A stretch of DNA of 64,000 nt from an uncultured Chloroflexia bacterium (GTDB taxonomy: Bacteria; Chloroflexota; Limnocylindria; Limnocylindrales; CSP1-4). The stretch is taken from positions 96,001 through 160,000 of the forward strand of contig CAVVJT010000002.1 of NCBI GenBank assembly GCA_963748625.1. The letters run 5' to 3'. The notes below the pieces were generated by a model. It saw only the letters and a program-made list of their open reading frames with translations. It was not told where the DNA came from and did no database searches. Each line of letters starts with the position of its first letter. Position 1 is the stretch's first letter. The position numbers were made by a program, and so were the translations under genes. Of this stretch, positions 1 through 64,000 are shown piece after piece.

Positions 1-1081
1 TGGCGGCGTCGGTCTGGATGAGGTTGGTGATCCGCGAGGTCCCGTCGTCCACCTGGACGTCCCGGCCCTTGCCGGACACGATCCCGCTGGTGACGGAGAA
101 GCTGTACGTGCCCAGGGGGCTGCCGATCGCCACCACGAGCTGGCCGATCTTGAGGCCGTCGGAGCGCCCGAGGCCGGCCACCGGGAGGCCCGTGGCCTCG
201 ACCTTGATGATGGCGAGGTCGGTCAGCGTGTCCACGCCGTAGACGGTGCCCTTGAAGGTCCGGCCGTCCGGCAGCTCGACGTCGAGCGTGTCGGCGCCCG
301 CCACGACGTGGCGGTTGGTCACGATCCAGCCGTTCGCGTCGTAGATGAAGCCCGAGCCCACGCCGCTGGACGGGACGGTGCCGAACGGGTCGGTGCTCTC
401 GCCCGCGGTGGTGATCTTGACGACCGCGGGGCTGGTCTTCGCAGCCGCGTCGATCACCGCAGACGACTCGTTGATGGTGACCGGCACGCCGCCGGCGGTG
501 GTCTGCCCTGAACCGGCGGCGATGGCCGGGACGACGGCCTGGTCGAAGGCACCCGCACGCTCGAGGGCGATCACGGTGCCGCCCGACGCCAGGACGGCCG
601 AGAGGAGCGACACGAGGGCGATGGTGCCGATCCCGGCCCCGCCGCGGCGTGTCTTGACGGGCTCGGTGGCCACGGTGGCCGGCGCGGGCTCCACGGGACC
701 GTGGACCGGTGCAGGTGGGGCGACCTGGCCGAAGCCCTCAGCGGCCGCGCTGTTGGGCGGGGACGGCACGAACCAGCGATCGGCGGCGCCCGCGGGGACG
801 GTGGAGCCGGGCTGGGCCCACGCCCAGCGGGTGTCCGGGCGCGGATCGGGCGCCGGCGCGTAGCGCGGCACCTCGACGGGCTGGGTGTCGTCGAGGGGGT
901 CGGCCGAGCTGGCGATGATGGGCTCGATCGGGCTGGCGCCGGCCGGCTGCTCCGGCGCAGGCGCGGAGGGGGACTCGGGCGCGGAGGGGGACTCGGGCGC
1001 GGAGGGGACTCGGGCGCGGAGGGGACTCGGGCGCTGGCTCCTGCTCGGGGCGCGGGGCGGCTCCGGGCGTGATGTCGTCGG

Positions 1082-1085
<4 letters not shown>
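1..1085 (-). CDS. htrA: HtrA/DegP-family trypsin-like serine protease, membrane anchored; runs off the window and is frameshifted in the repeat at 963-1032
   Basis: Manual minus-strand translation gives SPAVVKI...GVGSGFIYDANGWIVTNRHVV...TDLAIIKV...VVAIGSPLG...SVTSGIVS...LIQTDAA. The ATG at 1085 overlaps the kinase stop and is out of frame by exactly the 2 bases missing from two repeat units. Confidence 0.9.
963..1032. repeat. Tandem repeat GCGGAG(4-5)ACTCGGGC x4 (18, 18, 17, 17 bp), encoding PESPSA in htrA
   Basis: Read directly: units at 963-980 and 981-998 have G5; units at 999-1015 and 1016-1032 have G4. Confidence 0.95.
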
Positions 1086-2872
<1,787 letters not shown>

Positions 2873-2873
2873 G

Positions 2874-3572
2874 TCAGCGCTCGGCGAACTGGTAGCCCGC
2901 GCCCCGGACGGTCAACACGAACTGGGGCGCAGAGGGGTCGTCCTCGATCTTCTCGCGCAGGTGGCTCACGTGGACATTGATCGTCTTCTCGTCCTGGTCG
3001 AGCGCCTCGTAGTCACGCAGCAGCTCCAGGAGCTCGCGCCGCGAGAAGACGCGCCCGGGGCGGCTGGCGAGGTGGCGCAGGATCTCGAACTCGGTGGCCG
3101 TGAGCGCGATGCGGCGCTGACCCCGCTGGACGCGTCGGCGCTCGAGGTCGATCACGAGATCGCCGTGGCGGATGACGCGGCCGCCGGCCGCATTGGCAAG
3201 GTCGCCGTACGCACGCCGCAGCAGGGCGCGGATGCGGCTGAGGAGCTCGCGCAGGGCGAAGGGCTTGGTGACGTAATCGTCGGCGCCAAGCTCCAGGCCG
3301 ACCACCTTGTCGAACTCGTCACCCCGCGCCGTCAGGAACAGGACCGGCGCCTTGACCCCGGCGGCCCGCAGGCGGCGCAGCACCTCGAACCCGTCGATGC
3401 CGGGCAGGCGCACGTCGAGCACGATCAGGTCGGGGGCCTGGGAGGTCGCGAAGTCCAGGCCTTCCTCGCCCGAGCGCGCGAGCGTGACCTCATATCCCTC
3501 CTGCTGGAGGGCGTACTGGATGCCCCGTGCGACGGCGAACTCGTCTTCGACGATCAGGATGGTGGATGCCAC
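2874..3572 (-). CDS. OmpR/PhoB-family response regulator
   Basis: ILIVEDE, DLIVLDVRLP, GADDYVTKPF; winged helix ending VHVSHLREKIE...TVRGAGY. Confidence 0.96.
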   Translation of the reverse strand: MASTILIVEDEFAVARGIQYALQQEGYEVTLARSGEEGLDFATSQAPDLIVLDVRLPGIDGFEVLRRLRAAGVKAPVLFLTARGDEFDKVVGLELGADDYVTKPFALRELLSRIRALLRRAYGDLANAAGGRVIRHGDLVIDLERRRVQRGQRRIALTATEFEILRHLASRPGRVFSRRELLELLRDYEALDQDEKTINVHVSHLREKIEDDPSAPQFVLTVRGAGYQFAER

Positions 3573-3749
3573 GGCGCGCCGATCCTACAGCACGCTCCCC
3601 ATGTGCGACCCGGACCGGCCGACTCGGAGGTCGCGTGAGCCCTGTGATAGCGTTGCTGCCACGGTTATGCGGGCGGGGTCCCGCGATCCAGGCGGTCGCC
3701 GACCTCGCGCCCGCGGGCCACCGGCCGCCAGCACCTCGAGGTGGCATCC

Positions 3750-4391
3750 ATGCCCGACCGACCCACCCTCTCCGCGTCCAGCCGCGACATCGTCGGCAAG
3801 AAGGTCGCCCGCCTGCGCCGCGCCGGCCGCATGCCGGCCGTGGTCTTCGGCCATGGCGACGCCAGCACGCCGGTCAGCGTCGATGCCCACGAGTTCGAGG
3901 TCCTGCGCCGGCACATCGGCGCGACCGCGCTCATCGACCTCTCGATCGACGGCGAGCGCGTCGTCCCGGTCATGGTCCATGGCATGCAGCGGCACCGGGT
4001 GACCCAGCGGGTTCTCCACGTGGACCTGTTCGCCGTGCGGATGTCCGAGGAGATGGTGCTTGACGCGCCCCTCGTGGGCACAGGCGAGGCCCCCGCGGTC
4101 GCGCTGGGCGGAACGCTCGTGCACCAGCTCACCTCGCTCAAGGTGAAGGCCCTCCCCGCGGCCCAGCCCGAGGCGCTGTACTTCGACCTTTCGGCGCTCG
4201 TGGACTACGACGCCATGATCACCGTCGCTGACCTGGCCCTTCCCAGCGGTGTCACCCTGCTGCACTCGGATCTGACCGAGGTGGTTGCACGGGTCCTCCC
4301 GCCGAGGGTCGTCGAGGCAGAGGTCGGCGCGTCCGAAGAGGCACCGGCCGAAGTCGTCGACGCCGCCGCCGCCGGCTCCGGCGAGGGCTGA
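3750..4391 (+). CDS. rplY: 50S ribosomal protein L25/Ctc (long form)
   Basis: GKKVARLRRAGRMPAVVFGHG and QRHRVTQRVLHVDL motifs, with C-terminal TL5-type domain. Confidence 0.93.
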   Translation: MPDRPTLSASSRDIVGKKVARLRRAGRMPAVVFGHGDASTPVSVDAHEFEVLRRHIGATALIDLSIDGERVVPVMVHGMQRHRVTQRVLHVDLFAVRMSEEMVLDAPLVGTGEAPAVALGGTLVHQLTSLKVKALPAAQPEALYFDLSALVDYDAMITVADLALPSGVTLLHSDLTEVVARVLPPRVVEAEVGASEEAPAEVVDAAAAGSGEG

Positions 4392-4431
4392 CCCAGCCCA
4401 GCCGTCTCGGGGCCGGGTTGACCCGGCCGTC

Positions 4432-5265
4432 TCAGGGCCGGGCGGACCGTCGTCCGGCCACGTACGCGACGGGGAGGCGCATCCGGAGGCCGTCCGGGTC
4501 CAGCGCGCGCAGGCGCGCGAGCACGTCGGCTTCCAGCGCCGCGCGCCTGGCGGGTGCGAGCGACGCGAAGCGGTCCTCGTCGTCGAAGCGCGCCATGAAG
4601 GCAAGGTAGCCCTCCGGTGTGAACTGGTGGTCAAGGTCGTCCTCGCGGGTCGTCACGCCCGCGAACCCCGCCCGGCGGAGCTGTGCGGCAAGCACGCCGG
4701 CATGCTCCGGGTCGTCCTGGCCGGCACTCCGGTCGTCGAGCTCGAGGCCTGCGTCGTCGAGCGCTTGGTCGTAGACGTCGTCGGCAGGAAAGCGCCCGCC
4801 GGCGAGCCAGGTGACGTACGCGATGGTGCCGCCCGGCCGCAGGATCCGCCGGACCTCGCGCAGCGCCCGGGGGCGCGACGGGACCAGCTGGTAGACGAAT
4901 GCCGACGTGGCGACGTCGACGCTGCCCGCTGCGAGCGGGAGGTGGTCGGCCGCACCCTGGCGCAGGCTGATCCGGGATCGGGCCTCACCCGCCAGCACGG
5001 CGAGCTCCCGTTCGGCCACCTCCAGCATGCCCGCCGACAGGTCCACCCCGACGGCACGCACGTGCGGCCAGCGGGTGACCGCCGCCGCAAGGAACGCCCC
5101 GGTGCCGCAGCCGATGTCGACGATGGTCCGGGCACCGACGGCCACGGCGGGCGCGACCTCGTCGAGCAGGGCCAGAGTGGAAGGCCGGTGCACCGGCGAC
5201 CACCAGCGGGCGTACGCCTCAGCGATGCGGTCATAGCGGGGCTCCTGGTCCACCATCGCCGCCAT
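4432..5265 (-). CDS. Class I SAM-dependent methyltransferase
   Basis: VDIGCGTG, GVDLSAGML, RILRPGG motifs. Start could be 5265 or 5256. Confidence 0.88.
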   Translation of the reverse strand: MAAMVDQEPRYDRIAEAYARWWSPVHRPSTLALLDEVAPAVAVGARTIVDIGCGTGAFLAAAVTRWPHVRAVGVDLSAGMLEVAERELAVLAGEARSRISLRQGAADHLPLAAGSVDVATSAFVYQLVPSRPRALREVRRILRPGGTIAYVTWLAGGRFPADDVYDQALDDAGLELDDRSAGQDDPEHAGVLAAQLRRAGFAGVTTREDDLDHQFTPEGYLAFMARFDDEDRFASLAPARRAALEADVLARLRALDPDGLRMRLPVAYVAGRRSARP

Positions 5266-5465
5266 CGTGCCATGCCTTGGTGGTCCCCTGCGACGGCCCG
5301 TGACCGGGTTGCGTGCCGGTTTTGTGCCGTTCGGCCCCCGGCGCCCGGTCCCGGAGCGCTGGAACCCGCCAGCAGGCGGGCGGATGCTCCTGAGTCGGAA
5401 GAGCAGATTCGGCGGTTGATGCCGACAACCGCAGCCGGGCCCCGGGGTCCGAAAGGAGCAGCGGT

Positions 5466-5867
5466 ATGAAGAAGATCCTCCTCGCCTATGACGGCGACGA
5501 GCCCGCAAAGCGCGCCCTGGCGCAGACGATCGAGCTCGCGACACGCTTCCAGGCGGAGGTTGGCGTGATCAGTGTGGTCCCGGACCAGCACGGCGGTCTC
5601 CGGGCGGATCCGTGGGACGACCGGTCGGTGCATGCCGAGGAGCTCGTCGAGGCGCGCAAGCTGCTGCGCGAGCACGGCATCGAAGTCGAGCTGTACGAGC
5701 CCGACGGCGACGTCGCCAAGAGCATCGAGCGGATCGCGGACGAGATGGGCTACGACGTGATCGTCGTGGGCACCCACGGCCTCGGCACGGTGTCCAAGGC
5801 GATCCAGGGCAGCGTGTCCGAGCATGTCGCCACCCACGCCCACGCCACGGTGGTCGTCGCCCGCTGA
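5466..5867 (+). CDS. Universal stress protein (UspA family)
   Basis: KKILLAYDG...IVVGTHG...GSVSEHVATHAHATVVV; AAGGAG RBS upstream. Confidence 0.93.
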   Translation: MKKILLAYDGDEPAKRALAQTIELATRFQAEVGVISVVPDQHGGLRADPWDDRSVHAEELVEARKLLREHGIEVELYEPDGDVAKSIERIADEMGYDVIVVGTHGLGTVSKAIQGSVSEHVATHAHATVVVAR

Positions 5868-7669
5868 TGGGCGCGCTCGACCGAGCCCACACATCCATCC
5901 CGGAGGTTCCTGCCGTGATCCTTGCCGCACCGGCCACGCCGCGCGGCCACGCCCACCGGCTCTCGCGCACCGTCCTCGACGCGCTCCGCAGCGGCACTGG
6001 GCCGGCCCCTGTCACGCTGCGCGGTCTCGCCCTCATGGCGGACCCCGTCCTGAACAAGGACGCCGCCTTCACCGAGGAGGAGCGCGAGGTCCTGGGCCTG
6101 CGCGGCCTGCTGCCACCGCGGGTGGTGGACATCGACCTCCAGGTGGCCCTCGAGCTGGAGCACGTCCGGCACAAGCAGGACGATCTCGAGAAGTACATCG
6201 GCCTGGCCGCGCTCCAGGACCGCAACGAGACGCTCTTCCACAAGGTGCTCCTCGAGCACCTCGAGGAGCTGCTGCCGATCGTGTACACGCCCACCGTGGG
6301 GCGGGCCTGCCAGCAGTTCAGCCACCAGTACCGGCGGCCGCGCGGCGTCTGGATCACGCCCGATGACGTGAGCCGGGTGCCGGAACTGCTTCGCAATGCA
6401 GCCCGCGACGAGATCCGCCTGATCGTGGTCACCGACAACGAGCGGATCCTGGGCCTCGGCGACCAGGGGGCCGGCGGCATGGGCATCCCCGTCGGCAAGC
6501 TGGCGATCTACTCCGCGGCGGCGGGGGTCCACCCCGGCATGACGCTCCCGGTGTCGCTGGACGTGGGAACGGACCGGGTCGAGCTCCTGGCCGATCCCCT
6601 GTACGTCGGCTGGCGCCATCCGCGACTGCGGGGCGACGCCTACGACGAGGTGGTGGAGGCGTTCGTGGCCGGCGTCCGGGAGGTGCTACCGCGGGCGGTC
6701 CTGCAGTGGGAGGACTTCAAGCAGCACAACGCGATCCGGCTGCTCGACCGGTACCGCCAGTGGGTCTGCTCCTTCAACGACGACATCCAGGGCACGGCGG
6801 CGGTGGCCGTCGCGGGGATTCTTGCCGCGCTACGGGTCGCGGAGCGGCCGCTGGGTGAGACGCGGTTCGTGCTGGCCGGCGCGGGGGCCGCGGGGACGGG
6901 CATCGCGCGCCTGCTGCGGGTGGCAATGGTGGAGGCCGGCATCCCGGCTGCCGACGCCCACAACTCGGTCGCGGTCCTGGACTCCCATGGGCTGGTGGTC
7001 GAGGGACGGCCCGGTCTCGACGACGACAAGGCCGATACGTCGCTGTCGCGTGACGTGGTCGCGGCGCTGGGGCTGGATCCCGACGGACCCCACGACCTGC
7101 TCGAGGTGGTGCGAGCCTTCAAGCCCGACGTGCTCCTGGGCACGACCGGCATCGGGGGCGCGTTCGCGGAGGACGTGATCCGGGCCATGGCCGACAGCTG
7201 CGCCCGCCCGATCGTGCTGCCCCTGTCGAACCCCACCGCCAATACGGAGGCCACGCCGGCCGACGTCATGGCCTGGACCGGAGGGCGCGCCATCGTGGCC
7301 ACCGGCAGTCCCTTCCCGCCGGTTCTTGTAAACGGGGAGCCGCACCGGATCCCCCAGGTGAACAACGCCTACGTGTTCCCGGGCATCGGTCTCGCTGCGA
7401 TCGTGTCGGAGGCGCGGATCCTGCCCGACTCCGCGTTCCTCGTCGCCTCGCGGCGGCTGGCGGGCATGGCGACGCCCGCCTCACTTGCCGAGGGCGCCCT
7501 CTTCCCGCCCATCAGCGAGCTGCGATCCGTCGCTCGGGACGTCGCCATCGCGGTCGTCGGGCACCTTGGCGACCTGGGCGTTGGGCGACGGTTCCCACCT
7601 GCCCAGATCCCGGCTGCCGTGGACGCCGCGATGTGGAAGCCTGCCTACGTGCGGTACGAGGCGGTCTAG
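5867..7669 (+). CDS. maeA: NAD-dependent malic enzyme (SfcA/MaeA type)
   Basis: LPIVYTPTVG, ERILGLGDQG, FNDDIQGT, GAGAAGTG, LSNPT, QVNNAYVFPG. Start overlaps the USP stop (TGATG). Confidence 0.93.
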   Translation: MGALDRAHTSIPEVPAVILAAPATPRGHAHRLSRTVLDALRSGTGPAPVTLRGLALMADPVLNKDAAFTEEEREVLGLRGLLPPRVVDIDLQVALELEHVRHKQDDLEKYIGLAALQDRNETLFHKVLLEHLEELLPIVYTPTVGRACQQFSHQYRRPRGVWITPDDVSRVPELLRNAARDEIRLIVVTDNERILGLGDQGAGGMGIPVGKLAIYSAAAGVHPGMTLPVSLDVGTDRVELLADPLYVGWRHPRLRGDAYDEVVEAFVAGVREVLPRAVLQWEDFKQHNAIRLLDRYRQWVCSFNDDIQGTAAVAVAGILAALRVAERPLGETRFVLAGAGAAGTGIARLLRVAMVEAGIPAADAHNSVAVLDSHGLVVEGRPGLDDDKADTSLSRDVVAALGLDPDGPHDLLEVVRAFKPDVLLGTTGIGGAFAEDVIRAMADSCARPIVLPLSNPTANTEATPADVMAWTGGRAIVATGSPFPPVLVNGEPHRIPQVNNAYVFPGIGLAAIVSEARILPDSAFLVASRRLAGMATPASLAEGALFPPISELRSVARDVAIAVVGHLGDLGVGRRFPPAQIPAAVDAAMWKPAYVRYEAV

Positions 7670-7773
7670 ATCCGGGCACCCCACCCACCAGGCATCGGGT
7701 TCTCGCTCGCGTGCCGCCCAGCGGGGCCGGTGCAGCCCGCGTGGCGGCAAGCTGGTGCAGGATCCCGCACCCA

Positions 7774-7799
7774 GTGCCCGCCTGGCGGGAGGCGGGCAC
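7774..7799. terminator. Hairpin between convergent maeA and amidase genes
   Basis: GTGCCCGCCT-ggcggg-AGGCGGGCAC, 10-bp perfect stem; no U tract. Confidence 0.5.
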
Positions 7800-7814
7800 G
7801 GCGGTACGCGCGCC

Positions 7815-8747
7815 CTAGCCGAAGATTGACGTCGGGCAGTACGCGGTCACGATCCAGTTCGGCTGGTCCACGATCTCGCTGATCCGCAGGTCGCCCGCGA
7901 CCGAGAGCAGCAGGTAGGCGTCGATCGGGGCCAGCCCGCGCTCCGCCGCCAGCCGGTCGATCATCCGGCGCACAGCGTCGCGCGCGGCCTGGAACAGGTC
8001 CGGCCCCACGCCGTCGCAGGCGAGCCAGGGCGCCGTGTTGGTGGACAGCCCCAGCGGGCCCGCGGTCCGGAACTCCGGGGCCGAGACGGTCACGTCGCGC
8101 CGCACGGAGAGCCGCACCGACGCCCGCATCGGCGTCTCGATCGCCGTCCCGCAGACCTCGCCGTCGCCCTGCGCCGCGTGCCCGTCGCCCAGCGAGAACA
8201 GCGCGCCCGGGACCTGGACCGGCAGCCACAGCACCGACCCTGCCGTCAGGTGCCGGGTGTCCATGTTGCCGCCGGTGACGTCGGGCGGGATGGTGGAGCG
8301 GGGGTCGCCCGCCGGTGCCACGCCAAGCTCACCGCAGAACGGGGCCAGCGGCACGCGCACGCCGGGCAGGAACTCCCCGAAGTGCCCGTCGAGCTTCGTG
8401 ATCCGCAGGTACGGATCCGGGAACTGGTCGGCGAGCAGGCCGAACCCCGGGATGTTCGCCGTCCAGCCCCAGTCGCCCGGCTCGAAGGAGAGCAGCTCCA
8501 CCTCGAGCGTGTCGCCGGGCTCGGCGCCGTCCACGTGGATCGGGCCCGCCACCTGGTCCACCTGGTCGAACGCGAGCGAGTCCAGGTCCGCGGTCACCGA
8601 GGACGCGGTGACCTGGCCGTTGGAGGCGTCGAGCGCGTCGAAGGAGACGACATCGCCGGGCGCGACCGTGAGCACAGGCGGCACGGTCTTGTCCCAGGCG
8701 AGGTGCCACTGGTCGCGGCGGACGTGGAACGGGGGCTGGCTGGCCAT
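7815..8747 (-). CDS. Acetamidase/formamidase family protein
   Basis: GPIHVDGAEPGD, GGNMD, GDGHAAQGDGEVCGTAIE. Confidence 0.92.
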   Translation of the reverse strand: MASQPPFHVRRDQWHLAWDKTVPPVLTVAPGDVVSFDALDASNGQVTASSVTADLDSLAFDQVDQVAGPIHVDGAEPGDTLEVELLSFEPGDWGWTANIPGFGLLADQFPDPYLRITKLDGHFGEFLPGVRVPLAPFCGELGVAPAGDPRSTIPPDVTGGNMDTRHLTAGSVLWLPVQVPGALFSLGDGHAAQGDGEVCGTAIETPMRASVRLSVRRDVTVSAPEFRTAGPLGLSTNTAPWLACDGVGPDLFQAARDAVRRMIDRLAAERGLAPIDAYLLLSVAGDLRISEIVDQPNWIVTAYCPTSIFG

Positions 8748-8798
8748 CGGTTCGGCTCCGGAACTGCGGGGGCTCGGGGGATCAGGAGAGCTCGAGGG

Positions 8799-9677
8799 TC
8801 AGGAGAGGTCTTCGGGGACGCCGGCAAGCACCATCGCGGATGCCGGACCGCCGAACCGCATCTCCAGGCGCGCCGACGCGTAGGCGTACGCCTCGAACGG
8901 CTCCAGGCCGCGCTCGTCCGTGAGGTAGGCCCAGGCGCGGTCCACCGCGTGCTGGTGGGCGGCGGCCAGGTCGGCGCCCTGGCCCAGGAACAGGATGGAG
9001 CCGTCGCGTCGCAGGACGGGATGCGAAATGCCAGCGCCCTTGACCAGCGAGACCCGCAGGGTGGAGGCGCCCGCGGACTCCAGCGAGACCCAGGTGGGCT
9101 CCCCGCGGCCCATCGCCGCGTGGTGATCGCCCACCGACAGCAGGCCGCCGGCCACCTGGACCGGCAGGTCCACCACGGTGCCCGGGCTCATCTCGCGCAG
9201 GTCCATGTTGCCGCCCCAGTGGTAGGCGGGCATGAACGTGGAGCCCACCCCTTCCGCGGGCGCCAGGCCGATGCAGCCGATCATCGGCTCCACCGGCACG
9301 CGCAGGCGTGGCGAGATCACGGCATAGCCGTTCTCGAGCGGGATGTTCCGCGCCACGGTCTCCTGCGTGTAGCCGCCCAGCGCCCCGAACCCGGGCAGCC
9401 AGACCGACCACGAGCGGTGGATCTCGACATCGAGGATCTCGCAGCGGATCGCGTCGCCGGGCTCCGCGCCCTCGACGAAGACCGGGCCGGTCACCCGGTT
9501 GAAGGTCTCCAGGCCGATCGACTCCAGGGACTCACCCAACGAGAGCCGCTCGTAGGCGATGTCGCCGGTCTCGAACCGGACGACGGCCCCGGGTGCGACG
9601 CGCGCCTTCGGCTCGTGCCCGGCGCGGAAGTCGAGCGTGTGCTGCTCTTTCGCGAGGACGAGGTCGGGCGCGGTCAT
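8799..9677 (-). CDS. Acetamidase/formamidase family protein (divergent paralog)
   Basis: TGPVFVEGAEPGD, WGGNMD, GDHHAAMGRGE; ATG at 9677. Confidence 0.88.
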   Translation of the reverse strand: MTAPDLVLAKEQHTLDFRAGHEPKARVAPGAVVRFETGDIAYERLSLGESLESIGLETFNRVTGPVFVEGAEPGDAIRCEILDVEIHRSWSVWLPGFGALGGYTQETVARNIPLENGYAVISPRLRVPVEPMIGCIGLAPAEGVGSTFMPAYHWGGNMDLREMSPGTVVDLPVQVAGGLLSVGDHHAAMGRGEPTWVSLESAGASTLRVSLVKGAGISHPVLRRDGSILFLGQGADLAAAHQHAVDRAWAYLTDERGLEPFEAYAYASARLEMRFGGPASAMVLAGVPEDLS

Positions 9678-9678
9678 C

Positions 9679-10796
<1,118 letters not shown>

Positions 10797-10800
<4 letters not shown>

Positions 10801-11866
10801 AGGTTCCCCGGACGGCCCGTCAGCCGGCCCGCCCCGGCCGGGAACGAGGGCCGCAGCCCGGCGCTGCCGGGGACATCGCCCCTCGACGCGACGCGGCCGT
10901 TCTCTGCCCGGGCCAGGAAGTCCGCGAGGACCGCCATGTACCGGTCGGGCTCCTCGGCGTGGGCGAGGTGCCCCGACTGCTCGAAGATCACCCATTCGGC
11001 GTGCGGCAGGCGCTCCCGGATGGCGGCCACCTGGACCGGCGTCGCCTCGTCATGACGGCCGCTGGTCAGGAGCACCGGCTCCTCGACCACGTCCAGGCGC
11101 GTGAGCACTTCCCAGTCGCGCAGCGTGCCCACCACGTGGAACTCCGTCGGGCCGTTCATGGTCCGGTAGACCTGCGGGTTCCGTGCCAGCTTGGCGAAGG
11201 AGCGAACGTCGAACTCCGGGGGCGGGACGACGCGGCACAGGTGGCGCTCGTAGAAGACGTTGACCGCGGCCTCGTACTCGGGGTCGTCCCAGGTGCCCGC
11301 GGCCTCGTGGCGGTCGAGGACGTCGATGACCGCAGGGGGCAGGTCGGCGCGCAGACGGCCGGTCTCCGCAATCCACATCGGCATCGACGCGGGCGACGAG
11401 GCGATGGTGGCCGAGACGACGCCCGCGGGCCGCGTGACGAGATACTCCATGAGGAGCATGCCGCCCCAGCTCTGGCCCAGGATGTGGACCCGGTCGAGGC
11501 CGAGGGCCGCGCGCACGGTGTCGATCTCGCGCACGTAGAAGTCCACGGTCCAGCGGCTGGGGTCGTCGGGCTGGTCCGAGTTCCCGCACCCCTGCTGGTC
11601 GTAGAAGATCACCCGCCGCCCGGTGGCCGACAGGGCGGCCAGGGACTCCAGGTAGTCGTGGCAGGCACCAGGGCCGCCGTGGAGCAGCAGCAGCGGGAAC
11701 TGGCCGCGGTCCTTCTCGACCTGCTCGTCGCCCACGATCCCCACCCACGTGCGGTAGCCCTCGTGCTCCACGAACAGCTCGCGCGCCTCCAGGGCCGGGT
11801 CGATCGTCCAGAGGTCGGAGACCGGGGCAGCGGCACCGGTACGGGCAGGAGCCATGTCGGGGGCGG

Positions 11867-11870
<4 letters not shown>
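10797..11870 (-). CDS. pip: Proline iminopeptidase / L-amino acid amidase-like alpha/beta hydrolase
   Basis: [21 protein letters not shown] nucleophile, [17 protein letters not shown] start overlaps the oppD stop. Confidence 0.88.
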
Positions 11871-12903
<1,033 letters not shown>

Positions 12904-12907
<4 letters not shown>

Positions 12908-13782
12908 CGCTCACGCTCCCGCGGGTCCAGCTGGGCGCGCAGGCCATCGCCCACGAGGTTCACGGACACCACCGCGAGCATGATCGCGATACCCGCGCTC
13001 ATGGCCGGCCATGGGTTCTGGAGCAGGTAGGAGCGGGCGTCGGCGAGCATGGAGCCCCAGTCCGGGTCCGGCGGCTGCTGGCCGAGGCCCAGGAACGAGA
13101 GGGCGGCGATGTCCAGGATCGCGTAGGCGAGGTCGATGGTGGACTGGACCACGACCGCCGCCACCAGGTTCGGCAGGATGTGGCGGAGCATGATCCGGGT
13201 GTCGGAGTAGCCCAGCGCCTTGCCCGCGTCCACGTACGCCAGGCGCGTCTGCACCAGCGTCACGGAACGCACGAGGCGCGCCATCGCGGGCACGTAGATG
13301 ACGCCCAGCGCGACCACCACCGTCTCGAGCCCGCGCCCGAAGGTGGCCACGATCAGGATCGCGAGCAGCAGGGCCGGGAACGCGAGGAGCGCATCGAGGA
13401 CGCGCATGATCAGCGAGTCCGTCCGGCCGCCGTTGTAGCCGGCCACCAACCCCAGCGGGATGCCGATCACGCCGCTGATGAGGACCACGACGAAGGCGCC
13501 AAGGAGCGTCGGCCGGGCCCCGTAGACGATGCGCGACCAGACGTCGCGGCCCAGCTTGTCCGTGCCCAGGATGTGCTCGGGGCTCGGCGGTGCGAGGGAG
13601 AGGGCGAGGTCCTGGGCGTTCGGGTCGCCGGCGATCAGCCAGGGGACGAAGACCATCACCAGCAGCGGGATCAGGATCGCCAGGCCGATCAGCGACGCCC
13701 GGTTGCGGGCGAGCGGGCTCGAGGCCAGACGGCCGACCCGGCCGGGACGGGTGTACGTGACGCGGGGGAGCTCGGCGGCCAT
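12904..13782 (-). CDS. oppC: Peptide ABC transporter permease (OppC/DppC type)
   Basis: HILGTDKLGRD, RHILPN, LSFLGLG, PDWG. Confidence 0.94.
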
Positions 13783-13785
13783 CGG

Positions 13786-14721
13786 CTAGTACCTGATCCG
13801 CGGGTCGATGACCGCGTAGAGGAGGTCGGTCACGAGGTTGATCAGCGTGAAGGCGACCGTGAGGAACAGCACCGAGGCCTGGATCACCGGGTAGTCGCGG
13901 TTCTGGATCGCGTCGGTGATCAGGGAGCCCAGCCCGCCCAGGCCCATGGTGGTCTCCACCAGCACCGCGCCCACGAGCAGGAAGCCCACCTGGAGCGAGG
14001 TGACGGTGAGGACCGGGATCAGCGCATTGCGGAACGCGTGTTTCACCAGGATCGTGCGTTCCGGCAGGCCCTTGGCCCGGGCCGCCTCGATGTAGTCGGT
14101 GTTGAGCGCTTCCAGCATCGCCGAGCGCGTCATCCGCGATGTCAGCGCGATGGTGCCCAGTGCGAGCGCGAATGCTGGGAGCAGGAGGTGCCGGAGGCGG
14201 TCGAGCGGATCGTCGCCGGACCCGAAGGCCGGCAGCCAGCGCAGCCAGACGGCGAAGATGAGCACGCCGACCATGGCCGCGAAGTAGACAGGGATCGACA
14301 GTCCGACCAGCGCGAACAGGGAGCCCACGTAGTCGATGACCGAGTCGCGCTTGCGGGCCTGCAGGATGCCCAGCGGGATGGCGATGGACACCGCGATCAC
14401 CATGGAGAGCGCGATCAGCTCCAGCGTGATGGGAAGGCGGTCGACCAGGAGGCCGGTGACCTCCTGGCGGAGCCGGTAGCTCTCGCCGAGATCCCCTGTG
14501 AGCGCGCGGCCCAGCCACGCCACGTACTGGCTGAACGGGTCGCCCACGAGGCCGAACTGGACGCGCAGCGCCTCGGCGGTGGCAGGGTCCACCTTGCGCC
14601 CGCCCAGGACGATCGTGACAGGGTCGCCCGGGGCGAGCCGGACAAGCCCGAACGTCACGAACGAGACGAACAGGAGGATGGGGATCAGCCCCAGGAGGCG
14701 CCTGAAGACGTAGCCGGCCAC
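13786..14721 (-). CDS. oppB: Peptide ABC transporter permease (OppB/DppB type)
   Basis: GDLGES, EAA loop YIEAARAKGL, KHAFRNA, RDYPVIQ. Confidence 0.94.
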   Translation of the reverse strand: MAGYVFRRLLGLIPILLFVSFVTFGLVRLAPGDPVTIVLGGRKVDPATAEALRVQFGLVGDPFSQYVAWLGRALTGDLGESYRLRQEVTGLLVDRLPITLELIALSMVIAVSIAIPLGILQARKRDSVIDYVGSLFALVGLSIPVYFAAMVGVLIFAVWLRWLPAFGSGDDPLDRLRHLLLPAFALALGTIALTSRMTRSAMLEALNTDYIEAARAKGLPERTILVKHAFRNALIPVLTVTSLQVGFLLVGAVLVETTMGLGGLGSLITDAIQNRDYPVIQASVLFLTVAFTLINLVTDLLYAVIDPRIRY

Positions 14722-14751
14722 GTGGTCCTTGCTGGTGGTGGTCCGGGATCA

Positions 14752-14782
14752 GGGGAGCAGGCGAGGTGATCGCCCGCTCCCC
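14752..14782 (-). terminator. Stem-loop after oppA (mRNA stabiliser or attenuating terminator)
   Basis: Minus strand GGGGAGCGGGCGA-tcacc-TCGCCTGCTCCCC, 13-bp stem with one G-U pair, between the binding-protein and permease genes. Confidence 0.6.
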
Positions 14783-14794
14783 ACCCGGGTTCGC

Positions 14795-16450
14795 CTACTG
14801 GGTGACCCAGGCGTTCTTGAACAGGGACTGCCAGTACCAGAGCGAGTACGCCTCGACGTCCTGGAGCCGCTTGTTCAGGGCGAGCGGCCAGCCCGGATAG
14901 GCGGTCACGATGACCGCCGAGTCCTCGGCGATCTGCTTCTGGGCCTCGATCAGCTTCGCGGCCCGCCCGGCCTTGTCGTTGGGGATCGCGTTCTGGTCCG
15001 TCAGGAGTGCGTCCACCGCATCGTTCTTGTAGTTCGACGCGTTGGCGCCGCCCGCGACGGTGTTCTCGGAGTGGAAGTTCGGGCGCAGGTTGCCGGACGG
15101 ATCGGGGAAGTCCGAGCCCCAGGACGCCACGAGGATGTCGTAGTCGTCGTGCGGGCCGAACTGCAGCGCGACGCTCTCCTGGTAGGTGACCTTGCGGGCC
15201 TCGATCGTGATGCCGAGCTTGCCCATCGCCTCGATGAAGGCCTCGGCCGCGCCCTTGATGGACGGCGTTGACTCGTAGTAGGCGATCGTCTTGCCGTTGA
15301 GCTGGTCGGCGACGCCGGACTCGTCGAGCAGCGCCTTGGCCTTCTCGAGGTCCACGTCGTAGGCCGGGAGCTCATCCCAGGCGGCCTTCCAGGCAGCCTC
15401 CTCGAACGTCCAGAGGGTCGGGTTGACCAGGGTCGACTTGGTGTCGATGGCCTCGGGCCCGTAGTACAGCTGGCGCACGGCCTTCTTGTCGAAGGCGTAG
15501 TTCATGGCCTGGCGGACCTTCACGTTGTCGAAGGGCGCGGCCTGCGTGTTGAACGTGAGCCACTCGCCGTAGTAGGACGGCGTGAACGACAGGTCGACGG
15601 TCTCGATCTGTTCGACGGTGGCGTACTGGTCGGACGGGACGTTGCTGATGACGAAGTCGATCTCGCCTGTCTGAAGGCCGGCCACGCGGGTGGTGGGCTC
15701 GGGCAGGATCTTGATGGTGATCTCGTCGAGGTAGGGGCCGCCGGCGGCCTTGTTCCAGTAGGCGTCGTTGCGGGCGATCTTCTGGTAGTCGCCGGTCTTC
15801 CACTCGACGAACTTGAACGGGCCGGTGCCGATCGAGCCGACCTCGGGCTTGCCGTACTTGTCGCCGTTCTTCTCGACGAAGGCCTTCGAGACGACGTGGG
15901 CGGCCGTGGTGGCGAGCACGTACTCGAACAGCGCGTCGGGCTGGGTCAGGGTGATGGTGACGGTGCTGGCGTCCGTGGCCTTGATGGTGTCCACGCTGGC
16001 GAGCATCCAGCCGACGTAGGACCCAAGGTCCGGGTTCTTGATCCGCTCGAGGCTGAAGACCACGTCGTCAACCGTCATGTCGGTGCCGTCGTGGAACTTG
16101 ACGCCCTGGCGGATCTTGAGCGTGTAGGTCAGGCCGTCCTCGGAGACCGTGTAGGACTCGGCGAGGTTCGGGCAGACCTTGGTGTCTTCCTCGCAGAAGA
16201 TCAGGAGGGGCTCCGTGATCGACGAGGTCGCCAGGCCCGACACGAAGTCGTAGTCGAACGCCGGGTCGAGCGAGGTGGGCTCGCCTTCGATGGCCGCCAC
16301 GATGGAGCCGCCCTGTTGCGGCGTGCCGCCGGTGCCGGCGTCGGTGGACGGCGCGGGGGTTGCCGTGCTGCCACCACAGGCGGCGACCACGATCGAGATA
16401 GCGGACGCGAGCACGGCGAGCCGCACTCCCCGCCGACGGACAGCAGTCAT
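14795..16450 (-). CDS. oppA: Family-5 ABC substrate-binding lipoprotein (OppA/DppA type)
   Basis: Lipobox VVAAC, SLDP, KFHDG, GTGPFK, VRQAMNYAFD. Confidence 0.93.
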   Translation of the reverse strand: MTAVRRRGVRLAVLASAISIVVAACGGSTATPAPSTDAGTGGTPQQGGSIVAAIEGEPTSLDPAFDYDFVSGLATSSITEPLLIFCEEDTKVCPNLAESYTVSEDGLTYTLKIRQGVKFHDGTDMTVDDVVFSLERIKNPDLGSYVGWMLASVDTIKATDASTVTITLTQPDALFEYVLATTAAHVVSKAFVEKNGDKYGKPEVGSIGTGPFKFVEWKTGDYQKIARNDAYWNKAAGGPYLDEITIKILPEPTTRVAGLQTGEIDFVISNVPSDQYATVEQIETVDLSFTPSYYGEWLTFNTQAAPFDNVKVRQAMNYAFDKKAVRQLYYGPEAIDTKSTLVNPTLWTFEEAAWKAAWDELPAYDVDLEKAKALLDESGVADQLNGKTIAYYESTPSIKGAAEAFIEAMGKLGITIEARKVTYQESVALQFGPHDDYDILVASWGSDFPDPSGNLRPNFHSENTVAGGANASNYKNDAVDALLTDQNAIPNDKAGRAAKLIEAQKQIAEDSAVIVTAYPGWPLALNKRLQDVEAYSLWYWQSLFKNAWVTQ

Positions 16451-16523
16451 TCCCTCAGGTCCTCCAACGATGCGGGTAGTGCGGCGCGATCCTCCCGGCC
16501 GGGTGCACCGAAGCGGGCAGTGT

Positions 16524-16539
16524 AGATAATCGATGATCT
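16524..16539. promoter_or_regulatory. AT-rich palindrome, candidate operator of the opp operon
   Basis: AGATAATCGATGATCT, 7 of 8 pairs, next to a minus-strand TACACT -10-like hexamer. Confidence 0.45.
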
Positions 16540-16755
16540 TCGCGCCACTCTTGTCGCGCTGCTTGACGCAATCTGTCATGTCCTGCCCCCGGATCGGCCC
16601 TGAGCCGCAACCGGTGCCCGCATCGGCGCTGGCGACCTTGCCTGCCGGTGGCCGCGTGCCTGCCGTCCACCGGACAGGTCCGCGCAACACGGCCCCGCCC
16701 CCGCCCGTCCACAGCGCGGCCGGCCGCCCACCGGACCCGCAACCCGGAGGCCCGC

Positions 16756-18408
16756 ATGCGCATCTCCCCCGTCACCCGCGTCCTGCTGCTCGCGCTCGCG
16801 ATCGGCGTCCTCGTGGACATCGTCCTGCCCGGCAATGCGATGGGGGTCAACGCTCCGCTGGTCGTGGCCGCGATGCTCCTAGCCGCGGCGCTGGCCGCCG
16901 GCCTTTCGGGGATCCGACGCGTGGATCCCGCGGACGCCTGGCTCGGGCCTGCGGCGCTGGTGCTCGCCGGGTTCGCTGTCCTGCGCGCGGACGACTGGCT
17001 GGTGGCCTGGGACCTCGCCTTCGCGGCGGCCCTGACTGCCGGGGCGGTCGCCGCGCTCGCCGGTGGGCGGATCACGCGCGGCATCGTCCCGCACGTGCTG
17101 GAGTTGGCCGTGGGCGTCGTGGGGGCCGTGATGGTGGGGCTGTTGGGCCTGGTGGGTCCCGCCCGGCTGGTCCAGCGCGAGTCGCCGACGCCCGGATCCG
17201 GGGAGAGTGCCCGGGCCAGGGTCGGCCGTCGAGTGCAGGCAGGCCTCGTCAGGAGCGCGCCCGTGCTGCGCGGACTCGCCCTGGCGGTGCCCCTGGTGCT
17301 CGTGTTCGCGGTGCTCTTCGCGCTCGCGGATGCCGTGTTCGCCCGCGTGGCCGGCGACATCCTCGCGTGGCGGCCGGAGCTCGACCTTGCCGATGCATTC
17401 GGGCGGGCGCTCGTCGTTGGGACGGCCGCGTGGCTCGTCGCCGGACTGCTTGGGCTCGGGGCCGGGCTGCTGCCGTCGTTCATGCCGTCGCGGCCGTCGC
17501 GGCCCGCCAGACCTGGGTGGTCCGGTCCCGACGGCGGCGGTCCCGTCGACCGCTCCCTCGGGGCGGCGAGCGTCGCGGACCTGCCGCTCCCCGGGCGCTA
17601 CCGGCTCGGCACCGCGGAGGCTTCGACCGTCCTGCTCGTCATCGACCTGCTGTTCGCCGCGTTCGTCGCGCTCCAGGTCGCGTACCTCTTCGGCGGCCAG
17701 GACACGCTCGCCGTCGTCGGGCTCACCTACGCGGAGTACGCGCGTCGCGGGTTCTTCGAGCTGGTCGCGGTCGTGGTGCTCGCCGGGATGCTGGTGGTGA
17801 CGCTGGACGCCCTCGTCGGCCGACGGTCGCGCGTCCAGCTCCTGGCGGGGCTCGTGCTGCTGGGCCTGACCGCGGTGGTGCTGGTGTCGGCGCTGGTGCG
17901 ACTGCGCCTCTACCAGGATGCCTACGGGTGGACCGAGCTGCGGTTCGTGGTGCTCGTGGCGATCGGGTGGCTGGGCGCGGCGATCGCGCTGGTGGCGGGC
18001 CTGCTCGCGACGCGCCGGACAGGGTGGACGCTGCACGTGCTCGGGATCGCGGTGCTCGTGGTGCTGGCCGGGATGAACGTGGTTGGCCCGCAGGCGTTCG
18101 TCGCGGAGCGGAACCTGGAGCGGGCGCTGGATCCCTCGCTGGTCCCGGCAGGCGGGCGGACTGGCCTTGACGCCGGGTACATCTGGGAGCTCGGGGACGA
18201 GGCGGTGCCGGCGGTAGTCACCGCGTGGCCTCGCCTGGACAAGGTTGACCAGGCGGTCCTGGAGCCGGTGCTCGCGGAGCGGGCCCAGGCGCTTGCCGAG
18301 GATCCCGCCTACGCCGGCTGGCCGTCCTGGAACCTCGCCCGGGAGCGGGCCAGGGACGCGCTTGGGGCATGGGCGGTGGCGGCACCGGCAGCATCGACCT
18401 GGCGGTGA
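16756..18408 (+). CDS. DUF4153/DUF4173-type polytopic membrane protein
   Basis: FALADAVF, LTYAEYARRGFFEL, RLRLYQDAYGWTELR motifs; many TM segments. Confidence 0.8.
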   Translation: MRISPVTRVLLLALAIGVLVDIVLPGNAMGVNAPLVVAAMLLAAALAAGLSGIRRVDPADAWLGPAALVLAGFAVLRADDWLVAWDLAFAAALTAGAVAALAGGRITRGIVPHVLELAVGVVGAVMVGLLGLVGPARLVQRESPTPGSGESARARVGRRVQAGLVRSAPVLRGLALAVPLVLVFAVLFALADAVFARVAGDILAWRPELDLADAFGRALVVGTAAWLVAGLLGLGAGLLPSFMPSRPSRPARPGWSGPDGGGPVDRSLGAASVADLPLPGRYRLGTAEASTVLLVIDLLFAAFVALQVAYLFGGQDTLAVVGLTYAEYARRGFFELVAVVVLAGMLVVTLDALVGRRSRVQLLAGLVLLGLTAVVLVSALVRLRLYQDAYGWTELRFVVLVAIGWLGAAIALVAGLLATRRTGWTLHVLGIAVLVVLAGMNVVGPQAFVAERNLERALDPSLVPAGGRTGLDAGYIWELGDEAVPAVVTAWPRLDKVDQAVLEPVLAERAQALAEDPAYAGWPSWNLARERARDALGAWAVAAPAASTWR

Positions 18409-18450
18409 GCCTGCGCTCGCACGTCCCGGCCGACACCGCCGTTCAGATGG

Positions 18451-19446
18451 TCAGCTGTTGTCGCCCCAGCCCGGGACCGGATCGGGGGACGCCGGCGGGG
18501 TCGCCCGGCGGCCAAGGCGCCTCGCCACCTTGTAGCCGAGGAACGAGAGGACCGCGATCACCAGCAGCACCGGCAGCCAGACGATCGCGAACCAGATCAG
18601 GCCCGACACCAGCGTCTGCCCGGCGCCGATCAGCGTCGCGAGCGCACCGTCGACATCCTCGGTCGGGTCCCAGCCCGCGGCTGTCTCCTGGACCTGGATG
18701 ATCTCGGTCCCGAACGTCGCCACCAGCGTCCCATAGGCGACCTGGTCGGCGAGGCGGGCGCGCTGGCCCTCGAGCGACTCGATCTGGCCGCGCACATCGG
18801 CGATGCGCGCCTCAACTTCGAGCAGGTCGGTGACCTTGCCGGTGCCCTTCGCGATCTCGACGAGGACCCCCTCGGACGCCCGCAGGTTCCGGATCCGGGC
18901 CTCGAGGTCCACCATCTGGCCGCCGACCTCGGTGGCCTGGGTCTGCTCGCCCACGACCTTGGTGGCGACGCCTCGCAGCGAGGCGAGGGCGTCCTCCCAG
19001 CGGTCGGCGGGGATGCGGTAGGTGATGACGGCGACGGAACGGTCGTCCGTGTTGGACTCCTCCGACGCGCCGATGTAGCCACCCGTCGCGAGGACCGCCG
19101 TCTTGGCCTTCGCCAGCGCCGTCTGCAGGTCGTCCACCACCAGCTCCAGCGAGCCCGTGTAGACCACCATCAGGTCGTCGCGCGGGGCTGCCGGGTTGCC
19201 GCCCTCCTGCTCGGGCAGCGAGCCGGTCCCCGTGCCGCCGTTCCCGCCCTCGGACTCCGGGGCCTGGGCGGCGGGTGCAGGAGCAGCGGTGGCCGCCGCC
19301 TGCTCCTCGTAACCGCCGTCGTCATACGCGGCGCCACCAGAGCTCCCGGCGCACGCGCCGAGCACGAGCATGAGAACGACCAGGGGGATGAGGAGCGCGG
19401 GAAGCCTGCCCGATCGGGCGCGTCCCTGGCGCTGCATGGTACGCAT
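18451..19446 (-). CDS. DUF4349-domain lipoprotein with C-terminal TM helix
   Basis: Lipobox LGAC, ITYRIP, VDLEARIRNL, DLLEVE...IESLEG. Confidence 0.82.
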   Translation of the reverse strand: MRTMQRQGRARSGRLPALLIPLVVLMLVLGACAGSSGGAAYDDGGYEEQAAATAAPAPAAQAPESEGGNGGTGTGSLPEQEGGNPAAPRDDLMVVYTGSLELVVDDLQTALAKAKTAVLATGGYIGASEESNTDDRSVAVITYRIPADRWEDALASLRGVATKVVGEQTQATEVGGQMVDLEARIRNLRASEGVLVEIAKGTGKVTDLLEVEARIADVRGQIESLEGQRARLADQVAYGTLVATFGTEIIQVQETAAGWDPTEDVDGALATLIGAGQTLVSGLIWFAIVWLPVLLVIAVLSFLGYKVARRLGRRATPPASPDPVPGWGDNS

Positions 19447-19598
19447 GGTGGCCGGTCCCTCCGGGACACTGCCACAGACGGTCTCGTGACCGGCGGCTGC
19501 GGCATGGCGGAGACGCGCGCGCAGGGTGTCCGGTTCCCAGCATGCGCCGCGCACCGGAGGTGTCAAGGCGCGCTTCCCCCGCGCGGTATCGTGCAGCG

Positions 19599-20684
19599 AT
19601 GCGACTCCCCTTCGAGCCCCCCGTCGAGCCCATGCTGGCCAAGGCCGCCGACGCCCTCCCCGACGGTGGCGGCTGGCTGTACGAGCCCAAGTGGGACGGC
19701 TTTCGTGCGCTGGTCTTCCGCGACGGCGACGAGGTGTACACGCAGAGCCGGGACCTGAAGCCCCTCGACCGCTACTTCCCCGAGCTCGCCGCGCCGTTGC
19801 GGGCGAACCTCCCGGAGCGCTGCGTCCTCGATGGCGAGGTGGTGATCGCCCGCGACGGCGCGCTCCAGTTCGAGTCGCTGCTGCTGCGCATCCACCCGGC
19901 CGCCTCGCGCGTGGCGATGCTGGCGGCCGAGACACCGGCCTCGTTCGTGGCGTGGGACCTGCTGGCCCTCGGCGACGAGGATCTGCGAGCCACACCCCAG
20001 GGTGAGCGCCGCGAACGCCTGGTCGAGGCCCTGGGCGGCGCGCAGCCCCCGGTCCACGTCACGCCGGCCACGCTGGATCGCGCGCTCGCCGCCGACTGGT
20101 TCGAGCGCTTCGAGGGCGCCGGGCTCGACGGCGTGGTCGCCAAGCGCCTGGACGGCGCCTACCAACCGGGCAAGCGGGCGATGCTCAAGATCAAGCACGC
20201 GCGCACCGCCGACTGCGTCGTCGCGGGCTTCCGCTGGCACAAGAACGGGCCGGGGACGCACATCGGCAGCCTGCTGCTGGGCCTGTTCGACGATGCGGGC
20301 AAGCTCCACCATCTGGGGATCACGAGCTCCTTCACGTGGGAACGGCGCGCCGCCCTCGTTGAGGAGCTGGCACCCCTCCGCGAAGGCGCGCTCGACGGGC
20401 ACCCGTGGGCCGAGTGGGCGGCCTGGGCGGACATGGGCACCGATGGGTCGGGCCAGCGCCTGCCGGGCGCGGGCTCAAGGTGGAACCGCGGCAAGGACCT
20501 GTCCTGGGAGCCGCTGCGCTGCGAGCGCGTGGTCGAGGTTGCGTACGACCACCTCCAGGGCGACCGGTTCCGCCACGCCACCACGTTCCGCCGCTGGCGG
20601 CCCGACAAGCAGCCAGCCGACTGCCGGTACGACCAGCTCGAGACCAGCACGCCGTTCGAGATCGCCCGGATCTTCGGGGCCTGA
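19599..20684 (+). CDS. ligC: ATP-dependent DNA ligase, LigC type
   Basis: Motif I YEPKWDGFR, LDGEVV, GLDGVVAK, SRWNRGKDLSW, RFRH...WRPDK; about 360 aa. Confidence 0.92.
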   Translation: MRLPFEPPVEPMLAKAADALPDGGGWLYEPKWDGFRALVFRDGDEVYTQSRDLKPLDRYFPELAAPLRANLPERCVLDGEVVIARDGALQFESLLLRIHPAASRVAMLAAETPASFVAWDLLALGDEDLRATPQGERRERLVEALGGAQPPVHVTPATLDRALAADWFERFEGAGLDGVVAKRLDGAYQPGKRAMLKIKHARTADCVVAGFRWHKNGPGTHIGSLLLGLFDDAGKLHHLGITSSFTWERRAALVEELAPLREGALDGHPWAEWAAWADMGTDGSGQRLPGAGSRWNRGKDLSWEPLRCERVVEVAYDHLQGDRFRHATTFRRWRPDKQPADCRYDQLETSTPFEIARIFGA

Positions 20685-20686
20685 GC

Positions 20687-22027
20687 GTGATCGACACGGG
20701 CCTGCCGATTCTCGCGGTACCGGCCAACCTGACCGCGTACCTGTCGATCGCGGCCTTCGGGATGGCGATCCTGGCGGCCCTGCTCACGCCGCTCCTCGCC
20801 CGCCTGGACCAGCTCGCGCCGTGGAAGGGGCCGCTGCGCCTCGTCCCCTATGCCCTCCTGCTTGCCGGCGCCGGCATGGCGATCGCGTCGGCGGTGCTGG
20901 GCGTCGCGGGCGGCAGCCGGGCCGGTGTGCGGGAGGTGGTCGCGGTCGCGCTTGCGCTGCTGTGCGTCACGCCCGTCGTCGGCGTCGGTCTCGTCCGCCT
21001 GCGATATGGGTCACCCGGCAGGCGCACCTTTCACCAGCAGATCGCCGCCAACCAGGGCTCGTCGATCCTGCTGGTGCTGGTGCTGTTCGAGATCGTCGCG
21101 GTGACCGCGTTCCTGATCGGGGCGGCGGTGGGCGTTGCGTTCGAGTCCGCGCTCGTCGGCGGCCTGCTCGTGGCCGGCGTGTCGCTGGCGGTGACGGCGG
21201 GTGCGACCTGGTTCGCAATCTTCCACGGTGGCGGCTTCGTGCTCGATGCGCAGAAGGCCAAGGAGGCGGCCGGCGGCCCGAAGGAGGTCCAGCTGCGCAA
21301 CATCGTGCGGGAGATGGCCATCGCGGCCAACGTCCCGGAGCCAAAGGTCTACGTGATCGACGTGCCCGGGGCGAACGCGTTCTCCGTGGGGCGCGATCCG
21401 CAGCATGCGTCCGTGGCCGTGACCCGCGGCCTGCTCGACCGCCTGGACCGCGAGGAGCTCCAGGGGGTGATCGCGCACGAGCTGGCGCACGTGGCCAACT
21501 TCGACTCCCGCCATGCTGTCCTCGTGGCGTTCATGGTCGGCGCAGTCGTCGTGCTCACCGACCTCTTCTTCGCCCTCGTCCTGGAGCTCGCCCAGCATCC
21601 ACCCACCGACTTCGACGACATCCGGGCGATGGCCGCCGGGCTTGCGCTGTGGGGCGTGGTCGTGGTGGTCGGACTGGTGGTGGGCGGGCTGCTGAAGCTG
21701 TGCGCGCCGTTCGCGGCGCTGGCGGTCCAGGCGGCGATCAGCCGCGATCGCGAGTACCTCGCGGATGCCACCGCTGTCCAGATCACCCGCAACCCGCAGG
21801 GCCTGATCGAGGCGTTGGGCAAGTTGGAGGAGACCCGGCCGGCCATGACGGACGCCAACCGCGGCATCCAGCACCTGTGGATCGTGAACCCGGTCCGCGA
21901 TGGTCACTCGGGCGGGCGGGGCTGGTTCGACACGCACCCGGCGACCGCCGACCGCATCGTGCGCCTGCGCGAGCTGGCGGGCCAGGCCGCGACCGAGACC
22001 TCGCCGGAGGCCCTGGCCGGCGGCTGA
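20687..22027 (+). CDS. htpX: HtpX-like M48 zinc metalloprotease with extra N-terminal TM segment
   Basis: NAFSVG, VAVTRGLL, HELAH, SRDREYLADA, THPATADRI. Confidence 0.85.
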   Translation: MIDTGLPILAVPANLTAYLSIAAFGMAILAALLTPLLARLDQLAPWKGPLRLVPYALLLAGAGMAIASAVLGVAGGSRAGVREVVAVALALLCVTPVVGVGLVRLRYGSPGRRTFHQQIAANQGSSILLVLVLFEIVAVTAFLIGAAVGVAFESALVGGLLVAGVSLAVTAGATWFAIFHGGGFVLDAQKAKEAAGGPKEVQLRNIVREMAIAANVPEPKVYVIDVPGANAFSVGRDPQHASVAVTRGLLDRLDREELQGVIAHELAHVANFDSRHAVLVAFMVGAVVVLTDLFFALVLELAQHPPTDFDDIRAMAAGLALWGVVVVVGLVVGGLLKLCAPFAALAVQAAISRDREYLADATAVQITRNPQGLIEALGKLEETRPAMTDANRGIQHLWIVNPVRDGHSGGRGWFDTHPATADRIVRLRELAGQAATETSPEALAGG

Positions 22028-22058
22028 AGAGGCGGGAGCCCGGAGGCCCTGGCCGGGA

Positions 22059-22925
22059 CTAGCGGGGCGGGCGGCCCGTGATCCTGGGCTTGGCCTTCCA
22101 GCGCCACCACGTCTTGGTGAGGTTGAGTCCGTGCCGCGGTGAGGCCCACGGGGGCAGCTTTGCGGCGCCGTTCTTGTAGCGGGCGCGGTAGACCTCGCGG
22201 ACCTGCTTCACCCGGAACGTGGGCGAGGTTGAGAGCCCGCCCGCGGCCATGTCCACGACCACGACGTCGATCCGGGCCGGCTGCTCCCGCGCGAACGCGC
22301 GCAGGAGGAACTCGTAGTCACCCGAGATCCGGAAGCTCGTGTCGAAGCCGCCGACGTCGTCGAAGACGGTGCGGTGGTGGAAGGTGGCCGGATGGGGGAC
22401 CATCTCGCCGCGCCGGAAGCGCCGCCGCTTCCCCTTGCCCCAGTCCCGGCTCCGGTTGTGCCAGATGGTGCCATCGGGCTTGTGGAACATCACGCTGCCG
22501 TAGAGGATCCGGTGCTCGCCCGCATCCGCCACAAGTGCTGCGGCCACCTGCGCCATGACGTCGGGCGCGTGGTACCGGTCGTCTGCACCGAGGAAGCAGA
22601 TGAAGTCCCCGGTGGCGTGCGCGAGGCCCGTGTTCCAGGCGTCGAACACGCCCTTGTCCGGGCCGGACGCCCACCAGCCGATGCGGCCCGCGTTCCGCTC
22701 CAGGATCGCCACGGTGCCATCGGTTGACCCGCCGTCCGCGATGACAACCTCGAGGTTGTCGTAGGTCTGCTCGAAGATGCTGTCGAGCGCTGCCTGGAGG
22801 GTCCCGACGGCATTCCACACCGCCATCACGACGCTGATCCGGGGCCCGCGTCCGGCGTCGGCGAGGTTGGCGCCGGTCGTGGCCGGCGTGGGGGTTCCCG
22901 GGAGGTCGGAGGCCTGCTCGCTCAT
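22059..22925 (-). CDS. Glycosyltransferase family 2 (WcaE-like, possible fucosyltransferase)
   Basis: DGGSTDGT, DKGVFDAWNTG, FLGADD, HPATF, GDYEFLLR. Confidence 0.88.
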   Translation of the reverse strand: MSEQASDLPGTPTPATTGANLADAGRGPRISVVMAVWNAVGTLQAALDSIFEQTYDNLEVVIADGGSTDGTVAILERNAGRIGWWASGPDKGVFDAWNTGLAHATGDFICFLGADDRYHAPDVMAQVAAALVADAGEHRILYGSVMFHKPDGTIWHNRSRDWGKGKRRRFRRGEMVPHPATFHHRTVFDDVGGFDTSFRISGDYEFLLRAFAREQPARIDVVVVDMAAGGLSTSPTFRVKQVREVYRARYKNGAAKLPPWASPRHGLNLTKTWWRWKAKPRITGRPPR

Positions 22926-23031
22926 CGGATCATCGTAGTCCAAGGACCGCAGGCGCAGGCTCCCGCCTGCCGCCGGCCGGACTGCGTCGTTGGTGGAGAT
23001 CGCTGCACGGCGTGCTAGCCTCGAAGGCAAG

Positions 23032-24492
23032 ATGGCTGGACCGCCCCCGACAACGTCCGAGGCTGAGGGGCACCCGCTGCGGATCGTGCTGGTGACCAAG
23101 CATGCCCGCGGGGGTGGCGCCGAGCGGATCGCCGTGCAACTGCAGCAGGGCATGTGGCGGCATGGTCAGCGGGCATGGCTCGCGACGGCAAAGGGTGACC
23201 TCGCAGACGCCACCGTGCTGCGCATCCCGCGTGGTCGGCCGCGGGGCGGCAGGGCAGGGTTCCGGTTGCGAGAAGTCGCCAACAGGGTCGGGCGGCACGG
23301 CGGCAGCCCCCTGCACCAGGCGGCGCAGGCCGGGCTCCGCGCAGCCTCTGACCCGCAGGGCTGGTGGCGGAACCGCCGCGGCCGCGAACGGTTCGACTAC
23401 CCCGGCACGGCCGCTATCCCCGACATGGCCCCCGAGCAGCCGGACCTGATCCACTGCCACAACCTGCACGGCGGGTACTTCGACCTGCGCCAGCTGGCGC
23501 CGATGAGCCGGCGCCTGCCGGTCGCCCTCACCCTGCACGACCAGTGGACGTTCACCGGCCACTGCGCGCACGGGCTCGCTTGTGAGCGCTGGCGGACCGG
23601 ATGCGGCGCCTGCCCTGACCTGACCATCTACCCGGCGATCGGCCACGACGGGACCCGGGCGAACCTGGCCGCCAAGGCAGGAATCTACGCACGGAGCCGG
23701 CTGTACGTCACCACGCCGTCGCGCTGGCTGATGGACAGGGCCCGCGACTCGGTCCTGGCCGCCGGTACCCACGGCTGGGCGGTGATCCCCAACGGCGTGG
23801 ACCTGGCCGTGTTCACGCCGGGCGACCAGGCGGCCGCTCGAGCCCGGCTCGGGCTGCCGCAGGACGCGCACATCCTGCTCTTCACCGCCAACTGGGCACG
23901 TCGTAGCCCGTTCAAGGACTGGGAGACCGTGTCCGGGGCGGCGGAGCGTGCGGCATCGCTGGTCGCCGATCGTCCCGTCCTCTGCATCGCGCTGGGCGAG
24001 GAGGCGCCACCGGTCAGGTTCCCCGGTGGCGAGCTCCGCTTCGTGCCGTACCACGACGATATCGAGGACGTCGTCGCGTTCTACCGGAGCGCCGACCTGT
24101 ACCTGCATGCCGCCAAGGCCGAGACCTTCCCCACCACGATCCTCGAGGCGTTCGCCTGCGGGGTACCGGTCGTCGCAACGGCGGTCGGCGGCATTCCCGA
24201 GCAGGTGCGGAGCCTCGCAGGCGCCCCCGGGTCATGGGCCGGTGTGGCGGCAGGGTCCAGCCAGGCGACCGGGATTCTTGTCGCCCAGGGTGACGCCAGT
24301 GCGATGGGTGCTGCGACCGCAGCCCTGCTCGCGGACCCGGAGCTGCGCGGGGTTCTTGCGGCGAACGCACGAGAGGACGCCTGCCTCCGTTTCGACGCCG
24401 AGGCGCAGGTCACGGCGACGCTCGCGTGGTACCGCGAGATCATCGGGGACTGGCGAGCGTGGGCGGCGGTGCGATCGGCATCCGGCAGCTGA
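23032..24492 (+). CDS. Glycosyltransferase family 4 (WcaC-like)
   Basis: HCHNLHGGY, TLHDQWTFTGHC, C-x-x-W-x-x-G-C-x-x-CP, ETFPTTILEAFACG. Confidence 0.88.
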   Translation: MAGPPPTTSEAEGHPLRIVLVTKHARGGGAERIAVQLQQGMWRHGQRAWLATAKGDLADATVLRIPRGRPRGGRAGFRLREVANRVGRHGGSPLHQAAQAGLRAASDPQGWWRNRRGRERFDYPGTAAIPDMAPEQPDLIHCHNLHGGYFDLRQLAPMSRRLPVALTLHDQWTFTGHCAHGLACERWRTGCGACPDLTIYPAIGHDGTRANLAAKAGIYARSRLYVTTPSRWLMDRARDSVLAAGTHGWAVIPNGVDLAVFTPGDQAAARARLGLPQDAHILLFTANWARRSPFKDWETVSGAAERAASLVADRPVLCIALGEEAPPVRFPGGELRFVPYHDDIEDVVAFYRSADLYLHAAKAETFPTTILEAFACGVPVVATAVGGIPEQVRSLAGAPGSWAGVAAGSSQATGILVAQGDASAMGAATAALLADPELRGVLAANAREDACLRFDAEAQVTATLAWYREIIGDWRAWAAVRSASGS

Positions 24493-24532
24493 TCCGGCAC
24501 CCCCGCCGGGACTGTCGCGTGCGGCGGGATGG

Positions 24533-26486
<1,954 letters not shown>

Positions 26487-26592
26487 CGGGGACTCCTGCG
26501 TGGTCAGTGGGTGTGCGACGTAAGGTTCCGGCTGGCGGAGGGCCTGAGTATCGCACCGCCTCGCGAGGTGACTGCGCAATGATCGGGCCCGA

Positions 26593-28056
26593 TCAACTCC
26601 GGCTCTTCCGTGAGGCGAGCCAGGCCGCCTTCTCCTCGTCCGACACGTTCGCCCAGTCGTCGGGGGCGTCGTCGGGGTCGAGGGGCTCCTGCGGCGGCCG
26701 GAGGTCGGCGGGGACGTGCTGGAGGTTGATCCGCAGGCGGTACCAGGCGTAGGTGCGGCCGCGCATCGCCGTTTCGATGAGATCCGCCGGTTCGAGGTGC
26801 GCGGCCGCCTCGGGGTGACGGGCCTTCCAGCGCTCCAGCCCCTCGTGCAGTGCGGCCTTCGACTGGGCCCGGCCCAGCTCGATCACCGGGATGCTCGAGC
26901 GCCTGCGGCCGGTGGGCGAGGGCCGGGACCCGGTGCCCTCCCACTCGGTCGGCAGCCCGGCGTTCGGGTCGCCCGCCGCGACGGCCGCGGAGCGCGCCTC
27001 CGCCACCTCGGGCGGCGGTCCGCCGTCCTTGCCGCGACCTTCGTACTCGGTGTCGGCGCGGCGCTTGCGCGATGGCTGGACCCGGGGCGGCTCGCCCGCC
27101 TGCTTCGCGTAGTTGGGCGGCCAGGGGGCGTCGCCCATGCCCTCGGCCTCGTCGCGGGCGGAGAGCTCCAGCAGCGCATCCAGCGAGCCCACCGCGTCGT
27201 CGATGCCGGCGCCGGCATCACCGCGTGCAGCGAAGAGCGCCGGGACCGTGGCCAGGGTGAAGTCCTCGGCGATCACGTCGGGCACATCCTCCCAGCGCAA
27301 CGGGAACGAGACGCGGGCGTCGGGGGTGGGCCGGACCGAGTAGGCGGACGCGACGGTGCGGTCCTTCGCGTTCTGGTTGTAGTCGATGAAGACGCCGTGC
27401 CGCTCCTCCTTCCACCACTTCGAGGTGGCGAGGGCCGGCGCGCGCCGCTCGATGTCCCGCGCAAGCGCGAGGGCGGCGCGCCGCACCTGGGGGAACGTCC
27501 AGCGCGGCTCGATGCGCACGTTGATGTGGATGCCACGCGAGCCCGACGTCTTCGGCCAGCCCACGAGACCTACCGCCTCGAGCGAATCACGGGCGACCAG
27601 GGCGACCTCGCGGATCTGCGACCAGGGCACGCCCGGCACCGGATCGAGGTCCACGCGCAGCTCGTCGGGGTGGTCGAGGTCCTCCGCCCGGACCGGGTGC
27701 GGGTTGAGGTCGAGGCAGCCCAGGTTGGCGATCCACGCGAGGCCTGCCGCCTCGTCGATGACCAGCTCGTCTGCCGTGCGGCCGGACGGGAACGTGAGCG
27801 TCGCCGTTCGCAGCCAGTCCGGCCGGTTCTCCGGGGCCCGCTTCTGGAAGAAGGGCTCCTTCTCGGCCCCGTCCACGAACCGCTTGAGCGCCATCGGCCG
27901 GCCCCGGACGCCCAGCAGTGCGCCGTCGGCTACGGCCACGAAGTACCGCACGAGGTCCAGCTTCGTGTAGCCCGCCTGCGGGAAGTAGACCTTGTCGGGG
28001 TTGCTGACGGCGACCTCCCGGCCGCCGATGACGAGGAGCTCTTTGCGGGTGGCCAT
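26593..28056 (-). CDS. Stand-alone AEP primase-polymerase (LigD polymerase-domain family, Prim-PolC/PolD2-like) with C-terminal extension
   Basis: [44 protein letters not shown]; no ligase or phosphoesterase domain. Confidence 0.9.
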
Positions 28057-28107
28057 GCGGTTCAGCCTACCCGGCCGCCGCAAGGCGGGGCGCGCGGCAC
28101 CAGTAGC

Positions 28108-28141
28108 TGCCGGCCATGGATGCCGGCCATGGATGCCGGCC
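28108..28141. repeat. 13-bp direct repeat TGCCGGCCATGGA x2.6 in a divergent promoter region
   Basis: Read directly from the sequence. Confidence 0.85.
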
Positions 28142-28191
28142 GGCGCGCCCGCGCTGCATCGCTGCGCCCTCACCCGCTACCGTAGTGCGTC

Positions 28192-28878
28192 ATGCACGAC
28201 GACACACCGCCGATGGGCGAGGAGACGCCCGAAGCCCGCGAGCACTACTGGGACGAGTACTACGCCGCCCGGACGACGACCATACGGAGGCTGCCGTCGC
28301 AGTTCGCCGTCTTTGTCGCCGGTGAGCTCGAGCAGCGGCACCGGATCATCGAGCTCGGCTGCGGCAACGGCCGCGACTCGATGTTCTTCGCGAGCTACGG
28401 CCACGATGTCGTGGGGGTTGACGCATCGCACGCCGCGATCGACGGCTGCCGGACCATGGCGCAGGCCCTGGGCGAGCGGGCAACGTTCATCGTCTCGCGG
28501 ATCGAGGACCCCGAGCTCGCGGGCCTCGTCCGTGGCGAGACCGGACCGCGCCTGGTGTACGCCAGGTTCTTCCTCCACGCGATCACGGAACCCGAGGAGG
28601 ACGCGCTCCTGGGCCTCGCCTCCGCCATCACCGAGGCCGGTGACCTGCTCGCTGTCGAGTACCGCACGGTGCGCGACTCCAGCGGCGCGAAGGTCACCGA
28701 GCAGCACTACCGGCGCTTCGTGCTGCCGGCCGCCTTCGAGGCCCGTGCGCTCGGCCGCGGTTTCGACGTCATCTACTCGGTCGAGGGCTTCGGCTTCGCC
28801 AAGTTCCGGCAGGACGATGCCTACGTGGCACGCACCCTGCTCCGGCGCAGGACGCAGGGCTCGAGCGCCGGCGAATGA
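28192..28878 (+). CDS. Class I SAM-dependent methyltransferase
   Basis: PSQFA, IELGCGNGRD, GVDAS, YARFFLHAI. Confidence 0.88.
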   Translation: MHDDTPPMGEETPEAREHYWDEYYAARTTTIRRLPSQFAVFVAGELEQRHRIIELGCGNGRDSMFFASYGHDVVGVDASHAAIDGCRTMAQALGERATFIVSRIEDPELAGLVRGETGPRLVYARFFLHAITEPEEDALLGLASAITEAGDLLAVEYRTVRDSSGAKVTEQHYRRFVLPAAFEARALGRGFDVIYSVEGFGFAKFRQDDAYVARTLLRRRTQGSSAGE

Positions 28879-30254
28879 CGGCAGGGCGGGCCGGGACCGG
28901 CGCCACGGGTGGCCTCCCTGGCGAGGTCGGGCGGCTGCTCGCCATTGCGACCGAGCGGTTCGCCGATCTCGGCTTCCTCGCGCCGGCCGGGACGCTGGAC
29001 CTGACGCTCACCTCGGGCTCGATTCGCGGCCTGCGGCTCGAGGCCCCCGGCGACGCGGAGCTGCATCTCCAGAAGCTCCGGATCGATGTGGACGGGATCG
29101 AGGATGCGGCCACACTCGCCGCGCTGACCGAGGCTGCCATCAGCGGTCCGGTGGCGGCCAGCGGTTCGGGGGATGCCGGGGGGCTGGTGGACATCGTGGG
29201 CCTCCTTGGCCCGGGGCGGCCATCGGGCGTCATCGTCCATGCGAGTGGGGGGGATCCGGCCTGGATTGAGCTTCGGTTCGCCCAGCCGGTCGCCGCGCGC
29301 GCCATCCACCTCGTCAATGCGCCCGACGAGACCGCCCGCCTGGCACGAGGGCTGCGCGTGGCCACGAAGAGCCGCTGGCGCAGCGACACGATCTACCGGG
29401 GCGGCGCGCAGCTGCGGGCGTGGAAGGAGCTGGTCACCCCCGCGAAGGCCGCGGCCGAGACGGCCGGCGACACCGACCAGGCCGGACTCCTCACCGTGCT
29501 GGACCTGACCGTGCGCGCGGAGTACGTGCGGGCGACGCGGCAGCTGCAGGCCAAGGTCGCTGACAACGAGCTGCGGCGCGCCTTCCGGACGGCGATCAAC
29601 GCCTCCCTGATGCCCGCGCGGCGCCTCGAGTGGACCGACCACGGGCCGCACCGCACGTTCCGCTGGTGGAGCGACGAGGAACGGGTGGAGTACGTGAAGG
29701 AGGCGATGGAGGTGGTCGATGCCCTCCGGACCCTCACGCCGAACGTCTGCCTCGGCTTCGGGTCGGTGCTGTCCGTCGTGCGCGACAGGGCACTCATCCC
29801 CCATGACGACGACCTGGACATCATCATCGCCTTCGAGCCGCACGAGGCGGCCTCCATCGCCGACGGACTGGCGCGGATCGAGGGACACCTGGGCGGGTAC
29901 GGTCTGGCGGCCACCAGCACCAACCCCTCGCACCGCCACGTCCGGAGGACCGGCCGCAAGCCCGTGGATGTGTTCGTCGGACTGTTCGAAGGTGACGCGG
30001 TCTCCTGGTTCCCGAGCGCGCGTGGCGGCCTGACGCGGGAGATCGTGTTCCCGCCGGCTATGTCCGAGTTGCTCGGCGTGCCATGCCCCATCCCGGCCCA
30101 GCCGGAGGTCTACCTCGAGCGGGTGTACGGCGCCGGCTGGCGGGTACCGGATCCGCTCTTCCGCCATCCGTGGAACAAGACCGATTACGCCGACATCGCG
30201 GGCGCTGTGCCGCCTGCGTCCGACGCCCAGGGCGAGGCCGAGATTACGCGCTGA
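28875..30254 (+). CDS. LicD-like nucleotidyltransferase-fold protein with N-terminal discoidin-like region
   Basis: GSVLSVVRDRALIPHDDDLDI and PEVYLERVYGAGWRVPD resemble LicD motifs; WIELRFAQPVAARAIHLVN is discoidin-like. ATGA overlap with the methyltransferase. Confidence 0.72.
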   Translation: MTAGRAGTGATGGLPGEVGRLLAIATERFADLGFLAPAGTLDLTLTSGSIRGLRLEAPGDAELHLQKLRIDVDGIEDAATLAALTEAAISGPVAASGSGDAGGLVDIVGLLGPGRPSGVIVHASGGDPAWIELRFAQPVAARAIHLVNAPDETARLARGLRVATKSRWRSDTIYRGGAQLRAWKELVTPAKAAAETAGDTDQAGLLTVLDLTVRAEYVRATRQLQAKVADNELRRAFRTAINASLMPARRLEWTDHGPHRTFRWWSDEERVEYVKEAMEVVDALRTLTPNVCLGFGSVLSVVRDRALIPHDDDLDIIIAFEPHEAASIADGLARIEGHLGGYGLAATSTNPSHRHVRRTGRKPVDVFVGLFEGDAVSWFPSARGGLTREIVFPPAMSELLGVPCPIPAQPEVYLERVYGAGWRVPDPLFRHPWNKTDYADIAGAVPPASDAQGEAEITR

Positions 30255-30279
30255 CGGACCAGCGGTCATCCACGGTGGC

Positions 30280-30306
30280 TGTCGATTCGGGGGCTTGCCA
30301 CTCGTC
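30280..30306 (+). promoter_or_regulatory. ECF42-type promoter TGTCGA-N17-CGTC
   Basis: TGTCGA at 30280-30285 and CGTC at 30303-30306, directly upstream of the DGPF-ECF42 pair; matches the recalled ECF42 consensus. Confidence 0.7.
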
Positions 30307-30354
30307 GGTACGATAACGGCCCGGAGACGCCGGCCGAGAGGGAGACCGCTGACG

Positions 30355-30702
30355 ATGCGCTACCTGCTCATGATCTACGAGGATCCCGCCACTGCCCCGC
30401 GGACACCCGACGCGTGGAACGCGATGATGGGCGAGTACGGCGCCTTCACGGGCTGGCTCCAGGAGACGGGCCAGTTCCTGGGCGGCGAGGCGCTCAAGGA
30501 CGTCGCCGACGCCACCACGGTCGCCGTGCGCGATGGGCGCCGGATCGTCACCGACGGCCCGTTCGCCGAGACCAAGGAGCACCTGGGCGGCTACTACCTG
30601 GTCCAGGCGGCCGATCTCGACGCGGCGATCGAGGCGGCGGCCCGCATCCCGGGCGCGAAGCTCGGCAGGGTCGAGATCCGCCCGATCATGGAGATGGGCT
30701 GA
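30355..30702 (+). CDS. YciI/YCII-family DGPF protein
   Basis: TDGPFAETKEHLGGYY, VEIRPI. Confidence 0.93.
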   Translation: MRYLLMIYEDPATAPRTPDAWNAMMGEYGAFTGWLQETGQFLGGEALKDVADATTVAVRDGRRIVTDGPFAETKEHLGGYYLVQAADLDAAIEAAARIPGAKLGRVEIRPIMEMG

Positions 30703-30779
30703 CGGCAGGAGCAGGGCCCGGCCCTGGCCCTGGCGTACCGGTGAGGGTCCAGGACTCCGGCAAGGGTCCCGGTGCCGCG

Positions 30780-32075
30780 GTGACGGAGGGAGCGGCGCGG
30801 GCGTCGGCCGACGAAGCGGTCGTCCGCGTCTTCCGCGAGGAGCACGGGCGCGCGCTTGCCACCCTGATTCGCGTCCTGAGGGACTTCGACGCCGCCGAGG
30901 AGGCCGTGGCCGACGCCTACGTGGCGGCCCTCGAACGCTGGCCGCTCGAGGGCATCCCTGCGAAACCCGCCGCCTGGATCACGACGACCGCCCGCAACCG
31001 GGCGATCGACCGGCTGCGTCGCGCTCGCCGGTTTGCCGACCGGGCCCCGATCCTCGCCCGGGACGCTGCCTTCGACGACGAGGCCCGGGCCCAGGCGCTG
31101 CTCACTGCCGCGGAGGACGACATGGAGCCGATCCCCGATGACCAGCTCCGCCTGATCTTCACCTGCTGCCACCCGGCGCTCGCGCCCGAGGCCGCCGTCG
31201 CGCTCACGCTGCGGTCGCTCGGCGGCCTCACCACGCCGGAGATCGCCCGGGCCTTCCTCGTCCCGGAGGCGACCCTGGCCCAGCGGCTCGTCCGCGCGAA
31301 GCGCAAGATCCGCGAGGCCGGCATCGCGTACGAGATCCCGCACGGCGACCGCTTGGCCAACCGGCTGGACGCGGTCCTGCGCGTCATCTACCTCGTCTTC
31401 AACGAGGGCTATGAAGCATCCTCGGGCGATGCCCTCATCCGGCGCGACCTGTGCGCGGAGGCGATCCGGCTCGCCCGCGTCGTGGCCTCGCTGCTTCCCG
31501 GCGAGCCCGAGGCGCTGGGGCTGCTCGCGCTACTCCTCCTCACCGACGCCCGGCGACCGGCCCGTGAGGGTGGCGATGGAGCGATCGTGCTGCTCGAGCG
31601 CCAGGACCGGACGCGCTGGGACGCGGAGCGGATCGCCGAGGGGCGGGCGCTCGTGGAGCAAGCGCTGCGGATGGGCCGGGTGGGCCCCTACCAGCTGCAG
31701 GCTGCCATCGCCGCTGTGCACGACGAGGCGCCCGACGCAGCCTCGACCGACTGGCTGCAGATCCTGGGTCTGTACGAGGTGCTCATGCGTGTGGCGCCGT
31801 CACCGGTCGTGGCGCTCAATCGGGCGGTGGCGGTGGCGCAGGTGCGCGGGCCTGAGGCCGGTCTCGCAGCGGTCGATGCGCTGGAGGGCGATCCCGCGAT
31901 GGATGCCTACCGCTTCCTGCACGCGACGCGGGCGGAGCTGTTGCGAAGGCTCGGGCGGACGGCTGAAGCGGTGGAGGCCTACGACCGGGCGCTGGCGCTG
32001 TTCCCGAATGTCCCCGAGCGCGTGTTCCTGGAGAGTCGGCGGGCACAGTCGATCGCCCGGGGATCCTCGGGCTGA
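30780..32075 (+). CDS. ECF sigma factor, ECF42 group (C-terminal TPR extension)
   Basis: AWITTTARNRAID, DDQLRLIFTCCHPAL, LVFNEGY, GPYQLQAAIAA, VALNRAVA. Start uncertain. Confidence 0.9.
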   Translation: MTEGAARASADEAVVRVFREEHGRALATLIRVLRDFDAAEEAVADAYVAALERWPLEGIPAKPAAWITTTARNRAIDRLRRARRFADRAPILARDAAFDDEARAQALLTAAEDDMEPIPDDQLRLIFTCCHPALAPEAAVALTLRSLGGLTTPEIARAFLVPEATLAQRLVRAKRKIREAGIAYEIPHGDRLANRLDAVLRVIYLVFNEGYEASSGDALIRRDLCAEAIRLARVVASLLPGEPEALGLLALLLLTDARRPAREGGDGAIVLLERQDRTRWDAERIAEGRALVEQALRMGRVGPYQLQAAIAAVHDEAPDAASTDWLQILGLYEVLMRVAPSPVVALNRAVAVAQVRGPEAGLAAVDALEGDPAMDAYRFLHATRAELLRRLGRTAEAVEAYDRALALFPNVPERVFLESRRAQSIARGSSG

Positions 32076-32137
32076 GGCGCGCTGGAACCAGCCCGCGACA
32101 GGCGCCCTCCCTCTCGCACCACATAGCGCTGCGGCGG

Positions 32138-32407
32138 TCAGTCGCCGCCGAACAGCTTGGCGTAGGCGACGGCGATGCAGATCTTGGACTGGTACCCGGA
32201 GCCCTCGCGGCCCATCGAGACCGCGGAGTGGCGGAGCGGCGTCGAGCTCATCGAGAGCAGCCGCAGGCCGCGTTCCGCGGAGAGGCGGGCCGCGTCCTCC
32301 GCGATGAAGGTGTAGAGGGCGAGCGGCGCGATCTCCTCGCCGGTGTCCTCGGGCTGGTACAGGACGATGACCTGGCCGTCGCCGGCCGGGAGCTCGGAGC
32401 GGTACAT
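32138..32407 (-). CDS. Small hypothetical protein (89 aa)
   Basis: Fills the gap between the sigma factor and nitrilase genes; normal globular composition (MYRSELPAGDGQVIVLYQ...). Confidence 0.6.
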   Translation of the reverse strand: MYRSELPAGDGQVIVLYQPEDTGEEIAPLALYTFIAEDAARLSAERGLRLLSMSSTPLRHSAVSMGREGSGYQSKICIAVAYAKLFGGD

Positions 32408-32493
32408 GGCGCTGACCCCATCCTGCGGTGATGCCCCGATGATGCGCCGGTCCGCGGGCCGCCGCCCGGCGGGCGCGGCGTAGACTGCGCGCC

Positions 32494-33339
32494 ATGTCCA
32501 CCCTGCGGGTCGCCATCGTCCAACTTGAGGCGCGCGACGACGTCGCCGCCAACCTCGCCCACGCCGCGGCGCTCGCCCGCGAGGCCGCCGCAGGCGCGGA
32601 CCTCGTGGTCCTCCCGGAGTACGTCCAGTACCGCGGCTCCGCCGAGGGCTATCGGGCATCCGCGGCGCCCATCCCGGGGCCGACCACCGAGCCGTTTGCG
32701 GCGGTCGCGCGTGCGACGGGGACCTGGATCCTGGCCGGCAGCCACGCTGAGGCAACCGCCGATCCGGCCCGCCCGTACAACACCGCCGTCCTGCTCGGCC
32801 CCGACGGGAGTGCGGTCGCCACGTATCGCAAGCTGCACCTGTTCGACATCGCCGTGGTGGACGGCCCGGCCGATACGGAGTCGGCGCGCGTGACCCCGGG
32901 CGAGGAGGCGGTGGTGGCACAGGCGGCGGGTGCGCTCCTGGGCCTGACGATCTGCTACGACCTGCGCTTCCCGGAGCTGTACCGGGCGCTCGCGCTCGCC
33001 GGCGCGCAGGTCCTCGCGGTGCCCGCCGTCTTCACCGCCCGCACCGGCCGTGACCACTGGGAGCCGCTGCTCCGGGCACGCGCGATCGAGAACGGGGCGT
33101 GGGTCGTGGCCGCCGGCGGTTGCGGGCCGGGCGGCCCGGGCGCGATCCCGGCCTGGGGGCATTCGATGATCGTGGACCCGTGGGGCCGGATCGTGGTCGA
33201 GGCCGGTGACGACGAGGCGATCCTGCGCGCGGAGCTGGATATCGAGCTGGTGGCGCAGACGCGCAGCCAGATCCCCGTCCTGGCGAACCGTCGGCCGGAC
33301 GCGCTCCCGCCGGAGCGCGAGGTCCGCCGGGCAGGGTAG
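32494..33339 (+). CDS. Carbon-nitrogen hydrolase (Nit1 / deaminated glutathione amidase-like)
   Basis: Catalytic triad in LPE, YRKLHLFD and ICYDLRFPE; HWEPLLRARAIEN; GHSMIVDPWG. Confidence 0.92.
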   Translation: MSTLRVAIVQLEARDDVAANLAHAAALAREAAAGADLVVLPEYVQYRGSAEGYRASAAPIPGPTTEPFAAVARATGTWILAGSHAEATADPARPYNTAVLLGPDGSAVATYRKLHLFDIAVVDGPADTESARVTPGEEAVVAQAAGALLGLTICYDLRFPELYRALALAGAQVLAVPAVFTARTGRDHWEPLLRARAIENGAWVVAAGGCGPGGPGAIPAWGHSMIVDPWGRIVVEAGDDEAILRAELDIELVAQTRSQIPVLANRRPDALPPEREVRRAG

Positions 33340-33421
33340 GCGGCAGGATGGACGCCGCGCGAGCGCGTGGCCCGACGCGGGCCACGCGCGAGGTGGGCCG
33401 GGCGCCCGCAACGCCCGACGA

Positions 33422-34708
33422 TCAGGCCTCGCCGGGGAGCGGCCCCGCAGCGTCCAGGGCGAACGCGAGCACGGCCCTGAGGACCTCGTCGCGCACGGGT
33501 GCCTCCTCCGACGCGAGGTCATGCCCTGCGTCCAGTTCGACGTAGGTCGCTGGTGCCGGGAGGCGTGCGAGGAGACGCCTGGTCTGGGCTGGTCGGCTGA
33601 CCGTGTCCTGCCCGCCCTGGATCGCCAGGACGGGTGCTCGCACGCCCGGCGCGGCGACCTCTGCTGCGTGCGACACCCGGAACAGCTGCTCCAGGGCCAC
33701 GGTGGGAATCCGCAGATCGCGCAGGCCCGCCACGACCGCGGGATCGTCGAGGTCCATGCCGGGCAGGAGGCCCTCCATGCCGCGGCGCACCTCGGCGTCG
33801 GCCAGGTCCATCCGGGAGAACACGGCGAAGCCGGGCGGCAGGAAGACCCGTGCGAGCGGCCCGATGGCCCGCTGCCAGGCCCGCGTGGACCAGCAGAACG
33901 GGGCGAGCAGCACCAGGGCATCGGGGGTCACCTGCGCCGCGGTCGCCAGCGCCAGCGCCCCGCCCACCGAGTGCCCGACCACCACCAGCCGGCGCACCCC
34001 GGCCTCGCGGAGGTGGCCCGCGCCGGCCATCACCGTGGCCGTCCAGTCCTCCAGCCGGTAGTCGGCGATGGCCCGGATGTCCGGCCCGTGACCGGGCAGG
34101 CGCGGCACCTCCACCAGGAACCCGTTCGAGGCGAGGACGGCCGCCAGTGCGCGCATCTCCTTGGGCGACCCGCCGAACCCGTGGACCAGCAGCGCGCCGT
34201 CGACCGGGGCGGAATCGGCGGGGGAGAGCCGGAACGGATCGTGGCCGGAGCCGGTGAACAGTTCCACATCGTCAGGGAGGAGCGGACCGGGCGCCGGGAC
34301 CCAGCGCGCATGCAGCACATCGAAGACCAGCAGGAACGCGCCCTGCACCACGATCCCCAGCCCGGCGCCCGCGCGCCACGGATCACCGCCGGCGGAGGCG
34401 GCGAGCCACACGCCCCCTGACACATAGAGGACGTCCAGCGCGGCGTTGACCAGCAGGATGCGCCGGATGCGCGCGGTCTCCCGGGCACGCGCGGGCTCGT
34501 CACCGATCGTGCGTCGTCGGCCCCGTTCCGCCCCGATGCGGGCCGCCACCCCGATTGCCCCATCGACCGCGCCGAACACCAGGAACATGGCCCCGACTCC
34601 CCGGGCGAACGCATCGCCCGTGGCGAGCATCCAGCTCCCGAGCACGATGGAGAGGAGGGCCCAGGCGATGAGGCGGCGACCAATGATGTCGGCGAAGGCG
34701 TAGATCAC
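33422..34708 (-). CDS. Fusion of an N-terminal ~4-TM domain and an alpha/beta-hydrolase carboxylesterase
   Basis: HGFGG, LPGHG, GHSVGG (Ser), GGQD (Asp), AGH (His); hydrophobic N-terminus; GTG at 34708. Confidence 0.8.
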   Translation of the reverse strand: MIYAFADIIGRRLIAWALLSIVLGSWMLATGDAFARGVGAMFLVFGAVDGAIGVAARIGAERGRRRTIGDEPARARETARIRRILLVNAALDVLYVSGGVWLAASAGGDPWRAGAGLGIVVQGAFLLVFDVLHARWVPAPGPLLPDDVELFTGSGHDPFRLSPADSAPVDGALLVHGFGGSPKEMRALAAVLASNGFLVEVPRLPGHGPDIRAIADYRLEDWTATVMAGAGHLREAGVRRLVVVGHSVGGALALATAAQVTPDALVLLAPFCWSTRAWQRAIGPLARVFLPPGFAVFSRMDLADAEVRRGMEGLLPGMDLDDPAVVAGLRDLRIPTVALEQLFRVSHAAEVAAPGVRAPVLAIQGGQDTVSRPAQTRRLLARLPAPATYVELDAGHDLASEEAPVRDEVLRAVLAFALDAAGPLPGEA

Positions 34709-34814
34709 GGGCGCGAGTAGACCACGATCAGGCCGTCCGTGGGGCGCGGACAACCGGCCCGCGGCGAGCAGACGGCCGCCGGGTGCGCGCGACCGGCGCA
34801 GCAGGGCCGTGACG

Positions 34815-35863
34815 TCAGGCGGGCACGGACCCCGTGGACCCGCCGCGAACCCAGAGCACCTTGTGGGTGAACGGGACCCGGAACTCGCGGAAGACCTCCT
34901 CGGAGACCAGGAAGCCGGCAAACAGGAAGACCACGCCCAGCAGCTCGCCCAGGAAGAACGTCTCGGTAATGCCGAAGCGCGACAGGCCACTGGTGAGCGA
35001 CGGGATGAAGCCGCCGATGGCGAGCAGGATCGTGGCCGGCACGCGGGAGTGCAGCTTGCCCGCGAACAGCGCCCGGACGTGCCCGGGATGGACGCGACCA
35101 GGTTCACCGGGAACGCCACCACCGAGATCGCCACGTTGGCGAGGAACGTCCCGACCCCGTGGCGGCGCGTCAGGTCGTAGCGGATCACGCGCTTCTTGGG
35201 CATGAACACGTACGTGCTGTAGAGCGCGCCCAGCGCGAGGGCGAAGCCGCCGGTCACGTTGAACAGAGGGGTCAGCAGGCGGACCGAGCCCGGCATCAGC
35301 GAGCCCACCGGGATGCCGTTGGGGTCGAGTGCGTAGCCGGGCGGGGGGAGCTGGGCCGTGAAGACGATCGGGATGGCGATGATGGAGCCGCCGATGATCA
35401 GCACGCCCGCGATGCGCGCCCAGTGCCCGGTTCCCCGGTACGTCTCGATGACGATGAGGATGGCGCCCAGGACGGCGATGCCGAAGGCGATGTAGGGCAG
35501 CATGCCGGTGTCCGTGTACTGCGCCTTCACCTGCGACAGGTAGGTGAACAGGCCCGCCAGCAGGACGCTGAATGCCGCCGCATAGCCGAAGCGGGTCTTG
35601 CCCAGCAGGTACATCGTGCCCAGGCCCAGCCACGCGGCCACGTAGATGGCACCGATGAGGTACCAGGTCTTGTAGAGGGGCTCGCTCCAGCCGAAGGCGC
35701 CGCCCCAGAACTCGGTGCCGGCCGAGATGCCGTACCACAGCATCCCGAAGGTCCAGATGAGCTGGTACGACCGCCGGCGCTCGAGCCACTGGTCCAGCAG
35801 GAACAGGGCGAAGACGAACGACAGCATGGACGACAGGAAGGGAAGGACGACGTTCCAGTTCAC
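34815..35863 (-). CDS. Conserved-looking polytopic membrane protein, frameshifted near 35080
   Basis: Frame 1 runs MNWNVVLPF...NLVASIPGT, then a second frame continues VRALFAGKLHSRVPATILLAIGG... to the stop at 34815. Adding one base joins them. Confidence 0.75.
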
Positions 35864-36004
35864 CGGGGCACCTCATTGGGCCGGGACACGGCCGGTGCGG
35901 GCAGCGTAGTCAAGACACGTCGGATTGCGGCCGGGTCCACCGGACCGAAGGAGGCGGCCATCCGGCCCGACCCGTGCCCGATTCACCCAGGTTTCACGGG
36001 AACC

Positions 36005-36030
36005 CCATCCGCCGGTGCTGGAGGTGCGAA
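36005..36030 (+). promoter_or_regulatory. SigK-like ECF promoter CCATCC-N15-GCGAA
   Basis: One mismatch to the recalled mycobacterial SigK consensus CCATCC-N15-CCGAA, about 80 bp upstream of a fasciclin gene. Confidence 0.6.
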
Positions 36031-36112
36031 GAGTTGGGTGAGCCGGCGTCACCGCAAAGGCCACCGGATCACCAGCCCATCGCCAGCCATCACCTGACCA
36101 GGAGCCAGCACC

Positions 36113-36772
36113 GTGAACATCCGCAGGACCGTCTCGCTCGCCCTCGTCGGCGCCGCCCTTGTCACCGCCACCGCCGTTCCGGCCGTGTCGGCCGCGACGC
36201 CCGTCGACGGCCCGGCCGGCTCCGTTCTCGACGTCCTCGAGGCCGACGGCACCGCGTTCGACTCGAACTGGTACGACTACGACATCCTCGAGGCGGCAGC
36301 CCGAGCGGTCGTTGATGCCAAGGGTGTCGGCGGCACCACTGTTGCTGCTCTCGCGAACCCCGATTTCGCAGGGACTGTCTTCGCCCCCAACGACCGTGCG
36401 TTCCAGGTCCTGGCTCGTGAGTTGACGGGCAAGTGGTACGGCACCGAGGCCGGCGTGGTGAACGGCATCGTCACCGCGCTCGGCGCGGGCGCAATCGACA
36501 CCCTCGAGAATGTCCTGCTCTACCACGTCGTGGGCGGCAAGACGACCTTCGCCCAGGCGAAGGCCCTCAGCGGCGAGTCCGTGCCCACGGTCCTCGGCCC
36601 CACGATCAAGCTCAAGTACTACGGCTGGATCAACACGCTGGTCCTCGCCGACAAGGACACCAACGACCTCAACCCGTGGGTCGTGAACAGCAAGCGCAAC
36701 ATCGAGACCTCGAACGGCAAGAGCATCATCCACGGCATCTCCCTGGTGCTCCGCCCGGCCGACCTGCCCTGA
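36113..36772 (+). CDS. Secreted fasciclin (FAS1) domain protein
   Basis: Signal peptide; H1 TVFAPNDRAF, LLYHVV, H2 IIHGISLVL; AGGAG RBS. Confidence 0.9.
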   Translation: MNIRRTVSLALVGAALVTATAVPAVSAATPVDGPAGSVLDVLEADGTAFDSNWYDYDILEAAARAVVDAKGVGGTTVAALANPDFAGTVFAPNDRAFQVLARELTGKWYGTEAGVVNGIVTALGAGAIDTLENVLLYHVVGGKTTFAQAKALSGESVPTVLGPTIKLKYYGWINTLVLADKDTNDLNPWVVNSKRNIETSNGKSIIHGISLVLRPADLP

Positions 36773-36813
36773 CCTCCCGCGGGCGTGTCCCCGCCCGCCT
36801 TCAGCGTCCCGCG

Positions 36814-36841
36814 ACGGGGCCGGCCACCAGGCCGGCCCCGT
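36814..36841 (+). terminator. Intrinsic terminator-like hairpin after the fasciclin gene
   Basis: ACGGGGCCGGCC-acca-GGCCGGCCCCGT, 12-bp stem followed by TCTCCTGT. Confidence 0.7.
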
Positions 36842-36953
36842 TCTCCTGTCCGCAGGTTGTCCACGCCGTCCGGCACCCGGCCCGGGAGCCCGATTAAGCC
36901 GCGCATGAGTGGGGATTGGGTCCGCGGTGAGTGGCCCTCGTCACGCTCGGGCC

Positions 36954-37652
36954 ATGAACGATCGAGACAGGCGACGAGCCAAGCGCCAGCGCAAGGCCGG
37001 CAAGGACTACACGACGGTAGACCTGGGCAACGGTGTCCAGCAGGCACGGCCCGACGAGGTGCTGCGGGCCATGGGCGGCCTGCCACCCGACCTCGACTGG
37101 GAGACCCTGGCGCCCAACGTGATTCCCATCCTCCCCAGGCGGCGGCCGCTGCCTCCGTCGGCAGGCGCCCCGTTCCGGGTCACGCTGCCGCCCGGCATCC
37201 CGACGGGCTTCGGCATCGACATCGGGCCCGCGTTCCTCGTGGTCGGCGAGTCGCTGCTCGACGGGTGGTCCGTTGAGGGCGTGGATCTGGTTGCCACGGC
37301 CCTCGAGAACCTCCGCGACCGCGTCCACGGCCTGCGGCCCCGCGACCTCCACCGGGACCGGATCGACGGCGTCCCCGTGCGCATCCTGCAGTCAGGGCTG
37401 GGCTGTGCCTCGGCGCTCATCCTGCTCCCCGACGAGCTCGGGCGCCTGTTCGGGCGCGAGCCCCAGCTGCTCGTGGCGCCCATGCGCGACCTGCTCATCT
37501 CGCTGCCGGCTGACGTGGACCGCGCCTTCGCGGCCTGGCTCAACGACGAGTTCGCGCAGATGGACCCCAACGGGCTCGCGCTCGACGCCTTCGCGTTCGA
37601 CGGTGCCGAGGTGCGCTACGAGCCCTTCGGGCCGCCGTCCACCGTCCACTGA
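36954..37652 (+). CDS. Hypothetical protein (possibly DUF1444-like)
   Basis: Coherent ORF; TALENL, ASALILLP and LVAPMRDLL resemble DUF1444-type motifs (weak). Confidence 0.6.
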   Translation: MNDRDRRRAKRQRKAGKDYTTVDLGNGVQQARPDEVLRAMGGLPPDLDWETLAPNVIPILPRRRPLPPSAGAPFRVTLPPGIPTGFGIDIGPAFLVVGESLLDGWSVEGVDLVATALENLRDRVHGLRPRDLHRDRIDGVPVRILQSGLGCASALILLPDELGRLFGREPQLLVAPMRDLLISLPADVDRAFAAWLNDEFAQMDPNGLALDAFAFDGAEVRYEPFGPPSTVH

Positions 37653-37728
37653 CCACCCCGCGCTCCCTGACCGCCTCCCGTGCCCTGCGGGGCGCTACCC
37701 TGCGACGAACGGGAGGCGGAGGGCGTCG

Positions 37729-38367
37729 ATGACGGGAACGGGCACGGGCCGGGGCCGGCCGCTGCGGTACGAGGGCTACCGGTCCTGGGGCTGGCTGGAG
37801 CCCGGCCGGGACGTCCGGGCCTTCGACCTGGCGTCGGAGACTGCGCGGGTGCCGCCGTTCATCGTCGAGGTCAGCGGGGCCCAGGAGGCCCGCGCCTGGA
37901 ACCTCCTCGCCGCGCATCCCGCCATCTCGCTGCACGACCACCTGGAGGTGGCGCCCGACGACATCCGCCTCCAGGACGAGTGGGTCCGCGATGGGCATCC
38001 GGCCACCGGCTACGAGGGGCTGGCGCGATCCGGCCTGGCGGCCGTGTTCGAGAACTTCGGGGACGGCAGCGCCACCATGCGCCACTTCGAGTACTGCGTG
38101 GACCTCGTGGGCATCGATGCGGTGACGTTCGGGCCGGACACGTTCTTCGGCGATCACGCGGGCTCGTACGGGATCCCGTCGGGTGCCCTGCTCGCGTCGG
38201 GCGACTCGGACTACGACGCCATCGTGCCCGAGTATGTCGTGGGGCTGGAGAACCCCGGTGACTACCCGAACATCGTCCGCTGGCTCGTGAAGCACGGGTA
38301 CAGTGAAACGGAGATCTCCAAGGTCATCGGTGGCAACACCCTGCGGGTGCTCGAGGAGGCGTGGTGA
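37729..38367 (+). pseudogene. Membrane dipeptidase (peptidase M19) with apparent large in-frame internal deletion
   Basis: Has the N-terminal ISLHDH and the C-terminal HFEYCVDLVGID...FGPD...GLENP...KVIGGN, but only 212 aa; the middle of the TIM barrel is missing. Confidence 0.68.
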
Positions 38368-40535
38368 TCGCGGGCTCGCACCCCCAGGTTCCGGGGTGGC
38401 TCACCCGATCCGCGGCGGTCGGCTGGCGGATCGGCGCGCTCGCCGGCGTCGTCATCGTTGCGGGCGCAGTCGCGTACGCGGTGCCGGTGTCCACGACGGC
38501 CACGCTGGTGTCGCTCGTCATGGCCGCCGCCCTTGCGCCGACGACCCTGCGCCTGCGGCGGGCTGGACGCTCGCCCGCGGTCGCGGCCGCCGTGTCGTTC
38601 GGGGCTGGCGCCGCACTCGTCCTGGGCGCGGTCGCGTTGCTCGCCCTGGTGCTGGTGCCTGACCTGCTCGCCGTGACGGCGGCCGTGGAGCAGGGTCTCC
38701 AGACCGTGGGCGACCGGCTTGCCGAGGGCAATACGCCCGACGTGCTCGTGGACGTCCTGGCGGCCATCGGGGCGTCCCTGGGCGCCGCGTTCGAGCCCGA
38801 CCTCGGTGCCCTCGTGGGCACGGCGGCGAGCGTGATCACGGTGCTCGTGCTCGGGACCTTCCTGACCTACTTCCTGCTCGCCGACGGCGATCGGGGCTGG
38901 CGGTGGGCCACCTCCTTCGTGCCCGCCGACCGTGCCTCGGACCTGACCACGGCGGCCGGGGACGGCCTCAACCGGGTGGCCGCCTACGTGCGGCGGACCG
39001 CGGTCCTGGCCGTGCTCGACGGGGTGGTGGTCTGGGTGATCCTCGTGCTCGTGGGCGTCCCGCTCGCCGGCGCCCTCGCCGCGGTCGCGTTCCTGGCCGG
39101 GTTCGTGCCGTACATCGGCGCCGTGGTGGGCGGGGCCACGGTGATCCTGGCCGCGCTCGCCCTGGGCGGCTTCGGCCCGGCGCTCGCGGTAGCCGCGGGC
39201 CTCGTCCTCTCGTGGGTCGTGGGGACCCGGCTGCTCGAGCGCACCTCGATGAGCCGGGCCGTGGACGTGAACCCGGTGCTCGTGCTCGTGGCGCTGCCCG
39301 CCGGGATCGCGCTGTTCGGGGTGCTCGGCCTCCTGGCGCTGCTCCCGACCACCGTCTTCGTGCTGGCGGTCGCGCGCTCGGTCGTGGCCGCCATCGACCT
39401 GGCCCCGGCCGACACGATCAGCGCGGACTCCGCAGGACGCGAGAACGCGATTCCGCGCTGGCTCGACCGCCTGGCCCAGTGGTCATGGCGGCTGCTGGTG
39501 CTCGTCGGCCTCGGCTGGCTGGCGATCGCCGCGGTGGAGCGGGTGGCGTTCGTGGTGGTCCCGGCGATCATCGCCATCGTCGGCACGGCGACGCTCCTGG
39601 GAGCCGTGGACCGGCTCGCTGCCGGCGGACGGATGTCACGCGGTGTGGCAACCGTGTTTGCCAGCGCCGTCGTGCTCGGGTTCATCCTGCTGGTCGTCGG
39701 GGCCGCCATCGCGATGAGCCTGGGGCCGCTGCGCGAGGTTGCGGCCACGGCCGCCGAGGGCGCCGCAGATCTCGGCCTCATCGTGCTGCGCAACGCCGTC
39801 GTGGATCTGCTGGCCGGGCTGGAGGTGGGCGCGCTGCGCCTGGCCGCGAGCGCCGCGGGGCTCCTCCTCGGGACGGTCCTGTCCGCGCTGCTGACGTTCT
39901 TCCTGCTACGGGACGGGCGGACCTGGTGGCGGAGATCCCTGTCCCGCGTCGCCGGGCCCAGGCGGGCGCCACTCGCGACAGCGGGCCGCCTCGCAGTAAC
40001 CCGGATGGGCGGTTACATGAAGGGGACGGCGATCATCTCCGCGTTCGGCGCGATTACCAGCGGCCTGATGATGGTGTTCCTGGGCCTGCCGCTGGCGCTG
40101 CCGATCACCGTGTTCGGCTTCCTCGCAGGCTTCATCCCGTACGTCGGGAACCTCCTGACAACGGCGATCGCACTGCTCGTCGCAATCGCCGTGGGCACCA
40201 CCAGCGACATCGTCGTGATGCTGGTCTTCACCGTCGTGTTCAACATTGCGCAGGGGAACTTCGTCACCCCGCTCGTCTACGGAAAGAGCCTGGCCCTGCA
40301 CCCGGCGGTCGTGCTGATGGCCATCCCGGTGGGCAGCGAGATCGCCGGAATCCTGGGCATGTTCCTCGTGGTGCCGCTGGCCGCCATCGTGGCTGCGACG
40401 TGGCGCCTGGTGCTCGCCGCGATCGATCCGCCGGTCCCCGCGATCAGTGCGCCGCTTCCCCTGCCCGACGGCCCCTCGAACGGTGGCCCGGACCCAGTTG
40501 GCGCGTCTCGCTTGGGGGGTGGCCCGGGCGCCTGA
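38364..40535 (+). CDS. AI-2E family transporter with two tandem AI-2E domains
   Basis: Repeated starts VPGWLTRSAAVGWR and IPRWLDRLAQWSWR; two FL(A)GF(V/I)PY(I/V)G motifs; two (N/H)PxxVL motifs. Confidence 0.87.
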   Translation: MIAGSHPQVPGWLTRSAAVGWRIGALAGVVIVAGAVAYAVPVSTTATLVSLVMAAALAPTTLRLRRAGRSPAVAAAVSFGAGAALVLGAVALLALVLVPDLLAVTAAVEQGLQTVGDRLAEGNTPDVLVDVLAAIGASLGAAFEPDLGALVGTAASVITVLVLGTFLTYFLLADGDRGWRWATSFVPADRASDLTTAAGDGLNRVAAYVRRTAVLAVLDGVVVWVILVLVGVPLAGALAAVAFLAGFVPYIGAVVGGATVILAALALGGFGPALAVAAGLVLSWVVGTRLLERTSMSRAVDVNPVLVLVALPAGIALFGVLGLLALLPTTVFVLAVARSVVAAIDLAPADTISADSAGRENAIPRWLDRLAQWSWRLLVLVGLGWLAIAAVERVAFVVVPAIIAIVGTATLLGAVDRLAAGGRMSRGVATVFASAVVLGFILLVVGAAIAMSLGPLREVAATAAEGAADLGLIVLRNAVVDLLAGLEVGALRLAASAAGLLLGTVLSALLTFFLLRDGRTWWRRSLSRVAGPRRAPLATAGRLAVTRMGGYMKGTAIISAFGAITSGLMMVFLGLPLALPITVFGFLAGFIPYVGNLLTTAIALLVAIAVGTTSDIVVMLVFTVVFNIAQGNFVTPLVYGKSLALHPAVVLMAIPVGSEIAGILGMFLVVPLAAIVAATWRLVLAAIDPPVPAISAPLPLPDGPSNGGPDPVGASRLGGGPGA

Positions 40536-40611
40536 AAGGACCGACACTGGGGGGCGACGGGTGCCCGTGACCGATGTCCGGGCCCGTCTCTGCGGGAGGC
40601 TACCGCTCGCC

Positions 40612-41613
40612 ATGCTCAACGGCCTGATCCTGTTCGCCGGCATCGTCATCCTGATCGCCAGCCTTGCCTACGGCCTCGTGCTCCCGATCGCCCGATCGGC
40701 TGCCGACGTGCGAAGCGGCTCCCGCAATGTGAGCCCGGGAGCCGGGCCGGGCAAGAAGCACCTCGCGGGCACGGTGGCAGGCTCGATCGTGGGCGCCGTG
40801 CTGATCACGATCGGCATCGCGGGCCCATTCGTCGAGGTCCCCGCGGGCAACGTGGGCGTCGTCATGAACTTCGGCTCGGTCCAGGAGGGGACGCTGCAGC
40901 CGGGCCTCCACATCGTCACCCCGATCGTGCAGTCGGTCGCGCTGGTGGACACCCGCGTGCAGCCGCACCAGTTCCAGGAGATCGACGCGGCATCCAGCGA
41001 GTATCAGACGGTCAAGCTGACCGGCACGATGAACTATCACGTGGACGGCCAGTTCGCGTCCGACCTCTACCAGCGGGTGGGCACGGAGTTCGCCTCGCGC
41101 GTCATCGACCCGGCCTTCAACGACTACATCAAGACCGTCGTGCCGCGCTATGCGGTGGACGACATCCTGGGCAAGCGCGATGAGATCCGCATCCAGGCGA
41201 AGAGCGCCCTGTCCGAGAACCTCGCCCAGTACCACATCATCGTGGACGACATCTACATCGCGAACATCTCGTTCTCGCCCGAGTTCCAGGCGGCCATCGA
41301 GAGCAAGCAGGTGGCCCAGCAGCAGGTCCAGACCGAGCAGCAGGTCCTCGCCCAGAAGCAGATCCAGGCGCAGCAGGCGGTCGTGGCCGCCCAGGGCCAG
41401 GCGGACTCGCAGGTCATCGTCGCGAAGGGCCAGGCCGAGTCGAACCGCCAGCTGGCAGCCTCGCTGTCGGATCCGGTCCTCCAGTACCAGTTGATCAACA
41501 AGCTGAGCGACAAGATCAACGTGATGCTGGTCCCGTCGGGCAACGGGTTCATCCTCGACCTCAAGAGCCTGACCGGCCAGACGTCCACGCCGAGCCCGTC
41601 CGCCGCCCCGTGA
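40612..41613 (+). CDS. SPFH/prohibitin-family membrane protein
   Basis: VPAGNVGVVMNFG, PGLH, FSPEFQAAIESKQVAQQ, AQGQA coiled-coil repeats. Confidence 0.92.
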   Translation: MLNGLILFAGIVILIASLAYGLVLPIARSAADVRSGSRNVSPGAGPGKKHLAGTVAGSIVGAVLITIGIAGPFVEVPAGNVGVVMNFGSVQEGTLQPGLHIVTPIVQSVALVDTRVQPHQFQEIDAASSEYQTVKLTGTMNYHVDGQFASDLYQRVGTEFASRVIDPAFNDYIKTVVPRYAVDDILGKRDEIRIQAKSALSENLAQYHIIVDDIYIANISFSPEFQAAIESKQVAQQQVQTEQQVLAQKQIQAQQAVVAAQGQADSQVIVAKGQAESNRQLAASLSDPVLQYQLINKLSDKINVMLVPSGNGFILDLKSLTGQTSTPSPSAAP

Positions 41614-41620
41614 CGGCCGG

Positions 41621-43030
41621 GTGACGCCACCGCCGACGCCGCCCGGGCCGGCCCCCGCAAACCCCGAGCCCAGGCCCCGACGCCTGGGCTCGCTGCTGGT
41701 CGATCCCGCTCCACTCCGCCTCGATCGCGACTTCCGCAACCTCTGGCTGGGCCAGGCAGTCTCCACCGCGGGCCGGATGATCACGTTCGTGGTGCTGCCG
41801 TACCAGGTGTACGTGCTCACTGACTCGTTGGTGGCCGTGGGGGCGCTGTCGATCGTGCAGCTCGTGCCCATCCTGGTCTTCGCGCTCGGCGCCGGGTCCC
41901 TGGCAGACGCGGTTGACCGGCGGCGCCTGCTGCTCGTCACCCAGGTCTCGCTGGCCCTGACCACGCTTGCGCTCGCGCTGGTCGCCCTGATGCCGGACCC
42001 GTCGCTGTGGGCGATCTACGGGCTTGCGGCGGTCTCGGCGGCACTCTCCGCCGTGGACCAGCCCGCGCGGTCCGCGGCGATCCCGCGGCTCGTCCCTCCT
42101 GAACGGCTCCAGAGCGCCATCGCGCTCAACCAGGTGATGTTCAACGCGGGTGCGGTCGTCGGGCCGGCGATCGGCGGGGTGATCCTGGCGGTGGCGGGCG
42201 TCGCGGCGGCCTATCTCGTGGACGCGGTGACCTACCTTGCTGCGATCGCGGCGCTGCTTGTCATCTCGCCGATCCCGCCGGCTCCCGGGGCCGTGCGGCC
42301 AAGCCTCCACGCGGTGGCCGAAGGGCTCCGGTTCGCCCGCCGCCGCCGGCCTGTGCTGGGGACCTTCGTTGTGGACCTGGTCGCGATGGTGTTCGGATCG
42401 CCCCGGTCGCTCTTCCCGGCGATGGCGCTCGACGTGTTCATGGTGGGGGCCGCCGGGGTGGGGATCATGTCGTCGGCGGTGGCGTTCGGCGCGGTTGTGG
42501 CCTCGTTCCTCACCGGCTGGACGACGGGGATCCGGCGGCCGGGCCGCGCGGTGCTGATCGCTGTGGCGGTCTGGGGGATCGGGATCATCGGCTTCGGCCT
42601 CGCCACGTTCAGCTTCCCGCTGGCGCTGCTGTGCCTGGCGGTGGCCTCCGGGGCCGACGTGATCTCCGCGGTGCTCCGGTCGTACATCGTGCAGACGCTC
42701 ACGCCCGATGCCCTCCGGGGCCGGGTATCGGCGATCCACATCCTGGTGGTGACCGGTGGTCCGCGGATCGGGGACGCGGAGGCGGCGGCGGTCGCGGCGG
42801 TCACGTCGCCGGCCGTGTCGGTGGTGGCGGGCGGGGTGCTGACGCTCGTCGGGCTGGGGGTGATCGCGGTGGCGATGCCAGAGTTCGGGCGGCTCGACAT
42901 GCGCGATGAGCTGGAACGGATCGATGTGGACGAGGCGGTCGACGCGGGCGAGATGGTCGAGGCGGTCGACGCGGGCGAGATGGTCGAGGCGGTTGACGCG
43001 GTCGACGCAGCGGCGGTCGGCCCGCCCTGA
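41621..43030 (+). CDS. MFS transporter (EntS/MFS_3-like)
   Basis: RDFRNLWLGQ, GSLADAVDRRR, PDALRGRVS, GGPRIGD; about 12 TM. Confidence 0.9.
   Translation: MTPPPTPPGPAPANPEPRPRRLGSLLVDPAPLRLDRDFRNLWLGQAVSTAGRMITFVVLPYQVYVLTDSLVAVGALSIVQLVPILVFALGAGSLADAVDRRRLLLVTQVSLALTTLALALVALMPDPSLWAIYGLAAVSAALSAVDQPARSAAIPRLVPPERLQSAIALNQVMFNAGAVVGPAIGGVILAVAGVAAAYLVDAVTYLAAIAALLVISPIPPAPGAVRPSLHAVAEGLRFARRRRPVLGTFVVDLVAMVFGSPRSLFPAMALDVFMVGAAGVGIMSSAVAFGAVVASFLTGWTTGIRRPGRAVLIAVAVWGIGIIGFGLATFSFPLALLCLAVASGADVISAVLRSYIVQTLTPDALRGRVSAIHILVVTGGPRIGDAEAAAVAAVTSPAVSVVAGGVLTLVGLGVIAVAMPEFGRLDMRDELERIDVDEAVDAGEMVEAVDAGEMVEAVDAVDAAAVGPP
42931..43001 (+). repeat. 27-bp in-frame tandem repeat (EAVDAGEMV) x2.6 in the MFS C-terminus
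   Basis: CGAGGCGGTCGACGCGGGCGAGATGGT at 42931 and 42958, partial copy at 42985. Confidence 0.9.
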
Positions 43031-43074
43031 GGCGGCGGTCGGCCCGCCCTGAGGCGGCGGTCGGCCCGCCCTGA
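43010..43074 (+). repeat. 22-bp-period tandem repeat GCGGCGGTCGGCCCGCCCTGA x3 spanning the MFS stop codon
   Basis: Copies at 43010, 43032 and 43054. Confidence 0.92.
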
Positions 43075-43086
43075 CGCGGCGGCCGT

Positions 43087-43290
43087 CCCTCGCCCGCCAA
43101 AGGCGGATTCCATCCGCACAAGGATCACTTGGCGGATCCATCGGCGCAGGGATCGGATCGGGGCAGTCCGTGCAGGGCTCGGGCCACGGACTTGAGGTTC
43201 GGTGCGTGACCCACGCAGACCGGGGGCGATTCTCACCACGGGGATTGTTGGCCAATTCCATCCGCGCAGGGATGGAATCCGGGGCGAGGG
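43087..43290. repeat. REP/REPIN-like palindromic element
   Basis: Three related TCCATC..GGAT units; the ends form an interrupted inverted repeat; perfect hairpin ATTCCATCC/GGATGGAAT at 43255-43278. Confidence 0.6.
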
Positions 43291-43371
43291 AGCACGGGCA
43301 TGCCAACCCGCGACCTTGCCCGACCTGACCCGGCCCGGCCCAGCCTAGCCCGGCGACCCTGCGCGCCGGCC

Positions 43372-44661
43372 TCAGACTCCCGGATCCTCGAGCACGTCGG
43401 CGAACATCCCGTCCGCATCGAAGGCGATCTCGTGCAGTGGCTCCACGATCTCGCAGCGCCCCGTGGCGAGCACCTCGGACAGGGCCGCCTCGGACACCAG
43501 GACCACGCCGAGGTCCTTCGTGCTGCGCACCCGCAGGATTCGGGCCGTCGGCGCCTCGACCCGCACGCTGGCGGCGATCGCCACCGCGAGGGCCTCGCGA
43601 TCCGAGTCGAGCGTGATCGGAATGCGGCCACCCTCGGGCGTCTTGGCGGTGATCTCGTTCATGTAGGTCTTGCGGGCATCCATCGCGTCCACGGCCCGGC
43701 GCAGCGCGACGTCGGCAACGCCGATGCCGCAGGCATTGCCCTCGGTGGCGTCGGTCAGGCCGCGCACGACGATCCGCCCGATCGCGGGTCCACCGGGCCG
43801 CGCACCGTCGTGACCGCGCCCGACGACGTTGGGATCCATGCCCACGCCGCTGACGTCCTTGCCGATCTCGTCCACGACGAGCACGTCGCAGGAGGTGACC
43901 GGGAGGCGGGCCATCAGGGCGCGGGCCCGGGCCAGGAGCTCCACCTCGCGCTGCAGGATCTGCTCGGCCGGAACGGCCTCGATGTGGGCCAGGTGCGCGG
44001 AGCCGTCCTCCACGAGCGCCAGCCCGAAGCGGATCGGCGCGTGCGCGATCGTGTGCCGGGCGACCGCCGGGATCAGCTCGCCGAAGCGGGCATAGCCCTG
44101 GCGGTGGAACACGTCGGCGCCCTTCTGCTTGCCAAGGCCGATGGCGATCATCTTCTGGAGGCCGCTCTCGGTGGGCGCCGTGAAGCCCGTGTGGGGCTTG
44201 ATGCGATTGAGCGGGATGATCAGGTCCGCGGCGGCGGCGTTCCGGTCCAGGAACACGGGGACGCCAGGCTCCACCTCGCCCAGCTCGACGGTGTCCATCG
44301 AGGCGAGGATCTCGCACCCCATGGTCTCGGGGGTGATGCCGTACCCGGCGAGGACGGCGAGCTGGCCCGCGGCGGTCGCGCCGCCGTGGCTGCCCATCGC
44401 GGGCACGATGAAGGGGGAGGCGCCCCGCTCGGCGATCCGCTGCACGACTGCCTTCGTGACCTCCGCGATACGGTCGATCCCGCGGCTCCCGCCGGTGATG
44501 CACACGCGCATCCCGGGTTCGACGCGGTCCATGACGGGCTCCAGCGCCGCCCGGACGGCGGCAGCGGCATCGTCGATCGAGGTGCCCTCCATCCGCTGCC
44601 GGACGAGGGCCCAGCGGGGGAAGGCCGGGGGGATGAACTCCGGGAGGAGCGGCTCGTGCAT
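43372..44661 (-). CDS. LarA-N-like / DUF362-related protein
   Basis: GSRGI, PAMGSHGGATA, NRIKPHT, ESGLQKMIAIGLGK, GKDVSGVGMDPNVVGR. Confidence 0.75.
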   Translation of the reverse strand: MHEPLLPEFIPPAFPRWALVRQRMEGTSIDDAAAAVRAALEPVMDRVEPGMRVCITGGSRGIDRIAEVTKAVVQRIAERGASPFIVPAMGSHGGATAAGQLAVLAGYGITPETMGCEILASMDTVELGEVEPGVPVFLDRNAAAADLIIPLNRIKPHTGFTAPTESGLQKMIAIGLGKQKGADVFHRQGYARFGELIPAVARHTIAHAPIRFGLALVEDGSAHLAHIEAVPAEQILQREVELLARARALMARLPVTSCDVLVVDEIGKDVSGVGMDPNVVGRGHDGARPGGPAIGRIVVRGLTDATEGNACGIGVADVALRRAVDAMDARKTYMNEITAKTPEGGRIPITLDSDREALAVAIAASVRVEAPTARILRVRSTKDLGVVLVSEAALSEVLATGRCEIVEPLHEIAFDADGMFADVLEDPGV

Positions 44662-44761
44662 GCCGCGATCATGCCGGATTGGCGCAACTGGCCGATGAAC
44701 GGCCGCGCCGGGGCCGCTAGACTCCCGCAATCGAGGGGCCGAACACATCAGGGAGAGGTGG

Positions 44762-45790
44762 ATGACCGACCAGCCCGGAGTGCCGCCCGACGGCACGCCC
44801 GCAGCGTCCCCTGGCCTGACGCCGGCCTCGCCGCCCGTCGCACCGCCTCCGATGCCTGCTCCGCCCGCTGCCGCCCCCGGGTGGGCCTCGGCAGCTCCGA
44901 CACCGCCGTCGCCCGCAGGCTGGGGTGCACCCGCCCAGGCACCGGCCGCACCCGCCCCGACGCCTCCCGCCGCCGGCTGGGGCGCACCGGCATCGGCCAC
45001 AGGCTGGAGCGCACCCGCCCCGGCACCGCCGGCCACCCCCGGCTGGGGCCCGCCGCCCGGCGCCACCCCCGGCTGGGGCGCACCGGTCCAGGTCATGGCC
45101 AGGCCCAAGCTGATGGCGCGGACCGGCATGAAGACGACCCTCGCCGTCGCCGCGATCATGGTCGGCGTGGTGGTCGGTGTGAACCTGGTCAACGCCGCCG
45201 TCCCCCTGCCGACGGAGTTCGTGGACCCCGGCACCAACCCGGCCATCCAGGTCGTCCCCACCGAGGAGCCCGGCCAGCCGACGCAGCCGCCGGAGCCCGC
45301 CCAGACCCTCGAGCCTGGCCAGACCGCGGAACCGACGGCGGCGCCCATCGATCCGGGCCCCGTCAGTGGCGGTACATCCGTCACCGTCAACGATGCCTAC
45401 ACCGTGGTCATGCCCGACGGATGGGTCCTCGTGGAGGAGGGCGACGGGGCCCTCCTGTTCCAGAAGGGCAGCGTCACCTTCGTCGTGGGGGGGGCCTCGT
45501 TCGAGGGGACGGTCACCGAGCTGGCCAGCGCGTATCGCGATGTCTTCTTCCAGAACGGCAACCTCACGGGCACGGAGCCCGAGGCGGGCGCCACCAGCAC
45601 CGGGATCCCGATCGCAGGCCTCAACTACACGGGCACGCTCGACAACACGCAGGTGGACGGCTTCATCTTGGTCGCCCTCGAGGGGGGCTCGGGATTCATC
45701 AGCAACGCCTTCGGGCCGACGGGCGCGCTGCAGGCCGTCTCGGACGACCTCTCGATGATCCTCAACTCGATCCGGCGCGTGGGGGAGTGA
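44762..45790 (+). CDS. Single-pass membrane protein: Pro-rich GWxxP-repeat N-terminus, TM, extracytoplasmic domain
   Basis: GGAGAGG RBS; six GW(G/S/A)(A/P/S) repeats; TM LAVAAIMVGVVVGVNLV; PDGW-containing outer domain. Confidence 0.8.
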   Translation: MTDQPGVPPDGTPAASPGLTPASPPVAPPPMPAPPAAAPGWASAAPTPPSPAGWGAPAQAPAAPAPTPPAAGWGAPASATGWSAPAPAPPATPGWGPPPGATPGWGAPVQVMARPKLMARTGMKTTLAVAAIMVGVVVGVNLVNAAVPLPTEFVDPGTNPAIQVVPTEEPGQPTQPPEPAQTLEPGQTAEPTAAPIDPGPVSGGTSVTVNDAYTVVMPDGWVLVEEGDGALLFQKGSVTFVVGGASFEGTVTELASAYRDVFFQNGNLTGTEPEAGATSTGIPIAGLNYTGTLDNTQVDGFILVALEGGSGFISNAFGPTGALQAVSDDLSMILNSIRRVGE

Positions 45791-45791
45791 C

Positions 45792-47411
45792 ATGACCGCC
45801 CAGACCGCACCCACCCTTGAGCCCACCGCTCCGGCGATCGCGTCCGCGCCAACCTGGGGCACGCAGACCGGCTTCTTCCAGAAGCGCCAGCCGGCGTTCT
45901 GGCTCTTCGTCTTCACCCTCGCCGCCACCGGCCTCGCCGCGCTCGCGGAGCAGCTGAGCTTCCTCGCGGGTGCCCCCGGCGCCTGGTTCGTCACCGTCCT
46001 GCTGCTGGTCCCATACGCGATCCCGGTGATCGCGATCATCTACTACCTGGACCTCTACGAGCGGGAGCCGCTCTCGATCCTGGTCGCCGCCGTCCTGTGG
46101 GGCGGCTTCGTGGCGACGACCCTATCCATGTACACGAACACGCCGCTCGACGAGTTGATCTTCAAGGTCACCGCCGACCCCCAGTTCACGCTGGAGTGGA
46201 GCGCGGCGCTCACGGCGCCATTCGTGGAAGAGGGGTTCAAGCTCCTCGGGATCATCCTGCTCGTCTCGATCGCCCGCGACGAGATGGACGACCTCCTCGA
46301 CGGCTTCATCTGGGGCGCGATGGTCGGCATCGGCTTCCTGCTGGTCGAGGACATCTTCTACTTCATGCGGGCCTACTTCGAGCAGGGCAGCTTCGTCGAC
46401 CTGTTCTTCATCTGGCTGATCCGCATCGTGGGGGCGGGCCCGTACAGCCATTTCCTCTACACCGGTCTTGTCGGCATGGGCGTCGCGTACTACTACACCC
46501 AGCTGGACAAGCCGAACAGCCGACGCCTGGCAATGGCGGCCGGTTACATCGCGCTGGGCGTCGGCGCCCACTTCATCTGGAACTCGCCGCTCCTGAGCGG
46601 GCTTGCCGAGGGCGGGCTCATCGGGTTCTGGCTGATGCTGACGATCAAGGGCCTCCCGATGCTGATCGGGCTGGTGATCCTGATCCGCCTCGCCCGCAAG
46701 CGCGAGCGCAAGTGGTTCGCCACGTTCAGCACGACCTTCCATGACGATGGGGCGGTCACCGAGGCCGAGGTTGGCGAGCTGTCCGGACTCCGGGCCCGCC
46801 GGCGCGCCCGGAAGGCTGCCCTGCGCGCAAAGGGCCCGATGGGCGAGCAGCTCAAGGGCCAGATCCAGCGGGAGCAGATGACCCTGGTCCAGCTGATGAG
46901 CCGGCACGGCGCCGAGGACAACCCCGAGGTCGCCGTGCAGCAGGCCAAGGTGCACGCGCTCAAGGCCCAGTACGACGCGCTTGCCGGTCCGACGCCGTAC
47001 TCGGCGCAGCCGACGTGGGTGCAGCCGGCGGTGGGCGCGCAGCAGGCGTGGGGACAGCCGGCGCCCGTGACCCAGCCTGCGGTGGCCCAGCCGGCACCGG
47101 CCCAGCAGGGGTGGGGGCAGCCGGTGGTCGCGCAGCCCGCTCAGCCCGCTCAGCCCGCGGTGGTCGCGCAGCCCACGGTGGTCGCCCAGCCTGCGGTGGT
47201 GGCCCAGCCCGCGTGGGCTGCGACGCACCTCGTGCCCGATGGCGGCCTGCCCGCCTGGCCTGCGCCCGACCCCGCACAGCCGGTCGCGGCCAGCCTCAAC
47301 CCCGGCCTCGAGGTCGCGGTGACGGAGCGGGCCGGCGACTGGGCCCGGGTCGTGGCCGTCAACGGCTGGAGCGGCTGGGTGGACGGCCGGAGGCTCCTCG
47401 CCCGGGGTTGA
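45792..47411 (+). CDS. prsW: PrsW-family intramembrane glutamic protease with C-terminal SH3-like domain
   Basis: DLYEREP, APFVEEGFK, GFLLVED, SHFLYT, HFIWN; tail GDWARVVAVNGWSGWVD. Confidence 0.88.
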   Translation: MTAQTAPTLEPTAPAIASAPTWGTQTGFFQKRQPAFWLFVFTLAATGLAALAEQLSFLAGAPGAWFVTVLLLVPYAIPVIAIIYYLDLYEREPLSILVAAVLWGGFVATTLSMYTNTPLDELIFKVTADPQFTLEWSAALTAPFVEEGFKLLGIILLVSIARDEMDDLLDGFIWGAMVGIGFLLVEDIFYFMRAYFEQGSFVDLFFIWLIRIVGAGPYSHFLYTGLVGMGVAYYYTQLDKPNSRRLAMAAGYIALGVGAHFIWNSPLLSGLAEGGLIGFWLMLTIKGLPMLIGLVILIRLARKRERKWFATFSTTFHDDGAVTEAEVGELSGLRARRRARKAALRAKGPMGEQLKGQIQREQMTLVQLMSRHGAEDNPEVAVQQAKVHALKAQYDALAGPTPYSAQPTWVQPAVGAQQAWGQPAPVTQPAVAQPAPAQQGWGQPVVAQPAQPAQPAVVAQPTVVAQPAVVAQPAWAATHLVPDGGLPAWPAPDPAQPVAASLNPGLEVAVTERAGDWARVVAVNGWSGWVDGRRLLARG

Positions 47412-47425
47412 TCAGGCCTGCCGCG

Positions 47426-50245
47426 TTACCGGTCCGATGCAGGGCCGGGACCCCATGGTCCGGTGAGCCCGGCCGGCTCCGGTCCAGGTTGTCCGGTGGC
47501 GGCCTCCACGACGGTGGCTCCGCTGTCGGCCGATCCGCCGGCAAGGGCAGGGGCCATCCCTGCGGTCGCTCCACGGAACAGCGTGGTCTGCAGCGCAGTT
47601 CCGAACCTGTTGACGAGCACGTAGCGTTCCGTCGCCGACGTCCACACGATCGACGGCATGTCGTTGTACCGGGATGTGTCGCTGGCAAGGGCGATGCGGT
47701 CAGGGCTGGTCCACATGGCGCCGTTCGTGCTCGACTCCGACCACACCAGGTCCGAACCGTTGCCCGGGTCGCAGCCACCGCAGAAGGTGTACTCGCCCGA
47801 TGCGGCGGCCGCGATGCCGGCTGTCCCGAACAGCGCGATCGCCGGCCCGTACAGCTGGTAGGTGCTGGGGCTGCCGTTCTCGTCGAGACCCCAGCCCGTC
47901 GGCACGACCCGCTTCGGCCCCCAGGTCCCGCTGGTCCGGATGCGGACGTTGAGGTTGCCGTCGAGCCAGGCGACGCCGATCCGGCTGCCGGCGATCGCCA
48001 GCCCGGCCATGTCCTGCGCCCCGGGGAGGGACGTGGCCGTCCCGAAGCTCGTCCCGGTGTTCGTGGAGATGCGCACCTTGGTGGACCCGTGCAGCGACGC
48101 GATCCACGCGACGGCGATGGTCTTCCCGCTCACCGCCACGTTCACCAGGCCTGTCCTGCCGCCGAATCCCTTGACCGAAGTGGTGCCCACCTTGACCGTC
48201 TTCCACGTGCGGCCTCGGTCCTTGCTGGTGGCGACCTTGACGTCGCCCGTGGCGGCATTCGTGTAGCCCACCACGACCGTGGATCCGCTGATCGCAATCG
48301 ACGGATGGTCAACCCGGCCACTGGTGCTCGTGATGCGCTGGGCCGATCCCCACGATCCGCTGCCGGAGTTCGTGCTCACGCGGACCCATAGCACGCGGGG
48401 CGCCGTCGCCCCAAGGTTGAAGACCTTCGCTGCTGAGACCCAGGCGACGGCGACCTTCCTTCCGCTCGCTGCGGTGACCGGCCAGAAGCCGTGCTTGTTG
48501 CCTGGGTTGACACGGGTGCTGGACGACCACGACGCGCCGCCGTTGGTGCTGCGGTTCAGGTACACGGGCATGTAGGGGCCGGTGTTCTTCACCGGCTTCG
48601 AGCCTGCGTACCCTGACGAGCTGACCTGGACGAGCGTCGTCGTCCCACCGTCCACGGCCCGCGCAAGCGCGCCACCGAGGTTCCATCGGCCCCCGAGCGA
48701 TGCTCGCGCCGTCCACGTGGCGCCGAGCGCCGGGAGCGCGTTGCTGCCGGTGATCTGCGACGCTCGGTGACCGACGAACCCCGGTCCCTCGACGACAACG
48801 TCCACCGACTGCGTGTTCCCGTCCCATGGCGATGGGATTGCCGGCGGCGCATAGCGCACCGTGATCGAACATGATCCAACCGCCGGGATGCCCTCGGTGC
48901 AGCCGTTGCCGATTACGGAGAAGAGGTCGGTGCGCCCGTTCGCGAGCACCACCGAGGTGATCGGCTGGGCGATCGCGGCCTCCGACGTGAGGGTCACCAC
49001 GGCATCGGCGGTCTGGCCCGGGCGGATGGTGTCGATGACGACCGACGGGGTGATCGACACCGGGTTCGTGCCAGTCACGCTGAGCGCCACCACCTTCGCT
49101 CCCTGGTTCGGCCCCAGGTTGACCGACAGGGTCGCTGAGGCCTCGGCCACGCCCGGAGGCGTCGCCGTCACGTCGATCGTGCAGGTCTCCCCGCCGGCGA
49201 TCGGCACCCCGGTACAGCCGTCGGCATCGATCGAGAATGCGGATGGCGTGATGCCGCCCAAGGTCACGCCCTGGACCGTGCCAGTGCCCGGCCCGGCGAA
49301 GGCGACGGTGATCGCCCCCGGCCCCGAGGTCGTGGTGGCGGGAGCGCTGCCGAGCGGGAGGGAGGACGGTGCGACCGCCCACGGGTCCATGACGGGAATC
49401 GACAGGTGGCCATACCAGGTGGCCCGCTCGAGATCCGTGACGACCCGGATGGAGCCGGACTGGAGGCCGGGCCCGATCGGCGCGATGTGGACCGCCGCCG
49501 TGCAGGTCTCGCCCGGGTCGAGCGTCACGCCAGAACATGTCTCGGCATCGAGCGTGACGGGGGGCCCGCCGGAGGTGAGACCCAGCTCGCTGATCGCAAC
49601 CGGCATGGTGCCGTGGGCGGTGAGCGTCCAGGTCCGGTCCGTTGTCTCGCCGGGGTACATGGCGGGAACGGCTGGCATGGTCGCAGACAGCCATGCGTAG
49701 GGGTGGCTGGAGTTGATCCGGACCGTGTAGCTCGCCGCCTCGTTGGGGCAGGTCGCGTCCATGGCCAGCTTCGTGACGGCGTTGGTCTCCAGCACGGCCT
49801 CGAGCTCCCAGACCGTGATCGTGGCCTGCTCGCAGTTCGCGCCGGCGCCAGCGCCCCGGTTGTACCAGAGCGGGAGGCCCGTGTAGGTGTGCCCCAGCTC
49901 GACCTCCTTGCCGGCACCGGCCCAGAGCTGGACTCTGACGCTCGTGGACGTTGCCTGGTCCCAGAAGCCGGCGGTCAGATAGCCCTCACCGTTCTGCGCC
50001 ACCGTCCATGCCGCCGCATCAACCGTTGACGCCGGGGCGCGGTACTCCGTCCGGCGGTCCGCCTGGAGGTCCCCCTGGCGCCGGTCCACCGTGACGAAGG
50101 TCTCGGCTGCGAGGGGAGCCTGTGCGGTTCCGGCGTCTGCCGCGCGGGCAGCACCTGACAGGGCAGCCGCAGGCGCCGACCCGGCGCTGACGAGCAGGAT
50201 CGCGGACAGCATGGCCGCGACGACGCCTGTCGTACGTGTGTGCAA
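47426..50245 (-). CDS. Large secreted protein with three Cys-containing Ig-like (ASH-type) domains and an Asp-box/BNR beta-propeller
   Basis: Signal peptide; three Cys pairs (CSGVTLDPGETC, CTGVPIAGGETC, CTEGIPAVGSC); Asp boxes STNGGASW, STNSGSGSW, SKDRGRTW, STNTGTSF, STNGAMW; TTG start after GGAGGG. Confidence 0.8.
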   Translation of the reverse strand: MHTRTTGVVAAMLSAILLVSAGSAPAAALSGAARAADAGTAQAPLAAETFVTVDRRQGDLQADRRTEYRAPASTVDAAAWTVAQNGEGYLTAGFWDQATSTSVRVQLWAGAGKEVELGHTYTGLPLWYNRGAGAGANCEQATITVWELEAVLETNAVTKLAMDATCPNEAASYTVRINSSHPYAWLSATMPAVPAMYPGETTDRTWTLTAHGTMPVAISELGLTSGGPPVTLDAETCSGVTLDPGETCTAAVHIAPIGPGLQSGSIRVVTDLERATWYGHLSIPVMDPWAVAPSSLPLGSAPATTTSGPGAITVAFAGPGTGTVQGVTLGGITPSAFSIDADGCTGVPIAGGETCTIDVTATPPGVAEASATLSVNLGPNQGAKVVALSVTGTNPVSITPSVVIDTIRPGQTADAVVTLTSEAAIAQPITSVVLANGRTDLFSVIGNGCTEGIPAVGSCSITVRYAPPAIPSPWDGNTQSVDVVVEGPGFVGHRASQITGSNALPALGATWTARASLGGRWNLGGALARAVDGGTTTLVQVSSSGYAGSKPVKNTGPYMPVYLNRSTNGGASWSSSTRVNPGNKHGFWPVTAASGRKVAVAWVSAAKVFNLGATAPRVLWVRVSTNSGSGSWGSAQRITSTSGRVDHPSIAISGSTVVVGYTNAATGDVKVATSKDRGRTWKTVKVGTTSVKGFGGRTGLVNVAVSGKTIAVAWIASLHGSTKVRISTNTGTSFGTATSLPGAQDMAGLAIAGSRIGVAWLDGNLNVRIRTSGTWGPKRVVPTGWGLDENGSPSTYQLYGPAIALFGTAGIAAAASGEYTFCGGCDPGNGSDLVWSESSTNGAMWTSPDRIALASDTSRYNDMPSIVWTSATERYVLVNRFGTALQTTLFRGATAGMAPALAGGSADSGATVVEAATGQPGPEPAGLTGPWGPGPASDR

Positions 50246-50385
50246 CGTTGCCTCCCCTCCCGATCCCCGGACGCGCGCTGAGCATACGTCAGGCGCGTGG
50301 CCGTTCCGACACGTGACCGCGCCGGCGGAGGCGCAGGCGTAGCATCGTGCGCACGAGCGTCCGCCGCCCAGTCCGAGGAGTTCCG

Positions 50386-50685
50386 ATGTTCAAGGCGATG
50401 ATCCTGCTGACGAAGCGCGACGACCTCACCACCGAGGAGTTCCGCCGCTGGTGGCTCGAGGAGCACCGGCCCCTGGCGCTCGGGCTGCCCGGCCTGCGCA
50501 AGATGGTTGTGAACATGGTCGACGAGGGTCCCGAGGACGGGATCGATGGTGTGGCCGAACTCTGGTTCGACACCCGGGACGACTTCGTCGCGGCCTACGC
50601 CACGGACCATGGCAAGGCTGTCGCTGCCGACTCGATGGCCCACAACAAGGCGCGGGTCCGCTACTTCATCACCGAAGTCGAGTAG
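50386..50685 (+). CDS. EthD-family (dimeric alpha-beta barrel) protein
   Basis: EEFRRWWLEEHRPLALGLPGL, DGVAELWFD; GAGGAG RBS. Confidence 0.88.
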   Translation: MFKAMILLTKRDDLTTEEFRRWWLEEHRPLALGLPGLRKMVVNMVDEGPEDGIDGVAELWFDTRDDFVAAYATDHGKAVAADSMAHNKARVRYFITEVE

Positions 50686-50721
50686 TCGGGGGGCACCGCC
50701 CCGCCCCGGACTCCCGCAGTT

Positions 50722-50832
50722 GCCCCACCTGTGGGCCGAATCTGCAGCTCGCACGCACGTACTGCGTCGCAAACCCTGACTTTCGTGCCCGGACCACGCT
50801 CACGACCCGCGGAATTGGCCCCCACGTGGGGC
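50722..50832. repeat. REPIN-like inverted doublet between convergent genes
   Basis: 50722-50745 matches the reverse complement of 50809-50832 at 19 of 24 positions; each unit is internally palindromic (CCCAC..GTGGG). Confidence 0.6.
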
Positions 50833-50996
50833 GGACCGCAGGTCCGGCGCTGTGCGAGACGGGGCACGGCCGCGCGGTTCGCGCCGACGCGGCCGCACGG
50901 ACCGGAACTGCCGCGCCGTGGACCGGTGGCCGCGCTGCGGGCCGGTGACGCGCGCGTCGACCGTCACCGCCGTGCGCAGGCCGCACCGTGGATGGG

Positions 50997-51689
50997 TCAG
51001 TGTGCCCCGTGGCCTCCGGGGCCGGCCTCGATCGCCGGTGCCGCGTCGATGTCCGGATCCGCGTGGCCCCATCCGGCGATCGCCCGGCCCACGGCGGAGA
51101 TCGCCAGGAGGAGGCCCAGGATCAGCACCGGCAGCGTCGCCACCGGCTGCTCGCCCGTGGCGGGGTCGGCGGGCGGCAGCGCGATCAGCCCGATCGCCGT
51201 GATCAGCACGCCCAGCCCGAACTGGATGACGATGGAGACCGAGCGGCGGTGCTTCTCATACCAGCCGATCGCCGGGTCAGGGCCGTCGGTGGCGTGCCCG
51301 TCATCCTCCCAGATGCGGATGCCGTTGAGCACCGTCCCGATGCCGATGGTGAGCCCCACCAGCAGCATCGGCAGGTTGAGCGTGAGGCCCAGCGTGCCGT
51401 CCGCCGCGGAACCGCCGGTGACGAACGCCAGGGCGCACAACGCTATGGCGAGGAGCATCCCGCCCGCGTGCATCACCAGCAGCGTGCGTCCGTTCGGGCG
51501 CCACCGCAGGCGCCGCGGCAGCGCGCGGCGGTAGCCCGACCACGACCGGTACAGCCAGAACAGGTAGACCAGCACCAGCCCCAGCAGCAGGATCGGGATC
51601 AACAGCACCAGCTGGCCCCAGTCCGGCGTGATGAGGGGCGTGAGAAGCTCGATGAAGCTGTTGAAGAGCGAGGTCAGGGCGTCCATCAA
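50997..51689 (-). CDS. Polytopic membrane protein, last gene of the oxidase operon
   Basis: About five hydrophobic segments; overlaps the upstream gene's stop. Confidence 0.78.
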   Translation of the reverse strand: MMDALTSLFNSFIELLTPLITPDWGQLVLLIPILLLGLVLVYLFWLYRSWSGYRRALPRRLRWRPNGRTLLVMHAGGMLLAIALCALAFVTGGSAADGTLGLTLNLPMLLVGLTIGIGTVLNGIRIWEDDGHATDGPDPAIGWYEKHRRSVSIVIQFGLGVLITAIGLIALPPADPATGEQPVATLPVLILGLLLAISAVGRAIAGWGHADPDIDAAPAIEAGPGGHGAH

Positions 51690-52261
51690 GCTGCCTTCTC
51701 GAAGTCCATGTCGTCGTTGTCCAGCATCCGGAAGACCGTCCAGCCGGCGAACAGCACGAGGCTGATCGGGATGCTGACCATGAAGACCACTAGGATGGCA
51801 TCGATCAGGCCCGGTCGGGGGGTGACGATGAGGCCCAGCGATCCGGACGGGTGGATCGTGCAGGCGAACACGTTGACGGCCGCAGCCTCAGCCACGATCG
51901 TGAGCGCCTGGCCCGGGTTCACCTGCCAGCCACCCAGCGTGTGGACCACGATGTCCTGGTTGTCCAGCACGAGGCGGTCCCCGGAAACGAGGCGCACTTC
52001 GGACGGCAGCGATGCCGGCCGACCCGCGGCGATGTCATCGGCTGTGCCGCGCGGGATCACGAGCGACACGTCCTTGGGCGGGGCGACCTGGTCCACGCCG
52101 AACGAGGTCCAGGCCACCACCGTCAGCAGGGTTCCCAGGGTGAACCCGAGGACAAGCGAGCCAGCGAGGATGCGCAGCGAGACACGCTCCGCGACGGTCC
52201 GCCGCCAGCCCGAGGGCTGGGCAGGCGTGGTCGCGGCGAGCGGCAGGCCGGCAGGTGTCAC
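51686..52261 (-). CDS. Membrane-anchored cupredoxin-like protein (TM - Cu domain - TM)
   Basis: LDNQDIVVH...FACTIHP, i.e. His/Cys/His ligands, flanked by TM helices. Confidence 0.72.
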   Translation of the reverse strand: MTPAGLPLAATTPAQPSGWRRTVAERVSLRILAGSLVLGFTLGTLLTVVAWTSFGVDQVAPPKDVSLVIPRGTADDIAAGRPASLPSEVRLVSGDRLVLDNQDIVVHTLGGWQVNPGQALTIVAEAAAVNVFACTIHPSGSLGLIVTPRPGLIDAILVVFMVSIPISLVLFAGWTVFRMLDNDDMDFEKAA

Positions 52262-52271
52262 GGGACGCGGA

Positions 52272-52886
52272 TCACAGGATGTAGAGCACCGGGAAGACGA
52301 TCACGAGCCACATGATGTCCACGAAGGTCCAGAACCGGACGACGCCGGTCGCGCCCCAGTGGTCACCCGGGCCGAAGTGGCCGCGAATGCCCAGCCAGAA
52401 CAGCAGGCCCATGGCCAGCAGGCCCTGGAGCAGGTGGAACACGTGGAGGCCGGTCATCGCGTAGAACGCGGTGCCGTACGGGGAGCTCATGGAGAACTCG
52501 GCGGTGGTCCACTCGACGACCACGCCGCCGATGAAGATGACGCCCAGGACGAAGGCCGCCGCGATCGAGAGCACGAACTGCGTCCGGTTGCCCTTGGAGA
52601 TGCCCTTCACGCCGCGGTAGCCGAACCACGACGACAGGAGGAGGATCCCGGTCATCGCGATACCGAGGGGCATGTTGACATGCTCCTTCTCGGTGCCCGC
52701 GAGGTAGAACCGGGCCGCCGCCATGGCCAGGAAGAGCATCGTCTCCGAGGCCATGAAGAACAGCAGACCGAGCCGGTTCATGCCCGGCACATCGTGCTCG
52801 TGCTCGTGCTCGTCGCCGTGCGCCACGGCGTGGGTGTCGTGGTGGAGGGCGGACTCGGCCGCCGGCTCCAGCGTCAGCGCGGTCAT
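52272..52886 (-). CDS. ctaE: Heme-copper oxidase subunit III
   Basis: FMASETMLF, LLLSSW, YGTAFYAMTGLHVFH, FWTFVDIMW; His-rich N-terminus. Confidence 0.92.
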   Translation of the reverse strand: MTALTLEPAAESALHHDTHAVAHGDEHEHEHDVPGMNRLGLLFFMASETMLFLAMAAARFYLAGTEKEHVNMPLGIAMTGILLLSSWFGYRGVKGISKGNRTQFVLSIAAAFVLGVIFIGGVVVEWTTAEFSMSSPYGTAFYAMTGLHVFHLLQGLLAMGLLFWLGIRGHFGPGDHWGATGVVRFWTFVDIMWLVIVFPVLYIL

Positions 52887-54784
52887 GCCTTCACCTCCTC
52901 GTCAGCAGCGCCGGCGACGCCCATGATGGCGTGGGGCCGGGCACCGGGGATGCCGTAGCCGTAGGGGGACCCGACCACGATGGGCGTGGACGGGAAGTTC
53001 TCCACCGGCGGCGGCGAGGGGATGAGCCACTCGAGGGTGCGGGCGCGCCACGGGTTGGCCGTCGCACGCTCCGTCTTCTTGGAGAGCAGCGAGCGCAGGA
53101 CGTTGAACGTGAACACGAGGAACGACGCGCCCAGGGCGAACGCCATCAGCGAGATGAAGACGTTGTACGGCACCAGGTCCGCCGGGTAGACGTAGATGCG
53201 GCGGTTCATGCCGTTCAGGCCCACCCAGAACATCGGCAGGAATGTCAGGTTGAAGAAGATCATCGCCATCCAGAAGTGGACCTTGCCCAGCTTCTCGCTG
53301 AGCATGCGTCCGGTCATCTTCGGCCACCAGAAGTAGAAGGCCGCGAAGAGCGCGAAGATCTCACCGCCGATGATCGTGTAGTGGAAGTGCGCCACGACGA
53401 AGTAGGTGTCGTGGAGGGAGATGTCGGTTGGCACGTCGGCGAGGAAGATGCCGGTGATGCCGCCGATCACGAAGTTGAACACGAAGCCCAGCGCGAACAG
53501 CATCGGCGTGCGCAGCCACAGCTTCCCGCCCCAGATCGTGCCCAAGGCGGACAGGAAGATGATGCCCGTGGGGATCGAGATGAGCTCGGTGGTCACCAGG
53601 AACGGGCCCAGCAGAGCGTTGGGCATGCCCGACACGAACATGTGGTGTGCCCACACGATGCCCGACATGCCCACGATGCCGATGAACGCGGCCACCACCC
53701 AGCGGTAGGCATACAGCGGCTTGCGGCTGAAGTGCGCGAGCACCTCGAGCGCCATGCCGAAGCCCGGCAGCACGAAGATGTAGACGGCCGGGTGGCTGTA
53801 GAACCAGAACATGTGCTGGTAGAGGACCGGGGCGCCGCCGCTGCCCTGGAAGAACGAGGTCCCGAACAGCCGGTCCAGCAGGACCATCACCAGGCTCGCG
53901 GCGAAGAACTGGGTGAAGAACAGGGCGAGCCAGCTGGCTGCGAACACCGACCACACGAAGATCGGCAGGCGGCCCCAGGTCATGCCCGGCGCGCGCATCT
54001 TGATGATCGTGACGAGGAAGTTGAGGCCGCCCGCGATCGAGGTCAGGCCGAACACGATGATCGCGAGGTTGAAGATGACCTGGCCGGACGCGTTGATGAC
54101 CGACAGTGGCGCGTAGGCCGTCCAGCCGGAGTCCCAGCCGCCCAGGAGCTGGGTGGCGAGGAGGCTGACGATGACCACCGGGATCAGCCAGAACGTGAAC
54201 GCGTTCAGGCGCGGGAACGCCATGTCCTTGGCGCCGATCATGATCGGCACGAAGTAGTTGCCGAAGGAGCCCATGACCGAGGCCACCGCGACCGCGACCA
54301 TCGCGATGCCGTGGAAGCTCATGGTCCGGTTGTACGTGTCGGCGTCCATGAGCGGGTTGGCGGGATCCATCAGCTGGAGGCGCATGAGCATCGCGCCGGC
54401 GCCTGCGACGAGCAGCAGGACGATGAAGGCGGCGAGGTACTGCAGGCCGATGACCTTGTGGTCCACGCAGAAGGTGAGGTACCGGCGCCAGTCGGTGGGG
54501 ACCTCCTTGACGGGCAGGCCCACCCACTCGCGGCCCCAGGTCTTCCACATGCCCACGCCGAACAGCCAGCCGGGGACGGCGAGGATGTAGCCGGCGGTGA
54601 CGCAGTGGTCGGTGGACCAGGGCTCCACGCCCATCGAGGCGCGGAGGGCCATCACCAGCCCGGCGCCGATCACGAAGCCGATCGTGGCCATGAGGATGCC
54701 CTTGAGGATCGGCACGAAGGCCGAGATCACCGAGGGCTTCTTGGAGGCCGCGGAGACGTTGGCCGCGGCGACGGATGCGGTCAT
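52883..54784 (-). CDS. ctaD: Heme-copper oxygen reductase subunit I, A2 type
   Basis: DHKVIG, SFHG, DMAFPRLN, WFYSHPAVY, WAHHMF, VVAHFHY, GMNRR. Confidence 0.96.
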   Translation of the reverse strand: MTASVAAANVSAASKKPSVISAFVPILKGILMATIGFVIGAGLVMALRASMGVEPWSTDHCVTAGYILAVPGWLFGVGMWKTWGREWVGLPVKEVPTDWRRYLTFCVDHKVIGLQYLAAFIVLLLVAGAGAMLMRLQLMDPANPLMDADTYNRTMSFHGIAMVAVAVASVMGSFGNYFVPIMIGAKDMAFPRLNAFTFWLIPVVIVSLLATQLLGGWDSGWTAYAPLSVINASGQVIFNLAIIVFGLTSIAGGLNFLVTIIKMRAPGMTWGRLPIFVWSVFAASWLALFFTQFFAASLVMVLLDRLFGTSFFQGSGGAPVLYQHMFWFYSHPAVYIFVLPGFGMALEVLAHFSRKPLYAYRWVVAAFIGIVGMSGIVWAHHMFVSGMPNALLGPFLVTTELISIPTGIIFLSALGTIWGGKLWLRTPMLFALGFVFNFVIGGITGIFLADVPTDISLHDTYFVVAHFHYTIIGGEIFALFAAFYFWWPKMTGRMLSEKLGKVHFWMAMIFFNLTFLPMFWVGLNGMNRRIYVYPADLVPYNVFISLMAFALGASFLVFTFNVLRSLLSKKTERATANPWRARTLEWLIPSPPPVENFPSTPIVVGSPYGYGIPGARPHAIMGVAGAADEEVKA

Positions 54785-54786
54785 CG

Positions 54787-55839
54787 TCACTTCACCTCGA
54801 GGGTGCCGGTCATGGTGGTCGGGTGCGCCTGGCACAGGAAGTTGTAGGTGCCGGCGGGCAGTGGATCGATGTTGAGGACCTGCTCGATGGCGCCTGGCTG
54901 GAAGTCGGTGGCGCCCAGCGGCTTGCCGTCGGCGCCGAGGACCGCGATGTTGTGGATCACGCCCTCGTCGTTGTTGCTGAACGTGATCGAGATGGGCTGG
55001 GCGGGCACGGCGCTCAGGGTGTTCGGATTGAACTTGAAGTCCACGGTGCCGGCCGGGTTGTTCGCCTCGATCGCGAGCAGCTGGGCACCCTCGACGGGCC
55101 CGCCACCGCCGCCGCCGGTCTTGTTCTCCTCGACCCAGGCGGTGAACTCAGCCTCCTCCACGACGCGCACCGGGACCATCATCCGCGCGTGCTCGCCGCC
55201 GCACAGCTGCGAGCACTGCAGGCGGAAGTTCGCGTCGCCCTCGTAGGAGCCCGTCTCGGTGGGCGTCATCGACATGTAGGTGGTGAGGCCGGGGACGGCG
55301 TCCCAGCGCATGCGGAAGGCGGGGACCCACACGGAGTGGACCACGTCCGACGAGGTGATCTCGAAGCCCACGGACTTGCCCACCGGCAGCACGAGCTCGG
55401 TGCTGCTCTTGGCGCTCTGGCCGGGATAGGTGATGGTCCAGCCCCAGCGGAACCCGTTGACCTGCACGACGACGTCGGGCTGTTCCACGAGGGCCACGAC
55501 CTTCGGCAGCTCCGTGAGGCCGGGGTAGACCATGACGCCCACGGCCATCAGCGAGGTCACGATGAACCAGGCGAGCGGGATCGGGCCGCGACCGGTGATC
55601 GGCGCACCATCCTCGGCCGGCTGGCCCCGGTGGCGGAAGGCGAAGACGGAGTACCCCAGGCCTGCGATCACGAACGTGAACACGGGCACCGACATGATCA
55701 GGAGGATCTTGAACGTCTCATCGATCATCTCGCCCTTGTCGGTCGCGACGACGGGCTGGAACGGGACGTTGGCCAGGACCAGGCCGATGGCGGTGAGGAC
55801 CAGCCAAAGCAGGCCCACGATCAAGATGTGGCGCCTCAC
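54787..55839 (-). CDS. ctaC: Heme-copper oxidase subunit II (CuA) fused to a C-terminal type-1 blue-copper domain
   Basis: DVVHS...CSQLCGGEHARM CuA site, Gly6 linker, then HN...CQAHPTTM; GGAGGAGG RBS. Confidence 0.93.
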   Translation of the reverse strand: MRRHILIVGLLWLVLTAIGLVLANVPFQPVVATDKGEMIDETFKILLIMSVPVFTFVIAGLGYSVFAFRHRGQPAEDGAPITGRGPIPLAWFIVTSLMAVGVMVYPGLTELPKVVALVEQPDVVVQVNGFRWGWTITYPGQSAKSSTELVLPVGKSVGFEITSSDVVHSVWVPAFRMRWDAVPGLTTYMSMTPTETGSYEGDANFRLQCSQLCGGEHARMMVPVRVVEEAEFTAWVEENKTGGGGGGPVEGAQLLAIEANNPAGTVDFKFNPNTLSAVPAQPISITFSNNDEGVIHNIAVLGADGKPLGATDFQPGAIEQVLNIDPLPAGTYNFLCQAHPTTMTGTLEVK

Positions 55840-55982
55840 GGACGCGCGACCTCCTCCTGGATGCGTGGGTGAGTGGGGGACAGGGACGCGACGGGCGGCG
55901 CCAGCAGGCTGCGACACCGCACAGGGAGGGGAGTATGGGAACGGATGTGCCTTTCGGCACGTCCAGTTGGCCTAGCCATTCT

Positions 55983-55996
55983 GGGACCTTTGGCCC
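55983..55996. promoter_or_regulatory. DosR/DevR-like palindromic box GGGACCTTTGGCCC upstream of the oxidase operon
   Basis: GGGAC-N4-GGCCC resembles the GGGAC-N4-GTCCC core of the DosR box. Confidence 0.35.
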
Positions 55997-56153
55997 CCAA
56001 GTGCGAGCACTAATGTAGCAGGAGGCCGATTTGCAACCCGGCCGCACCCTTCTGGCGCGCCCGACGCAACACATGGGGCAGTCCGAATCGCCTGCAACGC
56101 TTGCGCGCCGGACCGCCCAGCGCCGGACGCCTGGGCCGTGGAATGATCCAGCC

Positions 56154-57014
56154 ATGCCCGACATGACCGCGCAGACCAACACGCTGATCGCCTGGTTCCA
56201 GGCGAACGCGCTGGGACTCCTGCTCATCGGGGTGCTGGCGCTGGTCGCCTTCCGCGGTCTCCGGCCGTGGCTCCACCGCCTTCTCGTGCGGGTCATGCAC
56301 GCCCAGGCGCGGTCGCTTGACGGCGAGGCGGCCTCGAAGGTCGAGGTGGACCGCCGGGTGACCACGATCGAGGACCTGCTGCTCAAGGTGTTCAGGACCC
56401 TCGTGGTCATCGGGATCGTGGCCGTGCTCCTCGGCATCTTCGACCTGTGGTCCGCGCTCACGGGCCTGGGCCTCGTCCTGGCGGCCCTCACGCTGGCCGG
56501 GCAGAGCATCATCCTCGACTACCTGATGGGCATCCTGATCCTGGTGGAGGGCCAGTACTTCAACGGCGACGTGGTCCAGATCGGGACGGTCGAGGGGACC
56601 GTCGAGGAGGTCGGGCTGCGCCGGACGGTGGTGCGTGACGTGCGCGGCACGCTGCACTCGATCTCCAACGGGACGATCCGCCAGTCCGCCAACCTCACCC
56701 GCACGTTCGCGCTGGTCGTGGTGGAGATCGACGGGGTGGCGGACCGGGACGTGGAGACCGTGATCGACGTGCTCAACGAGGTCGGCGCCGACATCGCCGC
56801 GGATCCCGAGTTCACGGACCGGTTCCTCGACACGCCGGCGTACGCCGGGACCACACGCCTCTCCTCGGCCGGGGCCACGCTGCGCCTGTCCGGGCGGGTC
56901 CGGCCTGAGGGTCGTGCCCACATCGAGCAGGAGATCAGGCGCCGGGTGGCGGCTGCGCTTGCGGCGCGCGGCGTGGAGCTGATCCGGCCGGGCGCCCAGT
57001 ACCCGCGGGCCTGA
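56154..57014 (+). CDS. mscS: Small-conductance mechanosensitive channel (MscS family)
   Basis: AGQSIILDYLMG, GQYFNGD, GTVEEVGLRRT, ISNGTI. Confidence 0.9.
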   Translation: MPDMTAQTNTLIAWFQANALGLLLIGVLALVAFRGLRPWLHRLLVRVMHAQARSLDGEAASKVEVDRRVTTIEDLLLKVFRTLVVIGIVAVLLGIFDLWSALTGLGLVLAALTLAGQSIILDYLMGILILVEGQYFNGDVVQIGTVEGTVEEVGLRRTVVRDVRGTLHSISNGTIRQSANLTRTFALVVVEIDGVADRDVETVIDVLNEVGADIAADPEFTDRFLDTPAYAGTTRLSSAGATLRLSGRVRPEGRAHIEQEIRRRVAAALAARGVELIRPGAQYPRA

Positions 57015-57077
57015 CCGGCGCCCGAGGTTCCCTGGGCCCACCTCCGCTCCCGAGCCTGGCTTCCCGCTGAGCGGGCC

Positions 57078-57191
57078 CTGCGTGCAGGATTCCGCACGCT
57101 CTGACCGCCCAACGGGACGAAGTGGCCTCCGGGATGCAGGATCGACGGGATCCTGCCGCTGAGCGCGAGGTCCGTGCAGAACTCTACGCAG
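57078..57191. repeat. REP-like hairpin cluster between convergent genes
   Basis: GCGTGC-aggattcc-GCACGC at 57080, an 8-bp hairpin GCAGGATC/GATCCTGC near 57136, and a degenerate copy at 57174-57189. Core shared (15/16) with 7755-7770. Confidence 0.55.
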
Positions 57192-57254
57192 AGCGCCCGC
57201 GGGGCGGGATGTTCGGTCTCGGCCTTGGCCGCGGCCCCGCCGGCCCGCCCACGG

Positions 57255-59072
57255 TCAGTGGCGGGAGGTCGACCAGAGCTCGCGCACGTTGTCACGCAGG
57301 ATCAGGATGCCCACGATCAGCAGCACCAGCGCGATCGACCAGGACACGTAGTCCTTGATCACGATCACCGCGCCCACGATGGCCAGCACGATCGTCACCT
57401 GCAGCAGCAGCTGGAGGAACCGGCGCCGGACGACGGCCTCGATGACCGAGTAGGCGACGATCACGACCAGGAGGCCGATCCACCAGTGGCCGACGTCGGT
57501 GATGAGCAGCCCGCCCATGATGGCCAGGGCCAGGGCGACGCTGACGGCAGACCAGATGTCGAGCACGCGGCTGCGCCGGATCGTCGCCGGATCCTGCGGG
57601 TGGACGACGTGGCGGAGATGGGCCTCCGGGTCACCCTGCTCTCCGGCCGCGAGCGATGTCAGCTGCGCCTCGCAGTCAGCGATGGCCGCGCGGATCCCGT
57701 CGATGCCCATGCGCGTCGTGCGCAGCTCGGCGATGGCGGCCTCGCGCTGGGTCACAAGCGCCGCAACGTAGGCTGGGGAGCGGCCTGCACGCTCGGCGGC
57801 GGTCACACGGACGCCGAGGCGCTGCGCGTCGATGGCCTGCCGCTCGAGGCCGCCCTCGATCTCCGCCAGGCCGAGCCGCAGGTCGGCCAGCTCTGCCTCG
57901 ATCGTCTCCACGGCTCTACCCGGCGGCGGCGTCGTGTCGAGGCCCGCGAAGGCGATCGGGTCGATCCAGGACTGGCGCGGCCTGCCGTCGCGCGCGAACT
58001 TCGGTCCTGCCGGCGCCCGCTCACCCGCCATCCGGTCGTTCGTGTCGAGCCCGAACAGGCCGTCGTACGCGGCCACCCACGGCGTGTCGTCGTCGATCAG
58101 CACCGGGGTCCACGGCTGAGGCTGCGCGGGCCCCACAGTCACGCCGTCGCCTCGGGCGTAATCCACGAACGGGATCGCGGCGAACTGGCCGCCCGACCCG
58201 CCGCTGCCCTGGCCGAGCGTCTCGGTCCAGAACCCGTTGACGGCCTTGCCGAAGGCGCGCACGCGCTTGGGCAGCGAGAGCGGGACCGGGAGCAGGTACT
58301 CGCCTGGCTCGATGTACGCCGCGTGCGAGCCGGCCCCGGCAAAGATCACCGGGTGGGTCCCGTCCACGAGATGCACCACCGGATCGTCCCAGCGGCGGCG
58401 CAGGTCCGCCCCCACCTCGTCGTGGGCGGCCCGTGCGAACCAGACCGGGGTTGTCGTCCCGTCCTCGTCCTCCTCGAGGAACACGAAGCACTGCTCCCAG
58501 TCTGCCTCGTGGTCGTTGGCGCCCGCGAACGACGAGCGCCAGTCGTTCATCGCGTAGAAGAACAGGTAGTGGCAGATCGTCCAGCCGGCGTTGCGGACGA
58601 CGCGGCCGTGGTAGACGAAGTGCGGATCCCGCGCGCGGGCCGCGTGGTACTTGATGTCGGCTGCCGCGACGGTGCCGCCCGGGACGGTACCGCGCACCAG
58701 GAGGGAGAGGTCGAAGCCGGCGTCGATCAGCCGGGCGGCGATGCCCACCCGTGACAGGCGGCTCGGAGCGCTGAACCGTGTCCGGGTCGGGCGGTCCTTG
58801 CGCTGGGCCAGCGCGACGCCGGACAGGGGCTGCTGCACGTACCGCAGGAAGAGGGCACGGTCCGGGTAGCGGCGCCGCCAGCCGGGCAGGTCCTGGAGGG
58901 CGAGGTTGCCTTGCGGAACCACCAGGGTCCGCCGGCCGCCGGAATCAACCGCCCAGAGGTCGCAGTCGGCAACGTAGGCCGCGGCATCCATGGGGAAGAA
59001 GAACTCGCCCTTGGTGAACTTGATCACAGGCTCGAAGCGACGCAGGAGCTCGAGGTCGCCGTCGGCCGTCAT
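57255..59072 (-). CDS. Hypothetical protein: Vps62/NPP1-like domain, coiled coil and C-terminal TM helices
   Basis: LLRRFEP...FFP, YLFFYAMND...HEADWE, AGSHAAY, APAGPK. Confidence 0.7.
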   Translation of the reverse strand: MTADGDLELLRRFEPVIKFTKGEFFFPMDAAAYVADCDLWAVDSGGRRTLVVPQGNLALQDLPGWRRRYPDRALFLRYVQQPLSGVALAQRKDRPTRTRFSAPSRLSRVGIAARLIDAGFDLSLLVRGTVPGGTVAAADIKYHAARARDPHFVYHGRVVRNAGWTICHYLFFYAMNDWRSSFAGANDHEADWEQCFVFLEEDEDGTTTPVWFARAAHDEVGADLRRRWDDPVVHLVDGTHPVIFAGAGSHAAYIEPGEYLLPVPLSLPKRVRAFGKAVNGFWTETLGQGSGGSGGQFAAIPFVDYARGDGVTVGPAQPQPWTPVLIDDDTPWVAAYDGLFGLDTNDRMAGERAPAGPKFARDGRPRQSWIDPIAFAGLDTTPPPGRAVETIEAELADLRLGLAEIEGGLERQAIDAQRLGVRVTAAERAGRSPAYVAALVTQREAAIAELRTTRMGIDGIRAAIADCEAQLTSLAAGEQGDPEAHLRHVVHPQDPATIRRSRVLDIWSAVSVALALAIMGGLLITDVGHWWIGLLVVIVAYSVIEAVVRRRFLQLLLQVTIVLAIVGAVIVIKDYVSWSIALVLLIVGILILRDNVRELWSTSRH

Positions 59073-59542
59073 GCCCGCTCCTCCAGCTCGGCGGCCACGT
59101 CGTCGGCCGGGTGCCCGATCCCGAACGCGGTGCGGACCTGGCGCTGGTTGAGATAGAGGACGGTGATCACGCTGGTGAGCATCAACACGGGCACCAGGTC
59201 GCCCTGGGTCACGTACAGGAAGATCTGGGAGGACAGGGACAGCCCGGTGACGAGCATGGTCATCGTCCAGCCCAACTGCTTCATCCGCAGCAGGAGGATC
59301 GCCGCGGCGAAGGCGACCACCGTGAGCACGGCGAGCATCGCGATGACGGTGGCCGTGATGACCATGTCGCCCTGGATGGCCTGGATGCTGTCGAGCTGCA
59401 TCGACTCGATGACCGCGCCGGAGATCCCGAGCAGGAACAGCAGGGTCGCGAGATAGCCGATCCCGCTGAGGATCTCGATCGCGGCGAGGATCGTCACGGG
59501 CGCTGGGCGGCGGCGTCTCGCGGGCCGGCCGGCGGCCGTCAT
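59069..59542 (-). CDS. Four-TM membrane protein
   Basis: RRPAPVTILA start, hydrophobic segments, LYLNQRQVRTAF end; overlaps the downstream gene. Confidence 0.78.
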   Translation of the reverse strand: MTAAGRPARRRRPAPVTILAAIEILSGIGYLATLLFLLGISGAVIESMQLDSIQAIQGDMVITATVIAMLAVLTVVAFAAAILLLRMKQLGWTMTMLVTGLSLSSQIFLYVTQGDLVPVLMLTSVITVLYLNQRQVRTAFGIGHPADDVAAELEERA

Positions 59543-59593
59543 GGCCGCCGCGGGGCGGCTCGGATCGTCAGGGAGCTGCATGGACGGTGGTGG

Positions 59594-60595
59594 CTACGCC
59601 TTTCCGGCCTTGCTGGACTTGGATTTGGACTTGGTCGAGCCCTTGCCCGACTTGGACGAGCCCTTCCCCTTGTCCCTGGGCTCGGCCGGCGCAGGCTCAC
59701 CGCCCTCGGCCACGAGGCCGGCACGGGCAGCCTGGAGGGCCGCCTTGTCCTCGTCGGAGACATCGGGGAACTGCGGATCCAGCCGGATCAGCGCGTCGGC
59801 GATGACCGCCCCGGCGGCGACCCGCGCGAACCACTTGCTGTCGGCCGGGATCACATACCACGGTGCCGCCTTCGTGCTCGTGTGGCTGAGCACTTCGCTG
59901 AAGGCCGCCTGGTAGTCGTCCCAGTAGCCCCGCTCCTTGACGTCGCCCGCGGCGAACTTCCAGTTCTTCTCGGGCTCGTCGATCCTGCTGAGGAACCGCT
60001 CGCGCTGCTCCTCCTTCGAGACGTTGAGGAAGATCTTGACGATGGAGAAGCCCTGGTCGACGAGGTACGCCTCCCAGTTGTTGATGTGCCTGAAGCGGCG
60101 GCTCCAGACATCCTTGCCCTTGAGCCTGGGTGGGATCTTCTGGCCGTCGAGGATCGCGGGGTGGACGCGGACGACCAGCGTCTCCTCGTAGTAGGACCGG
60201 TTGAAGATGCCGATGTTGCCCCGCTCCGGCAGGCGCTTGGCGTAGCGCCACAGGAAGTCGTGGTCCATCTCCTCGGTGGACGGCACCTTGAAGCTGCTGA
60301 CCTGCACGCCCTGCGGGTTGACGCCGCTCATCACGTGGCGGATCGTGCCGTCCTTGCCTGCCGCATCCATCGCCTGGATCACCACCAGCAGGCCCGCGGT
60401 GTTCTGGGCGTACAGGCGCTCCTGGTAGTCCGCCAGCAGCTCGATGCCGCGCTCGAGGACGTCGTCGGCGTCATCCTTCTTCAGTTCGTGGGTGAACGCC
60501 GGGTCGAAGTCACCGGGCAGGACAACCTTGCGGCCCGGATCAACCCGGAACGGCTCGATGAAGTCGGCGATGCGCTTCGGGTCGGGCTTCGGCAT
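59594..60595 (-). CDS. ppk2: Polyphosphate kinase 2 family protein
   Basis: QAMDAAGKDG Walker A, FKVPS, HDFLWR, FNRSYYE, APWYVIPAD. Confidence 0.95.
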   Translation of the reverse strand: MPKPDPKRIADFIEPFRVDPGRKVVLPGDFDPAFTHELKKDDADDVLERGIELLADYQERLYAQNTAGLLVVIQAMDAAGKDGTIRHVMSGVNPQGVQVSSFKVPSTEEMDHDFLWRYAKRLPERGNIGIFNRSYYEETLVVRVHPAILDGQKIPPRLKGKDVWSRRFRHINNWEAYLVDQGFSIVKIFLNVSKEEQRERFLSRIDEPEKNWKFAAGDVKERGYWDDYQAAFSEVLSHTSTKAAPWYVIPADSKWFARVAAGAVIADALIRLDPQFPDVSDEDKAALQAARAGLVAEGGEPAPAEPRDKGKGSSKSGKGSTKSKSKSSKAGKA

Positions 60596-60693
60596 GGGAT
60601 CCCCTCTCGCATGGCTGCGTGGTGGGGGCCATGATTGCACCCGCATGCATGATGGGTGAAAGGATTCGGCAGGTGCCGGACACTACGACCGCG

Positions 60694-61254
60694 ATGACCC
60701 ACCCCGACGCGGACGCGAGCGCGCGCTTCGAACGACTGTACGCGGAGGCGCGCGACCCGCTCGTGCGCTACCTCGCGCGCCGCGCGGAACCGGCTTCGGT
60801 GGAGGACCTGTTCGCCGAGACGATGGTCCTCGCCTGGCGCCGTCTGGACGCCATTCCAGAGGGCGTCGAGATCCCGTGGCTGTACGGGACGGCGCGGCGG
60901 GTGCTCGCGAACCACCGGCGGGCCAGGGGCCGGTTCGGCCGCCTGCTCGAGCGGGTGGCCCTGTTCAGCCACGACACCGATGCCGCGATTGCGCTGCCGC
61001 CCAGCACTGACCCGGACCTTGCCGATGCCCTCGCCGCGCTCCCCGCAACCGACGCCGAGATCCTGCGGCTGTGGGCGTGGGAGGAGCTGGCACCCTCGGA
61101 GATGGCCGTGGTCCTGGCGATCACGCCGAACGCCGCCTCGATCCGGCTGCACCGGGCGAAGGCGCGCCTTCGGGAACGGCTGGAGGCCGGGGGCCGAAAG
61201 ACCACGCTGCCTGCCGGACATGTACCGGGCGTAGAGCGGAAGGAGGCTCGGTGA
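60694..61254 (+). CDS. ECF sigma-70 factor
   Basis: EDLFAETMVLAWRR, WLYGTARRVLAN, LWAWEEL, IRLHRAKARL. Confidence 0.9.
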   Translation: MTHPDADASARFERLYAEARDPLVRYLARRAEPASVEDLFAETMVLAWRRLDAIPEGVEIPWLYGTARRVLANHRRARGRFGRLLERVALFSHDTDAAIALPPSTDPDLADALAALPATDAEILRLWAWEELAPSEMAVVLAITPNAASIRLHRAKARLRERLEAGGRKTTLPAGHVPGVERKEAR

Positions 61255-62348
61255 TGGACGATCGACTGCAGCGACGGCTCCGGGACGCGGATCCGCTCAC
61301 CGTCGGCGATGGGCAGCTGCCCGCTCCGGCGCGACTCGACGCGATCAAGGAGCAGCTGATGCTCAGCGAGACACAGGGTGCGGGCCGGGTGCCCGGAACG
61401 CCCGAGGCACCCGGCACACCGGGGACACCCGCACCCCGTCGGCACGTCATGCGCCCGCGGGCGATCGGGATCACCGCCCTCGCGGCCTCTGGCCTGGCCG
61501 CGGTGCTGGTGGCGGGGACGCTCTTGCAGCCCACCGGATCGGCGCTTGCCTGGGATCCCAGCCCCACGGCGGCCACGCCGGCCCAGGAGGCCGCGGCGAA
61601 GGCCGCCTGCGCGATCCCGGAGATGGTGCCGCCGGCCGGTGAGGCGGGGACGGTCGAGGGCGGCCAGGTCACCGTGGGCGGCCCGTCCGTGACCCTGCCC
61701 GACGGTGCGCAGGGTGGTGCCGTCGGCGTCACCGGCGGCGCCCAGGTCCCGGGGGGCGTGATCACCGAGTCCACGGGTGGGGTCATGCCTCCGCCGTTCC
61801 CGACGGAGCTGCCGCCGCTCGTCTATCTCGAGCTCCACGGCACCGGTGCCGTCGCGATCCTCGCGGACGAGGACACCACGGCGTACTGCCTGCTCGTCAA
61901 GCGCGACGACGGGTTCGAGCTGGCCGGCCTTCACATGCCGCTCGGGGATGGCGGCTCCGCCGGCGTCGGCGTCATCGGAGCGATCGGTGTCGCCGGCGGC
62001 GTCGATGGCGCGAGCGCGGGCCCGACCATGTCGGGCATGACGCTGGCCGGCGAGGGCGACTTCCAGGTCATGGCGATGGCCACCGACTACGGGAACGCGA
62101 AGGTCGGGATCATGGCCGGAAGCGCACCGGAGGGCGCCGCCAAGGTCATCGTCAAGGGCGGCGCGGCCGACGGCGCAACGGCGAGCGTCACCGATGGCCG
62201 GTTCGCGCTCTGGGCGCCCAGGGCGCTCGACACCGAGACCACGATCGTGGCGCTCGACGCCTCAGGTGCGGAGATCGGCAGCGTGAAGATCAGCGGGGCG
62301 CCACCCGAGGGGGCCCCGGTGATGATCGAGCTCGAGCCGGAGCCGTAG
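61254..62348 (+). CDS. Putative anti-sigma factor (N-terminal cytoplasmic part, TM, extracytoplasmic domain)
   Basis: Coupled to the sigma stop with AAGGAGG RBS; LRDADP start; single TM. Confidence 0.7.
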   Translation: MDDRLQRRLRDADPLTVGDGQLPAPARLDAIKEQLMLSETQGAGRVPGTPEAPGTPGTPAPRRHVMRPRAIGITALAASGLAAVLVAGTLLQPTGSALAWDPSPTAATPAQEAAAKAACAIPEMVPPAGEAGTVEGGQVTVGGPSVTLPDGAQGGAVGVTGGAQVPGGVITESTGGVMPPPFPTELPPLVYLELHGTGAVAILADEDTTAYCLLVKRDDGFELAGLHMPLGDGGSAGVGVIGAIGVAGGVDGASAGPTMSGMTLAGEGDFQVMAMATDYGNAKVGIMAGSAPEGAAKVIVKGGAADGATASVTDGRFALWAPRALDTETTIVALDASGAEIGSVKISGAPPEGAPVMIELEPEP

Positions 62349-62378
62349 CGGATCGTCTGCGAACCAGCCCGGGAATCG

Positions 62379-62414
62379 AAGAGCCGGCGCAGCCCTGGGG
62401 CCGCGCCGGCTCTT
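62379..62414. terminator. Bidirectional terminator-like hairpin
   Basis: AAGAGCCGGCGC / GCGCCGGCTCTT 12-bp stem between convergent genes. Confidence 0.7.
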
Positions 62415-62434
62415 GGGTGTTCCGGTGACGGAGG

Positions 62435-63169
62435 CTACGCCTCGGGGGCGGCGCCCGCCTCCTCGGCGGCCTTCTTGACCGTTGCGGCGGCCTCGTCGGT
62501 CACGGCAGCGGCCTTGACCTCCTCGGCCTCCGGCAGCGCCTTCTGGACCTCGTCCACCTGGGCGAGCTTGGCCAGGGCGATGATGCCGCTGGAGCCTGGG
62601 GTCAGGACGGCCGCGAGGTCCTTGGCGACCTTGTTGCGGGCGCCCAGGTTGCGGAGCTTGCCGATGGCTGCACCACCGACGCCCATCCACAGGGCGCTGG
62701 CCAGGATGGCCGGCGGGAACAGGATGCCGATGACGCCGCCCGCGACGGCGCCGGCCAGGAAGCCGTTGCGCGTCTTGTGGTCGGTCATCTTGACGATGTG
62801 GATCTTGCCCTCGGCGTCGGCCTGGGCGACGAGCACGCCCTCGATGTCGAGGGCACCGCTGGCTTCGGCCTCGAGGAGGCTCGTGTAGGCGCCCTTCGCG
62901 GCGTCCTCGTTGGCGAAGCGGGCGACGACGATCGCGTAACCCTGGTCGTTCACGCCGACCGCGCCCTCGGCGAGGATCCCGTCCTCGTCGGCGACGATGC
63001 CGGTCATCAGCGCGCCGTGGGCGTCGGCGTCGAGCGTGGCGGCGGTGACGATGCCGGTCTCCTCGTCCACCGCGACCATGGCGGCGGAGATGCCGGTGAT
63101 CTCGACCTCGGCCGGGGCGGCGGGCTCGACCGCAGCCTCCTCGGCGGGGGTGACCTGGTCCTCGGTCAT
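62435..63169 (-). CDS. DUF1269-family protein with acidic N-terminal extension
   Basis: DAEGKIHI, glycine zipper GAVAGGVIGILFPP...GGAAIG, LTPGSSGIIAL. Confidence 0.78.
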   Translation of the reverse strand: MTEDQVTPAEEAAVEPAAPAEVEITGISAAMVAVDEETGIVTAATLDADAHGALMTGIVADEDGILAEGAVGVNDQGYAIVVARFANEDAAKGAYTSLLEAEASGALDIEGVLVAQADAEGKIHIVKMTDHKTRNGFLAGAVAGGVIGILFPPAILASALWMGVGGAAIGKLRNLGARNKVAKDLAAVLTPGSSGIIALAKLAQVDEVQKALPEAEEVKAAAVTDEAAATVKKAAEEAGAAPEA

Positions 63170-63274
63170 GGGTGACCTCCTCATGGGTGGTGGTGCGATG
63201 GCACGTCCGGTCCGTGACGGTCGCCGGACGGGGGACGATCAGTGTATGCCGGGCGTCCGAGGCAGGCGCTGTGC

Positions 63275-64000
63275 CTACCCGGGCGGGGGCTCCGCAGCCT
63301 TGTCGAGGGACTCGGCGTGCGTGACGGATGACGATGCCCCGTCATCGGCGGGATCGACGACGCCGAAGGCGGCCCGATAGGCCTTCACCGCGCTCTTGGT
63401 GGTGGGGTAGAAGGCCGCGCGATCCGTGAACCACTCGTCGTCGTACTTCTGGATCTTGAGGCGGACCACATCCTTGAGCTCGGCGAATACGAGGTGCACG
63501 TCCTTGGCGTGCAGCTCACCGTCGAGATCCTCGAGCATGTCCGACGCGGTGGTGTCGATGTCGGTGATCGGCTCGGCGGCGATGACGATCCAGCGTGGCT
63601 TCGGCTCCTGGTTGGCGAGGTGGCGGACCTCGTTGCGGAACGTGTTGGCGTTGGCGAAGAACAGCGGGCCGTCGAAGCGGAACATGACCAGGCCGGGCAG
63701 CTGCTCGGCGTCGGGGTACATGCGGATGTCGTGGTAGCCGGGGACGCCGGGCACGTCGCCCAGCACTGTCCGGTACGGGTTCCAGACCCGTCGGAAGACG
63801 GTCAGGATCGAGAGGATCACGGCGATGGCGATGCCTTGCAGCACGCCGAGCAGCGCCACGCCCAGGAAGGCCGCCATCGACAGCCAGAACTCCGCCCGCC
63901 GCTGCCGGTAGAGCTTGACCGTGCCCGGGATGTCGGCAAGGGACAGGGAGGCGACGATGACCACGGCGGCCAGCGTGGGATTGGGCAGGTAGGCGAGCAG
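63275..64000 (-). CDS. sulP: SulP/SLC26 anion permease with STAS domain (5' part outside window)
   Basis: PTLAAVVI, LGVLQGIAIAV, FRFDGPLFFANA, DIDTTA. Confidence 0.92.
   Translation of the reverse strand: MLAYLPNPTLAAVVIVASLSLADIPGTVKLYRQRRAEFWLSMAAFLGVALLGVLQGIAIAVILSILTVFRRVWNPYRTVLGDVPGVPGYHDIRMYPDAEQLPGLVMFRFDGPLFFANANTFRNEVRHLANQEPKPRWIVIAAEPITDIDTTASDMLEDLDGELHAKDVHLVFAELKDVVRLKIQKYDDEWFTDRAAFYPTTKSAVKAYRAAFGVVDPADDGASSSVTHAESLDKAAEPPPG

Follow-up and report, generated by a model that had tools for sequence, protein, structure and literature searches.

How do protons reach the active site of an A-type heme-copper oxygen reductase that lacks the lysine of the K channel? In textbook models, A-type oxidases need this lysine to reduce the oxygen-binding site. 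The question is raised by the coxB-coxA-coxC operon located at 52272-55917 on the minus strand of the window, i.e. the whole stretch of 64,000 nucleotides analysed here, whose product is an A2-type heme-copper oxidase. All genes of this region named below lie on the same strand. Subunit II is encoded by coxB (54787..55917, 376 residues; Pfam PF00116, E=3.5e-13, and PF13473, E=2.4e-10), subunit I by coxA (52883..54835, a 650-residue frame; PF00115, E=3.7e-142) and subunit III by coxC (52272..52886, 204 residues; PF00510, E=8.5e-19), the synteny of coxC extending over the compared loci L002-L006. Downstream of coxC, orf191 (51686..52261) codes for a conserved membrane protein without family. A Pfam search returned no match for it, homologues are found directly after coxC in L002, L004 and L005, and in the Atlas it falls with Chloroflexota-only hypothetical clusters (0.95-0.96) and gives a weak COX2/cupredoxin lead (0.81). 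The hydrophobic orf230 (50997..51689) overlaps the end of orf191 and is at most a candidate operon member; neither a family nor a conserved neighbour was found for it, Pfam and tblastn in the 15 compared loci having given no match.

The gene coxA is the sole PF00115 match in the genome, which is 98.3% complete, and its product is thus the only heme-copper oxidase there. A heme A synthase and a cytochrome bd oxidase are encoded in the same genome. Contigs of three RNA libraries partly cover coxA, coxB and coxC at 90-97% likeness; being short, derived from relatives and open to DNA carry-over, they are weak evidence of transcription. No habitat or strain is claimed since the highest share of sampled words in any sequencing run was 0.24.

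Pfam, sequence matches in the PDB and the fold agree in identifying coxA as an A-type subunit I. Its AF2 model has a pLDDT of 93.5 and its top Foldseek matches are caa3 and aa3 enzymes. Residues are numbered here from the GTG at 54835; an identical database protein (P0001) has 633 residues and begins at Met18 (ATG 54782-54784), so that the start of coxA is likely this Met18, at 54784. DSSP on the model delineates two extra transmembrane helices at the N-terminus (residues 37-67 and 75-104; 54524..54727) that precede the canonical helix I. This extension is common to the Lys-less clade described below and to its Lys-bearing A2 sisters.

Nothing is missing from the active site, the CuA site or the D channel, and the motifs that the preliminary description had listed for subunit I were all recovered. 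The six histidine ligands (two for heme a, one for heme a3 and three for CuB) are H175, H348, H397, H398, H483 and H485. Together with the cross-link tyrosine Y352, each of them is kept in 38/38 Lys-less rows of the alignment. The motif YSHPAVY (residues 346-352; 53780..53800) holds the CuB ligand H348, Tyr352 and the Tyr-Ser pair of helix VI that replaces Glu286 in A2 enzymes; position 286 itself is Ala, and the YS..A pattern recurs in 120/120 homologues. The D-channel residues N193, D204, N211, T265/S266 and N272 are present, in a set which we take to be Asp132, Asn121, Asn139, Asn207 and Ser200/201 of the R. sphaeroides enzyme. Among the Lys-less rows, N121 is kept in 37/38, D132 in 36/38, N139 in 36/38 and N207 in 38/38. 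In subunit II, the CuA ligands H194, C235, C239, H243 and M246 align with those of the R. sphaeroides protein (1m56_B) and of the caa3 enzyme (2yev_B). Its C-terminal part is a fused, type-1-copper-like cupredoxin domain (PF13473; 54790..55095) with H322, C362, H365 and M369 as putative ligands and weak PDB matches to pseudoazurin and plastocyanin (E 0.2-0.9). Such an extension is found in three of the six Chloroflexota-type loci (L002, L004 and L007).

The K channel is a different matter. Residue equivalences were taken from ungapped HMMER alignments to 2yev_A (T. thermophilus caa3), 7jro_a (plant mitochondrial COX1) and 8hcr_F (M. tuberculosis CtaD), and positions such as 362, 353 and 299 are presumably those of the R. 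sphaeroides enzyme. The region 53540-53790 codes for subunit I from about residue 349 to about residue 432. It overlaps helix VIII (residues 406-434; 53534..53620), which reads TTELISIPTGIIFLSA at residues 415-430 and carries T416, E417, S420, P422, T423, I426, L428 and A430. I426 (53558-53560) stands opposite the lysine of PTG(V/I)K, and E417 (53585-53587), at position 353, aligns with Ala, Met or Leu of the references, in line with the replacements of K362 by Ile and M353 by Glu read from the sequence beforehand. S420 (53576-53578) occupies position 356, while L428 and A430 take the place of Phe and Trp. The Ser299 position, likewise said to be altered, is Leu363 (53747..53749), aligned with Ala or Ser of the references; Leu is found there in 32/38 Lys-less rows vs Ser in 91/96 Lys rows. 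The subunit II stretch PIPLAW is aligned with PLEIAW in 1m56_B and with LEVVW in 2yev_B, so that Pro114 (55576..55578) falls where the K channel normally has its entry glutamate, a residue whose absence had been noted as well. The canonical K channel comprises Lys362, Thr359, Ser299 and Tyr288 (Sousa 2011). Of these residues and subunit II Glu101, only T423 and Y352 are kept; where Lys362, Ser299 and Trp366 of subunit I and Glu101 of subunit II would stand, the residues are apolar or of another kind. The lower part of the K path has apolar residues throughout (I426, L428, A430, L363 and subunit II P114). The protein nevertheless stays within the A family by its overall sequence and its tree position.

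Additionally, polar residues specific to the clade have been gained in the surrounding helices. S391, N454, D467 and T487 (53381..53665) belong to helices VII, IX and X, and S391, S420, N454 and T487 sit on helices VII, VIII, IX and X. The span 53381..53665 also includes the heme ligands H483 and H485.

These substitutions are conserved beyond what chance would give. Glu353 and Ser356 are kept in 120/120 homologues (66-100% identity), and position 362 is Val in 62, Ile in 56, Leu in one and Met in one of them. Non-conservation among orthologs had been named beforehand as the sign of decay; the constancy of Glu353, Ser356 and an apolar 362 indicates adaptation instead. The change involves both subunits, as had been supposed: the entry glutamate of subunit II is found in 0/11 Lys-less loci vs 4/4 Lys-bearing sisters. 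As judged from these sequences, its loss tracks the loss of the lysine and is coordinated across the two proteins.

The variant has already been described. A clade of A2-type COX1 in which the lysine is replaced by Ile and the COX2 glutamate is absent was reported from iron oxidisers and from MAGs of Chloroflexi and Actinobacteria (10.1101/2020.03.01.968255; PMC8239418), and its members have two extra N-terminal helices (Degli Esposti et al. 2021, PMC8239418). The query resembles this '2TM' clade in the replacement of the lysine by Ile/Val, the lost COX2 entry glutamate, the kept D channel, the A2 class and, according to its AF2 model, the two additional N-terminal helices. It also shares the grouping with COX1 of iron-oxidising acidophiles, as it falls in an 11-row clade (support 100/99) with P0132, the COX1 of Acidiferrobacter thiooxydans. 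The remark in the preliminary description that K-channel-altered A2 enzymes had been noted in Chloroflexota is thereby confirmed, and the novelty of the gene is low: it adds no new kind of system. The enzyme is an intact, conserved aa3-type (A2) O2 reductase of an already described lineage and not a new kind of enzyme. The helix VIII glutamate and the other polar gains are not discussed in the main texts of the preprint and of PMC8239418. In the latter, the main text does not contain 'Glu' and uses the term 'KC-channel' once; the three mentions of 'Glu' in the preprint concern COX2 residues. No member of the clade with characterised proton-uptake biochemistry was found in the literature examined. 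What the present analysis adds is a set of polar residues gained along helices VII-X and a second Lys-less clade with Glu353, in archaea.

A large natural lineage spanning Chloroflexota, Acidimicrobiia, iron oxidisers and some archaea lives without the K-channel lysine. It represents a natural experiment on the proton path to the active site and on a possible change in pumping stoichiometry, for which the invariant Glu353/Ser356 pair offers concrete mutagenesis targets.

Glu353 is associated with the loss of the lysine. In 141 aligned rows, which are related to one another and of which more than 20 belong to the clade of the query itself, it is found in 0/80 Lys rows vs 23/44 apolar-362 rows. 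The remaining 21/44 apolar-362 representatives do without it, hence a Lys-less enzyme can function in its absence. Phylogenetically independent contrasts of Lys loss against Glu gain gave three pairs on well-supported branches, too few for significance (sign test p 0.25-0.5). In a tree computed without the helix VIII columns, the Glu353 rows split into a bacterial and an archaeal clade that stand apart from each other. A single Glu353 clade, when enforced, was rejected (AU test p=0.0003), for a group defined after inspection of the tree. On an ideal helix, position 353 points about 180 degrees away from 362 and lies about 13 A higher, so that Glu353 is no like-for-like replacement of Lys362.

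The polar gains and the second, archaeal, Lys-less clade with Glu353 suggest that the channel may have been remodelled and not lost. The reading that we favour, with a confidence falling slightly short of even, is that of a working, selected A2 oxidase of the catalogued lineage that would take up protons via a remodelled polar network. The protons of the reductive half-cycle would travel to the heme a3-CuB site through helices VII-X, along a network centred on the invariant Glu417 (353), Ser420 (356) and Thr423 (359), with Ser391, Asn454 and Thr487 as possible further members. The D channel would serve the oxidative half and pumping, and electrons probably enter via the fused cupredoxin domain and pass on to CuA.

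Three kinds of proton-input route are known, one based on Lys in family A, one on Thr/Ser/Tyr in family B and a third in the C family. A bolder form of the proposal would add a fourth, in which Glu353 with Ser356 and Ser327 places a carboxylate near the binuclear centre that replaces the lysine and has arisen at least twice, in the bacterial two-extra-helix clade and in the archaeal COX1-3 fusions. Taken jointly, these elements make a claim that we regard as rather doubtful.

A competing explanation, possible but on balance improbable, is that every proton, chemical or pumped, enters by the D channel, which is intact. Glu417 and the further gains would then conduct no proton, and would adjust redox potentials or the Tyr/CuB pKa, or stabilise the fold. 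The conservation of the D-channel residues in 36-38/38 Lys-less rows, a lower K path that is apolar throughout and the lack of Glu353 in roughly one half of the remaining Lys-less representatives all agree with it. However, it gives no reason why Glu353 and Ser356 are invariant and why both recur in an archaeal clade that is unrelated, and in the A-type enzymes that have been studied the D channel is no substitute for the K channel in the reduction of the binuclear centre. The clade was itself interpreted as D-channel-only in the 2020 preprint (10.1101/2020.03.01.968255).

Whether there was a lysine to lose depends on the root of the tree. Trees published by Degli Esposti et al., both Bayesian and ML, put the two-extra-helix proteins at the base of family A (PMC8239418, main text), which would make the clade ancestral to the Lys-bearing A-type oxidases, with nothing 'lost'. 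In contrast, our rooted tree, obtained by a quick search with B-like and C-like outgroups from Chloroflexota genomes, four branches of which are very long, nests the Lys-less clade three supported nodes inside Lys-bearing A2 sequences (SH-aLRT 98, 97 and 83). These Lys-bearing hosts carry the same N-terminal extension, and the outgroup joins elsewhere. An ancestral absence of the lysine is therefore considered unlikely.

A switch of substrate to NO or H2O2, the enzyme being no longer a respiratory O2 reductase, is highly improbable. The buried glutamate of helix VIII does recall H-H-x-Arom-Arom-x17-E, a motif of the NORs given by Sousa et al. 2011. It nevertheless falls in another column, 19 residues past the second histidine vs 21 in the NOR-like proteins of related genomes, the helix VIII proline standing at +24 in both; its identification with the NOR glutamate was rejected on this ground. 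The altered substrate envisaged in the preliminary description is not supported either: no ligand is missing from the two heme pairs or from the CuA set of five, and the three CuB histidines and the cross-link tyrosine are in place. The features of cNOR and qNOR, namely H-x-Arom-x-E, H-H-x-Arom-Arom-x17-E and the lack of a cross-link tyrosine, are not those of the query, which reads HPAVY with the tyrosine in place of H-x-Arom-x-E, in a family of rows where this tyrosine and the CuB histidines are invariant (38/38). No nitric oxide reductase is named among its 60 PDB matches (E<=0.001), and the genome has no other heme-copper oxidase. Finally, a decaying or non-functional gene, for which no support was found, is refuted almost beyond doubt by the open frame, the syntenic operon and the signature kept across the 120 homologues.

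The best match in sequence and fold is the solved A2-type caa3 oxidase of Thermus thermophilus (2YEV; E=4.1e-130, 44% identity), whose fold superposes on that of the query with an rmsd of 1.1 A over 499 columns. Both have the YS motif and a subunit II with a fused electron-carrier domain, but this carrier is a cytochrome c in caa3 and a cupredoxin in the query. The caa3 enzyme also keeps the lysine (PTGVK) and the subunit II glutamate (LEVVW), and is devoid of the two-helix N-terminal extension.

The B family (ba3-type) resembles the query in having no lysine at position 362, and its alternative K channel is thought to depend on hydroxyl residues of helix VIII. However, in B-like proteins of related genomes position 362 is Thr, 359 is Ser and 353 is Phe, and the D channel is lacking; in the query these positions are Ile, Thr and Glu, respectively, beside a full D channel. 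Where the B family has Thr, Ser and Tyr in place of Lys, Thr and Ser, the query has Ile, Thr and Leu. Its PDB match to ba3 reaches only E=6.8e-8. A B-family-like serine ladder was considered and rejected, as the B-type Ser and Thr align at 359 and 362 and not at 356 and 359. A likeness to a C-family glutamate, along the lines of the published 'KC-channel' idea, was considered as well: in one C-like protein of a related genome, a glutamate lies 17 residues past the second histidine and aligns, in a divergent alignment, with position 351.

In the rus operon of Acidithiobacillus ferrooxidans, a Lys-less COX is encoded beside genes for membrane-bound cupredoxins, according to the preprint (10.1101/2020.03.01.968255). 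The likeness lies in the cupredoxin fused to coxB and in a candidate second one, orf191, after coxC. The query differs by its phylum and by a cupredoxin that is fused and not separate, and nothing in its sequence points to acidophily or iron oxidation. The archaeal COX1 and COX1-3 fusion clade, from MAGs labelled Marsarchaeota, Thermoplasmata, Euryarchaeota and Nitrososphaerota, shares with the query E353, S/T356, an apolar 362, S391 and F536. It is nonetheless separate, placed among A1-type sequences, and N454, D467 and T487 are mostly absent from it; many of its members have Phe at 359 and many are fused to subunit III.

The oxidase genes lie on the minus strand in the order coxB, coxA, coxC and orf191, possibly followed by orf230 (50997-51689), whose membership of the operon is uncertain. 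CoxB (54787-55917; 376 aa) carries the Pfam COX2 domain and a C-terminal cupredoxin domain, coxA (52883-54835; a 650-aa frame) matches COX1 (E=3.7e-142) and coxC (52272-52886; 204 aa) matches COX3; orf191 (51686-52261) and orf230 are without Pfam match. The residues of coxA are counted from the GTG at 54835, and an identical database protein of 633 aa starts at Met18. The span 53540-53790 covers residues about 349-432, from the YSHPAVY motif through the end of helix VIII. The source genome (4.63 Mb, 98.3% complete) contains coxA as its sole PF00115 match; a heme A synthase is encoded too, as is an oxidase of the cytochrome bd type. The heme A synthase match (locus L083, contig C5:22644-23489) sits within a 717-aa open frame and may be a CtaA fusion, a type listed for some phyla (Degli Esposti et al. 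2021, PMC8239418). Genomes of the same phylum (loci L087, L088, L091, L086) contain heme-copper proteins of NOR-like (HLWVEG ... HHYYW) and of C-family-like type, neither of which was found in the window's own genome.

Residue equivalences were taken from HMMER alignments to solved structures, ungapped across helices VI-VIII; positions 353, 356, 359, 362 and 299 follow the R. sphaeroides numbering. In the Thermus thermophilus caa3 enzyme (2yev_A, E=4.1e-130), IAVPTGVKLF stands opposite ISIPTGIIFL of coxA, so that the K-channel Lys is replaced by Ile426. Glu417, nine residues upstream, corresponds to position 353 and Ser420 to 356, position 359 is retained as Thr423, and Leu363 stands at the site of aa3 Ser299. 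The same equivalences came from the alignments to the plant mitochondrial and M. tuberculosis proteins. In subunit II, the aligned counterpart of PIPLAW is PLEIAW in R. sphaeroides and LEVVW in caa3, and therefore Pro114 replaces the K-channel entry Glu. All five CuA ligands were found in subunit II, and coxA has its six ligand His residues, the Tyr of the cross-link and the Asp and Asn residues of the D channel. What is gone, from both subunits, is the canonical set of K-path residues; the D channel remains intact, as do the active site and the CuA site. The preliminary description (K362 to Ile, M353 to Glu, the S299 motif changed to GFGMALE, entry Glu missing from subunit II, ligands, Tyr and D-channel residues kept) proved right on every point that could be checked. 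An AlphaFold2 model of coxA built from 84 sequences (mean pLDDT 93.5) places two additional helices (residues 37-67 and 75-104) ahead of canonical helix I and breaks helix VIII at residue 419, between Glu417 and Ser420. The top Foldseek ranks went to caa3 and to the aa3 oxidases of R. sphaeroides and Paracoccus.

Glu353, Ser356 and the YS..A motif are present in 120 of 120 homologues (66-100% identity), in which position 362 is Val (62), Ile (56), Leu (1) or Met (1). The non-conservation in orthologues that would have signified decay was thus not encountered, and the Lys-less condition is a selected state and not decay. Among 80 genome loci, 68 retain PTG(I/V)K and 12 are Lys-less. Six of the latter are of A2 type and labelled Chloroflexota or Dehalococcoidia (60-66% identity); the other six, labelled Acidimicrobiia or Actinomycetota (41-42% identity), share the helix VIII signature but have HPEVY, with the A1-type Glu. 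The entry Glu of subunit II is kept in 0/11 Lys-less loci and in 4/4 Lys-bearing sister loci. Across 141 aligned rows, which are mutually related and include more than 20 from the query's own clade, Glu353 occurs in none of the 80 Lys rows and in one of 17 Gln/His-362 rows, and it is combined with Ser/Thr at 356 in 23 of 44 apolar-362 rows.

In a careful IQ-TREE analysis of 59 rows with the helix VIII columns left out, the bacterial Lys-less proteins form a clade of 11 rows (support 100/99) including Acidiferrobacter thiooxydans COX1, whose sister group consists of a Lys-less representative (P0126) and two Lys-bearing proteins. Glu353 also marks a second clade (support 100/100), labelled Marsarchaeota, Thermoplasmata, Euryarchaeota and Nitrososphaerota and placed elsewhere, among A1 sequences. 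Forcing the 18 Glu353 rows into one group, picked after the tree was seen, cost 293.5 log-likelihood units (AU p=0.0003). Only three independent contrasts were available on supported branches; Glu accompanied Lys loss in about two and never the opposite, which is not significant. A further tree was rooted on B-like and C-like proteins of Chloroflexota genomes, by a quick search in which four outgroup branches were very long. In it the Lys-less clade is nested within Lys-bearing A2 proteins having the same N-terminal extension, which, contrary to the published basal placement, favours loss of the Lys over ancestral absence, as far as this quick search and its long outgroup branches allow. HPEVY members (loci L029, L031, L032, L033, L055, L073, L101-L103) are nested inside YS members in this rooted tree, so the A1/A2 motif has switched within the Lys-less clade and is no stable clade marker among these enzymes. 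A separate clade has Gln for the K-channel Lys (representatives P0142, P0173, P0177, P0180, P0182, P0193, P0198, P0218, P0222, P0229, P0248 and others); its proteins, of about 650-850 aa, are probably subunit I+III fusions.

Compared with Lys-bearing rows, the bacterial Lys-less clade has gained polar residues at Ser391 (helix VII), Glu417 and Ser420 (VIII), Asn454 and Asp467 (IX) and Thr487 (X). Lost are Ser299, Lys362, Trp366, one Thr of helix V/VI and a His of helix XI, which is now Phe536. Ser391, Glu417, Ser420 and Phe536 are common to the archaeal Glu353 clade. The Phe536 site (codon 53228-53230, minus strand), near the outer end of helix XI and far from the K channel, is His in 74/96 Lys rows and Phe in 36/38 Lys-less bacterial rows, as well as in most other Lys-less lineages, archaeal included. 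Within the Lys-less clade, subunit I also varies at the His and Asp of its Mg site.

The gains lie on four helices surrounding heme a3, and from these positions we tentatively favour an internal proton route or reservoir remodelled around Glu417, Ser420 and Thr423; the invariant buried Glu lies about nine residues (roughly 13 Å) above the former Lys position. The alternative weighed against it, somewhat less likely, is that the enzyme relies purely on its D channel and the Glu does no more than tune the site. Two observations weaken the remodelled route: 21 of the 44 Lys-less representatives are without Glu353, and ideal helix geometry puts 353 on the face opposite 362. A change of substrate away from O2 is unlikely, since neither the CuB ligands nor the Tyr of the cross-link vary and the Glu falls outside the NOR column (19 residues past the second His against 21); of the interpretation first proposed, the coordinated, conserved loss in two subunits stands and the altered substrate finds no support.

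The cupredoxin domain of subunit II (54790-55095, minus strand) shows a His / Cys-x2-His-x4-Met pattern and would be the copper-based counterpart of the cytochrome c fused to caa3 oxidases; such a C-terminal domain occurs in 3/6 related Chloroflexota-type loci. Orf191 directly follows coxC, as in loci L002, L004 and L005; it begins and ends in hydrophobic stretches and contains, by eye, a Cys-x2-His-x4-Leu stretch; its Atlas matches are Chloroflexota hypothetical clusters only, plus a weak COX2/cupredoxin lead at 0.81. In coxB, the CuA-loop Glu (C-x-E-x-C) is replaced by Gln237 (55207-55209, minus strand). This Gln is also found in 5/5 Acidimicrobiia-type Lys-less loci, and the Glu is retained in 6/6 other Chloroflexota-type loci; its loss was called unique to proteobacterial iron oxidisers (Degli Esposti et al. 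2020, bioRxiv 10.1101/2020.03.01.968255).

The Glu353/Ser356 co-variation and the fact that it arose a second time, in archaea, offer testable leads, which may already figure in published supplements or a BBA paper. The K-less variant itself is already in print. The 2020 preprint describes COX1 of acidophilic iron oxidisers with Ile for Lys, COX2 without the entry Glu and a retained D channel, terms A2-type proteins without functional K channel 'a rare case', and places Actinobacteria and Chloroflexi MAGs in the same K-less group (bioRxiv 10.1101/2020.03.01.968255). A basal clade defined by two extra N-terminal helices and repeated loss of the K channel in archaeal family A enzymes are reported in the 2021 paper (PMC8239418), and a 2026 preprint on Ferrigenium mentions a COX of the K-less kind, with a function that 'remains unclear'. 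Described as the variant is in the 2020 and 2021 publications, coxA of the window is an additional member of it, sharing with the published K-less clade the Ile for Lys, the absence of the subunit II Glu and the two extra N-terminal helices.
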